Shown one piece after another: positions 1 to 32,000 of a stretch of 32,000 bases of DNA. A program made the position numbers and the translations under genes. Location: the NCBI GenBank assembly GCA_041661045.1, contig JBAZVE010000001.1, forward strand, positions 330,001 to 362,000. The letters are read 5' to 3'. Numbering within the stretch: position 1 is the first letter of the stretch; every line of letters starts with the position of its first letter. The notes beneath the pieces were generated by a model. The model searched no databases. It was given only the letters and a program-made list of their open reading frames with translations, and was not told the DNA's origin. Source of the DNA: Candidatus Saccharimonadota bacterium (GTDB lineage Bacteria; Patescibacteriota; Gracilibacteria; UBA1369; 2-02-FULL-48-14).

Positions 1-46
1 TGGGGGCTGTGCTTTGATAGATTGTTTATACCATTTCCCCGTCATT

Positions 47-820
47 ATGTCGCTAACTCAAAGGCTTAAACAAGGCTTTCTACGATTACCTTCCGCTAAG
101 AAGCTCATTTTGGTGTCCAGTTTCACCCTGGCGGTGAGCACGGTGATGCCTTGGTATGACCAAAGAAACAATTTTGGAGTCGGGGATACTTTCCTCGGGA
201 TTCAAGGACCTTTGTTTGCGGTTGGATTTCTTGTGCTGGGTTGCGCCTTGGTTAGTTTTTCGAATCTCTTTTTACCTTTAATGGGACGCCATTTCTTTGA
301 TTTGAAGCGACAAAGCGGATCTTTGGCCCTCTCCCTGGGAGGACTTTCTCTGCTTTTGATTTTAGTGGCCAATTCTGTGTTTTATCACCCTGAATTTGCA
401 GTGACCATCAACAATAAGGGCACTCGATTTGGAATGGTGGCGGCGTTCATCTCCATTGGAGCTCTGATGATTTCGGGCTGGTGGGTTCGTCGCAAAGAAA
501 AAGCCGGCGGCGGTATGGAGGACCGAGAGAATGAACTGGAAGATTTTATGGCAACTCCTGTGGCACCTGCGCCCATGCCAAGCTATTCGGTGCCCACTCC
601 CAGCTATGTTGTGCCTGTGCAAGATCGCATCCCTCAGCCTCAAGTTCAGCCTGCGCCTCAAGCTCAGGTGCCTGTGGATCCTTTGACTTTGGATGCCCGT
701 ACTCGCTACAAAATGATGAAATCTCAAGGTCACTACAGCTCTTCGGCCCGCAATAATTTGTGGGGCAGCGGCAGTGGCAGCGCGTTTGGACGACAAGCTC
801 GCATTGAAGAAGATCTCTAA
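47..820 (+). CDS. Hypothetical integral membrane protein with Pro/Gln-rich C-terminal half
   Basis: ORF track 14..820 begins at a TTG; the first ATG is at 47 (MSLTQRLKQG). Several hydrophobic helices occupy the first ~150 aa, followed by low complexity PVAPAPMPSYSVPTPSYVVP...PQPQVQPAPQAQVP. No family recognised. Confidence 0.55.
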   Translation: MSLTQRLKQGFLRLPSAKKLILVSSFTLAVSTVMPWYDQRNNFGVGDTFLGIQGPLFAVGFLVLGCALVSFSNLFLPLMGRHFFDLKRQSGSLALSLGGLSLLLILVANSVFYHPEFAVTINNKGTRFGMVAAFISIGALMISGWWVRRKEKAGGGMEDRENELEDFMATPVAPAPMPSYSVPTPSYVVPVQDRIPQPQVQPAPQAQVPVDPLTLDARTRYKMMKSQGHYSSSARNNLWGSGSGSAFGRQARIEEDL

Positions 821-832
821 TTCTAATTTTTC

Positions 833-1006
833 ATGAGTGTCCTGTTTTACTGTCGAGACTGCAAAAAGCTGGTGGCGGAGCCTGTTCGCAACGGCACAAA
901 ATATGAGTACAGTTGCCCGGAATGCAAGAGCGACCGTGTGGCCTTTGGAAGTCAAAAAGCCATTTGTGATTTCTTTCAAGTAACTCCTCCAAAGACCAAT
1001 GCTTGA
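833..1006 (+). CDS. Small zinc-ribbon protein, 57 aa (below the ORF-track size cutoff)
   Basis: Hand translation: MSVLFYCRDCKKLVAEPVRNGTKYEYSCPECKSDRVAFGSQKAICDFFQVTPPKTNA. Two CxxC pairs (CRDC, CPEC) are spaced as in a zinc ribbon. It starts 12 nt after the upstream stop, and its stop overlaps the next ATG (ATGCTTGA at 999-1006). Confidence 0.5.
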   Translation: MSVLFYCRDCKKLVAEPVRNGTKYEYSCPECKSDRVAFGSQKAICDFFQVTPPKTNA

Positions 1007-2129
1007 TCAAGTCGACTACTCCGTTCTCGACCGCGCCAAAAATGCCTTTATTGAGGCCAGCAAGAAGACGGCCGGGTTTGCGGCGGGTTTTGGGTCTATG
1101 GCGGGTGGTTTTGGCGGCAGCGCCAATGTGTTTGCGCTCGACTTGAAGGCCTTTGCCGGAGCAGAAACATTGTTTGTGTCGCTGCTTCCCGAGGGGCTTG
1201 GCACCGCGGATGACGCACGGCCCGACGATTTGAGCCCCGCGGAGCTGGTGCGGTTTTGGCGAAATATTGGCGGTAAAACGATGTCGACTTTAACAAATGA
1301 CGCGGCTTCTTCCGGGATGCAGACGGTTTTGATCTCTCTTTATTTGCCCTCGGCTCTGCCCGAGCGCGTGTTCACCACCGAATTTATGGAGGGCTTTTTG
1401 GATGGGTTTGTGGAAGGATGTCGAAAGGTCGGTTGTGTCTACTTTTCAGGAGAAACGCCGCAGCTCAAAGGGAAAATAGTGGACGGAGCTTTGGACATTG
1501 CCGGGGCGCTGTGGGGCGTGGTTCCTGCGGGACTTCAACCCGTGAATTCGAGCACCATGCGGGCCGGGGATTTGATTGTATTTGTGGAAAGCAGCGGACC
1601 TCATGAAAACGGGTTCACGGCTTTGCGTGACTTGGCGGGGAACTTGGAAGGCGGGTATCGAGCGAAACTCCCGAGCGGCATGGAATACTGGGAAGCGATC
1701 AACCAGCCCGGGCATTTGTACACTCCCTTTGTGCAGGCTGTTTTGAAGGCAGGTGTGCAGCCCTCCAATGTGGAGCCCATCACCGGTCACGGTTGGCAAA
1801 AACTGATGCGTCCGCACGGGGCTTTTAGATATAAGATCACGCAGATGCTTCCGGTCCCGGAGGTGTTTACCTTTGTTGAAGAAGCGAGTGGCATGACGAA
1901 GGAAGAGATGCTGAAGACCTTTAATTACGGCGTGGGCATGGCGGTGTTTGTGCACACTGCGGAGGAAGCGGCTCGCGTTGTTGAACTGGCGGGCGAACAA
2001 GGCTTGAAGGCGTGCGTGGCTGGTGCGGGGGAGGCGGCGGAGGGCGGTTCTGAGGGGGGGCGGCGAGAAGTGGTGGTGGAGCCCCTGGGAGTGGTCTTAA
2101 AGGGGGAGGGGTTTGAACTTGGAAAATAA
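999..2129 (+). CDS. purM: AIR synthase (PurM)-like protein, divergent
   Basis: The N-terminus VDYSVLDRAKNAFIEASKKT...GGFGGSANVFAL resembles PurM. It also has FSGETPQLKG, VESSGPHENGFTALR and ITGHGWQKL, which match the PurM/PurL superfamily motifs GGETAEMPG, SSGxHSNGxS and ITGGG. The C-terminal tail is Gly/Glu-rich. Confidence 0.6.
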   Translation: MLDQVDYSVLDRAKNAFIEASKKTAGFAAGFGSMAGGFGGSANVFALDLKAFAGAETLFVSLLPEGLGTADDARPDDLSPAELVRFWRNIGGKTMSTLTNDAASSGMQTVLISLYLPSALPERVFTTEFMEGFLDGFVEGCRKVGCVYFSGETPQLKGKIVDGALDIAGALWGVVPAGLQPVNSSTMRAGDLIVFVESSGPHENGFTALRDLAGNLEGGYRAKLPSGMEYWEAINQPGHLYTPFVQAVLKAGVQPSNVEPITGHGWQKLMRPHGAFRYKITQMLPVPEVFTFVEEASGMTKEEMLKTFNYGVGMAVFVHTAEEAARVVELAGEQGLKACVAGAGEAAEGGSEGGRREVVVEPLGVVLKGEGFELGK

Positions 2130-2130
2130 T

Positions 2131-2388
2131 ATGAATGTCGAACAAGAAATCACCGATCTAAAGGCTCGCAACCTACGAGTGGAGGCCGATAAGGCGTGGG
2201 AAACGAGTTGGACTCGGCGGCTCTTGATTGTGGCGCTCACCTACGGCGTGGTGGTTTTGTTTTTCTTTGCGGCTGACTTGCCGAATCCTTTTGTGAATGC
2301 CATTGTTCCAGTGATTGGATTTACTCTGTCGACCTTTAGTGTTTCTTTCATTAAAACATGGTGGATGCGTTCCAATTCAAAAAAATAG
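2131..2388 (+). CDS. Small two-TM membrane protein (hypothetical)
   Basis: ATG at 2131, 1 nt after the PurM-like stop. Short amphipathic N-terminus (EITDLKARNLRVEADKAWETSW) followed by two hydrophobic helices. Confidence 0.5.
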   Translation: MNVEQEITDLKARNLRVEADKAWETSWTRRLLIVALTYGVVVLFFFAADLPNPFVNAIVPVIGFTLSTFSVSFIKTWWMRSNSKK

Positions 2389-2831
2389 GCCGACTCAGCC
2401 CGACGGCCCAGGTTATTTTGATTTGTCTTTCGTTTGTGGGTCTGACGCTGCTTTCATATGAGAGCTATGTGCGCAGCGGCGAAGTGTTTGGCATGCCTTT
2501 TGCGGTGACGATGCTGTTTGCGCCCATCTTTGAGGAATTGATTTTTCGGGGGTGGATTTTAGGGGCACTGCGGCGGCGGTACTCTGTGACGCGAGCGATT
2601 GTGTTCTCTTCTCTCTTGTTTGGGCTGTGGCATTTCAAGAATATTTTTTATTTTGATTGGGGGGATTTAGCCTACCAGATGGTTTATGCGGCGGTGGTGG
2701 TGGGACCTCTGCTGGGTTGGGTGGCGATGAAGGTCAAAAGTGTTTGGCCGGGCGTGATTTTGCATTATTTAAATAATGTGGGCTCACTGGCGCTGATGAT
2801 GGTGAGTTTGGACTGGCGGGACTTGTTTTAA
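2358..2831 (+). CDS. CPBP family intramembrane metalloprotease (CAAX/Abi type)
   Basis: Signature motifs FEELIFRGW (EExxxR), FGLWH (FxxxH) and HYLNN (HxxxN) sit within hydrophobic helices. It overlaps the upstream ORF by 31 nt. Confidence 0.75.
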   Translation: MVDAFQFKKIGRLSPTAQVILICLSFVGLTLLSYESYVRSGEVFGMPFAVTMLFAPIFEELIFRGWILGALRRRYSVTRAIVFSSLLFGLWHFKNIFYFDWGDLAYQMVYAAVVVGPLLGWVAMKVKSVWPGVILHYLNNVGSLALMMVSLDWRDLF

Positions 2832-2953
2832 GGGGGTGATGAGGCTGTTGAGGGGACCTTGTGCTGGGTGGAAATGTTGTGGAATTCACTCTTAAGAGTA
2901 TGGTTTGCGAGTTTTGGAGGTTTTGTAAAGAGGGGGTGCGGTGATAAAAACTG

Positions 2954-2996
2954 TCAGGAAAATTTCAGGAAAATGTCAGAAAAAGAGTGCTAGGAT
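2954..2996 (+). promoter_or_regulatory. Three 11-bp-phased TCAGG boxes plus a -10-like TAGGAT upstream of dprA
   Basis: TCAGG at 2954-2958 and 2965-2969, TCAGA at 2976-2980, each followed by an A-rich spacer. TAGGAT at 2991-2996 lies 6 nt before the ATG at 3003. No -35 hexamer is visible. Confidence 0.5.
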
Positions 2997-3002
2997 GGGG
3001 GT

Positions 3003-3881
3003 ATGGAGATTGGAAAATTAGTGCTGGGGGAGCCGGGGTATCCGGGGCTGCTGAAGGAGATCTATGACCCTCCGCGGGTTCTTTATTACAGCGGGGATTT
3101 GGCGATTTTGGAGCGGCCGTGTGTGGCGATTGTGGGAACGCGGCGGATGAGCAGTTATGGAGAGGCGCAGGCTTTTCGGTTTGCGCGAGAACTGAGTGAG
3201 AGGGGTATTTGCGTGGTGAGCGGGCTGGCGTATGGAATCGATAAGGCGGCGCACGAGGGGGCGTTGATGGGTGGCGGGGGGCGAACAGGGACGACCGGGC
3301 TACGCCCGGGAGGCACGATTGCGGTGGTGGCGCAGGGGCTCACGGAACTGCAGCCGGCGGCGCATCGAGATTTGGCACGGCGAATTGTGGCGGCGGGCGG
3401 CTTACTGCTGAGCGAGAAGGCCGCCGGCGAAGAGAGTTTTAAAAGCGATTATTTGGTGAGGAATCGGATTATTGCGGGACTCTGCAAGGCCACGCTGGTG
3501 GTGGAAGCTCCGTTTAAATCCGGGGCCAGGAATACGGCGAAACATGCCTACGAAAATGGCCGCGATGTTCTGTGCATACCCGGACGCATCGGGGATGAAA
3601 ACAGCCAGGGAACCAATGCCCTGATTCAGGAAGGGGCGCGGCTGGTGGTGAGCCCGCAAGAAGTGGCGGAGGCTTTGGACCTCAAATGGCAAAACTTGGA
3701 GGTGAAACTGGAGGGCCTGGCGGGTGAGGTTTTTCGCGAGCTTAAAAAAATGCCGAAGTCGCCGGCGGAGTTGGGGGAACGGTTCCATAATATGACCGAG
3801 CTGTACGGAGTGCTGGGTGAGTTGGAATTGCGCGGGCTGGTGCGTTTTACAAAAGACCTGCGCTACGCGGCAGTGCTTTGA
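3003..3881 (+). CDS. dprA: DNA processing protein DprA (Smf)
   Basis: Rossmann-like core VAIVGTRRMSSYGE...VSGLAYGIDKAAHEGAL...IPG..GD..SQGTNALIQEGA, followed by a C-terminal winged-helix-like tail. Confidence 0.85.
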   Translation: MEIGKLVLGEPGYPGLLKEIYDPPRVLYYSGDLAILERPCVAIVGTRRMSSYGEAQAFRFARELSERGICVVSGLAYGIDKAAHEGALMGGGGRTGTTGLRPGGTIAVVAQGLTELQPAAHRDLARRIVAAGGLLLSEKAAGEESFKSDYLVRNRIIAGLCKATLVVEAPFKSGARNTAKHAYENGRDVLCIPGRIGDENSQGTNALIQEGARLVVSPQEVAEALDLKWQNLEVKLEGLAGEVFRELKKMPKSPAELGERFHNMTELYGVLGELELRGLVRFTKDLRYAAVL

Positions 3882-5569
3882 TCCGCCTCCGGGGCTGCCG
3901 TGATCTCCGGGGCCTCCGGGGCTGCCGTGCCGGTGACGCGTTCGATTTCACTCAAACGAGTGACTCCGCGGAGCACCTTGAGCGCACCGTCCTCCTGCAT
4001 GGTGAGCATGCCTTGGGCGCGGAGCAGTTCCATGAGCGCCGTGGTGGATTTCTCCTCCAAAATGGCGTCCTTGAGCTGAGGAGTGTTCACAAAGACCTCT
4101 GAGACACAAACCTGGCCCAAAAAGCCCGTATTGGAACATTTTTCACAACCGGGAGCGCTGGGGAGCGTGGCCGGAACGGAAAGTTGCAGGGAAGGGTCCA
4201 CTTTTTGAATTTGCCCGATGGTAGCCTGCAAGAAATCGCGCTCGGACTGGGTGATGGGCTTTTGCTCGGCGCAGAAACTGCAGATTTTGCGAACCAAGCG
4301 TTGGGCCAAAACCACGCTGAGCGCCGGGGCGATCATGAAGGGTTTGAGCCCAATGTTGAGCAGTCGCGGCACGGTTTCGATGGCGCTGTTGGTGTGCAAG
4401 GTGCTGAGCAAAATGTGTCCGGTGAGGGCGGCCTGAGCGGCGGTCTCGGCCGTGTCCAAGTCGCGGATTTCCCCGATCATCACAATGTCCGGGTCCTGAC
4501 GCAAAATGGCGCGAAGGCCTGAGGCGAAACTGTAGCCCCGTTTCTCGTTGATTTGACTCTGCGTCACCCCACTCAAATGGTATTCAATGGGATCTTCCAG
4601 GGTGATTATTTTGCTTTCCGGTTGATTGAACGCCGTGAGCATGGAATAGAGCGTGGTGGTTTTTCCGGATCCCGTTGGCCCCGTGACCAAAATCATTCCG
4701 TTTGAAATCTCAAGCGCCTGTTTGAGCATCTTGAGATTGTGGCCCTCAAAACCCAGCTCCTCAAGCGAGAGGCTTTTTTTGTTGGAATCTAAAAGTCGAC
4801 ATACAAAACTTTCGCCGTACTCGGTTGGAATGGAAGAAACACGGACATCGATTTTGCGATCGTTCACCGGGAAGTCGTAACGGCCGTCCTGCGGGACATT
4901 GGTGATGTTGAGTCGCATGCCCGCCTTGTATTTGAGCTGATTGCTGAGGTAAGCGTAGGTTTGCAGATCGAGTTCGAGCACTTGTTGAAGCACTCCGTCG
5001 ATTCGGAATCGCACCACCACCGCTTTTTCCTCGGGTTGATAGTGAATGTCGGAAGCGCCGGTTTTGAGAGCGCCGATGTTTAAAAAATTGAGAGCTTCCT
5101 CCGCCGTGACCGATTGAATTTTTTCTCGCAAGGCTCCCAGATTTTCCACTTCCGCCTGATACGATTCGATCTTGGCTTCATCAATGATGTTCTTTGTTTC
5201 AATGGGACTTGGGCCCTCGTTTTTGTAGAGCTTCAGTGCTTCCCGCAGTCCACTTTCACTGGCCAAATTGACATTGATGGCGTAACCCTCTTCCTTGAGT
5301 TTCTTGATGAGGGCCTGGGTCTCCGGGCTTGTGGGATGCGCCAAGGCGAGTCGCAGCTTTTTCCCCACTTTGAAGAAGGGGATCACCAAAGCCTCCGCGG
5401 CCTGCTTCCCGTCGATCGTTTTGAGGTGATCCGGGTTGATGTGTATCCGCGCAATGTCGATGTAGGTCATGCCCATTTTTTGGGCTCTTTCCTCCGCTGA
5501 TCGCTCCTCAAAATCACGGTTGATGACCGTGAGTTGGTTTTCGGAAGTGATGAAGGATTGGTCGCTCAT
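3863..5569 (-). CDS. pilB: Type IV pilus / type II secretion ATPase (PilB/GspE family)
   Basis: N-terminal T2SSE_N-like domain, Walker A VTGPTGSGKTTTLYS, Asp/His boxes (IMIGEIRD, LTGHILLSTLHTN) and a tetracysteine cluster CSFC...CEKC. Confidence 0.85.
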   Translation of the reverse strand: MSDQSFITSENQLTVINRDFEERSAEERAQKMGMTYIDIARIHINPDHLKTIDGKQAAEALVIPFFKVGKKLRLALAHPTSPETQALIKKLKEEGYAINVNLASESGLREALKLYKNEGPSPIETKNIIDEAKIESYQAEVENLGALREKIQSVTAEEALNFLNIGALKTGASDIHYQPEEKAVVVRFRIDGVLQQVLELDLQTYAYLSNQLKYKAGMRLNITNVPQDGRYDFPVNDRKIDVRVSSIPTEYGESFVCRLLDSNKKSLSLEELGFEGHNLKMLKQALEISNGMILVTGPTGSGKTTTLYSMLTAFNQPESKIITLEDPIEYHLSGVTQSQINEKRGYSFASGLRAILRQDPDIVMIGEIRDLDTAETAAQAALTGHILLSTLHTNSAIETVPRLLNIGLKPFMIAPALSVVLAQRLVRKICSFCAEQKPITQSERDFLQATIGQIQKVDPSLQLSVPATLPSAPGCEKCSNTGFLGQVCVSEVFVNTPQLKDAILEEKSTTALMELLRAQGMLTMQEDGALKVLRGVTRLSEIERVTGTAAPEAPEITAAPEADQSTAA

Positions 5570-5573
5570 AGCT

Positions 5574-5626
5574 CAGACGCATTGATTTAATCTGTTTATT
5601 ATAGCAGAAAATGCGTCTGTTTTGAA
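5574..5626 (-). promoter_or_regulatory. Putative pilB promoter (TTCAAA-17-TATAAT) bracketed by a 10-bp inverted repeat
   Basis: On the minus strand the -35 is the complement of 5621-5626 and the -10 TATAAT is the complement of 5598-5603. Inverted repeat CAGACGCATT (5574-5583) and AATGCGTCTG (5610-5619). Confidence 0.5.
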
Positions 5627-5646
5627 GGGCAAAAGCGAGCCATTGT

Positions 5647-6942
5647 TTAGGAGTGCTTCACGGCATCCACAATTTGCTGAGCTTCTTCCTTGGAAATGCC
5701 CTCCACTTGCATGAAGTCCTTGACCGAAAGTCCCACGAGCTGTGGCACCTGTTCGAGGTTCACGGCAACGAGTTTTTCCTTGATTTCGTCGGCAAGTTCC
5801 AATTCGGTCACCATTTTTACCACGACTTCTTTGGGTGCGGCGGCTTCGGTCGGAGCTCCCGCTGGAGCTTTGGATCTTTTGCCGCTGCCTGAAGTGCTGC
5901 TGGTGCTTGCGGGTTCGGTGGTGTCTAGAATGTCGATTTCCCAACCTGTGAGATGAGAAGCGAGACGAACATTTTGTCCACTTTTACCGATGGCGAGCGC
6001 CCGTTGATCTTGGGTCACAAAGACCTTTGCCAAGTGAGCGGCTTCATCGAGTTCTACTTTGGAAATTTTTGCGGGCTTCAGGGATTCGGCGATGTACTTT
6101 TGCGCGTCCTCGCTCCAAGGGATGATGTCGATGCGTTCTCCGGCGAGTTCGTGCGTTACATTTTGCACGCGTACTCCGTTTTGCCCCACACAGGCTCCGA
6201 TGGGATCCACTTGAGGATCGCTGGAGGCTACGGCCACCTTACAACGCACTCCGGGTTCGCGAGCCACTCCTTTGATCATGACGGTTCCCGCTTTCACTTC
6301 CGGAATTTCCAGTTCCATCAGCTTTTCTACGAGCTTTGGATGGGTTCGAGAAATGAGGAGCTGAGGCCCCTTGGTGGTTTTGATGACTTTATCGAGGTAG
6401 AGCTTGATGCGTTGACCTCCATAGTACTGCTCTGTTGGGATTTGTTCGCGCGCGGGCAAGAGTGCCGTGGTGCCTCCCAATTCTACATACACTTGATTGT
6501 TGTCCACACGGTGAATGAGTGCGTTGACCAACTCGTTTTCTCGGTCTTTGAAGAGCTCGTACATGTAATCGCGTTCCGCCTCTTGGATCCGTTGAATGAT
6601 GACTTGTTTGGCGGCTTGTGCGGCAATGCGGCCGTAAGACATTGGGGTCACTTCCATGCGAACCACTTCTTCAAGCTTGATGTTTTTGTTGAGTTTTCGC
6701 GCGTCTTCCAGAGTGATGTCGGAATCGGGGTCTTCGATTTTATCCACCACTTTTTTAACGATGAAAATCGTCACACTCTCGGTTTTTGGGTCGATTTCCA
6801 CTTCGATGTTCTGCTCCTTGTTTCCGTAATCTTTTCGGTACGCGGTGCGCAGGGCCGCCTTCACGATGTCCATGAGGATTTCCTCGGGAAGGTTCTTTTC
6901 GTTGCAGAGCTGACGGACGGCGGCCATAAATTGTTGATGCAT
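5647..6942 (-). CDS. nusA: Transcription termination/antitermination factor NusA
   Basis: N-terminal domain, S1 and two KH regions (IGACVGQNGVRVQNV, ALAIGKSGQNVRLA), plus a C-terminal helix-hairpin-helix-like extension. Confidence 0.9.
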   Translation of the reverse strand: MHQQFMAAVRQLCNEKNLPEEILMDIVKAALRTAYRKDYGNKEQNIEVEIDPKTESVTIFIVKKVVDKIEDPDSDITLEDARKLNKNIKLEEVVRMEVTPMSYGRIAAQAAKQVIIQRIQEAERDYMYELFKDRENELVNALIHRVDNNQVYVELGGTTALLPAREQIPTEQYYGGQRIKLYLDKVIKTTKGPQLLISRTHPKLVEKLMELEIPEVKAGTVMIKGVAREPGVRCKVAVASSDPQVDPIGACVGQNGVRVQNVTHELAGERIDIIPWSEDAQKYIAESLKPAKISKVELDEAAHLAKVFVTQDQRALAIGKSGQNVRLASHLTGWEIDILDTTEPASTSSTSGSGKRSKAPAGAPTEAAAPKEVVVKMVTELELADEIKEKLVAVNLEQVPQLVGLSVKDFMQVEGISKEEAQQIVDAVKHS

Positions 6943-7062
6943 AGTATTGTTGGTAAGGATGCCGCTTGCGCGGCCTTATCGCTTAGGCACTAAAGTGCCT
7001 GGTGCGGAAAAGCGGCAGGATAGAATCCTACAATGCTTATTTAATTGAATTGTAAGCTCATT

Positions 7063-7530
7063 TTACTGTTTTGCTCCGGTTTTCGCAAGTTCAAAAACGA
7101 TTTCTGCAGAGAAGCCGCGGGAGGCCAGGAATTGCGCTCGCTTTTGGTAGAGCTTTTCGAGTGGGACTTTGGTGAAGCGCTTTTGAGCCTGAGTAAGGGC
7201 TTGAGAGGCCAGGTCTCGCTCCGAGAGTTCCATGGCATTCCATGCTTCTTGAGTCGCTTTTACCGGGATGCCTTTTTGCTGCAGACGGGCGGCCAGTTTG
7301 AAGGGGCCTTGAGGTTTGGTGCGCGTTGAGGCTTCTATGGTGTTGCGGATGAAATTTTGGTCGTTGATGAGGCCGAGTTCCTCAAGTCTAGCCAAGACTT
7401 TTTCTGCGAGTTCCGGAGTTGCGATGGGCTTTTTTAAAATTTTTTCCCTGAGCTCACTGCCGGTGTGAGCCCTCCGAGCGAGAGCTCGGAGGGCGTATTC
7501 CATGAGTTTTCGGTAAATGGGGTCTTCCAT
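7063..7530 (-). CDS. recX: Recombination regulator RecX
   Basis: Starts 2 nt downstream of the recA stop. RecX-like helical repeats (YALRALARRAHTGSELREKI, VLARLEELGLINDQNF, LQQKGI). Confidence 0.75.
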   Translation of the reverse strand: MEDPIYRKLMEYALRALARRAHTGSELREKILKKPIATPELAEKVLARLEELGLINDQNFIRNTIEASTRTKPQGPFKLAARLQQKGIPVKATQEAWNAMELSERDLASQALTQAQKRFTKVPLEKLYQKRAQFLASRGFSAEIVFELAKTGAKQ

Positions 7531-7532
7531 AT

Positions 7533-8564
7533 TTAAGCGAGAGAAGCCACTTTTTCTTTGATCATCCCTTCGAGTTCAGTGATGATCTGAGGGTTTTCCT
7601 TGAGGAAGTCTTTGGAGTTTTCACGACCTTGCCCAAGGCGAGTCTCGCCGTAGCTGTAGAAAGCGCCGGCTTTGCGTACAAATTCATATTTTGTGGCAAG
7701 ATCCAAGATGTCTCCCTCTTTCGAAATTCCTCGATTGTATAGAATGTCGAATTCTGCGGTTTTGAAAGGTGGCGCCACCTTGTTTTTCACCACTTTTACA
7801 CGAACTCGGTTGCCCACTTGTTCTTTGCCATCCCCACCACCTGCTTCCAATCCTTCGATGGATCCGATGCGACGGATATCGAGCCGTACGGAAGCGTAGA
7901 ATTTGAGTGCCTGACCTCCGGTTGTGGTCTCTGGATTTCCAAACATTACTCCGATTTTCATACGAAGCTGGTTGAGGAAAATCACGATACAATTGGACTT
8001 GCTGATGGATCCTGTGAGTTTTCGTAGAGCTTGGCTCATGAGACGGGCTTGGAGCCCCATTTGAGCGTCTCCCATTTCCCCTTCAATTTCCGCCCGAGGA
8101 ACGAGGGCGGCAACGGAATCGATCACAATGATATCTACCGCGTTGGATCGCACCAAAGTTTCGGTGATTTCCAGGGCTTGTTCCCCCATGTCGGGTTGAG
8201 AAAGCAGGAGGTTGTCCACATCCACTCCGATTTTGCGAGCGTAAGCGGGATCCAAGGCATGCTCCGCATCGACGAAGGCTGCCGTTCCTCCTTGCTTTTG
8301 AATCTCGGCAATCACATGGAGTGCGAGCGTTGTCTTACCGGAACTTTCCGGTCCGTAAATCTCAATCACTCGACCTTTGGGGATTCCTCCACCAAGAGCG
8401 AGATCGAGAGAGATGGATCCGGTGGAAACCGTTTCCACATCCATATGCCTGGATTCTCCAAGTTTCATGATGGAACCCGTCCCGAAACTTTTTTCAATTT
8501 GGGAGAGGGCGAGTTCGAGGGCCTTTTTGCGGTTGTCTATTCCCGCGTCTTCTTTTGCTACCAT
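7533..8564 (-). CDS. recA: Recombinase RecA
   Basis: Canonical RecA sequence throughout: [61 protein letters not shown]. Confidence 0.97.
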
Positions 8565-8599
8565 AGCGTGTTGGGTTAGTGATTAGGAAGCTTGTTTCG

Positions 8600-8628
8600 A
8601 GTATAGGTGAGCGCGCGCTCACCGTCAA
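8600..8628 (-). promoter_or_regulatory. recA promoter TTGACG-17-TATACT with an 18-bp perfect palindrome filling the spacer
   Basis: Minus strand reads CGCTTGACGGTGAGCGCGCGCTCACCTATACTCG. The palindrome GGTGAGCGCGCGCTCACC is at 8606-8623. Confidence 0.6.
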
Positions 8629-8685
8629 GCGATTTTATCATTCCGGCCGAATGACCCTTATGCTAGCCAAAAAAACGGGCAAAGT

Positions 8686-8712
8686 CCTGACAAAAACCTG
8701 AAAATTTCCTGA
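8686..8712 (-). promoter_or_regulatory. Three 11-bp-phased TCAGG boxes upstream of recA
   Basis: Minus strand reads CGGAATTCAGG AAATTTTCAGG TTTTTGTCAGG. CCTGA occurs on the plus strand at 8686, 8697 and 8708. The boxes lie 57 nt upstream of the recA -35. Confidence 0.5.
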
Positions 8713-8766
8713 ATTCCGTGAGTTGGCTTGATGAAGATGGGATTTATTGTTCGATTCAGGCTAGGC

Positions 8767-10008
8767 TTAAGCGCGGAACAAGTCCTGGGCGTGGGGATTA
8801 GCGAAGACGCGAGTGGAAAGGAGGGCGGATTCATCGAAGGGAGTGCCGGCGTCGGGGAGGACCTCCCAAAGGATTCCGTGGCGGGTCGGAAGGCCGAGCG
8901 CTTGAGTCCATTTGAGACCGATGATGTCGTCTTTTTCCATGGAAAGGTAGTAGCGGGCCTCCGGTTTTTTTTCTATGGCGGTGCTGAGCTGCTCCTTGTT
9001 TTTATTATGAAGAAGATCTTCGGTGCCGGCGGGCGGGGTTCCGGTGAGCTCAAAATATTTCCATTTGCGAAGCTTCACGGCAAAACCATGACCGCGGAGC
9101 GCGTTTTCTAAAGAGCCGGCCTCGTTGTCGGTGATTTTGAGTTCCACAAAAAATTCGTGCGCGCCCTGAGGAAGGACGAAGTCTGTGAGAGCAGTGGAGG
9201 GCGCTTGAAATTCAAGCGGTGGCATGGCCAGGGGAATTTGGTGAGAGGGATTTTCCGCGCGGGCTTCCATGTATGCGCGCATGGAACTGAAAATTTTGGG
9301 CATGGGTGCCGTGGGCGCGCGCTCCGGGTGGGGCATGATGGCCATGACATTTCCTTGTGGATTACAGATGGCGGCGGCGTTGTGCATGGCGCCATTTGGA
9401 TTCACCGGAAAGTCCGGATTGGTTTCTCCATTTTTTTCACAATAACGGAATACGATTTGGTTGTTTTCGATGAGTTTTTCCAAAAGATCCGGAATGGTGG
9501 TAGTGAAACGCCCTTCCCCGTGAGCCACCGGCACTTGTTCGATGTCTCCCATCCGATCGTAATCGAGGGTGAAGACCGAACGGCCCGGGGCTTCGCAGCG
9601 CACAAAAACATTCTCGTTGTAAAAGCCGGTGCCGAGGACTTTGCCATCTTTGATCCGTTTATTGCGAGCCAAAGACATGAGGAGTTCGTGATTTTTATTT
9701 CCCGGAATGAGGCCGCTTTCCACTAAAATTTGCGCTCCATTGCAGATTCCAAGTACGGGCTTCCCCGCTTCCGCCTGGCGACGGATTTCTTGCATGATGG
9801 GGTCCATGGAAGCGATGAGTCCGCTTCGTCCACGGTCTTCGTATGAAAATCCTCCCGGAATCACGAAGCCGTCGTAGGCTTCCAGATCGGCGGGGTTTTG
9901 ATTCCAACGGAAAAAATTGGCGTTGATACCCGCATCCCACAGTGCACGAAGGGTTTCGTACTCTGAGTTTATTCCCGGAAATTGGAGGACGGCAACGCGA
10001 GGGCTCAT
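8767..10008 (-). CDS. purQ: FGAM synthase glutaminase subunit PurQ with a fused C-terminal PurS-like domain
   Basis: The N-terminal ~260 aa form a class I amidotransferase (LGICNGAQIL, HGEGRF, MPHPER). The C-terminal ~150 aa resemble PurS (FFVELKITDNEAGSLENALRGHGF.VKLRKWKYFEL ... VFANPHAQDLF). ATGA overlap with the purL stop. Confidence 0.85.
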   Translation of the reverse strand: MSPRVAVLQFPGINSEYETLRALWDAGINANFFRWNQNPADLEAYDGFVIPGGFSYEDRGRSGLIASMDPIMQEIRRQAEAGKPVLGICNGAQILVESGLIPGNKNHELLMSLARNKRIKDGKVLGTGFYNENVFVRCEAPGRSVFTLDYDRMGDIEQVPVAHGEGRFTTTIPDLLEKLIENNQIVFRYCEKNGETNPDFPVNPNGAMHNAAAICNPQGNVMAIMPHPERAPTAPMPKIFSSMRAYMEARAENPSHQIPLAMPPLEFQAPSTALTDFVLPQGAHEFFVELKITDNEAGSLENALRGHGFAVKLRKWKYFELTGTPPAGTEDLLHNKNKEQLSTAIEKKPEARYYLSMEKDDIIGLKWTQALGLPTRHGILWEVLPDAGTPFDESALLSTRVFANPHAQDLFRA

Positions 10009-12389
10009 GGATTTAATTTGTTACGAAGTCCGTTCAGCCAAGTGTCCACCACTAAGCTTTTGGGGAGGCTGAATACAAGTTCTCCTTTATTGAAAATAGA
10101 AAAGGCTTGAGCGGTGCCCGTGGCTCCGATCCATAGAGGCTCCACTTTAAATCGGGCACAAATGCCTTCGAAATGGCTGGCGTCATCCTCGGAAACTTCC
10201 ACCACAAAACCTCCGGTTTCGCTGAAAAGCAGGGTGTCGAGAGGGGTTTCACCACACTTGCTCAAATCGATGCTGAGTCCATATTCTCCTTCTCCACGAC
10301 CGCCGGCCATCATCTCCGCCAGCGTGATGGCTAAGCCTCCATCTGAAATGTCGTGACACGCAAGGACCGCGCTGCGGTCCACCGCCATAACCATGGTTCT
10401 GAGTTCCTGTTCCACTTGTTTGAAGTCGGGCTTGGGCACGTTCATTCCCAAAAATCCCAGCTGTTTGTAGTACTCACTTCCGCCCAATTCTTCTTTTCGT
10501 TTTCCGATCAAATAGATTCGGCTTTTGGGCTGCTTGAACTGCATGGTCACCGCTAAATCGGTGTCTTCGATTCGCCCCAAGGTTCCGATGATTGGAGAAG
10601 GTGCGATGCTTCCACTTTGAGAGAAATTGTAGAGGGAGACATTTCCCGAAACCACGGGCACGGGCTCTCCTTTATAATCCAAATGACCCACTCCCTCCAG
10701 CGCTTCCTTGATGCCGCGAATGCTTTCCACGAGTTCCCACATTTGCTCGGGATTTTCGGGATTTCCAAAATTGAGACAGTCGGTGACGGCCCAGGGCGTT
10801 GCCCCGACGGCGGCCACATTGCGCATGCCTTCCACCACGGCGTTCACTCCGGCCCAGTAGGGAGAAATTCTTCCGTAGCGAGGGTTGCTGTCCACACTGA
10901 GTGCGGCGCCCACTTTGTGGATTTCCGGTGCTTCTTCACGGTTGCGGAAGGGCTGGAGCAAGCCTGCGTCCGCCATGCCCGGTTCAAAAACCGTTTGCCC
11001 TTGCACCACTTTGTCGTAGTTCTCAAAAATGGGCAGGCGGGAGGCGATGTTTTCGCTGCCCAAAATTTTAAGGAAATTTTCTTGAAGGGCTTCGGGTGTG
11101 TTTTGAGCGGCCCTTTCCTCTGCGCTTGGCTCGGGAAAATGGCGCTCCGGTTCGGAAAAAGCTCTATCGTACTGCACGCCTTCGGTGACTTGCGCCGCCG
11201 GCGCATCGACTAAAACTTCGTCTCCAAAACGCACTCGATAATTCCCCACTGTCACCTTCCCCACCAAACTGGCGCTGGCTCCCACTGAAACACCGGGGAG
11301 ATCCCATTCTTTATTGTAGTGATCCAAAATTCTTTCTGTCAGCGAGGGGTGGCAAATCCAGCAGAAGCGCTCTTGCGTTTCGGCACAGGCCACCACTGCG
11401 GGGGGCAAATCTTTGGAGGTGGTGTGCACAAGCGCGAGATCAATTTCCGCTCCAAGTCCCGCTCGCTCCACTTGTTCCACGGAGGCACACACAATGCCGC
11501 CGGCGCCCATATCCTTGAAGCTCACTTTGTCGAGGTCGCCCGATTCTTGCAGTTTTTTAAAGAGGGTATAGGTGGACTCCGCGATGTGGCGCTCGAGGAA
11601 GGGATTGGGCTCTTGCACCGCGCCTTTGTTCGCCTCCTTGTCTTCTTCTTTGAGCTGGAGCGAGGCGAAAGCGGCACCGCCCATTCCGGATTGATCCGTG
11701 GGTTTTCCAACCACAATAATATCCCAGCCCACTGCATCCGGGGGAACAAAGGAATGAATGATTTCGTCTTCCCGTAATGCCCCCAGACAAACCACATTCA
11801 CCAAACAATTGTCGTTGAAGGATTCGTCAAAATAAGTGTCTCCCGCAAGATTGGGAACTCCCAGTGGATTTCCGTAGCCCGCAATTCCCTCCACGACTCC
11901 GTTGGCGATTTGTCTACTCAGGGTTCTGTCTATTTGTCCAAACCGCAGCGGATCGGCCACGGCCACCGCGCGGCCTCCCATCACAATAATGTCCCGCACC
12001 ATTCCTCCAATTCCGGTTGCGGCGCCTTCAAAAGGCACCACTTGCGAGGGGTGATTGTGCGATTCGTGACCCAAAATAACTCCATAACTTCGGTGCTGTT
12101 TATCGAGAGCAAAGTGGACAATTCCGGCGTCTTCTCCAACTCCCAACATGACATTGGATGCCTGAATGGGCAGGGTGCGGAGGTGTTTTTTGCTGCTTCG
12201 GTAGGAGCAGTGTTCGCTTCCTTGAATTCCCCACACAATCGCTTCGGTGAGCGTTGGCGGGCGGGCTAAAATCGCTTGGACCTTTCTTGCTTCCTCCGGT
12301 GTGAGTCCAATTTTATTTTCAGAAAGCACGCGCAAAATTTCCTCGTCCGACATGGCGGCAAAATCGAGACCATTTGAGGGGGAAGCCAT
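10005..12389 (-). CDS. purL: FGAM synthase subunit PurL
   Basis: 794 aa. PurL motifs SEHCSYRS, GHESHNHPS and GGAAF, and duplicated PurM-like domains. Confidence 0.92.
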   Translation of the reverse strand: MASPSNGLDFAAMSDEEILRVLSENKIGLTPEEARKVQAILARPPTLTEAIVWGIQGSEHCSYRSSKKHLRTLPIQASNVMLGVGEDAGIVHFALDKQHRSYGVILGHESHNHPSQVVPFEGAATGIGGMVRDIIVMGGRAVAVADPLRFGQIDRTLSRQIANGVVEGIAGYGNPLGVPNLAGDTYFDESFNDNCLVNVVCLGALREDEIIHSFVPPDAVGWDIIVVGKPTDQSGMGGAAFASLQLKEEDKEANKGAVQEPNPFLERHIAESTYTLFKKLQESGDLDKVSFKDMGAGGIVCASVEQVERAGLGAEIDLALVHTTSKDLPPAVVACAETQERFCWICHPSLTERILDHYNKEWDLPGVSVGASASLVGKVTVGNYRVRFGDEVLVDAPAAQVTEGVQYDRAFSEPERHFPEPSAEERAAQNTPEALQENFLKILGSENIASRLPIFENYDKVVQGQTVFEPGMADAGLLQPFRNREEAPEIHKVGAALSVDSNPRYGRISPYWAGVNAVVEGMRNVAAVGATPWAVTDCLNFGNPENPEQMWELVESIRGIKEALEGVGHLDYKGEPVPVVSGNVSLYNFSQSGSIAPSPIIGTLGRIEDTDLAVTMQFKQPKSRIYLIGKRKEELGGSEYYKQLGFLGMNVPKPDFKQVEQELRTMVMAVDRSAVLACHDISDGGLAITLAEMMAGGRGEGEYGLSIDLSKCGETPLDTLLFSETGGFVVEVSEDDASHFEGICARFKVEPLWIGATGTAQAFSIFNKGELVFSLPKSLVVDTWLNGLRNKLNP

Positions 12390-12397
12390 ACAAAGGC

Positions 12398-12427
12398 AAT
12401 ATAGGGGAGGCGGGGGGCTTTTGTAAA
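12398..12427 (-). promoter_or_regulatory. Putative purL promoter TTTACA-18-TATATT, with the -10 box 8 nt from the ATG
   Basis: Minus strand reads CACTTTACAAAAGCCCCCCGCCTCCCCTATATTGCCTTTGTATG. Confidence 0.45.
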
Positions 12428-12463
12428 GTGCATGCGTGAATCCGCGAGCCGGAGTGAGTTCGC

Positions 12464-12493
12464 TTGATTAAGTGTGGTTTGGTGTTATAGAAT
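12464..12493 (+). promoter_or_regulatory. Putative ECF sigma gene promoter TTGATT-18-TAGAAT, with the -10 box 6 nt from the ATG
   Basis: TTGATTAAGTGTGGTTTGGTGTTATAGAATAGGGCAATG. Confidence 0.45.
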
Positions 12494-12499
12494 AGGGCA

Positions 12500-13099
12500 A
12501 TGAATACACCCTCATCCTTTCGACCTTCAAATCGACCTTCACGCCGGGCAGGACAAAAACCGGTTTGTGAAATGTCTTCAGAGGAACTTGGGACTGTGCT
12601 TTTGTCTTATAAGAACGGGCTTCTCGCCTACTTGTGTAACCATGGGCTTGAAGTTGACCCCTTTCTTGCAGAAGATATTTTCTACACCGTGGTTGAACGG
12701 ACCCTTCGCTATCATCGTGATGGGCCGCGCCCCATCGAGAACCTTGGCACATTCATGTATAGAATAGCGATCAATCTGGCCATGAATAAAGGCTCAGCGG
12801 CTGCAAAAGAATCTGATGTCCTTGAGACTTATGCTCTTAGGTGCCTTCCTGATGGAGATCCTATAAATCCTGAACTTGCCCTTGAACGAAAGCGAGAGGC
12901 TGATGCAGTGCGACGCGCCATGGGGGCCTTACCCTCTGCTCAGAGGGCAGCCGTTCAAGAGCTTCAACTCCATGGGAAAACCGGCCTGGAAGCCGCTCAG
13001 GCGCTTGGCGTAAAGCACTCCAGCCTTCGTGTTCAGCTGAACAGGGCGCTGCATGCACTTCGTCAAAATGAAGACCTTCGCGCTTCAAGAGCTGCTTAA
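12500..13099 (+). CDS. ECF-type RNA polymerase sigma factor (sigma-70 family)
   Basis: Region 2 (FMYRIAINLAMNK) and region 4 HTH (LPSAQRAAVQELQLHGKTGLEAAQALGVKHSSLRVQLNRALHALRQ). An internal start at MSSEELG is possible. No anti-sigma gene is adjacent. Confidence 0.75.
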   Translation: MNTPSSFRPSNRPSRRAGQKPVCEMSSEELGTVLLSYKNGLLAYLCNHGLEVDPFLAEDIFYTVVERTLRYHRDGPRPIENLGTFMYRIAINLAMNKGSAAAKESDVLETYALRCLPDGDPINPELALERKREADAVRRAMGALPSAQRAAVQELQLHGKTGLEAAQALGVKHSSLRVQLNRALHALRQNEDLRASRAA

Positions 13100-13744
13100 A
13101 GACACCCTCCCGCCTTCCACATGGATTTGATCTTTTTTGAAGTGGTCGATGAGGGTGAGGTTGTGGGTGGCAAAGATGACGGTGGCACCTTCGGTGTGGA
13201 GTTTTTGGAAAAGATGCACGATTTCGAGGGCGCTTTGGGGGTCGAGGTTTCCGGTGGGCTCGTCGGCGATGATGAGACGGGGCTCGTGGATGAGGGCGCG
13301 GGCAATGGCGGTGCGTTGTTTTTCACCTCCCGAAAGCATGTAGGGAAAATGGTGGCGGGCTTGAGAAAGATTCACTTTTTCTAAAATTTCAGGCACTCGT
13401 TCGGCGATTTGATTCTCACTGTAACCGCAAACTTCCATGGCAAACGCAATGTTTTCATACACGGTTTTTTTGGGGAGAAGTTTGTAATCCTGGAAAACGA
13501 TGCCCAGCTTGCGGCGGTATTCTTGAAGCGCTTTTTGGTTGAATTTTGTGACCGCGTATCCGTCCACCGTGATTTCTCCGCTGGAGAGCGGGATGGCCCC
13601 GATCAACGCGTGAATGAGAGTTGTTTTCCCCGCTCCGGAGGCTCCCGTGAGCCACGCCCACGCTCCACCTTGAATTTGAAGGCTCACATTGTCCAAAACC
13701 AGGCGATCTCCGTATTTTTTGGTGGCGTTTTTGAACTCGATCAT
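13085..13744 (-). CDS. ftsE: Cell division ABC ATPase FtsE-like
   Basis: Start taken at [12 protein letters not shown] (ATG at 13744). Walker [10 protein letters not shown], signature LSGGEKQR, Walker [13 protein letters not shown]; 219 aa. No ftsX is adjacent. Confidence 0.8.
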
Positions 13745-13758
13745 GGATGGAGTATACT
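13731..13758 (+). promoter_or_regulatory. Putative xerC-like promoter TTGAAC-16-TATACT, with the -10 box 6 nt from ATG 13765
   Basis: TTGAACTCGATCATGGATGGAGTATACTCGCAGCATG. It lies inside the divergent ftsE 5' coding end. Confidence 0.5.
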
Positions 13759-13764
13759 CGCAGC

Positions 13765-14688
13765 ATGACCGATGTGACAACTCTCCAACGCCTGATAACT
13801 CGTTTCCTCGAGCATCTTGAAGTGGGCAAGAATAGATCGTCCAAAACCATCGAGAATTATCATCATTATTTGCAACGCTTTGCGGAGTTTTATGGGGATC
13901 GGGCGATGGCGAATTTGAGCACTTCCGATGTCCATGCCTATCAACTTTTTTTGAATCGTTTTATGGACGCGCGGGAGCATGGTCTGGGGGTGAAGACTCA
14001 AAATTATCACCTGATTGCCCTGCGGGCGTTTTTGAAATATTTGGTGCGGATGGATGAACCGTCTTTGGCGCCGGAGAAAGTCGATCTTAAAAAAATTCCC
14101 GAACGCAGTGTGGATTTTTTATCACGCGAGGAAGTGGAACGGTTGTTTGAAGTGGTGGATTTAGGAAAACGGGGAGGGCTAAGGGACCGGGCGGCGCTGG
14201 AAACTTTGTATTCCACGGGACTGCGCGTTTCGGAATTGGTGGGTTTGAATCGGAGCCAAGTGGATTTGGAGCGGCGGGAATTCACCGTTCGCGGGAAGGG
14301 GAAAAAGCCGCGCATTGTTTTTTTGTCGGAGCGCTGCGTGAAATGGCTTAAGCTTTATTTGGCGGATCGGGCGGATAACTGGGAGCCGGTGTTCATCAGC
14401 TTTGGGCGAAATCGCGAGGGAGAGGAATTGGGGCTTGGCGAAAAGCGGCGGCTCACGGCGTATTCCATTGAGGAAATGGTACGGCGAGCGGGCCGTTTGG
14501 CAGGCATTGGAAAGCGCGTGACGCCCCATTTGCTGAGGCACAGTTTTGCGACGGAGCTGCTGCACAACGGCGCGGACATTCGCAGCGTGCAAGAAATGCT
14601 GGGACATGCTTCCATCACGACCACGCAGATTTACACGCACTCCACGAATGAGCGCTTGCGGGAGGTGCATGAAAAGTTTCATAAGTGA
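13765..14688 (+). CDS. xerC: Tyrosine site-specific recombinase (XerC/XerD family)
   Basis: Catalytic residues lie in TGLRVSEL, GKGKKPR, HLLRHSFAT and GHASITTTQIYTH. Start set at ATG 13765, 6 nt after a TATACT box. The track start at 13747 is the alternative. Confidence 0.85.
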   Translation: MTDVTTLQRLITRFLEHLEVGKNRSSKTIENYHHYLQRFAEFYGDRAMANLSTSDVHAYQLFLNRFMDAREHGLGVKTQNYHLIALRAFLKYLVRMDEPSLAPEKVDLKKIPERSVDFLSREEVERLFEVVDLGKRGGLRDRAALETLYSTGLRVSELVGLNRSQVDLERREFTVRGKGKKPRIVFLSERCVKWLKLYLADRADNWEPVFISFGRNREGEELGLGEKRRLTAYSIEEMVRRAGRLAGIGKRVTPHLLRHSFATELLHNGADIRSVQEMLGHASITTTQIYTHSTNERLREVHEKFHK

Positions 14689-14761
14689 GGGGGGCTTTTG
14701 GCTTGCACTTGCTTGATATCCTTTGCTAGCATGGGAAAGTCTTTTACATTAATTACTTATA
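14689..14761 (+). repeat. Cassette module copy 1 (truncated left part, promoter-like core, shared leader string)
   Basis: GGGGGGCTTTTGGCTTGCACTTGC, then TTGCAC(14703-14708)-18-TAGCAT(14727-14732), then ATTAATTACTTATA (14748-14761). Confidence 0.6.
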
Positions 14762-14768
14762 TTTCATC

Positions 14769-15032
14769 ATGGCGCACAGGCGAATACTTGTGGACGGAGA
14801 AGGGGGATTTAAGGGTCTTCCAACATTTTGGGGCAACCCGGAGCATAATCCTGAGTTTAGGGCGGCTTTTCGTGCGCCTCGCATGCGTGATCCAGAGGAA
14901 GTGCGAAAGTGGCAGGAGGCAAATGCCGGCACAATTCGCGCTAGTCTAATTGAACTTGGGGCTCAATGGGACGCTGAGAGGGATGTGTTTCGTGCGGCAT
15001 TAGTAGAGTCAGAGCGGAAGGCGAAGGGATAA
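14769..15032 (+). CDS. Small hypothetical protein, cassette paralog 1 (87 aa)
   Basis: Shares RI.V[DN]G.GG...P..WG..E.[ND]P[ED][FW], KW.E and a [DE]RKAK[GR] C-terminus with the next ORF. Preceded by the reiterated promoter module. Confidence 0.65.
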   Translation: MAHRRILVDGEGGFKGLPTFWGNPEHNPEFRAAFRAPRMRDPEEVRKWQEANAGTIRASLIELGAQWDAERDVFRAALVESERKAKG

Positions 15033-15128
15033 GACCAGCTTTCTGCTTTGTTCACGATGCTTGAGGAAGGGCCTTTTGGCTTGCACTTGCCTCCTATCCT
15101 TGGTTAGAATCAGAATTAATTACTTATA
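15005..15128 (+). repeat. Cassette module copy 2 (full module)
   Basis: 15005-15084 matches 15429-15508 with 5 mismatches by hand alignment. TTGCAC(15081-15086)-18-TAGAAT(15105-15110), then ATTAATTACTTATA (15115-15128). Confidence 0.65.
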
Positions 15129-15132
15129 ATTT

Positions 15133-15456
15133 ATGGATAAAAAGGAGGAAAAGGAGGAAAAGCTATACTCCGGAGAGCGTGGGGATGTGCCAGGACGAAT
15201 AACTGTGAACGGACATGGCGGGTGTCATGTGCCAAAGGGTTGGGGGCCCATAGAGGCGGATCCCGACTGGATAGCGATGCAAGCGGCGAAGTTGCCGCCC
15301 CTGATAGATTATGATAAATGGTGCGAATACCATGACACCCATGCCGAGGAAGTTGATGCTCGCCTACGGCAGGTTCGTGAGAAATTTCTTCTTGAGGCTC
15401 CGGATCTTCTTGAGGGATTAAGAAAGGCAGAGGCAGATCGGAAGGCGAAGAGATAA
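15133..15456 (+). CDS. Small hypothetical protein, cassette paralog 2 (107 aa)
   Basis: Paralogous to 14769..15032: GRITVNGHGGCHVPKGWGPIEADPDW versus RRILVDGEGGFKGLPTFWGNPEHNPEF. The 3' end and downstream module are near-identical at the DNA level. Confidence 0.65.
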   Translation: MDKKEEKEEKLYSGERGDVPGRITVNGHGGCHVPKGWGPIEADPDWIAMQAAKLPPLIDYDKWCEYHDTHAEEVDARLRQVREKFLLEAPDLLEGLRKAEADRKAKR

Positions 15457-15532
15457 GACCAGCTTTCTGGTTTGTTCATGATGCTTGAGGAAGGGCCTTT
15501 TGGCTTGCTAAAATATGGGTTAATGTTAAAAT
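15429..15532 (+). repeat. Cassette module copy 3 (left part conserved, right part diverged)
   Basis: Same ~80-nt block as copy 2, including hairpin ACCAG-CTTT-CTGGT (15458-15471). Followed by TTGCTA(15505-15510)-16-TAAAAT(15527-15532). Confidence 0.65.
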
Positions 15533-15573
15533 ATGCGCTTAAACCCTAATGAGCTGTCATCGTGAAGACCCCA

Positions 15574-15750
15574 ATGGGACCAAAAGAAGTTCTTGAGCAG
15601 CTGGAGGCGGCTCAAGGTATAAATGGAGACCAGTCAGAGGGGTTTGACTCGTATGCTCCACTGGCTCTGTGTGCGGCTTGGGTTCACCGAGCTGTCTTTG
15701 AGGGGAGTGCTGAGGGGCTTGCCGGATTGGAGCTTAGGCAGAGCCAATAA
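15574..15750 (+). CDS. Short acidic ORF (58 aa), third cassette; possible 5' part of a frameshifted gene
   Basis: ATG at 15574 (GTG at 15562 is the alternative). Product MGPKEVLEQLEAAQGINGDQSEGFDSYAPL... looks protein-like and carries a weak INGD..EGF echo of the paralog motif. It ends 4 codons after a CTT AGG C heptamer. Confidence 0.45.
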   Translation: MGPKEVLEQLEAAQGINGDQSEGFDSYAPLALCAAWVHRAVFEGSAEGLAGLELRQSQ

Positions 15751-16870
15751 GCCCTACAATGAGAATGCGTACAGTCCGGATGAGCTTATTGGGGAGACAC
15801 GGGTGTCAAAAAAATTGTCGGCTGAAATGCAACTGTTTCATTCCATTGGGTGCATTGCGGTGTTTACCGGCGCGGCATGGGTGACGGATATCTCTAATCC
15901 TGAGATCGTTCAAAATGTGGGCTTTTTTGCCGAAGGTGCAAGTCTGGCTTTTGGCATTGGGGGGTATATTAAAGGTTATGGTGACTACATTTACGATGCC
16001 TTCCATTCCACCCGCGTTGGTCCTTCTATCCCTGAGCTTGAAGTGAGATCGCCTTGGACGGGACATGGGCGGTATTCGCTTCCTCTACATAATCCTATTG
16101 TGAGGGGGCCTTTGGGAGATCGGCTTTCTCGTGAAGTGCACTATAAACCCATAGAGGCTCATCTCCAAAGAGAATCATTAACGACCTGGACCAACCCGCG
16201 GAAGGCTTTGCCCACGGAGCCCGATCGGCTTCCTGAGTTGACTTCAAAACTCGACCGATTCCTTGCGGATTTTGAAGAGGCGCTTCATGCTTCCACCAAT
16301 CGTGGCTTAATAGAACACGGGAAGGCTTTGAGAGATGGGGCGGAAGTTTTGAGGGAACTTGGCAAGACGCTTGATGCGGACCCCGACTCGCAGTTGGAAC
16401 AAAAGGCAGCGGTAATGGAAAAATTTGAACTCAAAAGACATCTTCAACAACTGGTTGGGCTTTGCAGGAGGCGGGCGCTTGCCCTTCAACTCATCGAGCG
16501 CTTGAAAACAAAGGGGGAGGTGGCTGTGGACTCCCGTGCTGCCTTTGATGAGGCGAATGTGAAATTGGCGAATTTTCATGGCATTAAACAGAAGACCGGC
16601 TTGCCTGCTGGAGAGGAGAGCTTGCGGGATAGTCTGACTCAGGCAAAAAAGGCCTATTCCGACCTTGTGAGCGGGATCGTTATTCTTATTGAAGAAAGCC
16701 GCAGAGAGCTGGAAGAAGTTTTGAATGCGGAGGGTGAGGGGCGCTTGCTCAGTGAGGAGGAGTTGGATGGAGCGGTTGGGATTGGAGAAACGGCTAAGCG
16801 AATGGGCATGGCGGCGCGAAGGGTGGGGGCGCGGACGGTGGGGACGCGGACGGTGGGGACGCAGAAATAG
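15623..16870 (+). CDS. Hypothetical protein with two hydrophobic segments and a long helical C-terminal region; 5' end uncertain
   Basis: ORF-track frame. The first ~38 codons (R/L/W/C-rich) overlap the 15574 ORF and look non-coding. Real entry may be a +1 shift at 15733-15739, or GTG 15803 (GGGGAG lies 7-12 nt upstream), or ATG 15827. Hydrophobic segments are LFHSIGCIAVFTGAAWV and VGFFAEGASLAFGIGGYI. No family recognised. Confidence 0.55.
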   Translation: METSQRGLTRMLHWLCVRLGFTELSLRGVLRGLPDWSLGRANKPYNENAYSPDELIGETRVSKKLSAEMQLFHSIGCIAVFTGAAWVTDISNPEIVQNVGFFAEGASLAFGIGGYIKGYGDYIYDAFHSTRVGPSIPELEVRSPWTGHGRYSLPLHNPIVRGPLGDRLSREVHYKPIEAHLQRESLTTWTNPRKALPTEPDRLPELTSKLDRFLADFEEALHASTNRGLIEHGKALRDGAEVLRELGKTLDADPDSQLEQKAAVMEKFELKRHLQQLVGLCRRRALALQLIERLKTKGEVAVDSRAAFDEANVKLANFHGIKQKTGLPAGEESLRDSLTQAKKAYSDLVSGIVILIEESRRELEEVLNAEGEGRLLSEEELDGAVGIGETAKRMGMAARRVGARTVGTRTVGTQK

Positions 16871-16906
16871 GATTTGAACATATGGGTTTTTCTTGTCTAT
16901 TCAAAT

Positions 16907-16924
16907 GGTGTGTACGCACTCACC
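16907..16924. promoter_or_regulatory. Imperfect 18-bp palindrome related to the recA palindrome, upstream of the HNH-dgt operon
   Basis: GGTGTGTACGCACTCACC: 7 of 9 arm pairs are complementary, and 14 of 18 positions are identical to the recA site. It lies 4 nt after a TTGAAC-18-TATTCA candidate promoter and 8 nt before a TATTAT box. Confidence 0.4.
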
Positions 16925-16982
16925 TTTTGTGTTATTATCAGGTTAAGCACTGCCAAGTGGGGACCCTTTAACCCCCTCTTTT

Positions 16983-18077
16983 ATGGACTTACAAAATGGT
17001 GAGATTGCGGCGGACTCTGCGCGGATGGCGCGAGCCATCGTGGAGGCCGCCGCGCCGGCGGATCTTTCGGATAAAGATTTATATGCGCGGTGCCAGGAAT
17101 ATGGTCTGAACGCGCGGGTGTGGCGGCGGCGCTTTGCCGGTTTATTGCCCGAGGTGATGCAGCGGGAGCTGCATCGGCGGCGGGGCCACGCGTCCATCTA
17201 CGAGTTTGCGTTTAAACTGGCGGGCATGAGCGGCTCCAGTGTGGACAAGGTTTTGCATTTGGCGGAAAAACTTGAAGATAAACCGGCGCTCCGTGAGCAG
17301 CTCATGAGCGGCTCGCAAGGGTGGTCCAAACTTGAAAAAGTGGCTTACATTGCAACGGCTGAAACGGACAAAGCGTGGGCGGAAAAGGTGGAGGGGATGG
17401 GCACTTACGCGCTGGAAGCTTTCGTTCAGTTGAAGCGGCGGGAGGGGGCCTTTACAGAAAGTGAAACTGTTGACGGGCAAACTCATATGAGTGAGCAGGA
17501 ACATAACTTTCGTACAGAGCAATGGGGTAGTATGAGTTTTCCGGTTTCTCCCGAGGTTGAGAAAAAACTCAGACTCCTCAAGTACCAACTGGAGCGGGAG
17601 AAGGGGGTAACCTTGACCTTCAATGAAGTGTTTCGGGCTCTTTTAGCGCAAGAGGCTGGGGGCGGAGGACAGGCTCAAATGGTTATTCAAGTGTGTCCGG
17701 AGTGTGCGGCGCGAAAAGCGTCCGAGGCTCAGGGCCGCGCGATCCCGGCGGCGGTGAGGAGGGTGCTGCACGCCAAATACAAAGGCTACTGCGGGTTTTC
17801 CGGTTGCGCGCGGCCGGCCACTTCCCTGCACCACACGCGGCGGTTCTCCCTAAACCAGGGGCATGACCCCCAATTCATCGTTCCTCTCTGCAAAGCGCAT
17901 GAGCGCCTGGCGCATTCTGGACTCATCGAAAACGAAGAAGAGCCGCCGGAAAAGTGGCGAGTGCTCGAGGCGGCGGACCGGAGGCATCCCAAATTCTCCA
18001 TCGATCAAAAAGTGCAATCCTTCCGCACAGAAGCTATACTTGGCGCACATCGGGCGCCGCTCACCCCCTCTCCATGA
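16983..18077 (+). CDS. HNH endonuclease with DUF222-like N-terminal domain
   Basis: C-terminal HNH/zinc motif CPEC...CGFSGC...SLHHTRRFS...IVPLCKAHERLAH. The N-terminal region (ASIYEFAFKLAGMSGSSVDKVLHLAEKLEDKPALREQL) resembles DUF222-type HNH proteins. Confidence 0.8.
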   Translation: MDLQNGEIAADSARMARAIVEAAAPADLSDKDLYARCQEYGLNARVWRRRFAGLLPEVMQRELHRRRGHASIYEFAFKLAGMSGSSVDKVLHLAEKLEDKPALREQLMSGSQGWSKLEKVAYIATAETDKAWAEKVEGMGTYALEAFVQLKRREGAFTESETVDGQTHMSEQEHNFRTEQWGSMSFPVSPEVEKKLRLLKYQLEREKGVTLTFNEVFRALLAQEAGGGGQAQMVIQVCPECAARKASEAQGRAIPAAVRRVLHAKYKGYCGFSGCARPATSLHHTRRFSLNQGHDPQFIVPLCKAHERLAHSGLIENEEEPPEKWRVLEAADRRHPKFSIDQKVQSFRTEAILGAHRAPLTPSP

Positions 18078-19201
18078 TTTACACCACTCTACAACTCGCC
18101 GAGAATGAAGCTTCCATGTTGAGGGCCTACGCGGTGCTCAGCAAAAACAGCCGTGGGCGAAAAGTTCCGGAGAGCACGGACCCTCAACGGCTCCCCTTCC
18201 AAAAGGATCGGGACCGCATCATTCACTGCCGCGCGTTTCGGCGGCTCAAAGAAAAAACACAGGTTTTTGTGCCGCACTATGGTGATCACTATCGCAATCG
18301 GCTCAGCCATAGCCTGGAGGTTTCTCAAGTGTCACGGGATCTTGCGCGCACCCTGGGCCTCAATGAAGACTTGGCGGAAGCCATCGCCCTGGCCCACGAC
18401 CTCGGACACACGCCTTTTGGCCACGCGGGGGAGCACGCGCTCAACGAATGCATGCGTGAGTATGGACTTTCTTTTGAACACAACGAACAGAGTCGGCGCA
18501 TCGTGGAAGAACTGGAAGAGGTGTACCCCAAATTCCGCGGACTGAACTTAAGTGTGGAAGTGATTGAGGGGCTCATGAAGCATCAAACTTCTTGGGACAA
18601 TCCGACGGGGGGCGAGGCCATTCGACCCTCCTTGGAGGCGCAAGTGGTCAATATGGGCGATGAAATTGCGTATCAAAATCATGACATTGATGACGGGCTC
18701 CGCAGTGGGCTATTTACTGAGGCGGACTTGGGGAAACTGGAACTTTGGAAATGGGCGAAAGAGGCTTCCGATCAAGCGGATGGAGTGATTGAGAATGAGA
18801 AAATACGCATCGCCAGAATTGTGAGCAAGATGATCAGTTTGATGATTTGGGACATTGCGGAAGAGGCGAGTCGCTTGATCACGCTCCATGACATTCGTAC
18901 GCTTCAGGATGTCTACTCGTGCAAGGAAAAGCTGGTGTATTTTTCCGATGGAATGATGCGGGCCAATAAAGAACTTAAAGAGTTTTTGACGACCCGGCTC
19001 TACTTCCACCCCGAAGTGCTGAGGCACTCCCAACATGGGGAAAGGATCATTAAAATCCTGTTCAATCATGGCATGAAAGAATGGCAACTTGCCCACCCGG
19101 GAGAAGATGTGGCAGTGGGGGCGCAAGTGGTCAGAGACTACTTGGCGGGGATGACGGATCGTTTTGCCGAGCTCCAAGTCCAGGAACTCGAGGGACTTTA
19201 G
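18074..19201 (+). CDS. dgt: dGTPase-like dNTP triphosphohydrolase (HD domain)
   Basis: Start at MIYTT; ATG 18074 overlaps the HNH stop as ATGA. Motifs FQKDRDRIIHCRAFRRLKEKTQVF, RLSHSLEVSQVSR and AHDLGHTPFGHAGE. Confidence 0.85.
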   Translation: MIYTTLQLAENEASMLRAYAVLSKNSRGRKVPESTDPQRLPFQKDRDRIIHCRAFRRLKEKTQVFVPHYGDHYRNRLSHSLEVSQVSRDLARTLGLNEDLAEAIALAHDLGHTPFGHAGEHALNECMREYGLSFEHNEQSRRIVEELEEVYPKFRGLNLSVEVIEGLMKHQTSWDNPTGGEAIRPSLEAQVVNMGDEIAYQNHDIDDGLRSGLFTEADLGKLELWKWAKEASDQADGVIENEKIRIARIVSKMISLMIWDIAEEASRLITLHDIRTLQDVYSCKEKLVYFSDGMMRANKELKEFLTTRLYFHPEVLRHSQHGERIIKILFNHGMKEWQLAHPGEDVAVGAQVVRDYLAGMTDRFAELQVQELEGL

Positions 19202-20411
19202 GGCCCGTTGAGACTACGGGGGCCATGGGGGCCGCAGGGGCCATGGGGGCCGCGGAGGTGGGAGCGGCGGCGGGAGTGGGGAGCTGTTTTTCTTTGAGCA
19301 TTTCCATGAGGACTTTTTGTTTGACCAAGGCGCGGAGGCTGGAATCGCCCATGGGTTTTTCTTCGGACTGGAATAGTGAAGTGAACGAGTGTTCGAGATT
19401 GTCGAGCTTTTGTTTGTCCATGGCTTTGGCCTGAAAAAGTTGGACCACCTTGTTGTCGGGGTCACGCAGGAGGAGGCGCTGGCAAATGTCCACTACATCT
19501 TTGTAACGGCCCTCGCGCGTCCACATGCCCAAGAGTTCAAGCACCGTATCCACATCGCGCCGCGCCATGGAGCCACTGCGGCCGGTGGAGGCGAATACAA
19601 TGGCACCGGCTTTGTGCGCCAAAAGGTAGAGGAGATAAACAAAACCGAGCGCCACCAAAATGACCACCGGAAAAAACATATTGAATTCGAGGAAAGAGTT
19701 GAACACGGCATGAATGAGCATGGCGATGCACAGTCCCTTAATCAGCATGAGCTGTGAAAAAGCCTTGGCTTCGTCGGTGCCGAGAACTTTGGACAGCACG
19801 CGCACCCCAAAAGACCGTTCTCCCATCCACAATTTGGTCTCCATAATGGGATGAGCGAACTTGGAAATTCCATAAAAATATCCATAAATCCCCGAGAACA
19901 CCATGTGGGCGCAGACCGTGAAGAGGGAGCGAAAAATCATGACCGGGAGTAAGCCCACCACGCCGCTTTGCTTCCACACTTCCATAAAATAAAAAATATT
20001 CTCCGTGAAGGCGAAACCGAGCCCCGCCAGGATTGAATATTTTACCGCGTCGTTGATGGTTTGGATTCCAATGCGTGTTTTACCGATGATGCGCACCACT
20101 CCACTTTTTGTGAGTTCCTCCAGAATTCCAACCACCACCAAAGACAAGATCGCGGCAAAATGCACCTCAGTGATGTTCTGTTCAATGGCGTTATAAATAT
20201 TGAGTACCGGGAAGCGCACCCACAAAAAATCGTACAAAAGAACCAGGGGGAGAACCGTGAGTGTGCCCAAGAAAAAGGCGAGCAAGAGGGGCCATCGCGA
20301 AGTCTTCCGTCCTTTAAATAAAAGTACGGACCAGATGAGGGCAGGGAGAGCGGCTAGAATAATTACGATGGCGAGCCGGATCCAGTCGTCTTGTGTAAAG
20401 CTACTGAACAT
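19131..20411 (-). CDS. PrsW-family intramembrane metalloprotease with C-terminal extension
   Basis: Motifs GILEELTKSG (EExxK), GFAFTENIFYF, HMVFSGIYG and HAVFNSF. Start chosen at MFSSFTQDDW (20411); the track start at 20486 would run antisense through nrdR. The Pro/Ala-rich tail overlaps the dgt 3' end by 71 nt. Confidence 0.7.
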   Translation of the reverse strand: MFSSFTQDDWIRLAIVIILAALPALIWSVLLFKGRKTSRWPLLLAFFLGTLTVLPLVLLYDFLWVRFPVLNIYNAIEQNITEVHFAAILSLVVVGILEELTKSGVVRIIGKTRIGIQTINDAVKYSILAGLGFAFTENIFYFMEVWKQSGVVGLLPVMIFRSLFTVCAHMVFSGIYGYFYGISKFAHPIMETKLWMGERSFGVRVLSKVLGTDEAKAFSQLMLIKGLCIAMLIHAVFNSFLEFNMFFPVVILVALGFVYLLYLLAHKAGAIVFASTGRSGSMARRDVDTVLELLGMWTREGRYKDVVDICQRLLLRDPDNKVVQLFQAKAMDKQKLDNLEHSFTSLFQSEEKPMGDSSLRALVKQKVLMEMLKEKQLPTPAAAPTSAAPMAPAAPMAPVVSTGPKVPRVPGLGARQNDPSSPPSSL

Positions 20412-20427
20412 GTCACTATTTAACCCG

Positions 20428-20877
20428 ATGATTTGCCCTAAATGCAAATATAAAGCCACTTCGGTGGTGGACTCTCGAGAAGCCAATGAAGGCCGATCGA
20501 TTCGACGAAGGCGCGAATGTGAGGAGTGCGACTACCGTTTCACCACTTTTGAGAAAGTGGAAACCGCCAATTTTATTGTGGTGAAAAAAGATGGCTCGCG
20601 GGAAAGTTACGACCGCAGCAAGGTGGAGCATGGCGTGTGGCGCGCGTGTGAGAAACGCCCCGTGACCCAAGAACAAATCAGCGGCATGATCGACCGCCTG
20701 GAGGAAGTGTGGAGCACCAGCGGCAAAGAAATCCCCGGTGACACCATCGGCCGGGATGTGATGCACGCACTCAAAGTCATCGATGAGGTCTCTTATATCC
20801 GCTTCGCTTCCGTGTACCGCCAGTTTAAAGATGTGGACGAGTTCAAAGAAGAGCTCAATAAATTGTTGGGGAAGTAG
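20428..20877 (+). CDS. nrdR: Transcriptional repressor NrdR
   Basis: Start at MICPKCKYKATSVVDSRE. Zinc ribbon CPKC...CEEC followed by an ATP-cone; 149 aa, typical NrdR length. Confidence 0.9.
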   Translation: MICPKCKYKATSVVDSREANEGRSIRRRRECEECDYRFTTFEKVETANFIVVKKDGSRESYDRSKVEHGVWRACEKRPVTQEQISGMIDRLEEVWSTSGKEIPGDTIGRDVMHALKVIDEVSYIRFASVYRQFKDVDEFKEELNKLLGK

Positions 20878-20880
20878 GAA

Positions 20881-21729
20881 CTATTTTTCTTGAGCAAGGT
20901 GCGGTTTTATGGCGGCGGTGGCTCTCATTTTTCGGTATGCCTTGGCTTCAATTTGTCGGATACTTTCACGCGTTAAATCCATCTCCTTTCCAATGTCTTC
21001 CAGGCTCGACCCCTCGGGATCTCCTTCCAGACCAACCCGACGCCTTAGAACATACCGCTCCCTTTCCTCCAACTCTGCAGCGTCCATGAAGTCTCGAATA
21101 AAACCACGCAATTCTCTGCGCCTTGTTTCAAGCTCCGGATCAGAGGCTTGGTCGGTTCTTAGACGGCCGATTATGGATAAACCCTCTTCGTCAGCGCCCG
21201 GGGCCGGTTCCAATGGTAAAGTTCCTTTATTGAGTTGGAGTACATTCAATAAGGTTTTTGGAGTCACTTTGAATTCTTTGGCCAGCTCTTCGAGGGTTGG
21301 CTGGCGCTTGTGAGTTATTAAGAAAAATTTTCTGTATTCCCGGACACGATTGATCAGTGCTGCTCTGTAGACTGGTAAACGAATGGTACGGCTTGTGTTC
21401 TCTATAGCCCGCACAATGCTTTGACGAATCCACCAAGTCGCATAGGTGGAAAACTTGATCCCACGACTATAATCGAATTTTTCTACCGCCTTCATTAAGC
21501 CCAAAATCCCCTCTTGGACCAGATCGTCAAATGGGAGTCCACGGTATTTGTACTGATTGGCGACACTGAGCACCAGACGGGAATTTGCCTTGATCATTTC
21601 GAGCCTGGCGAGTTCACTATTCGCCCCCCCTTCTTGGATCATCCTACCCAATTCCGTCTCATCTTCACGATGAAGGAGTGGGACAGCTCTCAACGCTTCA
21701 CGGTAAGTGTCGGGTTTTTGGAGGGCCAT
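20881..21729 (-). CDS. RNA polymerase sigma factor, sigma-70 family (RpoD/SigA-like, short form)
   Basis: Region 2 ([41 protein letters not shown]), region 3 (RTIRLP) and region 4.2 ([27 protein letters not shown]). Confidence 0.88.
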
Positions 21730-21772
21730 ACTGCTGATATTAGTTGCCTATTAAACACTTTGTTCGGTTTTC

Positions 21773-21801
21773 TTGCAAGTTTCTTGTTTTTTTGGTATAA
21801 T
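21773..21801 (+). promoter_or_regulatory. Putative L,D-transpeptidase promoter TTGCAA-17-TATAAT
   Basis: TTGCAAGTTTCTTGTTTTTTTGGTATAAT, with a 26-nt A-rich leader to ATG 21828 and no Shine-Dalgarno motif. Confidence 0.55.
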
Positions 21802-21827
21802 CTTTTGAATACAAAAACAAAAAGACC

Positions 21828-22967
21828 ATGCTGCCCCGTCCCTGTAAAAACTTAATCCGCCGCCCCTTGCTTACTATTTTCTTTGCTTCGTTTACCTTCG
21901 TTGTGACCCTTTTGTTGGGGATCTTTAATAATGATCATCTGCAGGTTTCTCTCTTCAATAAGCCGCTTGTGGCGGCAGTTGGAGTTTATTTTGATACCGT
22001 GGTGCGCATCGATCCGGAAGCCTACAGCCTGGATGGAGAAGTGTTGGAAGCCAGCGCCGTGCTCGGCAAATATGGCGAGTGGTCCTTTTGCCAATATGAA
22101 ATGCCCGAAACGCCTGAATACAGCGTGCAACTCAACGGGGTGGAGGTGGAAGAAGGCATACAAGGTGGACAGGTGTTCAGTGTGAGCATGAGCTTTGTGA
22201 ACGCCGGAAACACTCGATTGTTTGCTGATGACGCCAATTGTTACGGACTCCCCGTCTTCAATGTGGGAACCCAAAAAGCCCAAGACCGAGCCAGTATTTT
22301 TGGGGATGCGGACCATGCAGTGACCGGATGGGTCGGAACCAACCGCATCCAAATGAGTGAAGACTATGTCGATCCGTGGGAAGAGTTTCATGTTAACTTT
22401 CAAAGTGTCGCCCCCATGGGAGACAATATTTATAGAGAATTTTTTAAGGGAGTGATTGAAGACAAGGCGTGGATTGGATCTGACTTTGGTGTGGATATCA
22501 CAGTGGGAACGCCCACGGAACAAATGCAAAATGATATCAGCTTTGTGACGGATATTTCGGTGGACGCCGGGTCATTGAGCGGATTGGAACGAAGTTTGGA
22601 AATTGTGCTCGCGGACCAAACCATGTTTGCTAAATTTGGTGACATTGCGGTGTGGAGCATGCCGGTTTCCAGTGGAGCTTGGGCCACCCCCACGCCCCGT
22701 GGAGCTTACAAAGTGCTCACCAAACAAGAACTTCGCGTGGGACAAGCCTACCCCAATTACCGCATGCCTTACTTCCAATTGTGGGACTGGCGAGGATACG
22801 GAATTCACGCGCTTCCCTATTTGGTCAACGATGGCGGAACCTTTTGGTCCGAAGCTTTGGAACACATCGGAACGCCGGTGAGCCACGGTTGTGTGCGCAC
22901 CTTGCCGGAAGACGCTGAAACCGCGTACAACTTTACGAACATCGGCACGCCGGTGAATATTCGCTAG
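21828..22967 (+). CDS. L,D-transpeptidase (YkuD domain) with N-terminal membrane anchor
   Basis: C-terminal YkuD catalytic region YGIHALPY...GTPVSHGCVRT. N-terminal TM segment LLTIFFASFTFVVTLLLGIF. Confidence 0.8.
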   Translation: MLPRPCKNLIRRPLLTIFFASFTFVVTLLLGIFNNDHLQVSLFNKPLVAAVGVYFDTVVRIDPEAYSLDGEVLEASAVLGKYGEWSFCQYEMPETPEYSVQLNGVEVEEGIQGGQVFSVSMSFVNAGNTRLFADDANCYGLPVFNVGTQKAQDRASIFGDADHAVTGWVGTNRIQMSEDYVDPWEEFHVNFQSVAPMGDNIYREFFKGVIEDKAWIGSDFGVDITVGTPTEQMQNDISFVTDISVDAGSLSGLERSLEIVLADQTMFAKFGDIAVWSMPVSSGAWATPTPRGAYKVLTKQELRVGQAYPNYRMPYFQLWDWRGYGIHALPYLVNDGGTFWSEALEHIGTPVSHGCVRTLPEDAETAYNFTNIGTPVNIR

Positions 22968-22974
22968 TCACGCG

Positions 22975-24219
22975 CTAAATTTTTTGCAGGCGCACCTTAA
23001 GAATGGTGCTGCGGAGCATTTGTAAAACCGTGAACTTCCATCCTTCAAACACAACGGATTGGCCTTCTTTGGGGAGATGACCCAATTCTTCAATAATAAA
23101 GTAACTCACGGTCTTGTAACCCGGGTGAGTGAATTCCACTTCCATGAGTTCCGTCAGGTCGTCCAGCTCGGTGCGGCCGCTGAGTTCGTAGTCGTGCTGT
23201 CCGAGTTTTTTAACATTTTCCTCCGCGATGTCTTGTTCATCTTCAATCTCCCCCACCAACTCTTCGAGCAGATCCTCCATGGTCACGATGCCCAGCGTTC
23301 CTCCGTATTCGTCCAAAACCACCGCCATGTGTGTGCGGCTCTTTTTAAACTGTCTGAACAGATCTTGAACTTTCATGGAGTGAGACACCTTGAGCGGCGT
23401 GAGCAACTTGATTTGTCGCAAACTGGTGTGCTCCGGATCCTCCTGCGTGTGAACTTGTTTGAGCAGTTCTTTGATCGACAAAATGCCCACAATATTGTCG
23501 ATATTGTCGCGATACACGGGGATGCGCGTGTGCGTGTGGTGAACCACAAACTCGCTCGCCTCATCCAATTTAAAGGTTTCGGGCAGCGCATCCACATGGA
23601 CGCGCGGAGTCATGATGCCTTCCACGGGAATATCGTTGAATTCCAAGGCATTTTCGATGAGTTCCAGTTCGTGTTCGTCGATGCTTCCTTCTTCCGCTCC
23701 AATGGAAGCCATGGCGATGAGTTCTTCATCGGTGACTTGAGCCTGTTTGGATGAACCGAGTACGCGCAAAATCAGATTTATAAAGCGGTCCAAGAGCCAA
23801 ACGAGTGGCGTTAAAATCCACACAAAAACACGGATGGGCGGTGATAGGAAGAGCCCCACGCTTTGTGCGTGCACGCTGGCTAAAGACTTGGGGAGGGCTT
23901 CGCCAAAAATAAGGCTTACGATGGTGAGTATTCCGGAGACGATTCCCAAATAGATGGAGTCGAATCTTTCCGTGACCAAAACCGTGGCCACCGCAGCGGC
24001 AAGCGTATCCACGAACTGATTCCCAAACAAGACCGCGATGAGCGTGCGGTGATAATTCTTCTTAAGCCAATCCAATTGCTGTGCCCCGGGTTTCTTCTCC
24101 TCAAGCAAAGTTCGCACCTTGGCCGGAGACAAGGAATTGATTGCCGTCTCAGCCGCCGCAAAGAATGCGGAGAGGAGAACGAAGAGTGCTATGAGGCCGA
24201 GTCCTAGGGCAGGATCCAA
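22975..24219 (-). CDS. CNNM/DUF21-CBS-CorC_HlyC family protein (hemolysin/CorC-like)
   Basis: Four N-terminal TM helices (DUF21), a tandem CBS region and the CorC_HlyC C-terminal domain. Apparent TTG start at 24219; there is no nearby ATG. Confidence 0.85.
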
Positions 24220-24256
24220 GTTGTGATTTAAAAAACAAACGAGAGTCTAACATATT

Positions 24257-24285
24257 TTGACCTCGTCTCACAAGTGGCTTATAGT
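24257..24285 (+). promoter_or_regulatory. Putative argS promoter TTGACC-17-TATAGT, with the -10 box 6 nt from the ATG
   Basis: TTGACCTCGTCTCACAAGTGGCTTATAGTTCCCGCATG. Confidence 0.55.
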
Positions 24286-24291
24286 TCCCGC

Positions 24292-26046
24292 ATGAAAATT
24301 CTAGCACAAGAGTTCAAAGCTGTTTTTTGTCAGGCGGTGCTGGGGGCCTTCCCCGAACTCAGTCCCGAGGAGGTTTTTGAATCTGTTGGGCTGGAGGAAC
24401 CCAAAAATAAAGATCACGGAGATTATGCGTGCAGTGTTGCTTTTAAATTGAGCAAACGATTTGGAGAAAACCCTCGAACCATTGCCGAAAAGGTTATTGA
24501 AAATTTCCCAAAGGATTACCGCGTGGAGTCGCTGGAGTTTGCGCCGCCCGGTTTCATCAACTTAAAACTCAGTGATGAATATTTGGCAGAGATGCTCAAA
24601 CAATTGGAGCAAGGTTTTAGCGTGGAGACAGGGGCGGGGCGGTCCGAGGATCACGATAAACCTGTGATTGTGGAATATTGCGCCACCAATGCCGCCAAAC
24701 ACATGGGTGTGCACCACATTCTTTCCACCGTGATTGGAGATACCCTTGCGAACTTGTTGGATTTTATGGGCCATGCCGTGGTGCGCATCAACCATTTGGG
24801 AGACTGGGGTATGAATTTTGCAAAGCTTATTTACGCCATTGAAGTGTGGGGCGATATGAATGAAATCCACAAACACCCCAACGATGAATTCACTCGGCTG
24901 TATGTGAAGTTTCATGAAGAGGCTGAGAAAAATCCGGATTTGGAGGAGGAGGCCCGAAAGATTTTTAAAGCTTTGGAGGAGGATATGGAGGAGGCTGGGG
25001 CGGACTCGGCTTCGCCAAGGATAGAACTCTGGAAATGGATTGTGCATGAGAGTTTGGAGGATTTGAAGAAAATGTTTACGCGGCTCGGAACCGAGTTCGA
25101 CCACATCACCGGGGAGAGTTTTTACCTCAAGATGGCGGATGAAATTTTGGAGGAAGGGAAAAAGCGCGGCCTTTTTGTGGAGGGGGAGCGGGGGGCTTTG
25201 ATTTTTGATATGGGTGAGGGGGAGGTGCCGGCTTTGATTCAAAAGGCGGATGGGACTTCCTTGTATTTGACGCGAGACATCGCCACGGTGAAATACCGCG
25301 TGGAGACCTGGCATCCGGAAAGCATTTTATATGTGGTGGACACGGCGCAGTCGCTGCACTTTAAGCAAGATTTCGCCATCGCCAAGGCCCTGGGTTATGA
25401 CGAAGGAACCGGACTTGAGCATATTTCTTTTGGCCGAATGAGTTTTGCGGACGCGTCCATGAGCAGCCGAAAAGGCAATGTGATTCGTCTGGAATTTTTG
25501 CTGGATGAAGCGGTGAAGCGCGCTGCCGAGCTTTCGGGGAATCGCGGTACCGAACTCCCCCGGAAAGATTTTGCAGCCGCGGCTGAAACGGTGGGCGTGG
25601 CCAGTGTGAAGTACGCCATTTTGTCGCAAGACCGAAACAAAGACATTGTCTTTGATTGGGATAAAATCATTACGCTCGAGGGCAATTCCGCACCTTACCT
25701 GCTCTACTCGTATGCCCGTGCCCGCAGCATCGCTGCCAAGGTGGGCGACCTTCCTTTGAGCGGGATGCCGGAGCTCAGCAAGGAATCGGAAAAAAATATT
25801 GTGCGCCATTTGGTGAAATTTCCGGATGTTTTGCAGCGAGCCCTGGACGAACGAAAACCCCACGGCATTTGTACGGCGCTTTATGAGCTCTGCCAAGAAT
25901 TCAACCGCTTTTATGGAACCACTTCGGTGGCCGGCGCCGAAACCGAGCTCCAAAAACGTAGCCGCCTCGGGCTGGTTTACGCCTTTTCGTATGCGCTCAA
26001 ATCAGGCCTCAGTGTCTTGGGGATTCCGGTGCTGGAGAGGATGTAG
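24292..26046 (+). CDS. argS: Arginine--tRNA ligase
   Basis: Class I synthetase. HIGH-type CATNAAKHMGVHH, ArgRS N-terminal domain, SSRKG (the KMSK-equivalent) and DALR anticodon-binding C-terminus ending ...VLERM. ATG at 24292 lies 6 nt after TATAGT. Confidence 0.93.
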   Translation: MKILAQEFKAVFCQAVLGAFPELSPEEVFESVGLEEPKNKDHGDYACSVAFKLSKRFGENPRTIAEKVIENFPKDYRVESLEFAPPGFINLKLSDEYLAEMLKQLEQGFSVETGAGRSEDHDKPVIVEYCATNAAKHMGVHHILSTVIGDTLANLLDFMGHAVVRINHLGDWGMNFAKLIYAIEVWGDMNEIHKHPNDEFTRLYVKFHEEAEKNPDLEEEARKIFKALEEDMEEAGADSASPRIELWKWIVHESLEDLKKMFTRLGTEFDHITGESFYLKMADEILEEGKKRGLFVEGERGALIFDMGEGEVPALIQKADGTSLYLTRDIATVKYRVETWHPESILYVVDTAQSLHFKQDFAIAKALGYDEGTGLEHISFGRMSFADASMSSRKGNVIRLEFLLDEAVKRAAELSGNRGTELPRKDFAAAAETVGVASVKYAILSQDRNKDIVFDWDKIITLEGNSAPYLLYSYARARSIAAKVGDLPLSGMPELSKESEKNIVRHLVKFPDVLQRALDERKPHGICTALYELCQEFNRFYGTTSVAGAETELQKRSRLGLVYAFSYALKSGLSVLGIPVLERM

Positions 26047-26755
26047 AAAGCTCTCGGCCTTTGCCCTTCATCTCCATCCAAAATTCACGCTTGTAATCCT
26101 CAAAGAATTCAAGTGCATCTGTATCGTTGGCCTCAAAAGCACCCTTGCCCACCGCCTCAAACGCATCTTTTTTGATTTTGAGATTTTCGTAAGCGGCGAA
26201 TATAGCCTCCATCTTGCCACTCAATTCAGCATCGCTGGCAACCATTTCTTTCATTGTGGCAATAAGCTTGTCCGGTGACTTGTCGCCGGTTGCAAAATAA
26301 TCTCTACCCTCGGCCCAAATGCCATCCCACATGCTGCTGGCCAGTTCGCTGAGTCCTTTTGCGGTCGTGGCCTTATCTTTTAGGGCAATCATAAAATCGT
26401 AGAGTTTCAACAAGAGGCCTCCAGCCGCACCCTGTAGGTCGGCAAAGGCCAGCTGAACGGCTTCCACTCTTTCTTTTACTTCCCGCTTTGCTGCAGTTTC
26501 CACCGCGGTCGGAAAAGCCTCTACCGCTTGTGTGCCCACATAGCCAAGACCTCCAATGGTTGCCACGCCCACAGCCCCGATCCCCACCCATGTCATGGCC
26601 TTCGACACGCGAGATCTGAATGTATCCATCCATGTTCTTGGTTCTGCGGCACTGAGCTCAGCCTCAATGACATCGAGAGCGTCGCGTGCTTGGGGTGACA
26701 ATTCGGCCTCCTTGAGCCTTTTTACTGCCGCCAATGTTTCCGCTGCTTCATCCAT
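26009..26755 (-). CDS. Hypothetical membrane-anchored helical protein
   Basis: One TM segment (WVGIGAVGVATIGGLGYVG) followed by an Ala/Glu/Lys-rich helical region. Start overlaps the upstream stop (ATGGATGA). The 3' end overlaps the argS 3' end by 38 nt. Confidence 0.5.
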   Translation of the reverse strand: MDEAAETLAAVKRLKEAELSPQARDALDVIEAELSAAEPRTWMDTFRSRVSKAMTWVGIGAVGVATIGGLGYVGTQAVEAFPTAVETAAKREVKERVEAVQLAFADLQGAAGGLLLKLYDFMIALKDKATTAKGLSELASSMWDGIWAEGRDYFATGDKSPDKLIATMKEMVASDAELSGKMEAIFAAYENLKIKKDAFEAVGKGAFEANDTDALEFFEDYKREFWMEMKGKGRELSTSSPAPESPRH

Positions 26756-27257
26756 TTAGATCTTCTTTATGATTAAATCGACTTATTAATTCAGCGATGT
26801 CCATCTTGATCTCCTCTTTCACTCCGCCCCACACGGCATTTAGGACTTTTTCCTGGTCGAATTTTCCGTATTCGCGCTTGGCGATTTCTTTGATGTGATC
26901 CAGCGCTTCATCGGTTTTCATTTTGGCATAATTGAAACTGGTTTTTGTGTTTTCCCACTGCACCGCAAGTTCAGGGTGTTTTTGCACAATTTTTTCGAGA
27001 TTTTGGTCAAGATGCCGCACCAAGTTGTCCGGTGACCAGTTTTTTTGCGTGAGGAGCTCCTGGATGTCCTTTAAAAGGCCCAGGCCGCCCGCCGTCACCA
27101 ACTTGAGGCCGTCACGCCACGAGTCCGGGCGAATGATTTGGCTTAGGAAAGCCTTAAAATCCTGTCTAAACTCCTCCGCTGCCTCCCCCGCCGAAAGCAC
27201 GGCGCTTCGCGCCTTCTCTTTGCTTTCTTCCAGATTGAATGGGAGGGATGGATTCAT
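26748..27257 (-). CDS. Hypothetical helical protein, possible paralog of 26009..26755
   Basis: Start at MNPSLPFNLEES (ATG 27257), preceded by an extended -10-like TGCTACAAT. Weak shared strings with the downstream protein: AGGL.LL, SPD[NK]L, and EL..[QK][WM]E...........K.K.D.A (ELAVQWE...KMKTDEA vs ELSGKMEA...LKIKKDAFEA). Confidence 0.5.
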   Translation of the reverse strand: MNPSLPFNLEESKEKARSAVLSAGEAAEEFRQDFKAFLSQIIRPDSWRDGLKLVTAGGLGLLKDIQELLTQKNWSPDNLVRHLDQNLEKIVQKHPELAVQWENTKTSFNYAKMKTDEALDHIKEIAKREYGKFDQEKVLNAVWGGVKEEIKMDIAELISRFNHKEDLNG

Positions 27258-27405
27258 GAGAAACGATCTTCTTATTGTAGCACAATTCTCCATTCAGAGG
27301 AAGATTTACTTGCTTGCAGAAAGCGAAATCCCTAGACTGTGGTGGCTCTTTTAAATTGAGGGGTAACAGGCGGGGACAGAGGAACACTCTGCGCTCCGCG
27401 CAGTA

Positions 27406-27499
27406 GGAGAGGTGGCCGAGTGGCCGAAGGCGGCGGTTTGCTAAACCGTTATACGGTGTTAAAGCCGTATCGAGGGTTCGACTCCCTCCCTCTCCGCCA
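27406..27499 (+). tRNA. tRNA-Ser (anticodon GCU), CCA encoded
   Basis: Hand-folded cloverleaf: acceptor GGAGAGG/CCTCTCC, 3-bp D stem, anticodon stem GCGGT/ACCGT with loop TTGCTAA, long variable arm ATACGG/CCGTAT, T arm GAGGG-TTCGACT-CCCTC, discriminator G, then CCA. Confidence 0.9.
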
Positions 27500-27517
27500 T
27501 TATTTTTACCAGTAAAA

Positions 27518-28000
27518 CTATTCTAGGTTGTATTGTCTTTTTGCTGTTTTAAGCCAGCCCTTGGCCGCAAGAACATTTCCCGAGAGGTATTGAGCATCGC
27601 GGTGTGGCGGCAAACTGCTGATCGATTGTTCAAATAGCCTAGAAGCCGCGTCGATTATATCCGCCACAGTACGCCTGTATGCTGGGTTGACTTGGCCGCG
27701 AAAAAGTAAACTCTGCATGTAATCCAGTGGAGACCCCATCGCTTCCGGATCAATTGCTTCTAAACTAACAAGGCCAGCTACCCCTCTGATAAAGTCAAAT
27801 AATTTATTCCACTCCTCTAGCAAAGCTGGAGATAATCTTGAATCAAGGTTGCGTGCGTACACAGCAGGATTCCTCAGAGTAATTTCAATGCTAGTAAGCG
27901 GGTCTGCACCCAATTCGGGCTTACCGCTTGTGTATAGTTCCGTCCATTCTTCTGCAACTTCAACCTGTGCACGGCCAAGGTCTGCCGGATTAGTGGCCAA
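27518..28000 (-). CDS. Orphan hypothetical protein (160 aa), TTG start
   Basis: ORF track only. There is no in-frame ATG near the 5' end (TTG at 28000, TAA two codons upstream). It lies in a visibly lower-GC stretch just 3' of tRNA-Ser. No family recognised. Confidence 0.4.
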   Translation of the reverse strand: MATNPADLGRAQVEVAEEWTELYTSGKPELGADPLTSIEITLRNPAVYARNLDSRLSPALLEEWNKLFDFIRGVAGLVSLEAIDPEAMGSPLDYMQSLLFRGQVNPAYRRTVADIIDAASRLFEQSISSLPPHRDAQYLSGNVLAAKGWLKTAKRQYNLE

Positions 28001-28156
28001 ATTATTTATTCTTCCCTACTATCTGTTCCACCGTCTGGTTGGGAGATACTGAGTGGCATAATTTATGGTTTAAAAAGCACATTGTACGCTTTTTCTGTGC
28101 TTCCGTCAAGCGTCTGCGGGCTCTGGGCTATTGGAAGAGCTCATTTCAAAATCTAA

Positions 28157-28204
28157 ATGGCTTACTTAAGCCATAAATTGAGGCAAAATCTGTGCCCGGG
28201 CACA
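28157..28204. promoter_or_regulatory. Two perfect palindromes upstream of the nitroreductase gene
   Basis: ATGGCTTA-CT-TAAGCCAT (28157-28174) and TGTGCCCGGGCACA (28191-28204). A TGTATGAT extended -10-like box follows about 80 nt downstream. Confidence 0.35.
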
Positions 28205-28323
28205 TGTGTTTTTGCGAACTTCTTGAGTCATCAAAATGTTTAAAAAACCGTGTCTGGTACCCTTTGGTAATCCCACATGAATCGTGTATGATGGTCCACG
28301 ACGACTTTTTAACCTCACACAAA

Positions 28324-28953
28324 ATGGATTTGATTCAACAGCTCAATTGGCGTTACGCAACGAAAGGGTTTGATCCGGCGCAAAAGTTGACGGAGGAGCA
28401 AGTGGCTTCGCTTAAAACGGTGCTGCAGCTTTCGCCCTCTTCTTTTGGATTACAGCCTTATAAAATTGTGCGAGTGAAGAGTGCGGAAATGCGGGCCAAG
28501 CTGCGCGAGGTGTCTTGGGGGCAGCCTCAAGTGACCGATGCGGCGGATCTTTTTGTGCTGTGCCGACGAGATAAAATCGATGAGCATTATGTGGAGGGAT
28601 TCATTCAATTGAGCGCGACCACTCGTGGAGTTGAGGCCTCCAGCTTTGATGCTTATAAACAGATGATCCTCGGTTTTGTGAGCGGACTCACCCCGGAGAC
28701 TTATGCCGTTTGGGCCGACAAACAGGTTTATTTGGCGCTTGGCAATTTACTCACCAGCTGTGCCGTGATGAACATCGATGCCTCTCCCATGGAAGGCTTT
28801 GATGCGTCCAAGTACGACGAAATTCTGGAACTTCCTGCAAAAGGGCTCCACGCCACGGTGATTTGTGCCGTTGGAATGCGCTCCGCTGAAGACAAATATG
28901 CCGGTGCCAAGAAGGTCCGCTATTCCCAGGAAGAACTTTTCCTTGACTTGTAA
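28324..28953 (+). CDS. NAD(P)H nitroreductase family oxidoreductase
   Basis: Start at MDLIQQLNWRYATKGFD (ATG 28324). Nitroreductase-fold strings include RYATKGF, SPSSFGLQPYKIV and ASPMEGFD; 209 aa. Confidence 0.8.
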   Translation: MDLIQQLNWRYATKGFDPAQKLTEEQVASLKTVLQLSPSSFGLQPYKIVRVKSAEMRAKLREVSWGQPQVTDAADLFVLCRRDKIDEHYVEGFIQLSATTRGVEASSFDAYKQMILGFVSGLTPETYAVWADKQVYLALGNLLTSCAVMNIDASPMEGFDASKYDEILELPAKGLHATVICAVGMRSAEDKYAGAKKVRYSQEELFLDL

Positions 28954-29070
28954 GGAAAATCCTGTAGAATTGACCGTGTTGTATTTCCGTTCAGTCAAAG
29001 CAAATGTCTTTTACACTCACGGCGGGTCGAAATCACAAAAATAAGTCCATTATTCTAATTTCACATATTT

Positions 29071-29358
29071 ATGCAAACTAAAAAATTATTCGTTCGAAAT
29101 CTTCCTTTCAATGCAACGGAAGACCAACTTCGTGAGTTCTTCATGCAATTTGGAGCTGTTGACACCGCTGTGATCATCAAAGACCGTCAAACCGGTCGTA
29201 GCAAGGGATTCGGATTCGTAGAAATGTCCACTATGGAAGAAGCTGAAGCGGCTGTTGCGCAAGCAGGAGACGGTCAGATGACCATGGGAGAACGACAAAT
29301 CTTCGCAAACGAGGCTCAACCTCGCGAAGAACGACCTCGACGAGACGATCGTTACTAA
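29071..29358 (+). CDS. RNA-binding protein, single RRM domain
   Basis: RNP2 KLFVRNLPF and RNP1 KGFGFVEM, with an Arg/Asp-rich tail. Followed by a hairpin and T-run terminator. Confidence 0.85.
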   Translation: MQTKKLFVRNLPFNATEDQLREFFMQFGAVDTAVIIKDRQTGRSKGFGFVEMSTMEEAEAAVAQAGDGQMTMGERQIFANEAQPREERPRRDDRY

Positions 29359-29392
29359 GAACGAACCCGAAAGGGTTTGCTTATAAAGAAAG

Positions 29393-29417
29393 GCGGGCCT
29401 CCGGGTCCGCTTTTTTT
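29393..29417 (+). terminator. Rho-independent terminator after the RRM protein gene
   Basis: Stem GCGGGCC/GGTCCGC (one G-U pair), loop TCCG, then TTTTTTT. Confidence 0.7.
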
Positions 29418-29479
29418 GTTGAGCGAGACCAGATTTTCTAAAAGAGCAAAGGCATTCCGCTAGGCACCTTTTTAAGGTT

Positions 29480-29488
29480 TGATATAAT
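29480..29488 (+). promoter_or_regulatory. Extended -10 box TGATATAAT for the DUF378 gene
   Basis: TGnTATAAT pattern 34 nt upstream of ATG 29523. Confidence 0.4.
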
Positions 29489-29522
29489 GCTTTTTGTACC
29501 TTTATCCTTAACTCCACCGTTT

Positions 29523-29744
29523 ATGATGGCATGGAAAGGATGCGGCGTTGTCCACAATATCGCCGCTGCTCTCGTCCTCATCGGAGCCCTCAACTGGGGT
29601 CTCATCGGGGTTTTCGAATGGAACCTCGTGAGTGAGCTTCTTGGAAGCTGGCCAGTTGTAGAACGCGTCGTCTACATTGTTGTAGGTGTTGCGGCTCTTG
29701 TTCAAATTGGCGGGTGCTGGTGCACCGCTTGCAAGAGAAAATAG
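29523..29744 (+). CDS. DUF378 family small membrane protein
   Basis: LVLIGALNWGLIGVFEWNLVSELLG...VYIVVGVAAL is typical of DUF378. The track start at 29487 lies inside a TATAAT box, so ATG 29523 is preferred. Confidence 0.75.
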   Translation: MMAWKGCGVVHNIAAALVLIGALNWGLIGVFEWNLVSELLGSWPVVERVVYIVVGVAALVQIGGCWCTACKRK

Positions 29745-29757
29745 TTTTTTTAAAGAG

Positions 29758-29786
29758 GGCGTAACTTTCCGTTGCGTCCTTTTTTT
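29758..29786. terminator. Terminator hairpin between the convergent DUF378 and TPM genes
   Basis: Stem GGCGTAAC/GTTGCGTC (two G-U pairs), loop TTTCC, then CTTTTTTT on the plus strand. On the minus strand the same hairpin is followed by only a weak CTCTTT tract. Confidence 0.6.
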
Positions 29787-29813
29787 GTGCCGACTGTGCC
29801 GCTTGTGCGGTGC

Positions 29814-30656
29814 CTAAAATCGCCCTGAGGCTCCACCTCCCCCAAATCCTCCGCCGCCAAAGCCGCTGGAGCCTCCTCCTCCAAATCCTCCGCCACTCCG
29901 GCCGCCGCCCATCCAAAATCCACTACCCTTGGGCCCTTTGATTTTTGAGAAAAGAAAGGTGGAAAGAATGAAATCCACAAAAAGTCCTCCAAGTGCGCCG
30001 ATTCCGAGTCCAAGCCAACCTCCCGCAATCACGCCAAAGATTCCTCCAAAAATTCCGCCCATCCACCATGCTTTGGTGCTGGAGAACCAACTGAGCAGAG
30101 CCCAGCCGAGCGGGAGAATGAGGAAAAGAAAAATATCCAGAAAGTTTGCGATGGGAACATCAGACGCCGCAGACTCTTCAACGGTGAACGGCTCGCCGCG
30201 AGCCAAAGCCTCCAACTCCGCAACACTTTCCAATACCCCTTGATCGTAATTTCCTTCTTTAAAATAGGGAGTGGCCACTTTGTCTAAAATCAGGTAGGAC
30301 TGGAGGTCTGTGATGGCGCCTTCGAGCCCATAGCCCACTTCGATTCGCATTTCTCTGTCTTCCGGGACGATCAAGAAAACAAGTCCGTTGTCCAAACCCT
30401 CCTGCCCCACTCCCCATTCGCGGCCCAACTCCAAAGCGTAACTTTCGATGGGGTAGTCGTTGAGTGTTGGAATGGTGACAACCACCATGCCGGTGCTTGT
30501 TTCGTCGGCCAGTGTGCTGAGCTGTACTTGCAGAGTAGCCTCTGTGGTGTCCGAAAGCACGCCGGCTTCATCCAAAATATACCAATCCTCACCCGCGGGC
30601 CCAGTTGGGCGCGCGGGGAGATCGATAGCGGCAAAAGCGGTTGAGATGAAATCCAT
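29814..30656 (-). CDS. TPM domain protein (YgcG-like) with TM segment and Gly-rich tail
   Basis: TPM phosphatase-like domain (YILDEAGVLS...MVVVTIPTL...GVGQEGLDNGLVFLIVPEDREMRIEVGYGLEG), TM helices and a GGGFGGGGSSGFGGGG tail. TAATG overlap with lemA. Confidence 0.8.
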   Translation of the reverse strand: MDFISTAFAAIDLPARPTGPAGEDWYILDEAGVLSDTTEATLQVQLSTLADETSTGMVVVTIPTLNDYPIESYALELGREWGVGQEGLDNGLVFLIVPEDREMRIEVGYGLEGAITDLQSYLILDKVATPYFKEGNYDQGVLESVAELEALARGEPFTVEESAASDVPIANFLDIFLFLILPLGWALLSWFSSTKAWWMGGIFGGIFGVIAGGWLGLGIGALGGLFVDFILSTFLFSKIKGPKGSGFWMGGGRSGGGFGGGGSSGFGGGGFGGGGASGRF

Positions 30657-31267
30657 TATTCTCCGATTTCAAATTCAATGACTGGAGCGTCTTCCGTACC
30701 TTCGTCCGATTCAAACAGCGGATAAGCTTCAAATCCAAGCATTCCCGCAAACATGGCGGTGGGGAACACGCGTAATTTTACATTGTAAACGGTGGTGGCG
30801 TCGTTGTAATCCTTGCGAGCCACGGCCACACGGTTTTCACTGCCTTCGAGTTCAATTTGAAAGGATTGGAAACTTTCGGTGGCGGTGAGTTCGGGGTATG
30901 CCTCAACCGTTACCAGCAGGCGAGAGAGAGCGGAGTCGAAACTTTGAGTCGTGGCCATTTGCTCTTCGATGCTGGCGTTGGGATCTCCTGCCGTTTGCGC
31001 CCATGCACTGCGCGCTTCGGTCACGGCGATGAGGGTTTCTTGTTCAAATTCCGCAGTGGCTTCCACGGTGGGAAGAAGCTGCGCCACAAGATCGCTACGG
31101 CGTTGGTATTGCACCTCCACCTGCGCCCAAGTGTTGTTCACGGTTCCTTCTTGAGTCACGAGCCCGTTGTAAAGTCCCATGAGCCAGAGTGCAAAAATAA
31201 CGAGTAGAGCCAGAACTCCTCCAAGCACCAAGAGCCCGGTGGACGAGCGTTTTACTGCTTTTGCCAT
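30656..31267 (-). CDS. lemA: LemA family protein
   Basis: Start at MAKAVKRSS (ATG 31267). N-terminal TM, then YNGLVTQEGTVNNTWAQVEVQYQRRSDL and ENRVAVARKDYNDATTVYN...FP, which are typical LemA strings. Confidence 0.88.
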   Translation of the reverse strand: MAKAVKRSSTGLLVLGGVLALLVIFALWLMGLYNGLVTQEGTVNNTWAQVEVQYQRRSDLVAQLLPTVEATAEFEQETLIAVTEARSAWAQTAGDPNASIEEQMATTQSFDSALSRLLVTVEAYPELTATESFQSFQIELEGSENRVAVARKDYNDATTVYNVKLRVFPTAMFAGMLGFEAYPLFESDEGTEDAPVIEFEIGE

Positions 31268-31414
31268 AGTGTGATTATTAAGGATTATGTGTGCATCATA
31301 ACAAAATTCCATTGAAATCCAAAGCCAGTCTCTGTACCTTGAGGCGGCTATGGTTGTCGCTTACGCGACCTCATGGCTTAGCACTAACAGGAGCCAATTG
31401 GGCTCCGCCCAATA

Positions 31415-31504
31415 GGAGAGATGGCCGAGTGGTTGAAGGCGGCAGTCTTGAAAACTGTTAAGGGCGCAAGCTCTTCGGGGGTTCGAATCCCTCTCTCTCC
31501 GCCA
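31415..31504 (+). tRNA. tRNA-Ser (anticodon UGA), CCA encoded
   Basis: Hand-folded cloverleaf: acceptor GGAGAGA/TCTCTCC, anticodon stem GCAGT/ACTGT with loop CTTGAAA, variable arm AAGGGC-GCAA-GCTCTT, T arm GGGGG-TTCGAAT-CCCTC, discriminator G, then CCA. Confidence 0.9.
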
Positions 31505-31592
31505 GGAGCTAAAAAAGTAGCTGGCCCAAAGGGTCAGATAGTTTTTTGGTGTCTGCGCAGCAGACTGAAGAGGGGGATGAAGCGAAGCGTCT

Positions 31593-31610
31593 ATCCCTCT
31601 CTCTCCGCCA
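31593..31610 (+). repeat. 18-bp direct repeat of the tRNA-Ser(UGA) 3' end (att-like)
   Basis: ATCCCTCTCTCTCCGCCA at 31593-31610 is identical to 31487-31504, which spans the T-arm 3' half, the acceptor 3' strand and CCA. Confidence 0.6.
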
Positions 31611-31662
31611 CCGTAGACGAATTGATTCTAAAGCAGAACATGGAGAACGGTTGTCGTCAGTA

Positions 31663-32000
31663 CTACCTGTCTTCCGTCAATTTGAAGACCGAAACATGGT
31701 ATATGTCTTCCCATCCCCCTGCATACCTACCTTTAGCATAGACCGGGGTGTACCAAGTCTGAGGGCCTTGACGATTTCCCCATACATCTCTACGACCTAT
31801 AATAGTGTTAGACCTATTCTCGATGAAATTTCCTCGCTCCCAGTTTGTTTCAGGATTCCAAGTTGCCAACGCAAAATGAAAACCACCTTCTTGTCTGGGT
31901 AAGCGGTGAAGATTAGTCTCTTCCAATGGGTATTCTATAACATATGGCGATGTACCTATCACCACTTGGCGTGTTCGAACTACCTCGGCTCCTTCATCCC
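31663..32000 (-). CDS. Orphan ORF, possibly 5'-truncated by the window edge
   Basis: The track gives 31663..31965 (GTG start), but by hand translation the frame stays open to position 32000 (...DEGAEVVRTRQVVIGT...). Trp/Asn/Arg-rich product in lower-GC DNA. No family recognised. Confidence 0.35.
   Translation of the reverse strand, partial: DEGAEVVRTRQVVIGTSPYVIEYPLEETNLHRLPRQEGGFHFALATWNPETNWERGNFIENRSNTIIGRRDVWGNRQGPQTWYTPVYAKGRYAGGWEDIYHVSVFKLTEDR

Follow-up and report, generated by a model that had tools for sequence, protein, structure and literature searches.

The dprA gene of the 32,000-nt stretch of DNA analysed here (the window) lies behind three evenly spaced TCAGG-type boxes, and the same boxes recur upstream of recA, which raises the question of what reads them and which genes they control. 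A large part of bacterial diversity belongs to the CPR/Patescibacteria, nearly all of which are uncultured, and DNA uptake is considered central to the host-dependent life they lead. To our knowledge, their gene regulation is essentially unknown, and a literature search found no published promoter motif or regulon for these bacteria. Comparison of the window with related sequences suggests that in this CPR bacterium, of the Peribacteria/Peregrinibacteria type, the TCAGG arrays probably form the upstream half of promoters that depend on an activator. These promoters, a specialised class with a Pho-box-like geometry, would drive a competence-like regulon. The term activator is used because the -35 is missing and because of the position of the boxes.

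Promoter elements upstream of dprA and recA

The dprA-side array (2954-2980, plus strand) comprises TCAGG (2954-2958), TCAGG (2965-2969) and TCAGA (2976-2980); the boxes recur every 11 bp exactly, and the spacers between them are A-rich (AAAATT and AAAATG). The -10-like hexamer TAGGAT (2991-2996, plus strand) is located 10 nts past the last box, is directly preceded by TGc (gTGcTAGGAT), forming an extended -10, and is separated by 6 nts (GGGGGT) from the ATG of dprA at 3003. This ATG is the first possible start of the dprA coding sequence (3003-3881, plus strand; PF02481, 2e-67; TIGR00732, above cut-off) because an in-frame TAG occupies positions 2991-2993. The phased triplet and the distances from TAGGAT to the last box and to the ATG, as given in a preliminary description of this DNA, were thus reproduced. 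The same description had reported that no -35-like hexamer is present at the expected distance at dprA, in agreement with the sigma-70 consensus scan, which reported no -35/-10 pair at this site; the hexamers found 16-18 nts from the -10 (GAAAAT, GGAAAA and AGGAAA) match TTGACA at no more than 2 of 6 positions. Because the ATG is only 6 nts past the hexamer, the dprA mRNA is predicted to be leaderless.

TAGGAT was also considered as a Shine-Dalgarno sequence (AGGA, 7 nts before the ATG) and rejected. Orthologues carry TAGAGT, TAGCGT, TAGGCT, TATTTT or TTTAGT at this place, keeping T1, A2 and T6 and not the purine richness; in locus L020 the hexamer is still 10 nts from the boxes though the ATG is far, and Shine-Dalgarno sequences are generally absent from the genes of the window.

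The recA-side array, previously described as the same triplet with the same period, was recovered on the minus strand (8686-8712; TCAGG at 8708-8712, 8697-8701 and 8686-8690, 11-bp period), in the same orientation as the gene. A distal -10-like hexamer, TAGCAT (8660-8665, minus strand), is located 20 nts past the last box and would belong to a promoter, P2, predicted to be box-dependent. Further downstream, the sigma-70 consensus scan identified a proximal canonical promoter, TTGACG-17-TATACT (8600-8628, minus strand), whose spacer is filled by the conserved palindrome GGTGAGCGCGCGCTCACC (8606-8623, minus strand), of the form GGTGAG-N6-CTCACC, a putative repressor operator. It is followed on the same strand by recA (7533-8564; PF00154, 1e-139) and recX (7063-7530), which together span 7063-8564. 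The boxes were rejected as the -35 of the main recA promoter, since TTGACG-17-TATACT sits 57 nts downstream. Hence the earlier proposal that the boxes replace a -35 stands for dprA and fails for the main recA promoter, which has its own TTGACG. The recA boxes appear, judging from their arrangement, to belong to a distinct promoter, located distally and equipped with a -10 of its own, from which transcription would read through the separately controlled canonical promoter.

Rarity, conservation and register of the arrays

In the window, the triple pattern with up to two mismatches occurs at two sites only, dprA and recA, with 0.13 expected. The two-box pattern finds the same two sites only, with 4 overlapping matches versus 0.30 expected, and none of 100 shuffles reached 4. 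The TCAGG pentamer by itself shows no enrichment (47 occurrences versus 66 expected), indicating that the phased arrangement is the unusual part. In the DprA-fetched loci L002 and L005, two-box matches are found only before dprA or recA. How often the motif occurs elsewhere had been set down as a check: across 74 kb of syntenic sequence and 62 kb of motif-independent lineage sequence, neither coding nor other intergenic DNA contains an array. The 62 kb, fetched via an unrelated protein, include a single array (about 1 per 60 kb). All arrays are intergenic and co-oriented with the downstream gene.

A second proposed check concerned relatives, where the boxes proved to be conserved upstream of dprA and recA orthologues, the arrays being kept in syntenic relatives with DprA identities of 49-72%. 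L002, L247 and L020/L168 retain the dprA-side array, which is degenerate in L005, L245 and L246, while the succession of hexamer, 6 nts and ATG is common to L002, L247, L245 and L246 (with degenerate boxes in the last two). Upstream of recA, two or three boxes are kept in L002, L005, L168, L205, L245 and L246. In a genome pattern scan, 12 of the 118 matches listed belong to five Peribacteria, Peregrinibacteria or Gracilibacteria MAGs, single MAGs of about 1 Mb having at least five, three and two matches. Both collection scans required three strict boxes, and all site counts are lower bounds; the metagenome site list was curated by hand and partly chosen by eye. In uncultured relatives, further genes for DNA uptake and recombination are preceded by the same arrangement, which is therefore probably the signature of a conserved control circuit, as yet undescribed, in Peribacteria/Peregrinibacteria (CPR).

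Chance, or a recent functionless tandem duplication producing an 11-bp minisatellite, is almost certainly not the origin of the arrays. What the triple pattern matched in metagenomes was for the most part perfect tandem repetition of 11 bp in unrelated organisms, and the Hamming-distance filter directed against minisatellites also lost genuine sites. However, the spacers differ here from unit to unit within arrays, and the conservation of orthologous sites over deep divergence, together with the fixed -10 register and the co-orientation with genes, appears to have effectively refuted this reading.

In each array, an 11-bp unit (consensus WWWW-T-K-TCAGG) is directly repeated two to five times on one helix face; across 90 units the period never departs from 11 bp. 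Each of the first four spacer positions is A/T in 79-81 of these units (88-90%), although the scan patterns themselves imposed A/T there. Such phased A- or T-tracts would be expected if RNA polymerase itself read the array, either with an alternative sigma factor or through the alpha-CTD on a curved, phased UP element. In addition, streptococcal competence relies on an alternative sigma, and genes for an RpoD-like sigma (20881-21729) and for a divergent sigma of ECF-like type (12500-13099) are both found in the window. Recognition by the polymerase is nevertheless very improbable: TCAGG is the invariant part and the spacers alternate freely between A-runs and T-runs, the opposite of what curvature or an UP element predicts; a sigma factor reads one -35 at about 17 nts and not two to five repeats at 10 or 20-21 nts; and the hexamers are ordinary TAnnnT, as in housekeeping promoters. 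Moreover, the promoter of the ECF-like sigma gene is itself normal (TTGATT/TAGAAT) and free of boxes.

The TAnnnT hexamer lies exactly 10 nts (class A) or 20-21 nts (class B) past the last box, one helical turn apart. Among the taxonomically named genome matches, to which the offset statistics are limited, TAnnnT was found at offset 10, 20 or 21 in 13 of 16 sites versus 13 of 82 controls (Fisher p=6.8e-7); the named sites have it at none of the other offsets between 0 and 19. The set of at least 30 non-redundant sites includes 8 of class A, 13 of class B and two more with a hexamer at offset 9; a further two offset-10 hexamers, at L247 dprA and L247 HigB, were read by eye, giving ten class A sites. 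No clean hexamer was found at the expected offset at L064, L094 and L134, and the recA sites of L005, L168, L245 and L246 have TATATG in its place. The hexamers are generic TAnnnT, with G, A or T at position 3 and variable positions 4-5; ordinary promoters of the window combine the same TAnnnT with TTGAnn -35 boxes, i.e., the same sigma type, and a -35 hexamer is absent at the box promoters. If the hexamer is taken as -12 to -7, the boxes of both classes are centred near -36 and -47.

The position of the hexamer follows that of the boxes and not that of the ATG, as it is found 10 nts from the boxes in L020, L077 and L208, which have leaders of 24, 20 and 21 nts. Leaderless mRNAs are indicated by an ATG 4-7 nts past the hexamer in 7 of the 10 class A sites (window dprA, L002 dprA, L247 dprA, L079, L219, L018 and L247 HigB). 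The earlier suggestion that dprA is leaderless gains from these seven sites, from the retention of T1, A2, T6 and the fixed 10 nts to the boxes, and from the lack of Shine-Dalgarno sequences in the window, which together argue for it at the level of sequence.

In the preferred model of activation, a sequence-specific protein would bind the repeats head-to-tail and, like PhoB at Pho boxes, recruit RNA polymerase where a -35 contact would otherwise do so, and transcription would start about 6-7 nts past the hexamer, giving a leaderless mRNA at dprA. The boxes could conversely be repressor operators on extended -10 (TGn-TAnnnT) promoters, the protein polymerising from about -25 to -58 and blocking RNA polymerase until inactivated. 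Extended -10 promoters could work without an activator, which allows for such repression: TGn is present at 4 of the 8 class A sites, including window dprA, the class A proximal box (about -27 to -23) overlaps the region of the polymerase footprint, and many targets are toxins, integrases and nucleases, which are usually kept off. We regard repression as unlikely, because neither TGn nor a -35 is present at half of the class A sites and at almost all of class B, so that these would be very weak unaided; moreover, the end of the class B arrays, at about -33, falls upstream of the core promoter, where activators typically sit. Direct repeats in an exact register of 10 or 20-21 nts are also a hallmark of face-of-helix-dependent activation, and recA already has a separate operator-bearing promoter.

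Target genes and candidate regulator

The arrays precede dprA, recA-recX, yraN-comM, a gene for a ComEC-type MBL domain and genes for lamin-tail (LTD) proteins, as well as M23 peptidases, Xer-like integrases, NYN, PemK and HNH proteins and Gp49/HigB toxin-antitoxin (TA) pairs. The YifB/ComM target (TIGR00368, 498 bits, above cut-off) is paired with yraN, and the MBL target corresponds to the C-terminal domain of ComEC/Rec2 (5.7e-33). DNA processing and recombination predominate in the recurring set, but accessory or mobile genes (toxins, integrases, HNH) are numerous among the targets. Three arrays are followed by a conserved non-coding sequence, which matched no Rfam or ARAGORN family at threshold. 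This tRNA-like RNA begins 6-7 nts past its hexamer; its best sub-threshold match is the tRNA-like mascRNA.

The preliminary description had proposed a shared element of a DNA-uptake and recombination regulon. The comparison supports this proposal, since beyond dprA and recA the boxes are also found before other competence genes, yraN-comM and that of the ComEC-type MBL domain. However, no pilin or pilus gene, comEA, full-length comEC, ssb or radA was found among the target matches listed, and the set is wider than had been proposed, with toxins, integrases, nucleases, secreted lytic proteins and the tRNA-like RNA.

The lineage conserves an operon encoding an OmpR/PhoB-family response regulator (RR) and an HK, with the orthologue P0159 probably in this genome, and the regulator of the arrays is most plausibly an OmpR/PhoB-type winged-helix response regulator, the weakest step of the argument. 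No boxes were found upstream of the RR-HK operon in L208/L250, L248 and L249, and autoregulation through TCAGG boxes was consequently rejected for this operon. The arrays could also be the true Pho boxes of the lineage, bound by PhoB/PhoP, DNA uptake then belonging to a phosphate-starvation regulon with DNA as a source of phosphorus or nucleotides. Supporting this view, the geometry matches, the box is often TGTCAGG, sharing TGTCA with CTGTCAT, and the conserved RR has 38% identity to PhoB and is annotated as PhoP by some sources. A phosphate regulon is nonetheless distinctly improbable, since none of the phosphate-acquisition genes (pst including pstS, phoA, phoU, ugp and phoBR) is found in the approximately 17 target families among the matches listed. 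The RR-HK operon is not beside pst genes and lacks upstream boxes, whereas Pho regulators are usually autoregulated, and a PDB sequence search identified the RR as generic OmpR family, the closest solved relatives being BaeR, MtrA, RpaA and RegX3 and not specifically PhoB.

The activator circuit would turn on a competence-like programme of DNA acquisition and recombination. A more ambitious version, which we put forward tentatively and hold to be possible rather than probable, is that a two-component-type activator acts on largely leaderless promoters to co-induce DNA processing (dprA, recA-recX, yraN-comM and a ComEC-type nuclease domain), secreted lytic and DNA-binding proteins (M23 and lamin-tail), toxins, integrases and the non-canonical tRNA-like RNA, as a programmed response of episymbiotic bacteria to lyse a neighbour, take up its DNA and recombine it. 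If true, a transcriptional regulon would thereby be defined for the first time in a CPR/Patescibacteria lineage. The TCAGG array offers a sequence-only means of listing the genes co-regulated with dprA and recA across the lineage, including unknown families and the tRNA-like RNA, and a concrete probe for the regulator among the few transcription factors of these 1.3-Mb genomes. It also provides evidence for leaderless mRNAs and non-Shine-Dalgarno initiation in these bacteria, which affects gene calling.

Comparison with known systems

Several known elements differ from the arrays. DUS/USS occur in hundreds to thousands of copies per genome, many of them in genes or terminators, in contrast to about one intergenic, co-oriented array per 60 kb. 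The hexamers are generic TAnnnT and not the TACGAATA-type -10 of SigX/ComX cin-boxes, read by an alternative sigma. The arrays are direct repeats and not LexA/SOS boxes, the palindrome GGTGAG-N6-CTCACC being a separate element of the proximal recA promoter, and their variable spacers, conserved at orthologous loci, distinguish them from tandem minisatellites.

In B. subtilis, recA reportedly combines a LexA-repressed promoter with upstream ComK boxes, as described by Hamoen et al. in 2001. The likeness lies in the dual control of recA, through an operator placed in the core promoter and, upstream of it, a site for a competence-type activator, and in the co-regulation of dprA and recA. However, ComK boxes are AAAA-N5-TTTT dyads (8, 18 or 31 bp apart) and not TCAGG direct repeats, the polarity of the A/T-runs varies here by site, and the upstream array appears to own a -10, as a separate distal promoter. 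The repeats of the LytTR regulator ComE of S. pneumoniae (consensus aCAnTTcaG) lie before a -10 without a -35; they resemble the arrays as imperfect direct repeats containing TTCAG under competence control. They differ in being two 9-bp repeats 12-13 bp apart (about 21-bp period, versus 11 bp) and in targeting comCDE, comAB and comX, not dprA and recA directly. The Sxy/CRP-S regulon of H. influenzae includes a competence-regulated HigB/HigA-like toxin-antitoxin pair (PMC6957337). It overlaps the present set in this pair, in dprA, in comM and in rec2/comEC-related function, although the CRP-S site, to which CRP binds together with Sxy, is a palindrome of 22 bp and not a direct-repeat array.

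The classical pho box ends 10 nts upstream of the -10 and replaces the -35. Class A arrays (8 non-redundant sites, including window dprA) likewise end 10 nts before a -10 without a -35. In E. coli, the PhoB site is a pair of direct repeats of 11 bp, in each of which 7 bp (CTGTCAT) are conserved and the other 4 bp are less so (PMC2648988), and the core differs by species, e.g., GTTCACC in Streptomyces (PMC4415409). More generally, Pho and OmpR/PhoB direct-repeat sites have an 11-bp period, a core followed by an A/T-rich spacer, and a variable number of units (PMC2648988, PMC4415409, PMC4832192). The TCAGG arrays share these 11-bp direct repeats, the A/T-rich spacer, a TCA-containing core and the variable unit number; their core, (T/G)TCAGG, shares TGTCA or TTCA, which may or may not correspond to the lineage's own Pho consensus, that of E. 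coli being CTGTCAT. They differ in the TCAGG core itself, in having typically 3-5 units, in the second register one helical turn further upstream and in their DNA-processing targets. Wider OmpR/PhoB direct-repeat kin include M. tuberculosis PhoP, the Streptomyces PhoP DRu arrays and the cyanobacterial SphR triple repeats. The architecture is textbook activator logic, and what is new is the regulon in a poorly understood clade, not the mechanism.

Phased TCAGG arrays at dprA and recA

Upstream of dprA, on the forward strand of the window, the sequence ctgTCAGGaaaattTCAGGaaaatgTCAGAaaaagagtgcTAGGATgggggtATG carries boxes starting at 2954, 2965 and 2976, followed by a -10-like hexamer, TAGGAT (2991-2996), and the dprA ATG at 3003, all read from the sequence. 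Because of an in-frame TAG at 2991, this ATG is the earliest possible start of dprA, whose 292-aa product matches PF02481 (2e-67) and scores above the cut-off of TIGR00732. On the reverse strand, the array attTCAGGaaatttTCAGGtttttgTCAGG (8712..8686) lies upstream of recA (7533-8564). In a scan of the whole window, the triple-box pattern with up to two mismatches occurs only at these two sites (0.13 expected), and the two-box pattern matches only the same two arrays (0.30 expected; 0 of 100 shuffles). The sequence reading and the scans confirm the phased triple boxes claimed in the preliminary description, and an origin of the arrays by chance is hardly credible. The single TCAGG pentamer is not enriched in the window.

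The local genes comprise a purL-like gene, a CAAX protease gene and dprA (+), together with pilB-type ATPase, nusA, recX, recA, purQ and purL genes, all on the reverse strand. The gene order around dprA and recA is retained in relatives. The closest DprA proteins are metagenomic, those with a name come from MAGs of Candidatus Gracilibacteria and Peregrinibacteria, and box-pattern matches from 'Candidatus Peribacteria' MAGs, which places the window in a CPR bacterium with a small genome, within the Peribacteria/Peregrinibacteria group. The Peribacter genomes in the literature measure 1.25 Mb, with genes for nucleotide synthesis, recA and type IV pili (PMC4736985). The window also contains two sigma-factor genes, one divergent and ECF-like (12500-13099, +), of which region 4 alone passes the Pfam threshold, and one short and RpoD/RpoS-like (20881-21729, -; 282 aa, regions 2-4).

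The boxes are kept upstream of both orthologues in relatives (L-numbers denote retrieved loci, with coordinates within the locus). The dprA promoter of L002 (DprA identity 66%) reads ttgTCAGGaaaactTCAGGtatttgTCAGAaaaaagtcgcTAGAGTggggctATG, and that of L247 (64%) has TCAGG-TCAGG-TCATA, 10 nt, TAGAGT, 6 nt and ATG. L020/L168, from a Peregrinibacteria MAG, show three exact boxes, 10 nt, TAGAGT and a 24-nt leader, while L005 has TCAGG and TAAGG, 10 nt, TAGCGT and then a leader. In L245 and L246 (identity 54% and 49%) the dprA boxes are degenerate (TAAGG/TCAGG/CAAGG), yet the hexamer, 6 nt and ATG are retained. At recA, two to three exact boxes persist in L002, L005, L168, L205, L245 and L246; in each, ACTT... 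comes after the boxes and TACAAT or TATATG 20 nt later. In loci fetched purely by DprA identity, two-box matches occur only at dprA and recA promoters.

Promoter anatomy and translation starts

Across 30 non-redundant sites, the unit consensus is WWWW-T-(T/G)-TCAGG. A TAnnnT hexamer lies exactly 10 nt after the last box at 8/30 sites, including window dprA (class A), and 20-21 nt after it at 13/30, including window recA (class B; TAGCAT, 8665..8660, -). It stands at offset 9 in L181 and L188 (2/30), and 7/30 sites have no clean hexamer at offsets 9, 10 or 20-21. Reading by eye added two class A sites in L247, those of dprA and HigB, which bring the 10-nt class to ten. In the offset statistics, which took in taxonomically labelled sites only, TAnnnT occurs at offset 10, 20 or 21 in 13/16 lineage sites versus 13/82 non-lineage matches (Fisher p=6.8e-7), and at other offsets within 0-19 in none of the 16. 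The two registers are one helical turn apart. Taking the hexamer as -12..-7, box centres near -36 and -47 are common to the two classes, class A adding a box near -25 and class B one near -58. Beside these fixed registers, a repressor acting on extended -10 promoters is an unlikely explanation.

Box promoters have no conserved -35 hexamer, and at dprA no -35/-10 pair came out of a sigma-70 scan, which bears out the proposed lack of a -35 there. Ordinary promoters of the same DNA carry one: recA P1 (TTGACG-17-TATACT), pilB (TTCAAA-17-TATAAT) and the ECF-like sigma gene (TTGATT...TAGAAT). Thus the same type of holoenzyme probably serves the box promoters, the array replacing the -35 contact; recognition of the boxes by a sigma factor, or as an UP element, is highly improbable.

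At recA, the array with TAGCAT would be the distal promoter, with a second, canonical sigma-70-type promoter downstream (TTGACG-17-TATACT, 8628..8600, -). Its spacer is a perfect palindrome, GGTGAGCGCGCGCTCACC (8606-8623), of the form GGTGAG-N6-CTCACC, which is retained at the recA promoter in all relatives. Copies lie in L002 (16262-16279), L005 (17076-17093), L168 (7173-7190), L205 (1375-1392) and L245 (5585-5602 and 14287-14304). It looks like a putative operator through which a repressor would control a separate, possibly SOS-like regulon. A near-copy, GGTGTGTACGCACTCACC (window 16907-16924), is found upstream of a 364-aa gene of no known function (16983-18077).

In L020, L077 and L208 the ATG is 20-24 nt from the hexamer with the hexamer-to-box distance unchanged; because this distance stays fixed when the ATG moves, the hexamer would be part of the promoter and not a ribosome-binding site. 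In seven independent promoters (dprA of the window, L002 and L247; L079; L219; L018 yraN; L247 HigB), 4-7 nt separate the hexamer from the ATG, and the 5′ end of a tRNA-like RNA lies 6-7 nt after its hexamer. No GGAGG Shine-Dalgarno was found at window genes, and in some of them, such as the ECF-like sigma gene at 12500, the ATG stands 6 nt after a -10 hexamer. A hexamer tied to the boxes, its 4-7 nt to the ATG and the lack of GGAGG together make a leaderless dprA mRNA the best reading, as predicted from sequence, and the seven promoters support the apparently leaderless dprA described earlier.

Gene starts were surveyed in the window (for example 8573-8578 recA, 16969-16974 and 12500) and in L002, L005, L245-L247, L064, L155 and L181. 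The genes carry no GGAGG Shine-Dalgarno; in several, a -10 hexamer stands 6-8 nt ahead of the ATG, and a TAACC(C) motif begins 12-18 nt upstream of the ATG at 20/205 long-ORF starts (0.9% expected). This suggests that the lineage uses non-SD and leaderless initiation.

Target genes and distribution of the arrays

Arrays precede dprA in 5-7 lineages and recA-recX in seven. Other targets are yraN followed by a YifB/ComM AAA ATPase (L018; TIGR00368, 498 bits versus a cut-off of 362), a secreted MBL-fold protein similar to the ComEC/Rec2 C-terminal domain (L219; 5.7e-33), secreted lamin-tail-domain proteins (L064, L155; 4-5 boxes), M23 peptidases (L023, L181), Xer-like integrases (L042, L079), an NYN nuclease (L094), PemK/MazF toxins (L208, L239), Gp49/HigB with an HTH antitoxin (L155, L247), HNH-type proteins (L077, L182), three unknown families at several loci and a tRNA-like RNA (L117, L138, L188). 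The hallmark transformation genes include dprA, recA, comM and a ComEC-related function. Of these, comM and a ComEC-type MBL domain are represented among the targets; pilus, comEA, ssb and radA promoters are absent among the matches listed, and the pilB promoter of the window is of the ordinary kind. A 136-137-aa family with no Pfam or NCBIfam match lies directly 3′ of box promoters in two MAGs (L079 220-631, L121 2776-3190), in L079 with the integrase next.

The tRNA-like RNA (72 nt; L138 1640-1707, -; L188 ~315-386, +; 5′ half only in L117, near the contig end) is produced from a TCAGG-box promoter and has its own terminator. The cloverleaf combines a 7-bp acceptor stem containing G3:U70 with an encoded CCA; the T arm is normal, and the 6-bp anticodon stem, in which loci differ by compensatory changes, closes a 13-nt loop. 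ARAGORN makes no call and no Rfam family exceeds threshold, the best sub-threshold match being mascRNA. Part of the anticodon-loop region, some 14-15 nt, recurs after the terminator in the manner of an att site.

A genome-collection scan with TCAGG-WWWWNN-TCAGG-WWWWNN-TCAG returned at least 118 loci. Among the matches listed, 12/118 fall in five Peribacteria/Peregrinibacteria/Gracilibacteria MAGs, a share far above the chance contribution of a clade of ~1-Mb genomes, and single lineage genomes carry at least five, three and two arrays. In a stricter metagenome scan, most matches listed are perfect 11-bp minisatellites in unrelated DNA; others have downstream genes homologous to those of the MAGs. 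Lineage DNA picked through an unrelated protein holds one array in 62 kb, which suggests on the order of 20 arrays per genome and speaks against the motif being equally frequent in other DNA.

In unrelated Oxalobacteraceae (L024 and L035, Massilia; L052, Duganella), three phased TGTCAGG boxes precede a type IV pilin gene whose product carries a ComP_DUS (DNA-uptake-sequence receptor) domain. These may be PilR-type sites, and they contribute to the signal at offset 20 among the controls. Gammaproteobacterial Panacagrimonas MAGs (L063, L083, L090, L120) have several triple-box matches per genome, with two similar four-box arrays in L120, which may represent another repeat family or regulon.

Candidate regulator and known systems

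It is likely that DNA-processing genes share a regulon and that the TCAGG arrays are its factor-dependent promoter element. In the best-supported model, these promoters form an activator-dependent class whose geometry resembles that of Pho boxes, and a sequence-specific factor on the array would replace the -35 contact for the ordinary holoenzyme. Tentatively, this factor could be of the OmpR/PhoB type: a regulator of this family (orthologue P0159) and its kinase are retained across the lineage. Two results do not link this regulator to the arrays: no boxes were found upstream of its operon, and its sequence places it as a generic representative of the family. The operon, with a HAMP histidine kinase (L208 5034-6849, -; L248, L249, L250), often adjoins SLH-domain surface protein genes.

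PhoB binds head-to-tail to two 11-bp direct repeats, in each of which 7 bp are conserved and 4 bp less so (PMC2648988), and the Pho-box core sequence differs between species (PMC4415409). The TCAGG arrays share the geometry of 11-bp direct-repeat units; that they are true Pho boxes is quite improbable. In H. influenzae, a HigB/HigA-like pair is under competence regulation (PMC6957337), which resembles the Gp49/HigB and HTH antitoxin genes behind box promoters here. In the literature we found neither such a motif nor any regulon described for CPR bacteria. Novelty lies in the element, the lineage and the gene set, not in the promoter logic. The recA gene of B. subtilis is under dual control by an operator (LexA) and an upstream competence activator (ComK), and window recA likewise combines a putative operator with a proposed activator site upstream.

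Follow-up and report, generated by a model that had tools for sequence, protein, structure and literature searches.

Small genes that stand in a row on one strand, bounded by a repeated sequence and placed directly behind a tyrosine recombinase gene, raise the question whether the recombinase has assembled them. Such a locus is found in a Peribacteria (CPR) genome, within a stretch of 32,000 nt that was analysed as a whole (the window). It forms a 2.2-kb insert directly 3' of xer that is specific to this genome in a comparison with about 17 Peribacteria genomes (Table 1). An initial annotation had described it as three self-contained cassettes with a reiterated terminator-promoter module and a new small-protein family. 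Our analysis gives a plainer answer: instead of a cassette system driven by a recombinase, the locus is a hot spot for accessory genes of the ordinary kind, and the Xer and HNH genes are neighbours, not actors.

Table 1. Features of the locus and its borders (positions in the window)
Feature	Position	Strand	Remarks
Xer-type tyrosine recombinase, chromosomal, 313 aa	13747..14688	+	left island border, outside the island
Strain-specific island	14689..16870	+	between xer stop codon and conserved HNH upstream element
Core copy 1, 16-nt (GGGGCTTTTGGCTTGC), with promoter-like TTGCAC-18-TAGCAT	14691..14737	+	47-nt direct repeat, 81%
Leader repeat copy 1 (ATTAATTACTTATATTTCAT)	14748..14767	+	20-nt repeat, 90%; ends right before the orf87 ATG
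orf87, small helical protein; its family is rare and uncharacterised	14769..15032	+	paralog of orf107
80-nt block copy 1: last 9 codons and stop of orf87, degenerate hairpin, core copy 2	15005..15084	+	
Promoter-like TTGCAC-18-TAGAAT and leader copy 2	15085..15134	+	-35-like hexamer from 15081, within the preceding core
orf107, diverged tandem paralog	15133..15456	+	N-terminal extension with 9-nt tandem repeat AAAAGGAGG
80-nt block copy 2: 3' end of orf107, intact hairpin, core copy 3	15429..15508	+	
Promoter-like TTGCTA-16-TAAAAT with TG extension	15505..15532	+	starts within core copy 3, upstream of unit 3
orf62, possible small gene	15562..15750	+	not related to orf87/orf107; weakly positive codon-usage score in its own frame
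ORFan with a predicted N-terminal pair of hydrophobic helices and a long helical stretch	15803..16870	+	start uncertain
Conserved hairpin, T-run and extended -10 element	16898..16988	+	right island border; travels with the HNH gene

An insert in a variable interval

Homology to the relatives ends at the xer stop codon and restarts at about 16869-16898; the element at the right border was aligned in L002, L003, L004, L005, L014 and L044. In L003 this element follows the xer stop after only about 30 nt. None of the island ORFs was detected in any relative by tblastn and hmmsearch. The synteny ftsE-xer-(HNH)-dGTPase-membrane gene is kept in about 17 relatives, which diverge straight after the xer stop and show gaps of about 30 nt to 3.3 kb there, with unrelated genes in them; over the whole interval from xer to HNH/dGTPase, the unrelated cargo amounts to 0-3.3 kb. 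One relative (L018) has an intact DGR together with an MNT/HEPN-like pair in the same place. Throughout the lineage the interval is thus a hot spot for accessory DNA, which supports the initial annotation in its view of an accessory, possibly recombination-prone locus. The cargo at this spot varies among the relatives, and the island ORFs and the core are absent from them. Across Peribacteria the junction is a reproducible hot spot whose cargo ranges from ORFans and an HNH gene to a DGR and a toxin-antitoxin-like pair, and it could become a marker for variation between strains in CPR genomes. According to the Peribacteria genome paper (PMC4736985), strain variation consists mostly of small indels in large proteins, and 29% of the genes are without BLAST hits; the xer-HNH island locus is not mentioned in it.

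Assembly collapse or expansion at the repeats is very unlikely, since the Logan contig of SRR18595301 (L001), produced by an independent assembler, contains the same 10.6 kb at 100% identity, exact matches between the copies of the repeat reach 29 nt at most, and the bodies of the units differ.

Two homologous units with well-kept flanks

The two 80-nt blocks differ at exactly five positions (94% identity), the number counted by hand in the initial annotation, and span the final nine codons and the stop of each small ORF followed by 53 nt, of which only two differ. The truncated copy described behind the recombinase gene was recovered as a 47-nt repeat, which starts 2-3 nt past the recombinase stop and recurs at 15069-15115. 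A 15-nt core, GGSCTTTTGGCTTGC, is present in exactly three exact copies in the 32 kb (14692, 15070 and 15494), every other match requiring three mismatches, and the 14-nt leader ATTAATTACTTATA, noted before as common to units 1 and 2, occurs twice against 0.05 expected. The architecture is that of n cassettes with n+1 cores, and the core is the sole element common to all three junctions. No further copy of the repeat module was found in the window or in L088, the core is absent from 80 relatives, and a DNA scan of metagenome collections gave no copy of the block. A scan of a viral collection with a 17-nt core pattern returned three single matches, which we judge to be due to chance.

The products of 87 and 107 aa had been called clear paralogs, and they are homologous over their full length (BLASTP E=4e-6, 29% identity). 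Of the 19 residues that are identical between the gene bodies, 13 have the same codon (6.5 expected, P=0.002), with the rare codons ATA, CTA and TTA among those in common, and at the last conserved codons all five synonymous choices are identical. Third positions differ at 0.53 compared with 0.73 in shuffles, and dS is below saturation. From these common rare codons and the common flanks it follows that a single unit was duplicated to give units 1 and 2: the genes are adjacent, on the same strand and of common descent at the DNA level, which makes them a tandem gene duplication. The bodies have since diverged to a dN of 0.79 and a dS of 0.71 (NG86) or 0.92 (LWL85), that is, a dN/dS of about 0.8-1.1. 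The non-coding flanks, in contrast, differ by only 4-26% (19% for the core with the promoter-like block). Flanks so much more alike than the synonymous sites of the genes (dS 0.7-0.9) mean that simple duplication alone is not sufficient. This rate asymmetry is an unusually clean example of its kind, and the locus offers a small natural case for gene conversion or the reuse of regulatory modules in reduced genomes.

The claim of a repeatedly duplicated unit holds for units 1 and 2 and fails for unit 3, which is not homologous and has only the 16-nt core in common with them. Instead of three cassettes, there are two homologous units followed by unrelated cargo. Neither the similarity of orf62 to orf87 or orf107 nor the supposed weaker echo GINGDQSEGF is significant. 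The ORF with this string does not run into the two-TM protein either: orf62 ends at 15750 in frame 1, the membrane ORF (15623/15653/15803-16870) lies in frame 2, and the coding signal moves from the one frame to the other at about 15650-15720. Gene callers differ on the start of the membrane ORFan, for which GTG 15803 (355 aa), ATG 15653 (405 aa) and ATG 15623 (415 aa) are candidates. Among 5.8 billion proteins it matched only itself. The AF2 model of orf355 is all helical with a pLDDT of 42.8, too poor for a structure search, and a 15-nt tandem repeat lies within the gene at 16822-16862.

In the case of the regulatory signals, the -35/-10-like pairs are present where they had been placed (the first two at 14703-14732 and 15081-15110), but only that of unit 3 passes a sigma-70 scan, with 9/12 matches and TG present. 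The pairs of units 1 and 2, with 8-9/12 matches, 18-nt spacers and a poor -35, stay under the threshold. A TTGnnn-17-TAGAnT-like arrangement can be read upstream of tRNA-Gln (L088) and tRNA-Ser; in our reading of the sequence, this similar layout would fit the module as a promoter typical of the lineage. The reiterated terminator was not confirmed. The hairpin ACCAG-CTTT-CTGGT is intact in copy 2 (15458-15471), with a 5-bp stem or 7 bp counting G-U, and interrupted by a C/C mismatch in copy 1; no terminator was called on the + strand in either 80-nt block, and, as RNA, the blocks have folding energies like those of shuffles (z -0.6 to +1.1). The terminator in the repeat is weak and not conserved. 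A structured RNA was rejected as well, since Rfam gave nothing at E≤1 and the z-scores of folding lie near 0.

A word-index search and an exhaustive HMMER search of 1.84 billion representatives yielded only five credible members of the small-protein family. The motif P-E-x-D-P-E-F-x-x-A-F-R-x-P-x-x-x-D-P-D, common to P0004, P0005 and P0007/P0010, indicates that this tiny family is real and coding. P0005 is a third copy in the same genome, 27 nt past a tRNA-Gln gene; a further member is found in a contig of unknown organism and another (P0010) on a 367-kb ORFan-dense scaffold, in which a PHROG scan gave NUDIX and phosphatase matches only. The strongly conserved motif thus occurs in very different genetic contexts. 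Compared with P0004, identity is 55-57% for orf87 and 45% for orf107. The two tandem neighbours (30%) are the least similar pair of the family, which speaks against duplication and could mean separate acquisition. The view of a new family has stood: orf87 and orf107 had no significant match in Pfam, PHROGs, PADLOC, NCBIfam or PDB sequences, the helical hairpin modelled for orf87 by AF2 (pLDDT 72.6, disordered N-terminus, helices 42-51 and 53-86) had no Foldseek match against PDB, and scans of viral and metagenome proteins added no member. The small proteins are probably cytoplasmic and helical. That they are patchily distributed, diverge fast and have a copy beside a tRNA gene in this genome suggests an accessory factor derived from a mobile element or related to conflict.

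Possible origins of the locus

The explanation we favour, at slightly better than even chances, is an accessory islet in which a unit was duplicated in tandem on the spot, the proteins then diverged rapidly, and gene conversion or constraint kept the flanks alike. The islet lies in the lineage-wide hot spot right behind the stop codon of the housekeeping xer gene. Within it, one transcription unit, consisting of core, promoter-like stretch, short leader, small gene and 3' block, would have been duplicated in tandem, most likely via unequal homologous recombination between the 16-nt core copies and their flanks. After it the gene bodies have diverged fast and almost neutrally at the protein level (dN/dS ~1) with their frames kept open, and the flanks have stayed near-identical; the most likely cause is gene conversion or repeated recombination, to which some purifying selection on promoter and leader would add. 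For each small gene, transcription probably starts at a predicted promoter of its own and yields a very short leader without Shine-Dalgarno sequence, and the core and promoter after orf107 may now drive unrelated cargo, namely orf62 and the membrane/helical ORFan. In a comparison that covers about 17 Peribacteria relatives, ongoing conversion or copy-number change stays hypothetical. What the data show directly are the repeats, the paralogy, the insertion, the hot spot and the rate asymmetry; the mechanism of recombination, the activity of the promoters and the role of the proteins are our interpretation.

Some observations do not sit easily with this explanation. Three cores imply that the ancestral gene already stood between two of them, and a plain duplication leaves this unaccounted for. 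The predicted promoters of units 1 and 2 fail the scan and the terminator is weak. A dN/dS near 1 could mean that one copy is decaying.

Possible, though unlikely, is a mobile regulatory cassette of the kind described as PeSL (promoter-early stem-loop) in the hyperplastic regions of T4-type phages (Arbiol et al. 2010, PMC2839356; Comeau et al. 2014, PMC4122927). PeSLs consist of a stop codon, a small stem-loop, -35/-10 and a start codon, and about 50 of them per phage genome lie between small ORFan genes in the hypervariable region (PMC2839356; PMC4122927). The module would then be a recombination-active terminator/promoter element that shuffles ORFans, orf87 and orf107 would have been inserted separately, and homologous exchange, possibly via excised mini-circles, would capture ORFan genes at the hot spot. 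The same order of elements is seen here, in a hyperplastic region rich in ORFans, and the n+1 cores with the core alone common to the three junctions, flanks far more alike than gene bodies and the dissimilarity of the tandem pair at the protein level fit such a process. However, the common rare codons and the unsaturated dS make the bodies DNA-level duplicates, only the three copies are known, with none in the metagenome or viral collections besides the chance matches, the stem-loop is neither stable nor conserved, and the promoters are far from consensus.

We consider it quite unlikely that the locus is in decay or without function, left over from an old insertion, with ORFs free of selection and flanks that reflect a recent partial gene conversion without function. 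The dN/dS would suit this idea, as would the weak codon-usage scores (-0.07 for orf87, 0.05 for orf107), the ambiguous start and frame in unit 3 and the fact that orf87 is without NCBI source in the protein database, whereas orf107 corresponds to the NCBI hypothetical protein WC777_01505. On the other hand, about 0.7-0.9 substitutions per site have left the ORFs open along 87 and 107 codons, codon usage scores best in the ORF frame for both genes, both keep a motif that is strongly conserved in homologues from unrelated contexts, and a helical core is modelled with confidence in orf87.

A site-specific cassette array served by the adjacent recombinase, integron-like or of the Xer/dif (IMEX/pdif) type with the 16-nt core as crossover site, is highly improbable and already largely refuted, even though a tyrosine recombinase gene lies directly upstream, an identical core is found at each cassette boundary (the first 2-3 nt past the recombinase stop) and the hot spot is clade-wide. 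The protein carries Pfam Phage_integrase and SAM-like N domains and scores 248 bits with NCBIfam XerD, 238 with XerC and 229 with archaeal XerA (cut-off 220, exceeded), whereas the integron-integrase model TIGR02249 gives 152 bits in two split stretches, below its cut-off of 265. Its orthologues are 52-85% identical with conserved synteny in 80 CPR genomes, and it is present in all relatives whatever the cargo. The recombinase is a housekeeping chromosomal Xer orthologue. The proposed attC check was negative: single-stranded DNA of both 80-nt blocks folds like shuffles on both strands (z -0.9 to +1.4) without an attC-like hairpin, and 14600-17000 contains no R''/R' core pair 45-150 nt apart. 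No 11-6-11 dif-like inverted repeat was found in or near the core or blocks. A dif-like pattern gave 3-mismatch matches only, none in the repeat blocks or beside xer, with limited power, as the consensus may not be that of CPR. The search for conserved non-coding k-mers beside xer in 17 genomes found none (the top k-mers are ftsE coding sequence), and no GC-skew switch exists at the locus. With a housekeeping Xer and no attC-like or dif-like sites, a part for the recombinase is not supported. The duplicated 3' end of xer as an att site was rejected too, its local alignment to the blocks being no better than shuffles. The locus clears up a tempting misreading, in that a recombinase beside repeat-bounded small genes is here a housekeeping Xer by a generic hot spot.

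Comparison with known systems

Integrons resemble the locus in having a tyrosine recombinase gene beside a one-directional array of short units with a repeated boundary sequence. Their attC sites are imperfect palindromes of 57-141 nt with R''/L'' and L'/R' cores (RYYYAAC ... GTTRRRY); IntI has an extra segment, and the integrase gene is divergent from mostly promoterless cassettes expressed from Pc. Here, xer and the array point the same way, every unit comes with a -35/-10-like pair of its own, the IntI score is below the cut-off and attC structure and core sites are lacking, so an integron was rejected. IMEX and pdif modules use XerC/D and are bounded by dif-like sites of 28-31 nt with inverted arms of about 11 nt and a 6-8-nt spacer. 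Tandem accessory modules, a repeated short boundary site and the presence of an Xer recombinase are common to both cases. The core of the locus, however, is a direct 16-mer without dyad symmetry, and this class was discarded for want of an 11-6-11 repeat, a dif-like site near xer or the blocks, conserved k-mers and a skew switch.

The TR/VR pairs of DGRs come to mind with an 80-nt imperfect direct repeat over a gene 3' end and a real DGR in the same hot spot of L018. This candidate was also dismissed: the mismatches (T/G, G/T, G/A, C/G, C/T) are not adenine-specific, the repeat is mostly non-coding, and Pfam detected no reverse-transcriptase domain in the seven proteins encoded on the island or directly beside it. 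The TR/VR pair of L018, which served as positive control, has 18 mismatches that fall on T of copy 1 and lies close to RVT_1 and bAvd.

Phage morons are self-contained promoter-gene-terminator insertions. Like them, the island holds extra genes with their own promoter-like signals between conserved genes, is absent from relatives and has atypical codon usage; unlike them, it has no prophage context and its terminator is unconvincing. Tandem paralogs under concerted evolution also consist of adjacent same-strand homologs with repeated flanks and sharp boundaries between identical and diverged parts. In our case the usual pattern is reversed, as mainly the non-coding flanks are homogenised and the coding bodies diverge at a dN/dS of about 1.

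The closest analogue is the phage PeSL cassette. In both, a composite non-coding module, reaching from the upstream stop through a stem-loop and a sigma-70-like -35/-10 pair to the next start, is repeated between small ORFan genes, and its direct repeats offer substrates for homologous recombination, duplication and replacement. All three copies in the 32-kb window lie in a hypervariable region upstream of ORFans, but on a CPR chromosome; the stem-loop is weak and broken in one copy, and the flanked genes are paralogs instead of unrelated genes. That 3' block, 16-nt core, promoter and leader together are a bacterial counterpart of PeSL, a recombination-active CPR expression scaffold for capturing, duplicating and rapidly diversifying small conflict-related genes at a fixed hot spot, is a decidedly improbable idea. 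If it were true, the motif-bearing small proteins would be a fast-evolving payload behind xer, for example phage or host interaction factors.

An accessory islet in a hot spot downstream of xer

The array in the window is real, but nothing out of the ordinary. It is an accessory islet occupying an insertion hot spot that is found throughout the clade, and it holds a fast-diverging ORFan from a rare, uncharacterised family, duplicated in tandem and with regulatory flanks that stay almost the same between the copies. The host genome is a Peribacteria (CPR) MAG. Its recombinase matches XerD (248 bits) and XerC (238 bits) best and has orthologues of 52-85% identity in 80 CPR genomes, and the order ftsE-xer-(HNH)-dGTPase-membrane protein is kept in the approximately 17 closest Peribacteria genomes. 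Directly 3' of the xer stop, the genomes have nothing in common. From there, the distance to the next conserved gene varies between about 30 nt (locus L003) and 3.3 kb (locus L018), and the space is filled with unrelated genes on either strand, namely ORFans, secreted acidic proteins and, in L018, a DGR with an MNT/HEPN-like pair. Homology to the relatives is lost at the xer stop (14688) and found again from about 16869-16898, so that a strain-specific 2.2-kb insertion coincides almost exactly with 14689-16870. Neither tblastn nor a profile search over all ORFs in six frames recovered any of the island ORFs from the relatives. The accessory, recombination-prone locus proposed in the initial annotation is supported by this hot spot; the recombinase and HNH neighbours are incidental to the islet.

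In L018, from a related Patescibacteria MAG, the cargo of the xer-dGTPase hot spot (4214-7520) is an intact DGR, in which most TR/VR mismatches lie at T of copy 1, corresponding to A on the gene strand. The accompanying pair consists of a nucleotidyltransferase and an NTase-substrate-binding protein. Only about half of the relatives possess the 364-aa HNH gene, which always brings a conserved upstream element, composed of TTGTCY, the hairpin GGTGAG-N6-CTCACC, a T-run and the extended -10 TGTGCTAAnAT. This pattern suggests that the HNH gene is a mobile unit with its own terminator/promoter composite. In the window, the part with hairpin, T-run and extended -10 is placed at 16898-16945.

Further rearrangements were observed around xer. 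One relative (L009) contains an 82-nt copy (87%) of an internal segment of its own xer (10740-10821 / 11560-11641), 820 nt downstream within the variable gap, a scar left at the hot spot by illegitimate or partial duplication. Between ftsE and xer, about 1.7-1.9 kb are present in L004, L006, L007, L009 and L011-L018 and none in the window, L003 and L008, a further presence/absence polymorphism, this time on the ftsE side. The more distant Peribacteria (L019-L046) show the order dGTPase(-) xer(+) ftsE(+) and the clade of the window (with L003-L018) ftsE(-) xer(+) ... dGTPase(+). The two xer flanks have changed places, which puts an inversion, with one breakpoint to either side of xer, into the history of the clade.

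Coordinates and properties of the features in the window and in compared loci
Feature	Locus	Position	Strand	Remarks
Core and promoter-like repeat	window	14691-14737 / 15069-15115		direct, 47 nt, 81%
Leader repeat	window	14748-14767 / 15115-15134		20 nt, 90%
80-nt direct repeat (3' block)	window	15005-15084 / 15429-15508		5 mismatches, 94%
orf87 (unit 1)	window	14769-15032
orf107 (unit 2)	window	15133-15456
orf62 (unit 3)	window	15562-15750		frame 1
Membrane/helical ORFan (unit 3)	window	15623, 15653 or 15803 to 16870	+	frame 2
HNH upstream element	window	16898-16988		also in L002, L003, L004, L005, L014, L044
P0004 (family member)				93 aa, 55-57% identical to orf87; contigs also carry FG-GAP, HEAT-repeat and AAA_16 genes
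P0005 (family member)	L088, same genome as window	6938-7428		129 aa, WC777_06290; starts 27 nt downstream of tRNA-Gln gene
P0007/P0010 (family members)	L091; also L089/L090			67-69 aa; L091 is a 367-kb ORFan-dense scaffold (GROS21-1 scaffold_3)
RVT_1 reverse transcriptase	L018	4214-5179	-
bAvd	L018	5100-5504
TR / VR	L018	5504-5597 / 5949-6042		pair at 3' end of DUF4256 target gene

Repeats and genes of the islet

A repeat search of the window recovered the 80-nt direct repeat that had been aligned by hand, together with the repeats of core and leader. Within the 32 kb of the window, the 15-nt core GGSCTTTTGGCTTGC is found at exactly three places, all other matches needing three mismatches, and the 14-nt leader string described for units 1 and 2 is present twice versus 0.05 expected. 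The three -35/-10-like hexamer pairs lie where they were reported; a sigma-70 scan accepts only one of them, the third (TTGCTA-16-TAAAAT), which carries a TG extension. The reiterated terminator proved to be weak: its stem has 5 bp, and in copy 1 a C/C mismatch interrupts it. No terminator was called on the + strand within the repeat blocks, the folding of the blocks as RNA or ssDNA is indistinguishable from shuffles (z from -0.9 to +1.4), and the blocks have no match in Rfam. A Logan contig (L001, run SRR18595301) assembled independently is 100% identical over 10.6 kb around the array. The repeat copies agree exactly over 29 nt at most, and there are internal differences between the units, which makes an assembly artefact very unlikely.

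The third unit does not belong to the same series. Its first ORF, orf62, which bears the supposed echo GINGDQSEGF, has no significant similarity to orf87 or orf107, and instead of running into the two-TM protein as had been read, it stops at 15750 in frame 1, the membrane/helical ORF being in frame 2. Gene callers disagree on the start of the latter (355 aa vs 405 aa), and in the codon-usage score the coding signal moves from orf62 to the large ORFan at about 15650-15720. This frame switch leaves two readings of unit 3, a pair of genes or a single gene of about 430 aa with a frameshift. Two GGGG runs are located nearby, at 15690-15710. The C-terminal GARTVGTRTVGT of the ORFan stems from a 15-nt tandem repeat at 16822-16862 (GGTGGGGACGCGGAC x2.7, 96%). 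An array of three self-contained cassettes is not supported, nor is the reading of the hairpin as a terminator.

Whole-length alignment confirmed orf87 and orf107 as paralogs (29% identity, E=4e-6). The suggestion of a new small-protein family is supported by the profile and structure checks, which gave no significant match in Pfam, PHROGs, PADLOC or NCBIfam, nor among PDB sequences or by Foldseek against PDB. Relatives are few: no more than a handful emerged from an exhaustive HMMER search (1.84 billion representatives) and a word-index search that used a profile of four sequences, and the metagenome and viral collections searched for the block or the family delivered nothing useful. All members have the motif P-E-x-D-P-E-F-x-x-A-F-R-x-P-x-x-x-D-P-D-x-W, followed by a helix; in the AF2 model of orf87 (pLDDT 72.6) a disordered N-terminus precedes a confident helix-turn-long-helix. 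Taken together, these results describe a genuine family of coding genes that is uncharacterised, very small and patchily distributed.

In orf107, a 9-nt tandem repeat (AAAAGGAGG x2.6, 15140-15162) falls within the N-terminal extension (KKEEKEEK). Two AAGGAGG strings in this repeat are perfect Shine-Dalgarno-like sequences; no start codon follows them in frame at a usable distance. Translation from a GTG at 15187, which is in frame, would yield a product of 89 aa, and the N-terminus of this product aligns with that of orf87. The latter is listed from JGI and Logan sources only, its paralog from NCBI (WC777_01505).

The member P0005 heads an ORFan-rich stretch of L088, where no repeat of the tRNA-Gln 3' end was found downstream of it and no element boundaries were defined. 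The same locus contains an 83-nt direct repeat (90%, 9048-9130 / 10057-10139) on both sides of a 213-aa ORFan. It represents the 3' end of a DUF2200 gene in two copies, one in a 36-aa fragment and one in the 116-aa gene. This layout is the same as in the window, a repeated gene 3' end bracketing an inserted ORFan. The distant members P0007/P0010 are translationally coupled to a DUF1848 gene. The 367-kb scaffold carries NUDIX, HNH and R2K genes, and TnpB is found in L089. A PHROG scan of the scaffold gave only NUDIX and phosphatase hits; it may come from a jumbo phage or from some other large mobile element.

Origin of the duplicated units

The sliding identity profile of unit 1 against unit 2 changes in sharp steps, with 87-97% in the core and 3' block, about 74% in the promoter-like stretch, 90% in the leader and 40-60% in the gene body. 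At first sight, this resembles unrelated genes placed in one common scaffold, and at the protein level orf87 and orf107 are indeed the least similar pair of the family (30% vs 57% and 45% to P0004). However, 13 of the 19 identical body residues (M and W excluded) use the same codon, versus 6.5 expected from genome codon usage (P=0.002), and the third-position difference is 0.53 compared to 0.73±0.05 in shuffled pairings. The same-codon sites include the rare codons ATA (5%), CTA (2%) and TTA (6%); dS is 0.71 (NG86) or 0.92 (LWL85) and dN 0.72-0.79. Codon sharing, third-position difference and dS together show that the gene bodies are genuine DNA-level duplicates, diverged at a dN/dS of about 1 with their frames still open. 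Repeated duplication of one unit, as initially annotated, holds for units 1 and 2 by the codon evidence and the flanks, and fails for the non-homologous unit 3.

Divergence in the flanks is far below that of synonymous sites, with 2 of 53 nt in the non-coding part of the 3' block and 1 of 16 in the core; the core-plus-promoter block diverged by 19%, and all five synonymous choices in the last conserved codons are identical. Since purifying selection on nearly every base of the 53-nt spacer is implausible, the flanks most likely owe their similarity to homogenisation, through gene conversion or through unequal exchange that happened repeatedly; in promoter and leader, selection may have contributed. 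Rare-codon usage and weak codon-usage scores fit a foreign origin of the islet.

Comparison with known systems

Several systems were considered and rejected. The window repeats are no DGR: their mismatches show no specificity for adenine, and neither the island nor its immediate flanks yielded a reverse transcriptase. For Xer/dif-based modules, a dyad-symmetric site is absent in or near the core; a dif-like pattern gave only 3-mismatch matches, none in the repeat blocks or adjoining xer, no conserved non-coding motif adjoins xer among 17 genomes, and no skew switch occurs at the locus. An integron was dismissed because the recombinase reaches 152 bits against an integron-integrase cut-off of 265 and is co-directional with the array, and the repeats show neither an attC fold nor R''/R' cores. 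A duplicated xer 3' end as att site aligned no better than shuffles.

The PeSL (promoter-early stem-loop), a module that combines stop, stem-loop, promoter and start, recurs ahead of ORFans in the hyperplastic regions of T4-type phages and mediates duplication, replacement and mini-circle formation via homologous recombination (PMC2839356, PMC4122927). It is the closest described counterpart in function of the islet module, which has the same layout and likewise sits in a hyperplastic spot. However, the module forms no stable stem-loop, its promoters are weak, and it is known in three copies only and from a bacterial chromosome. That it represents a bacterial PeSL-like scaffold for capture and diversification seems rather improbable to us. 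Without classing it as a PeSL, we consider that the islet module may work like one.
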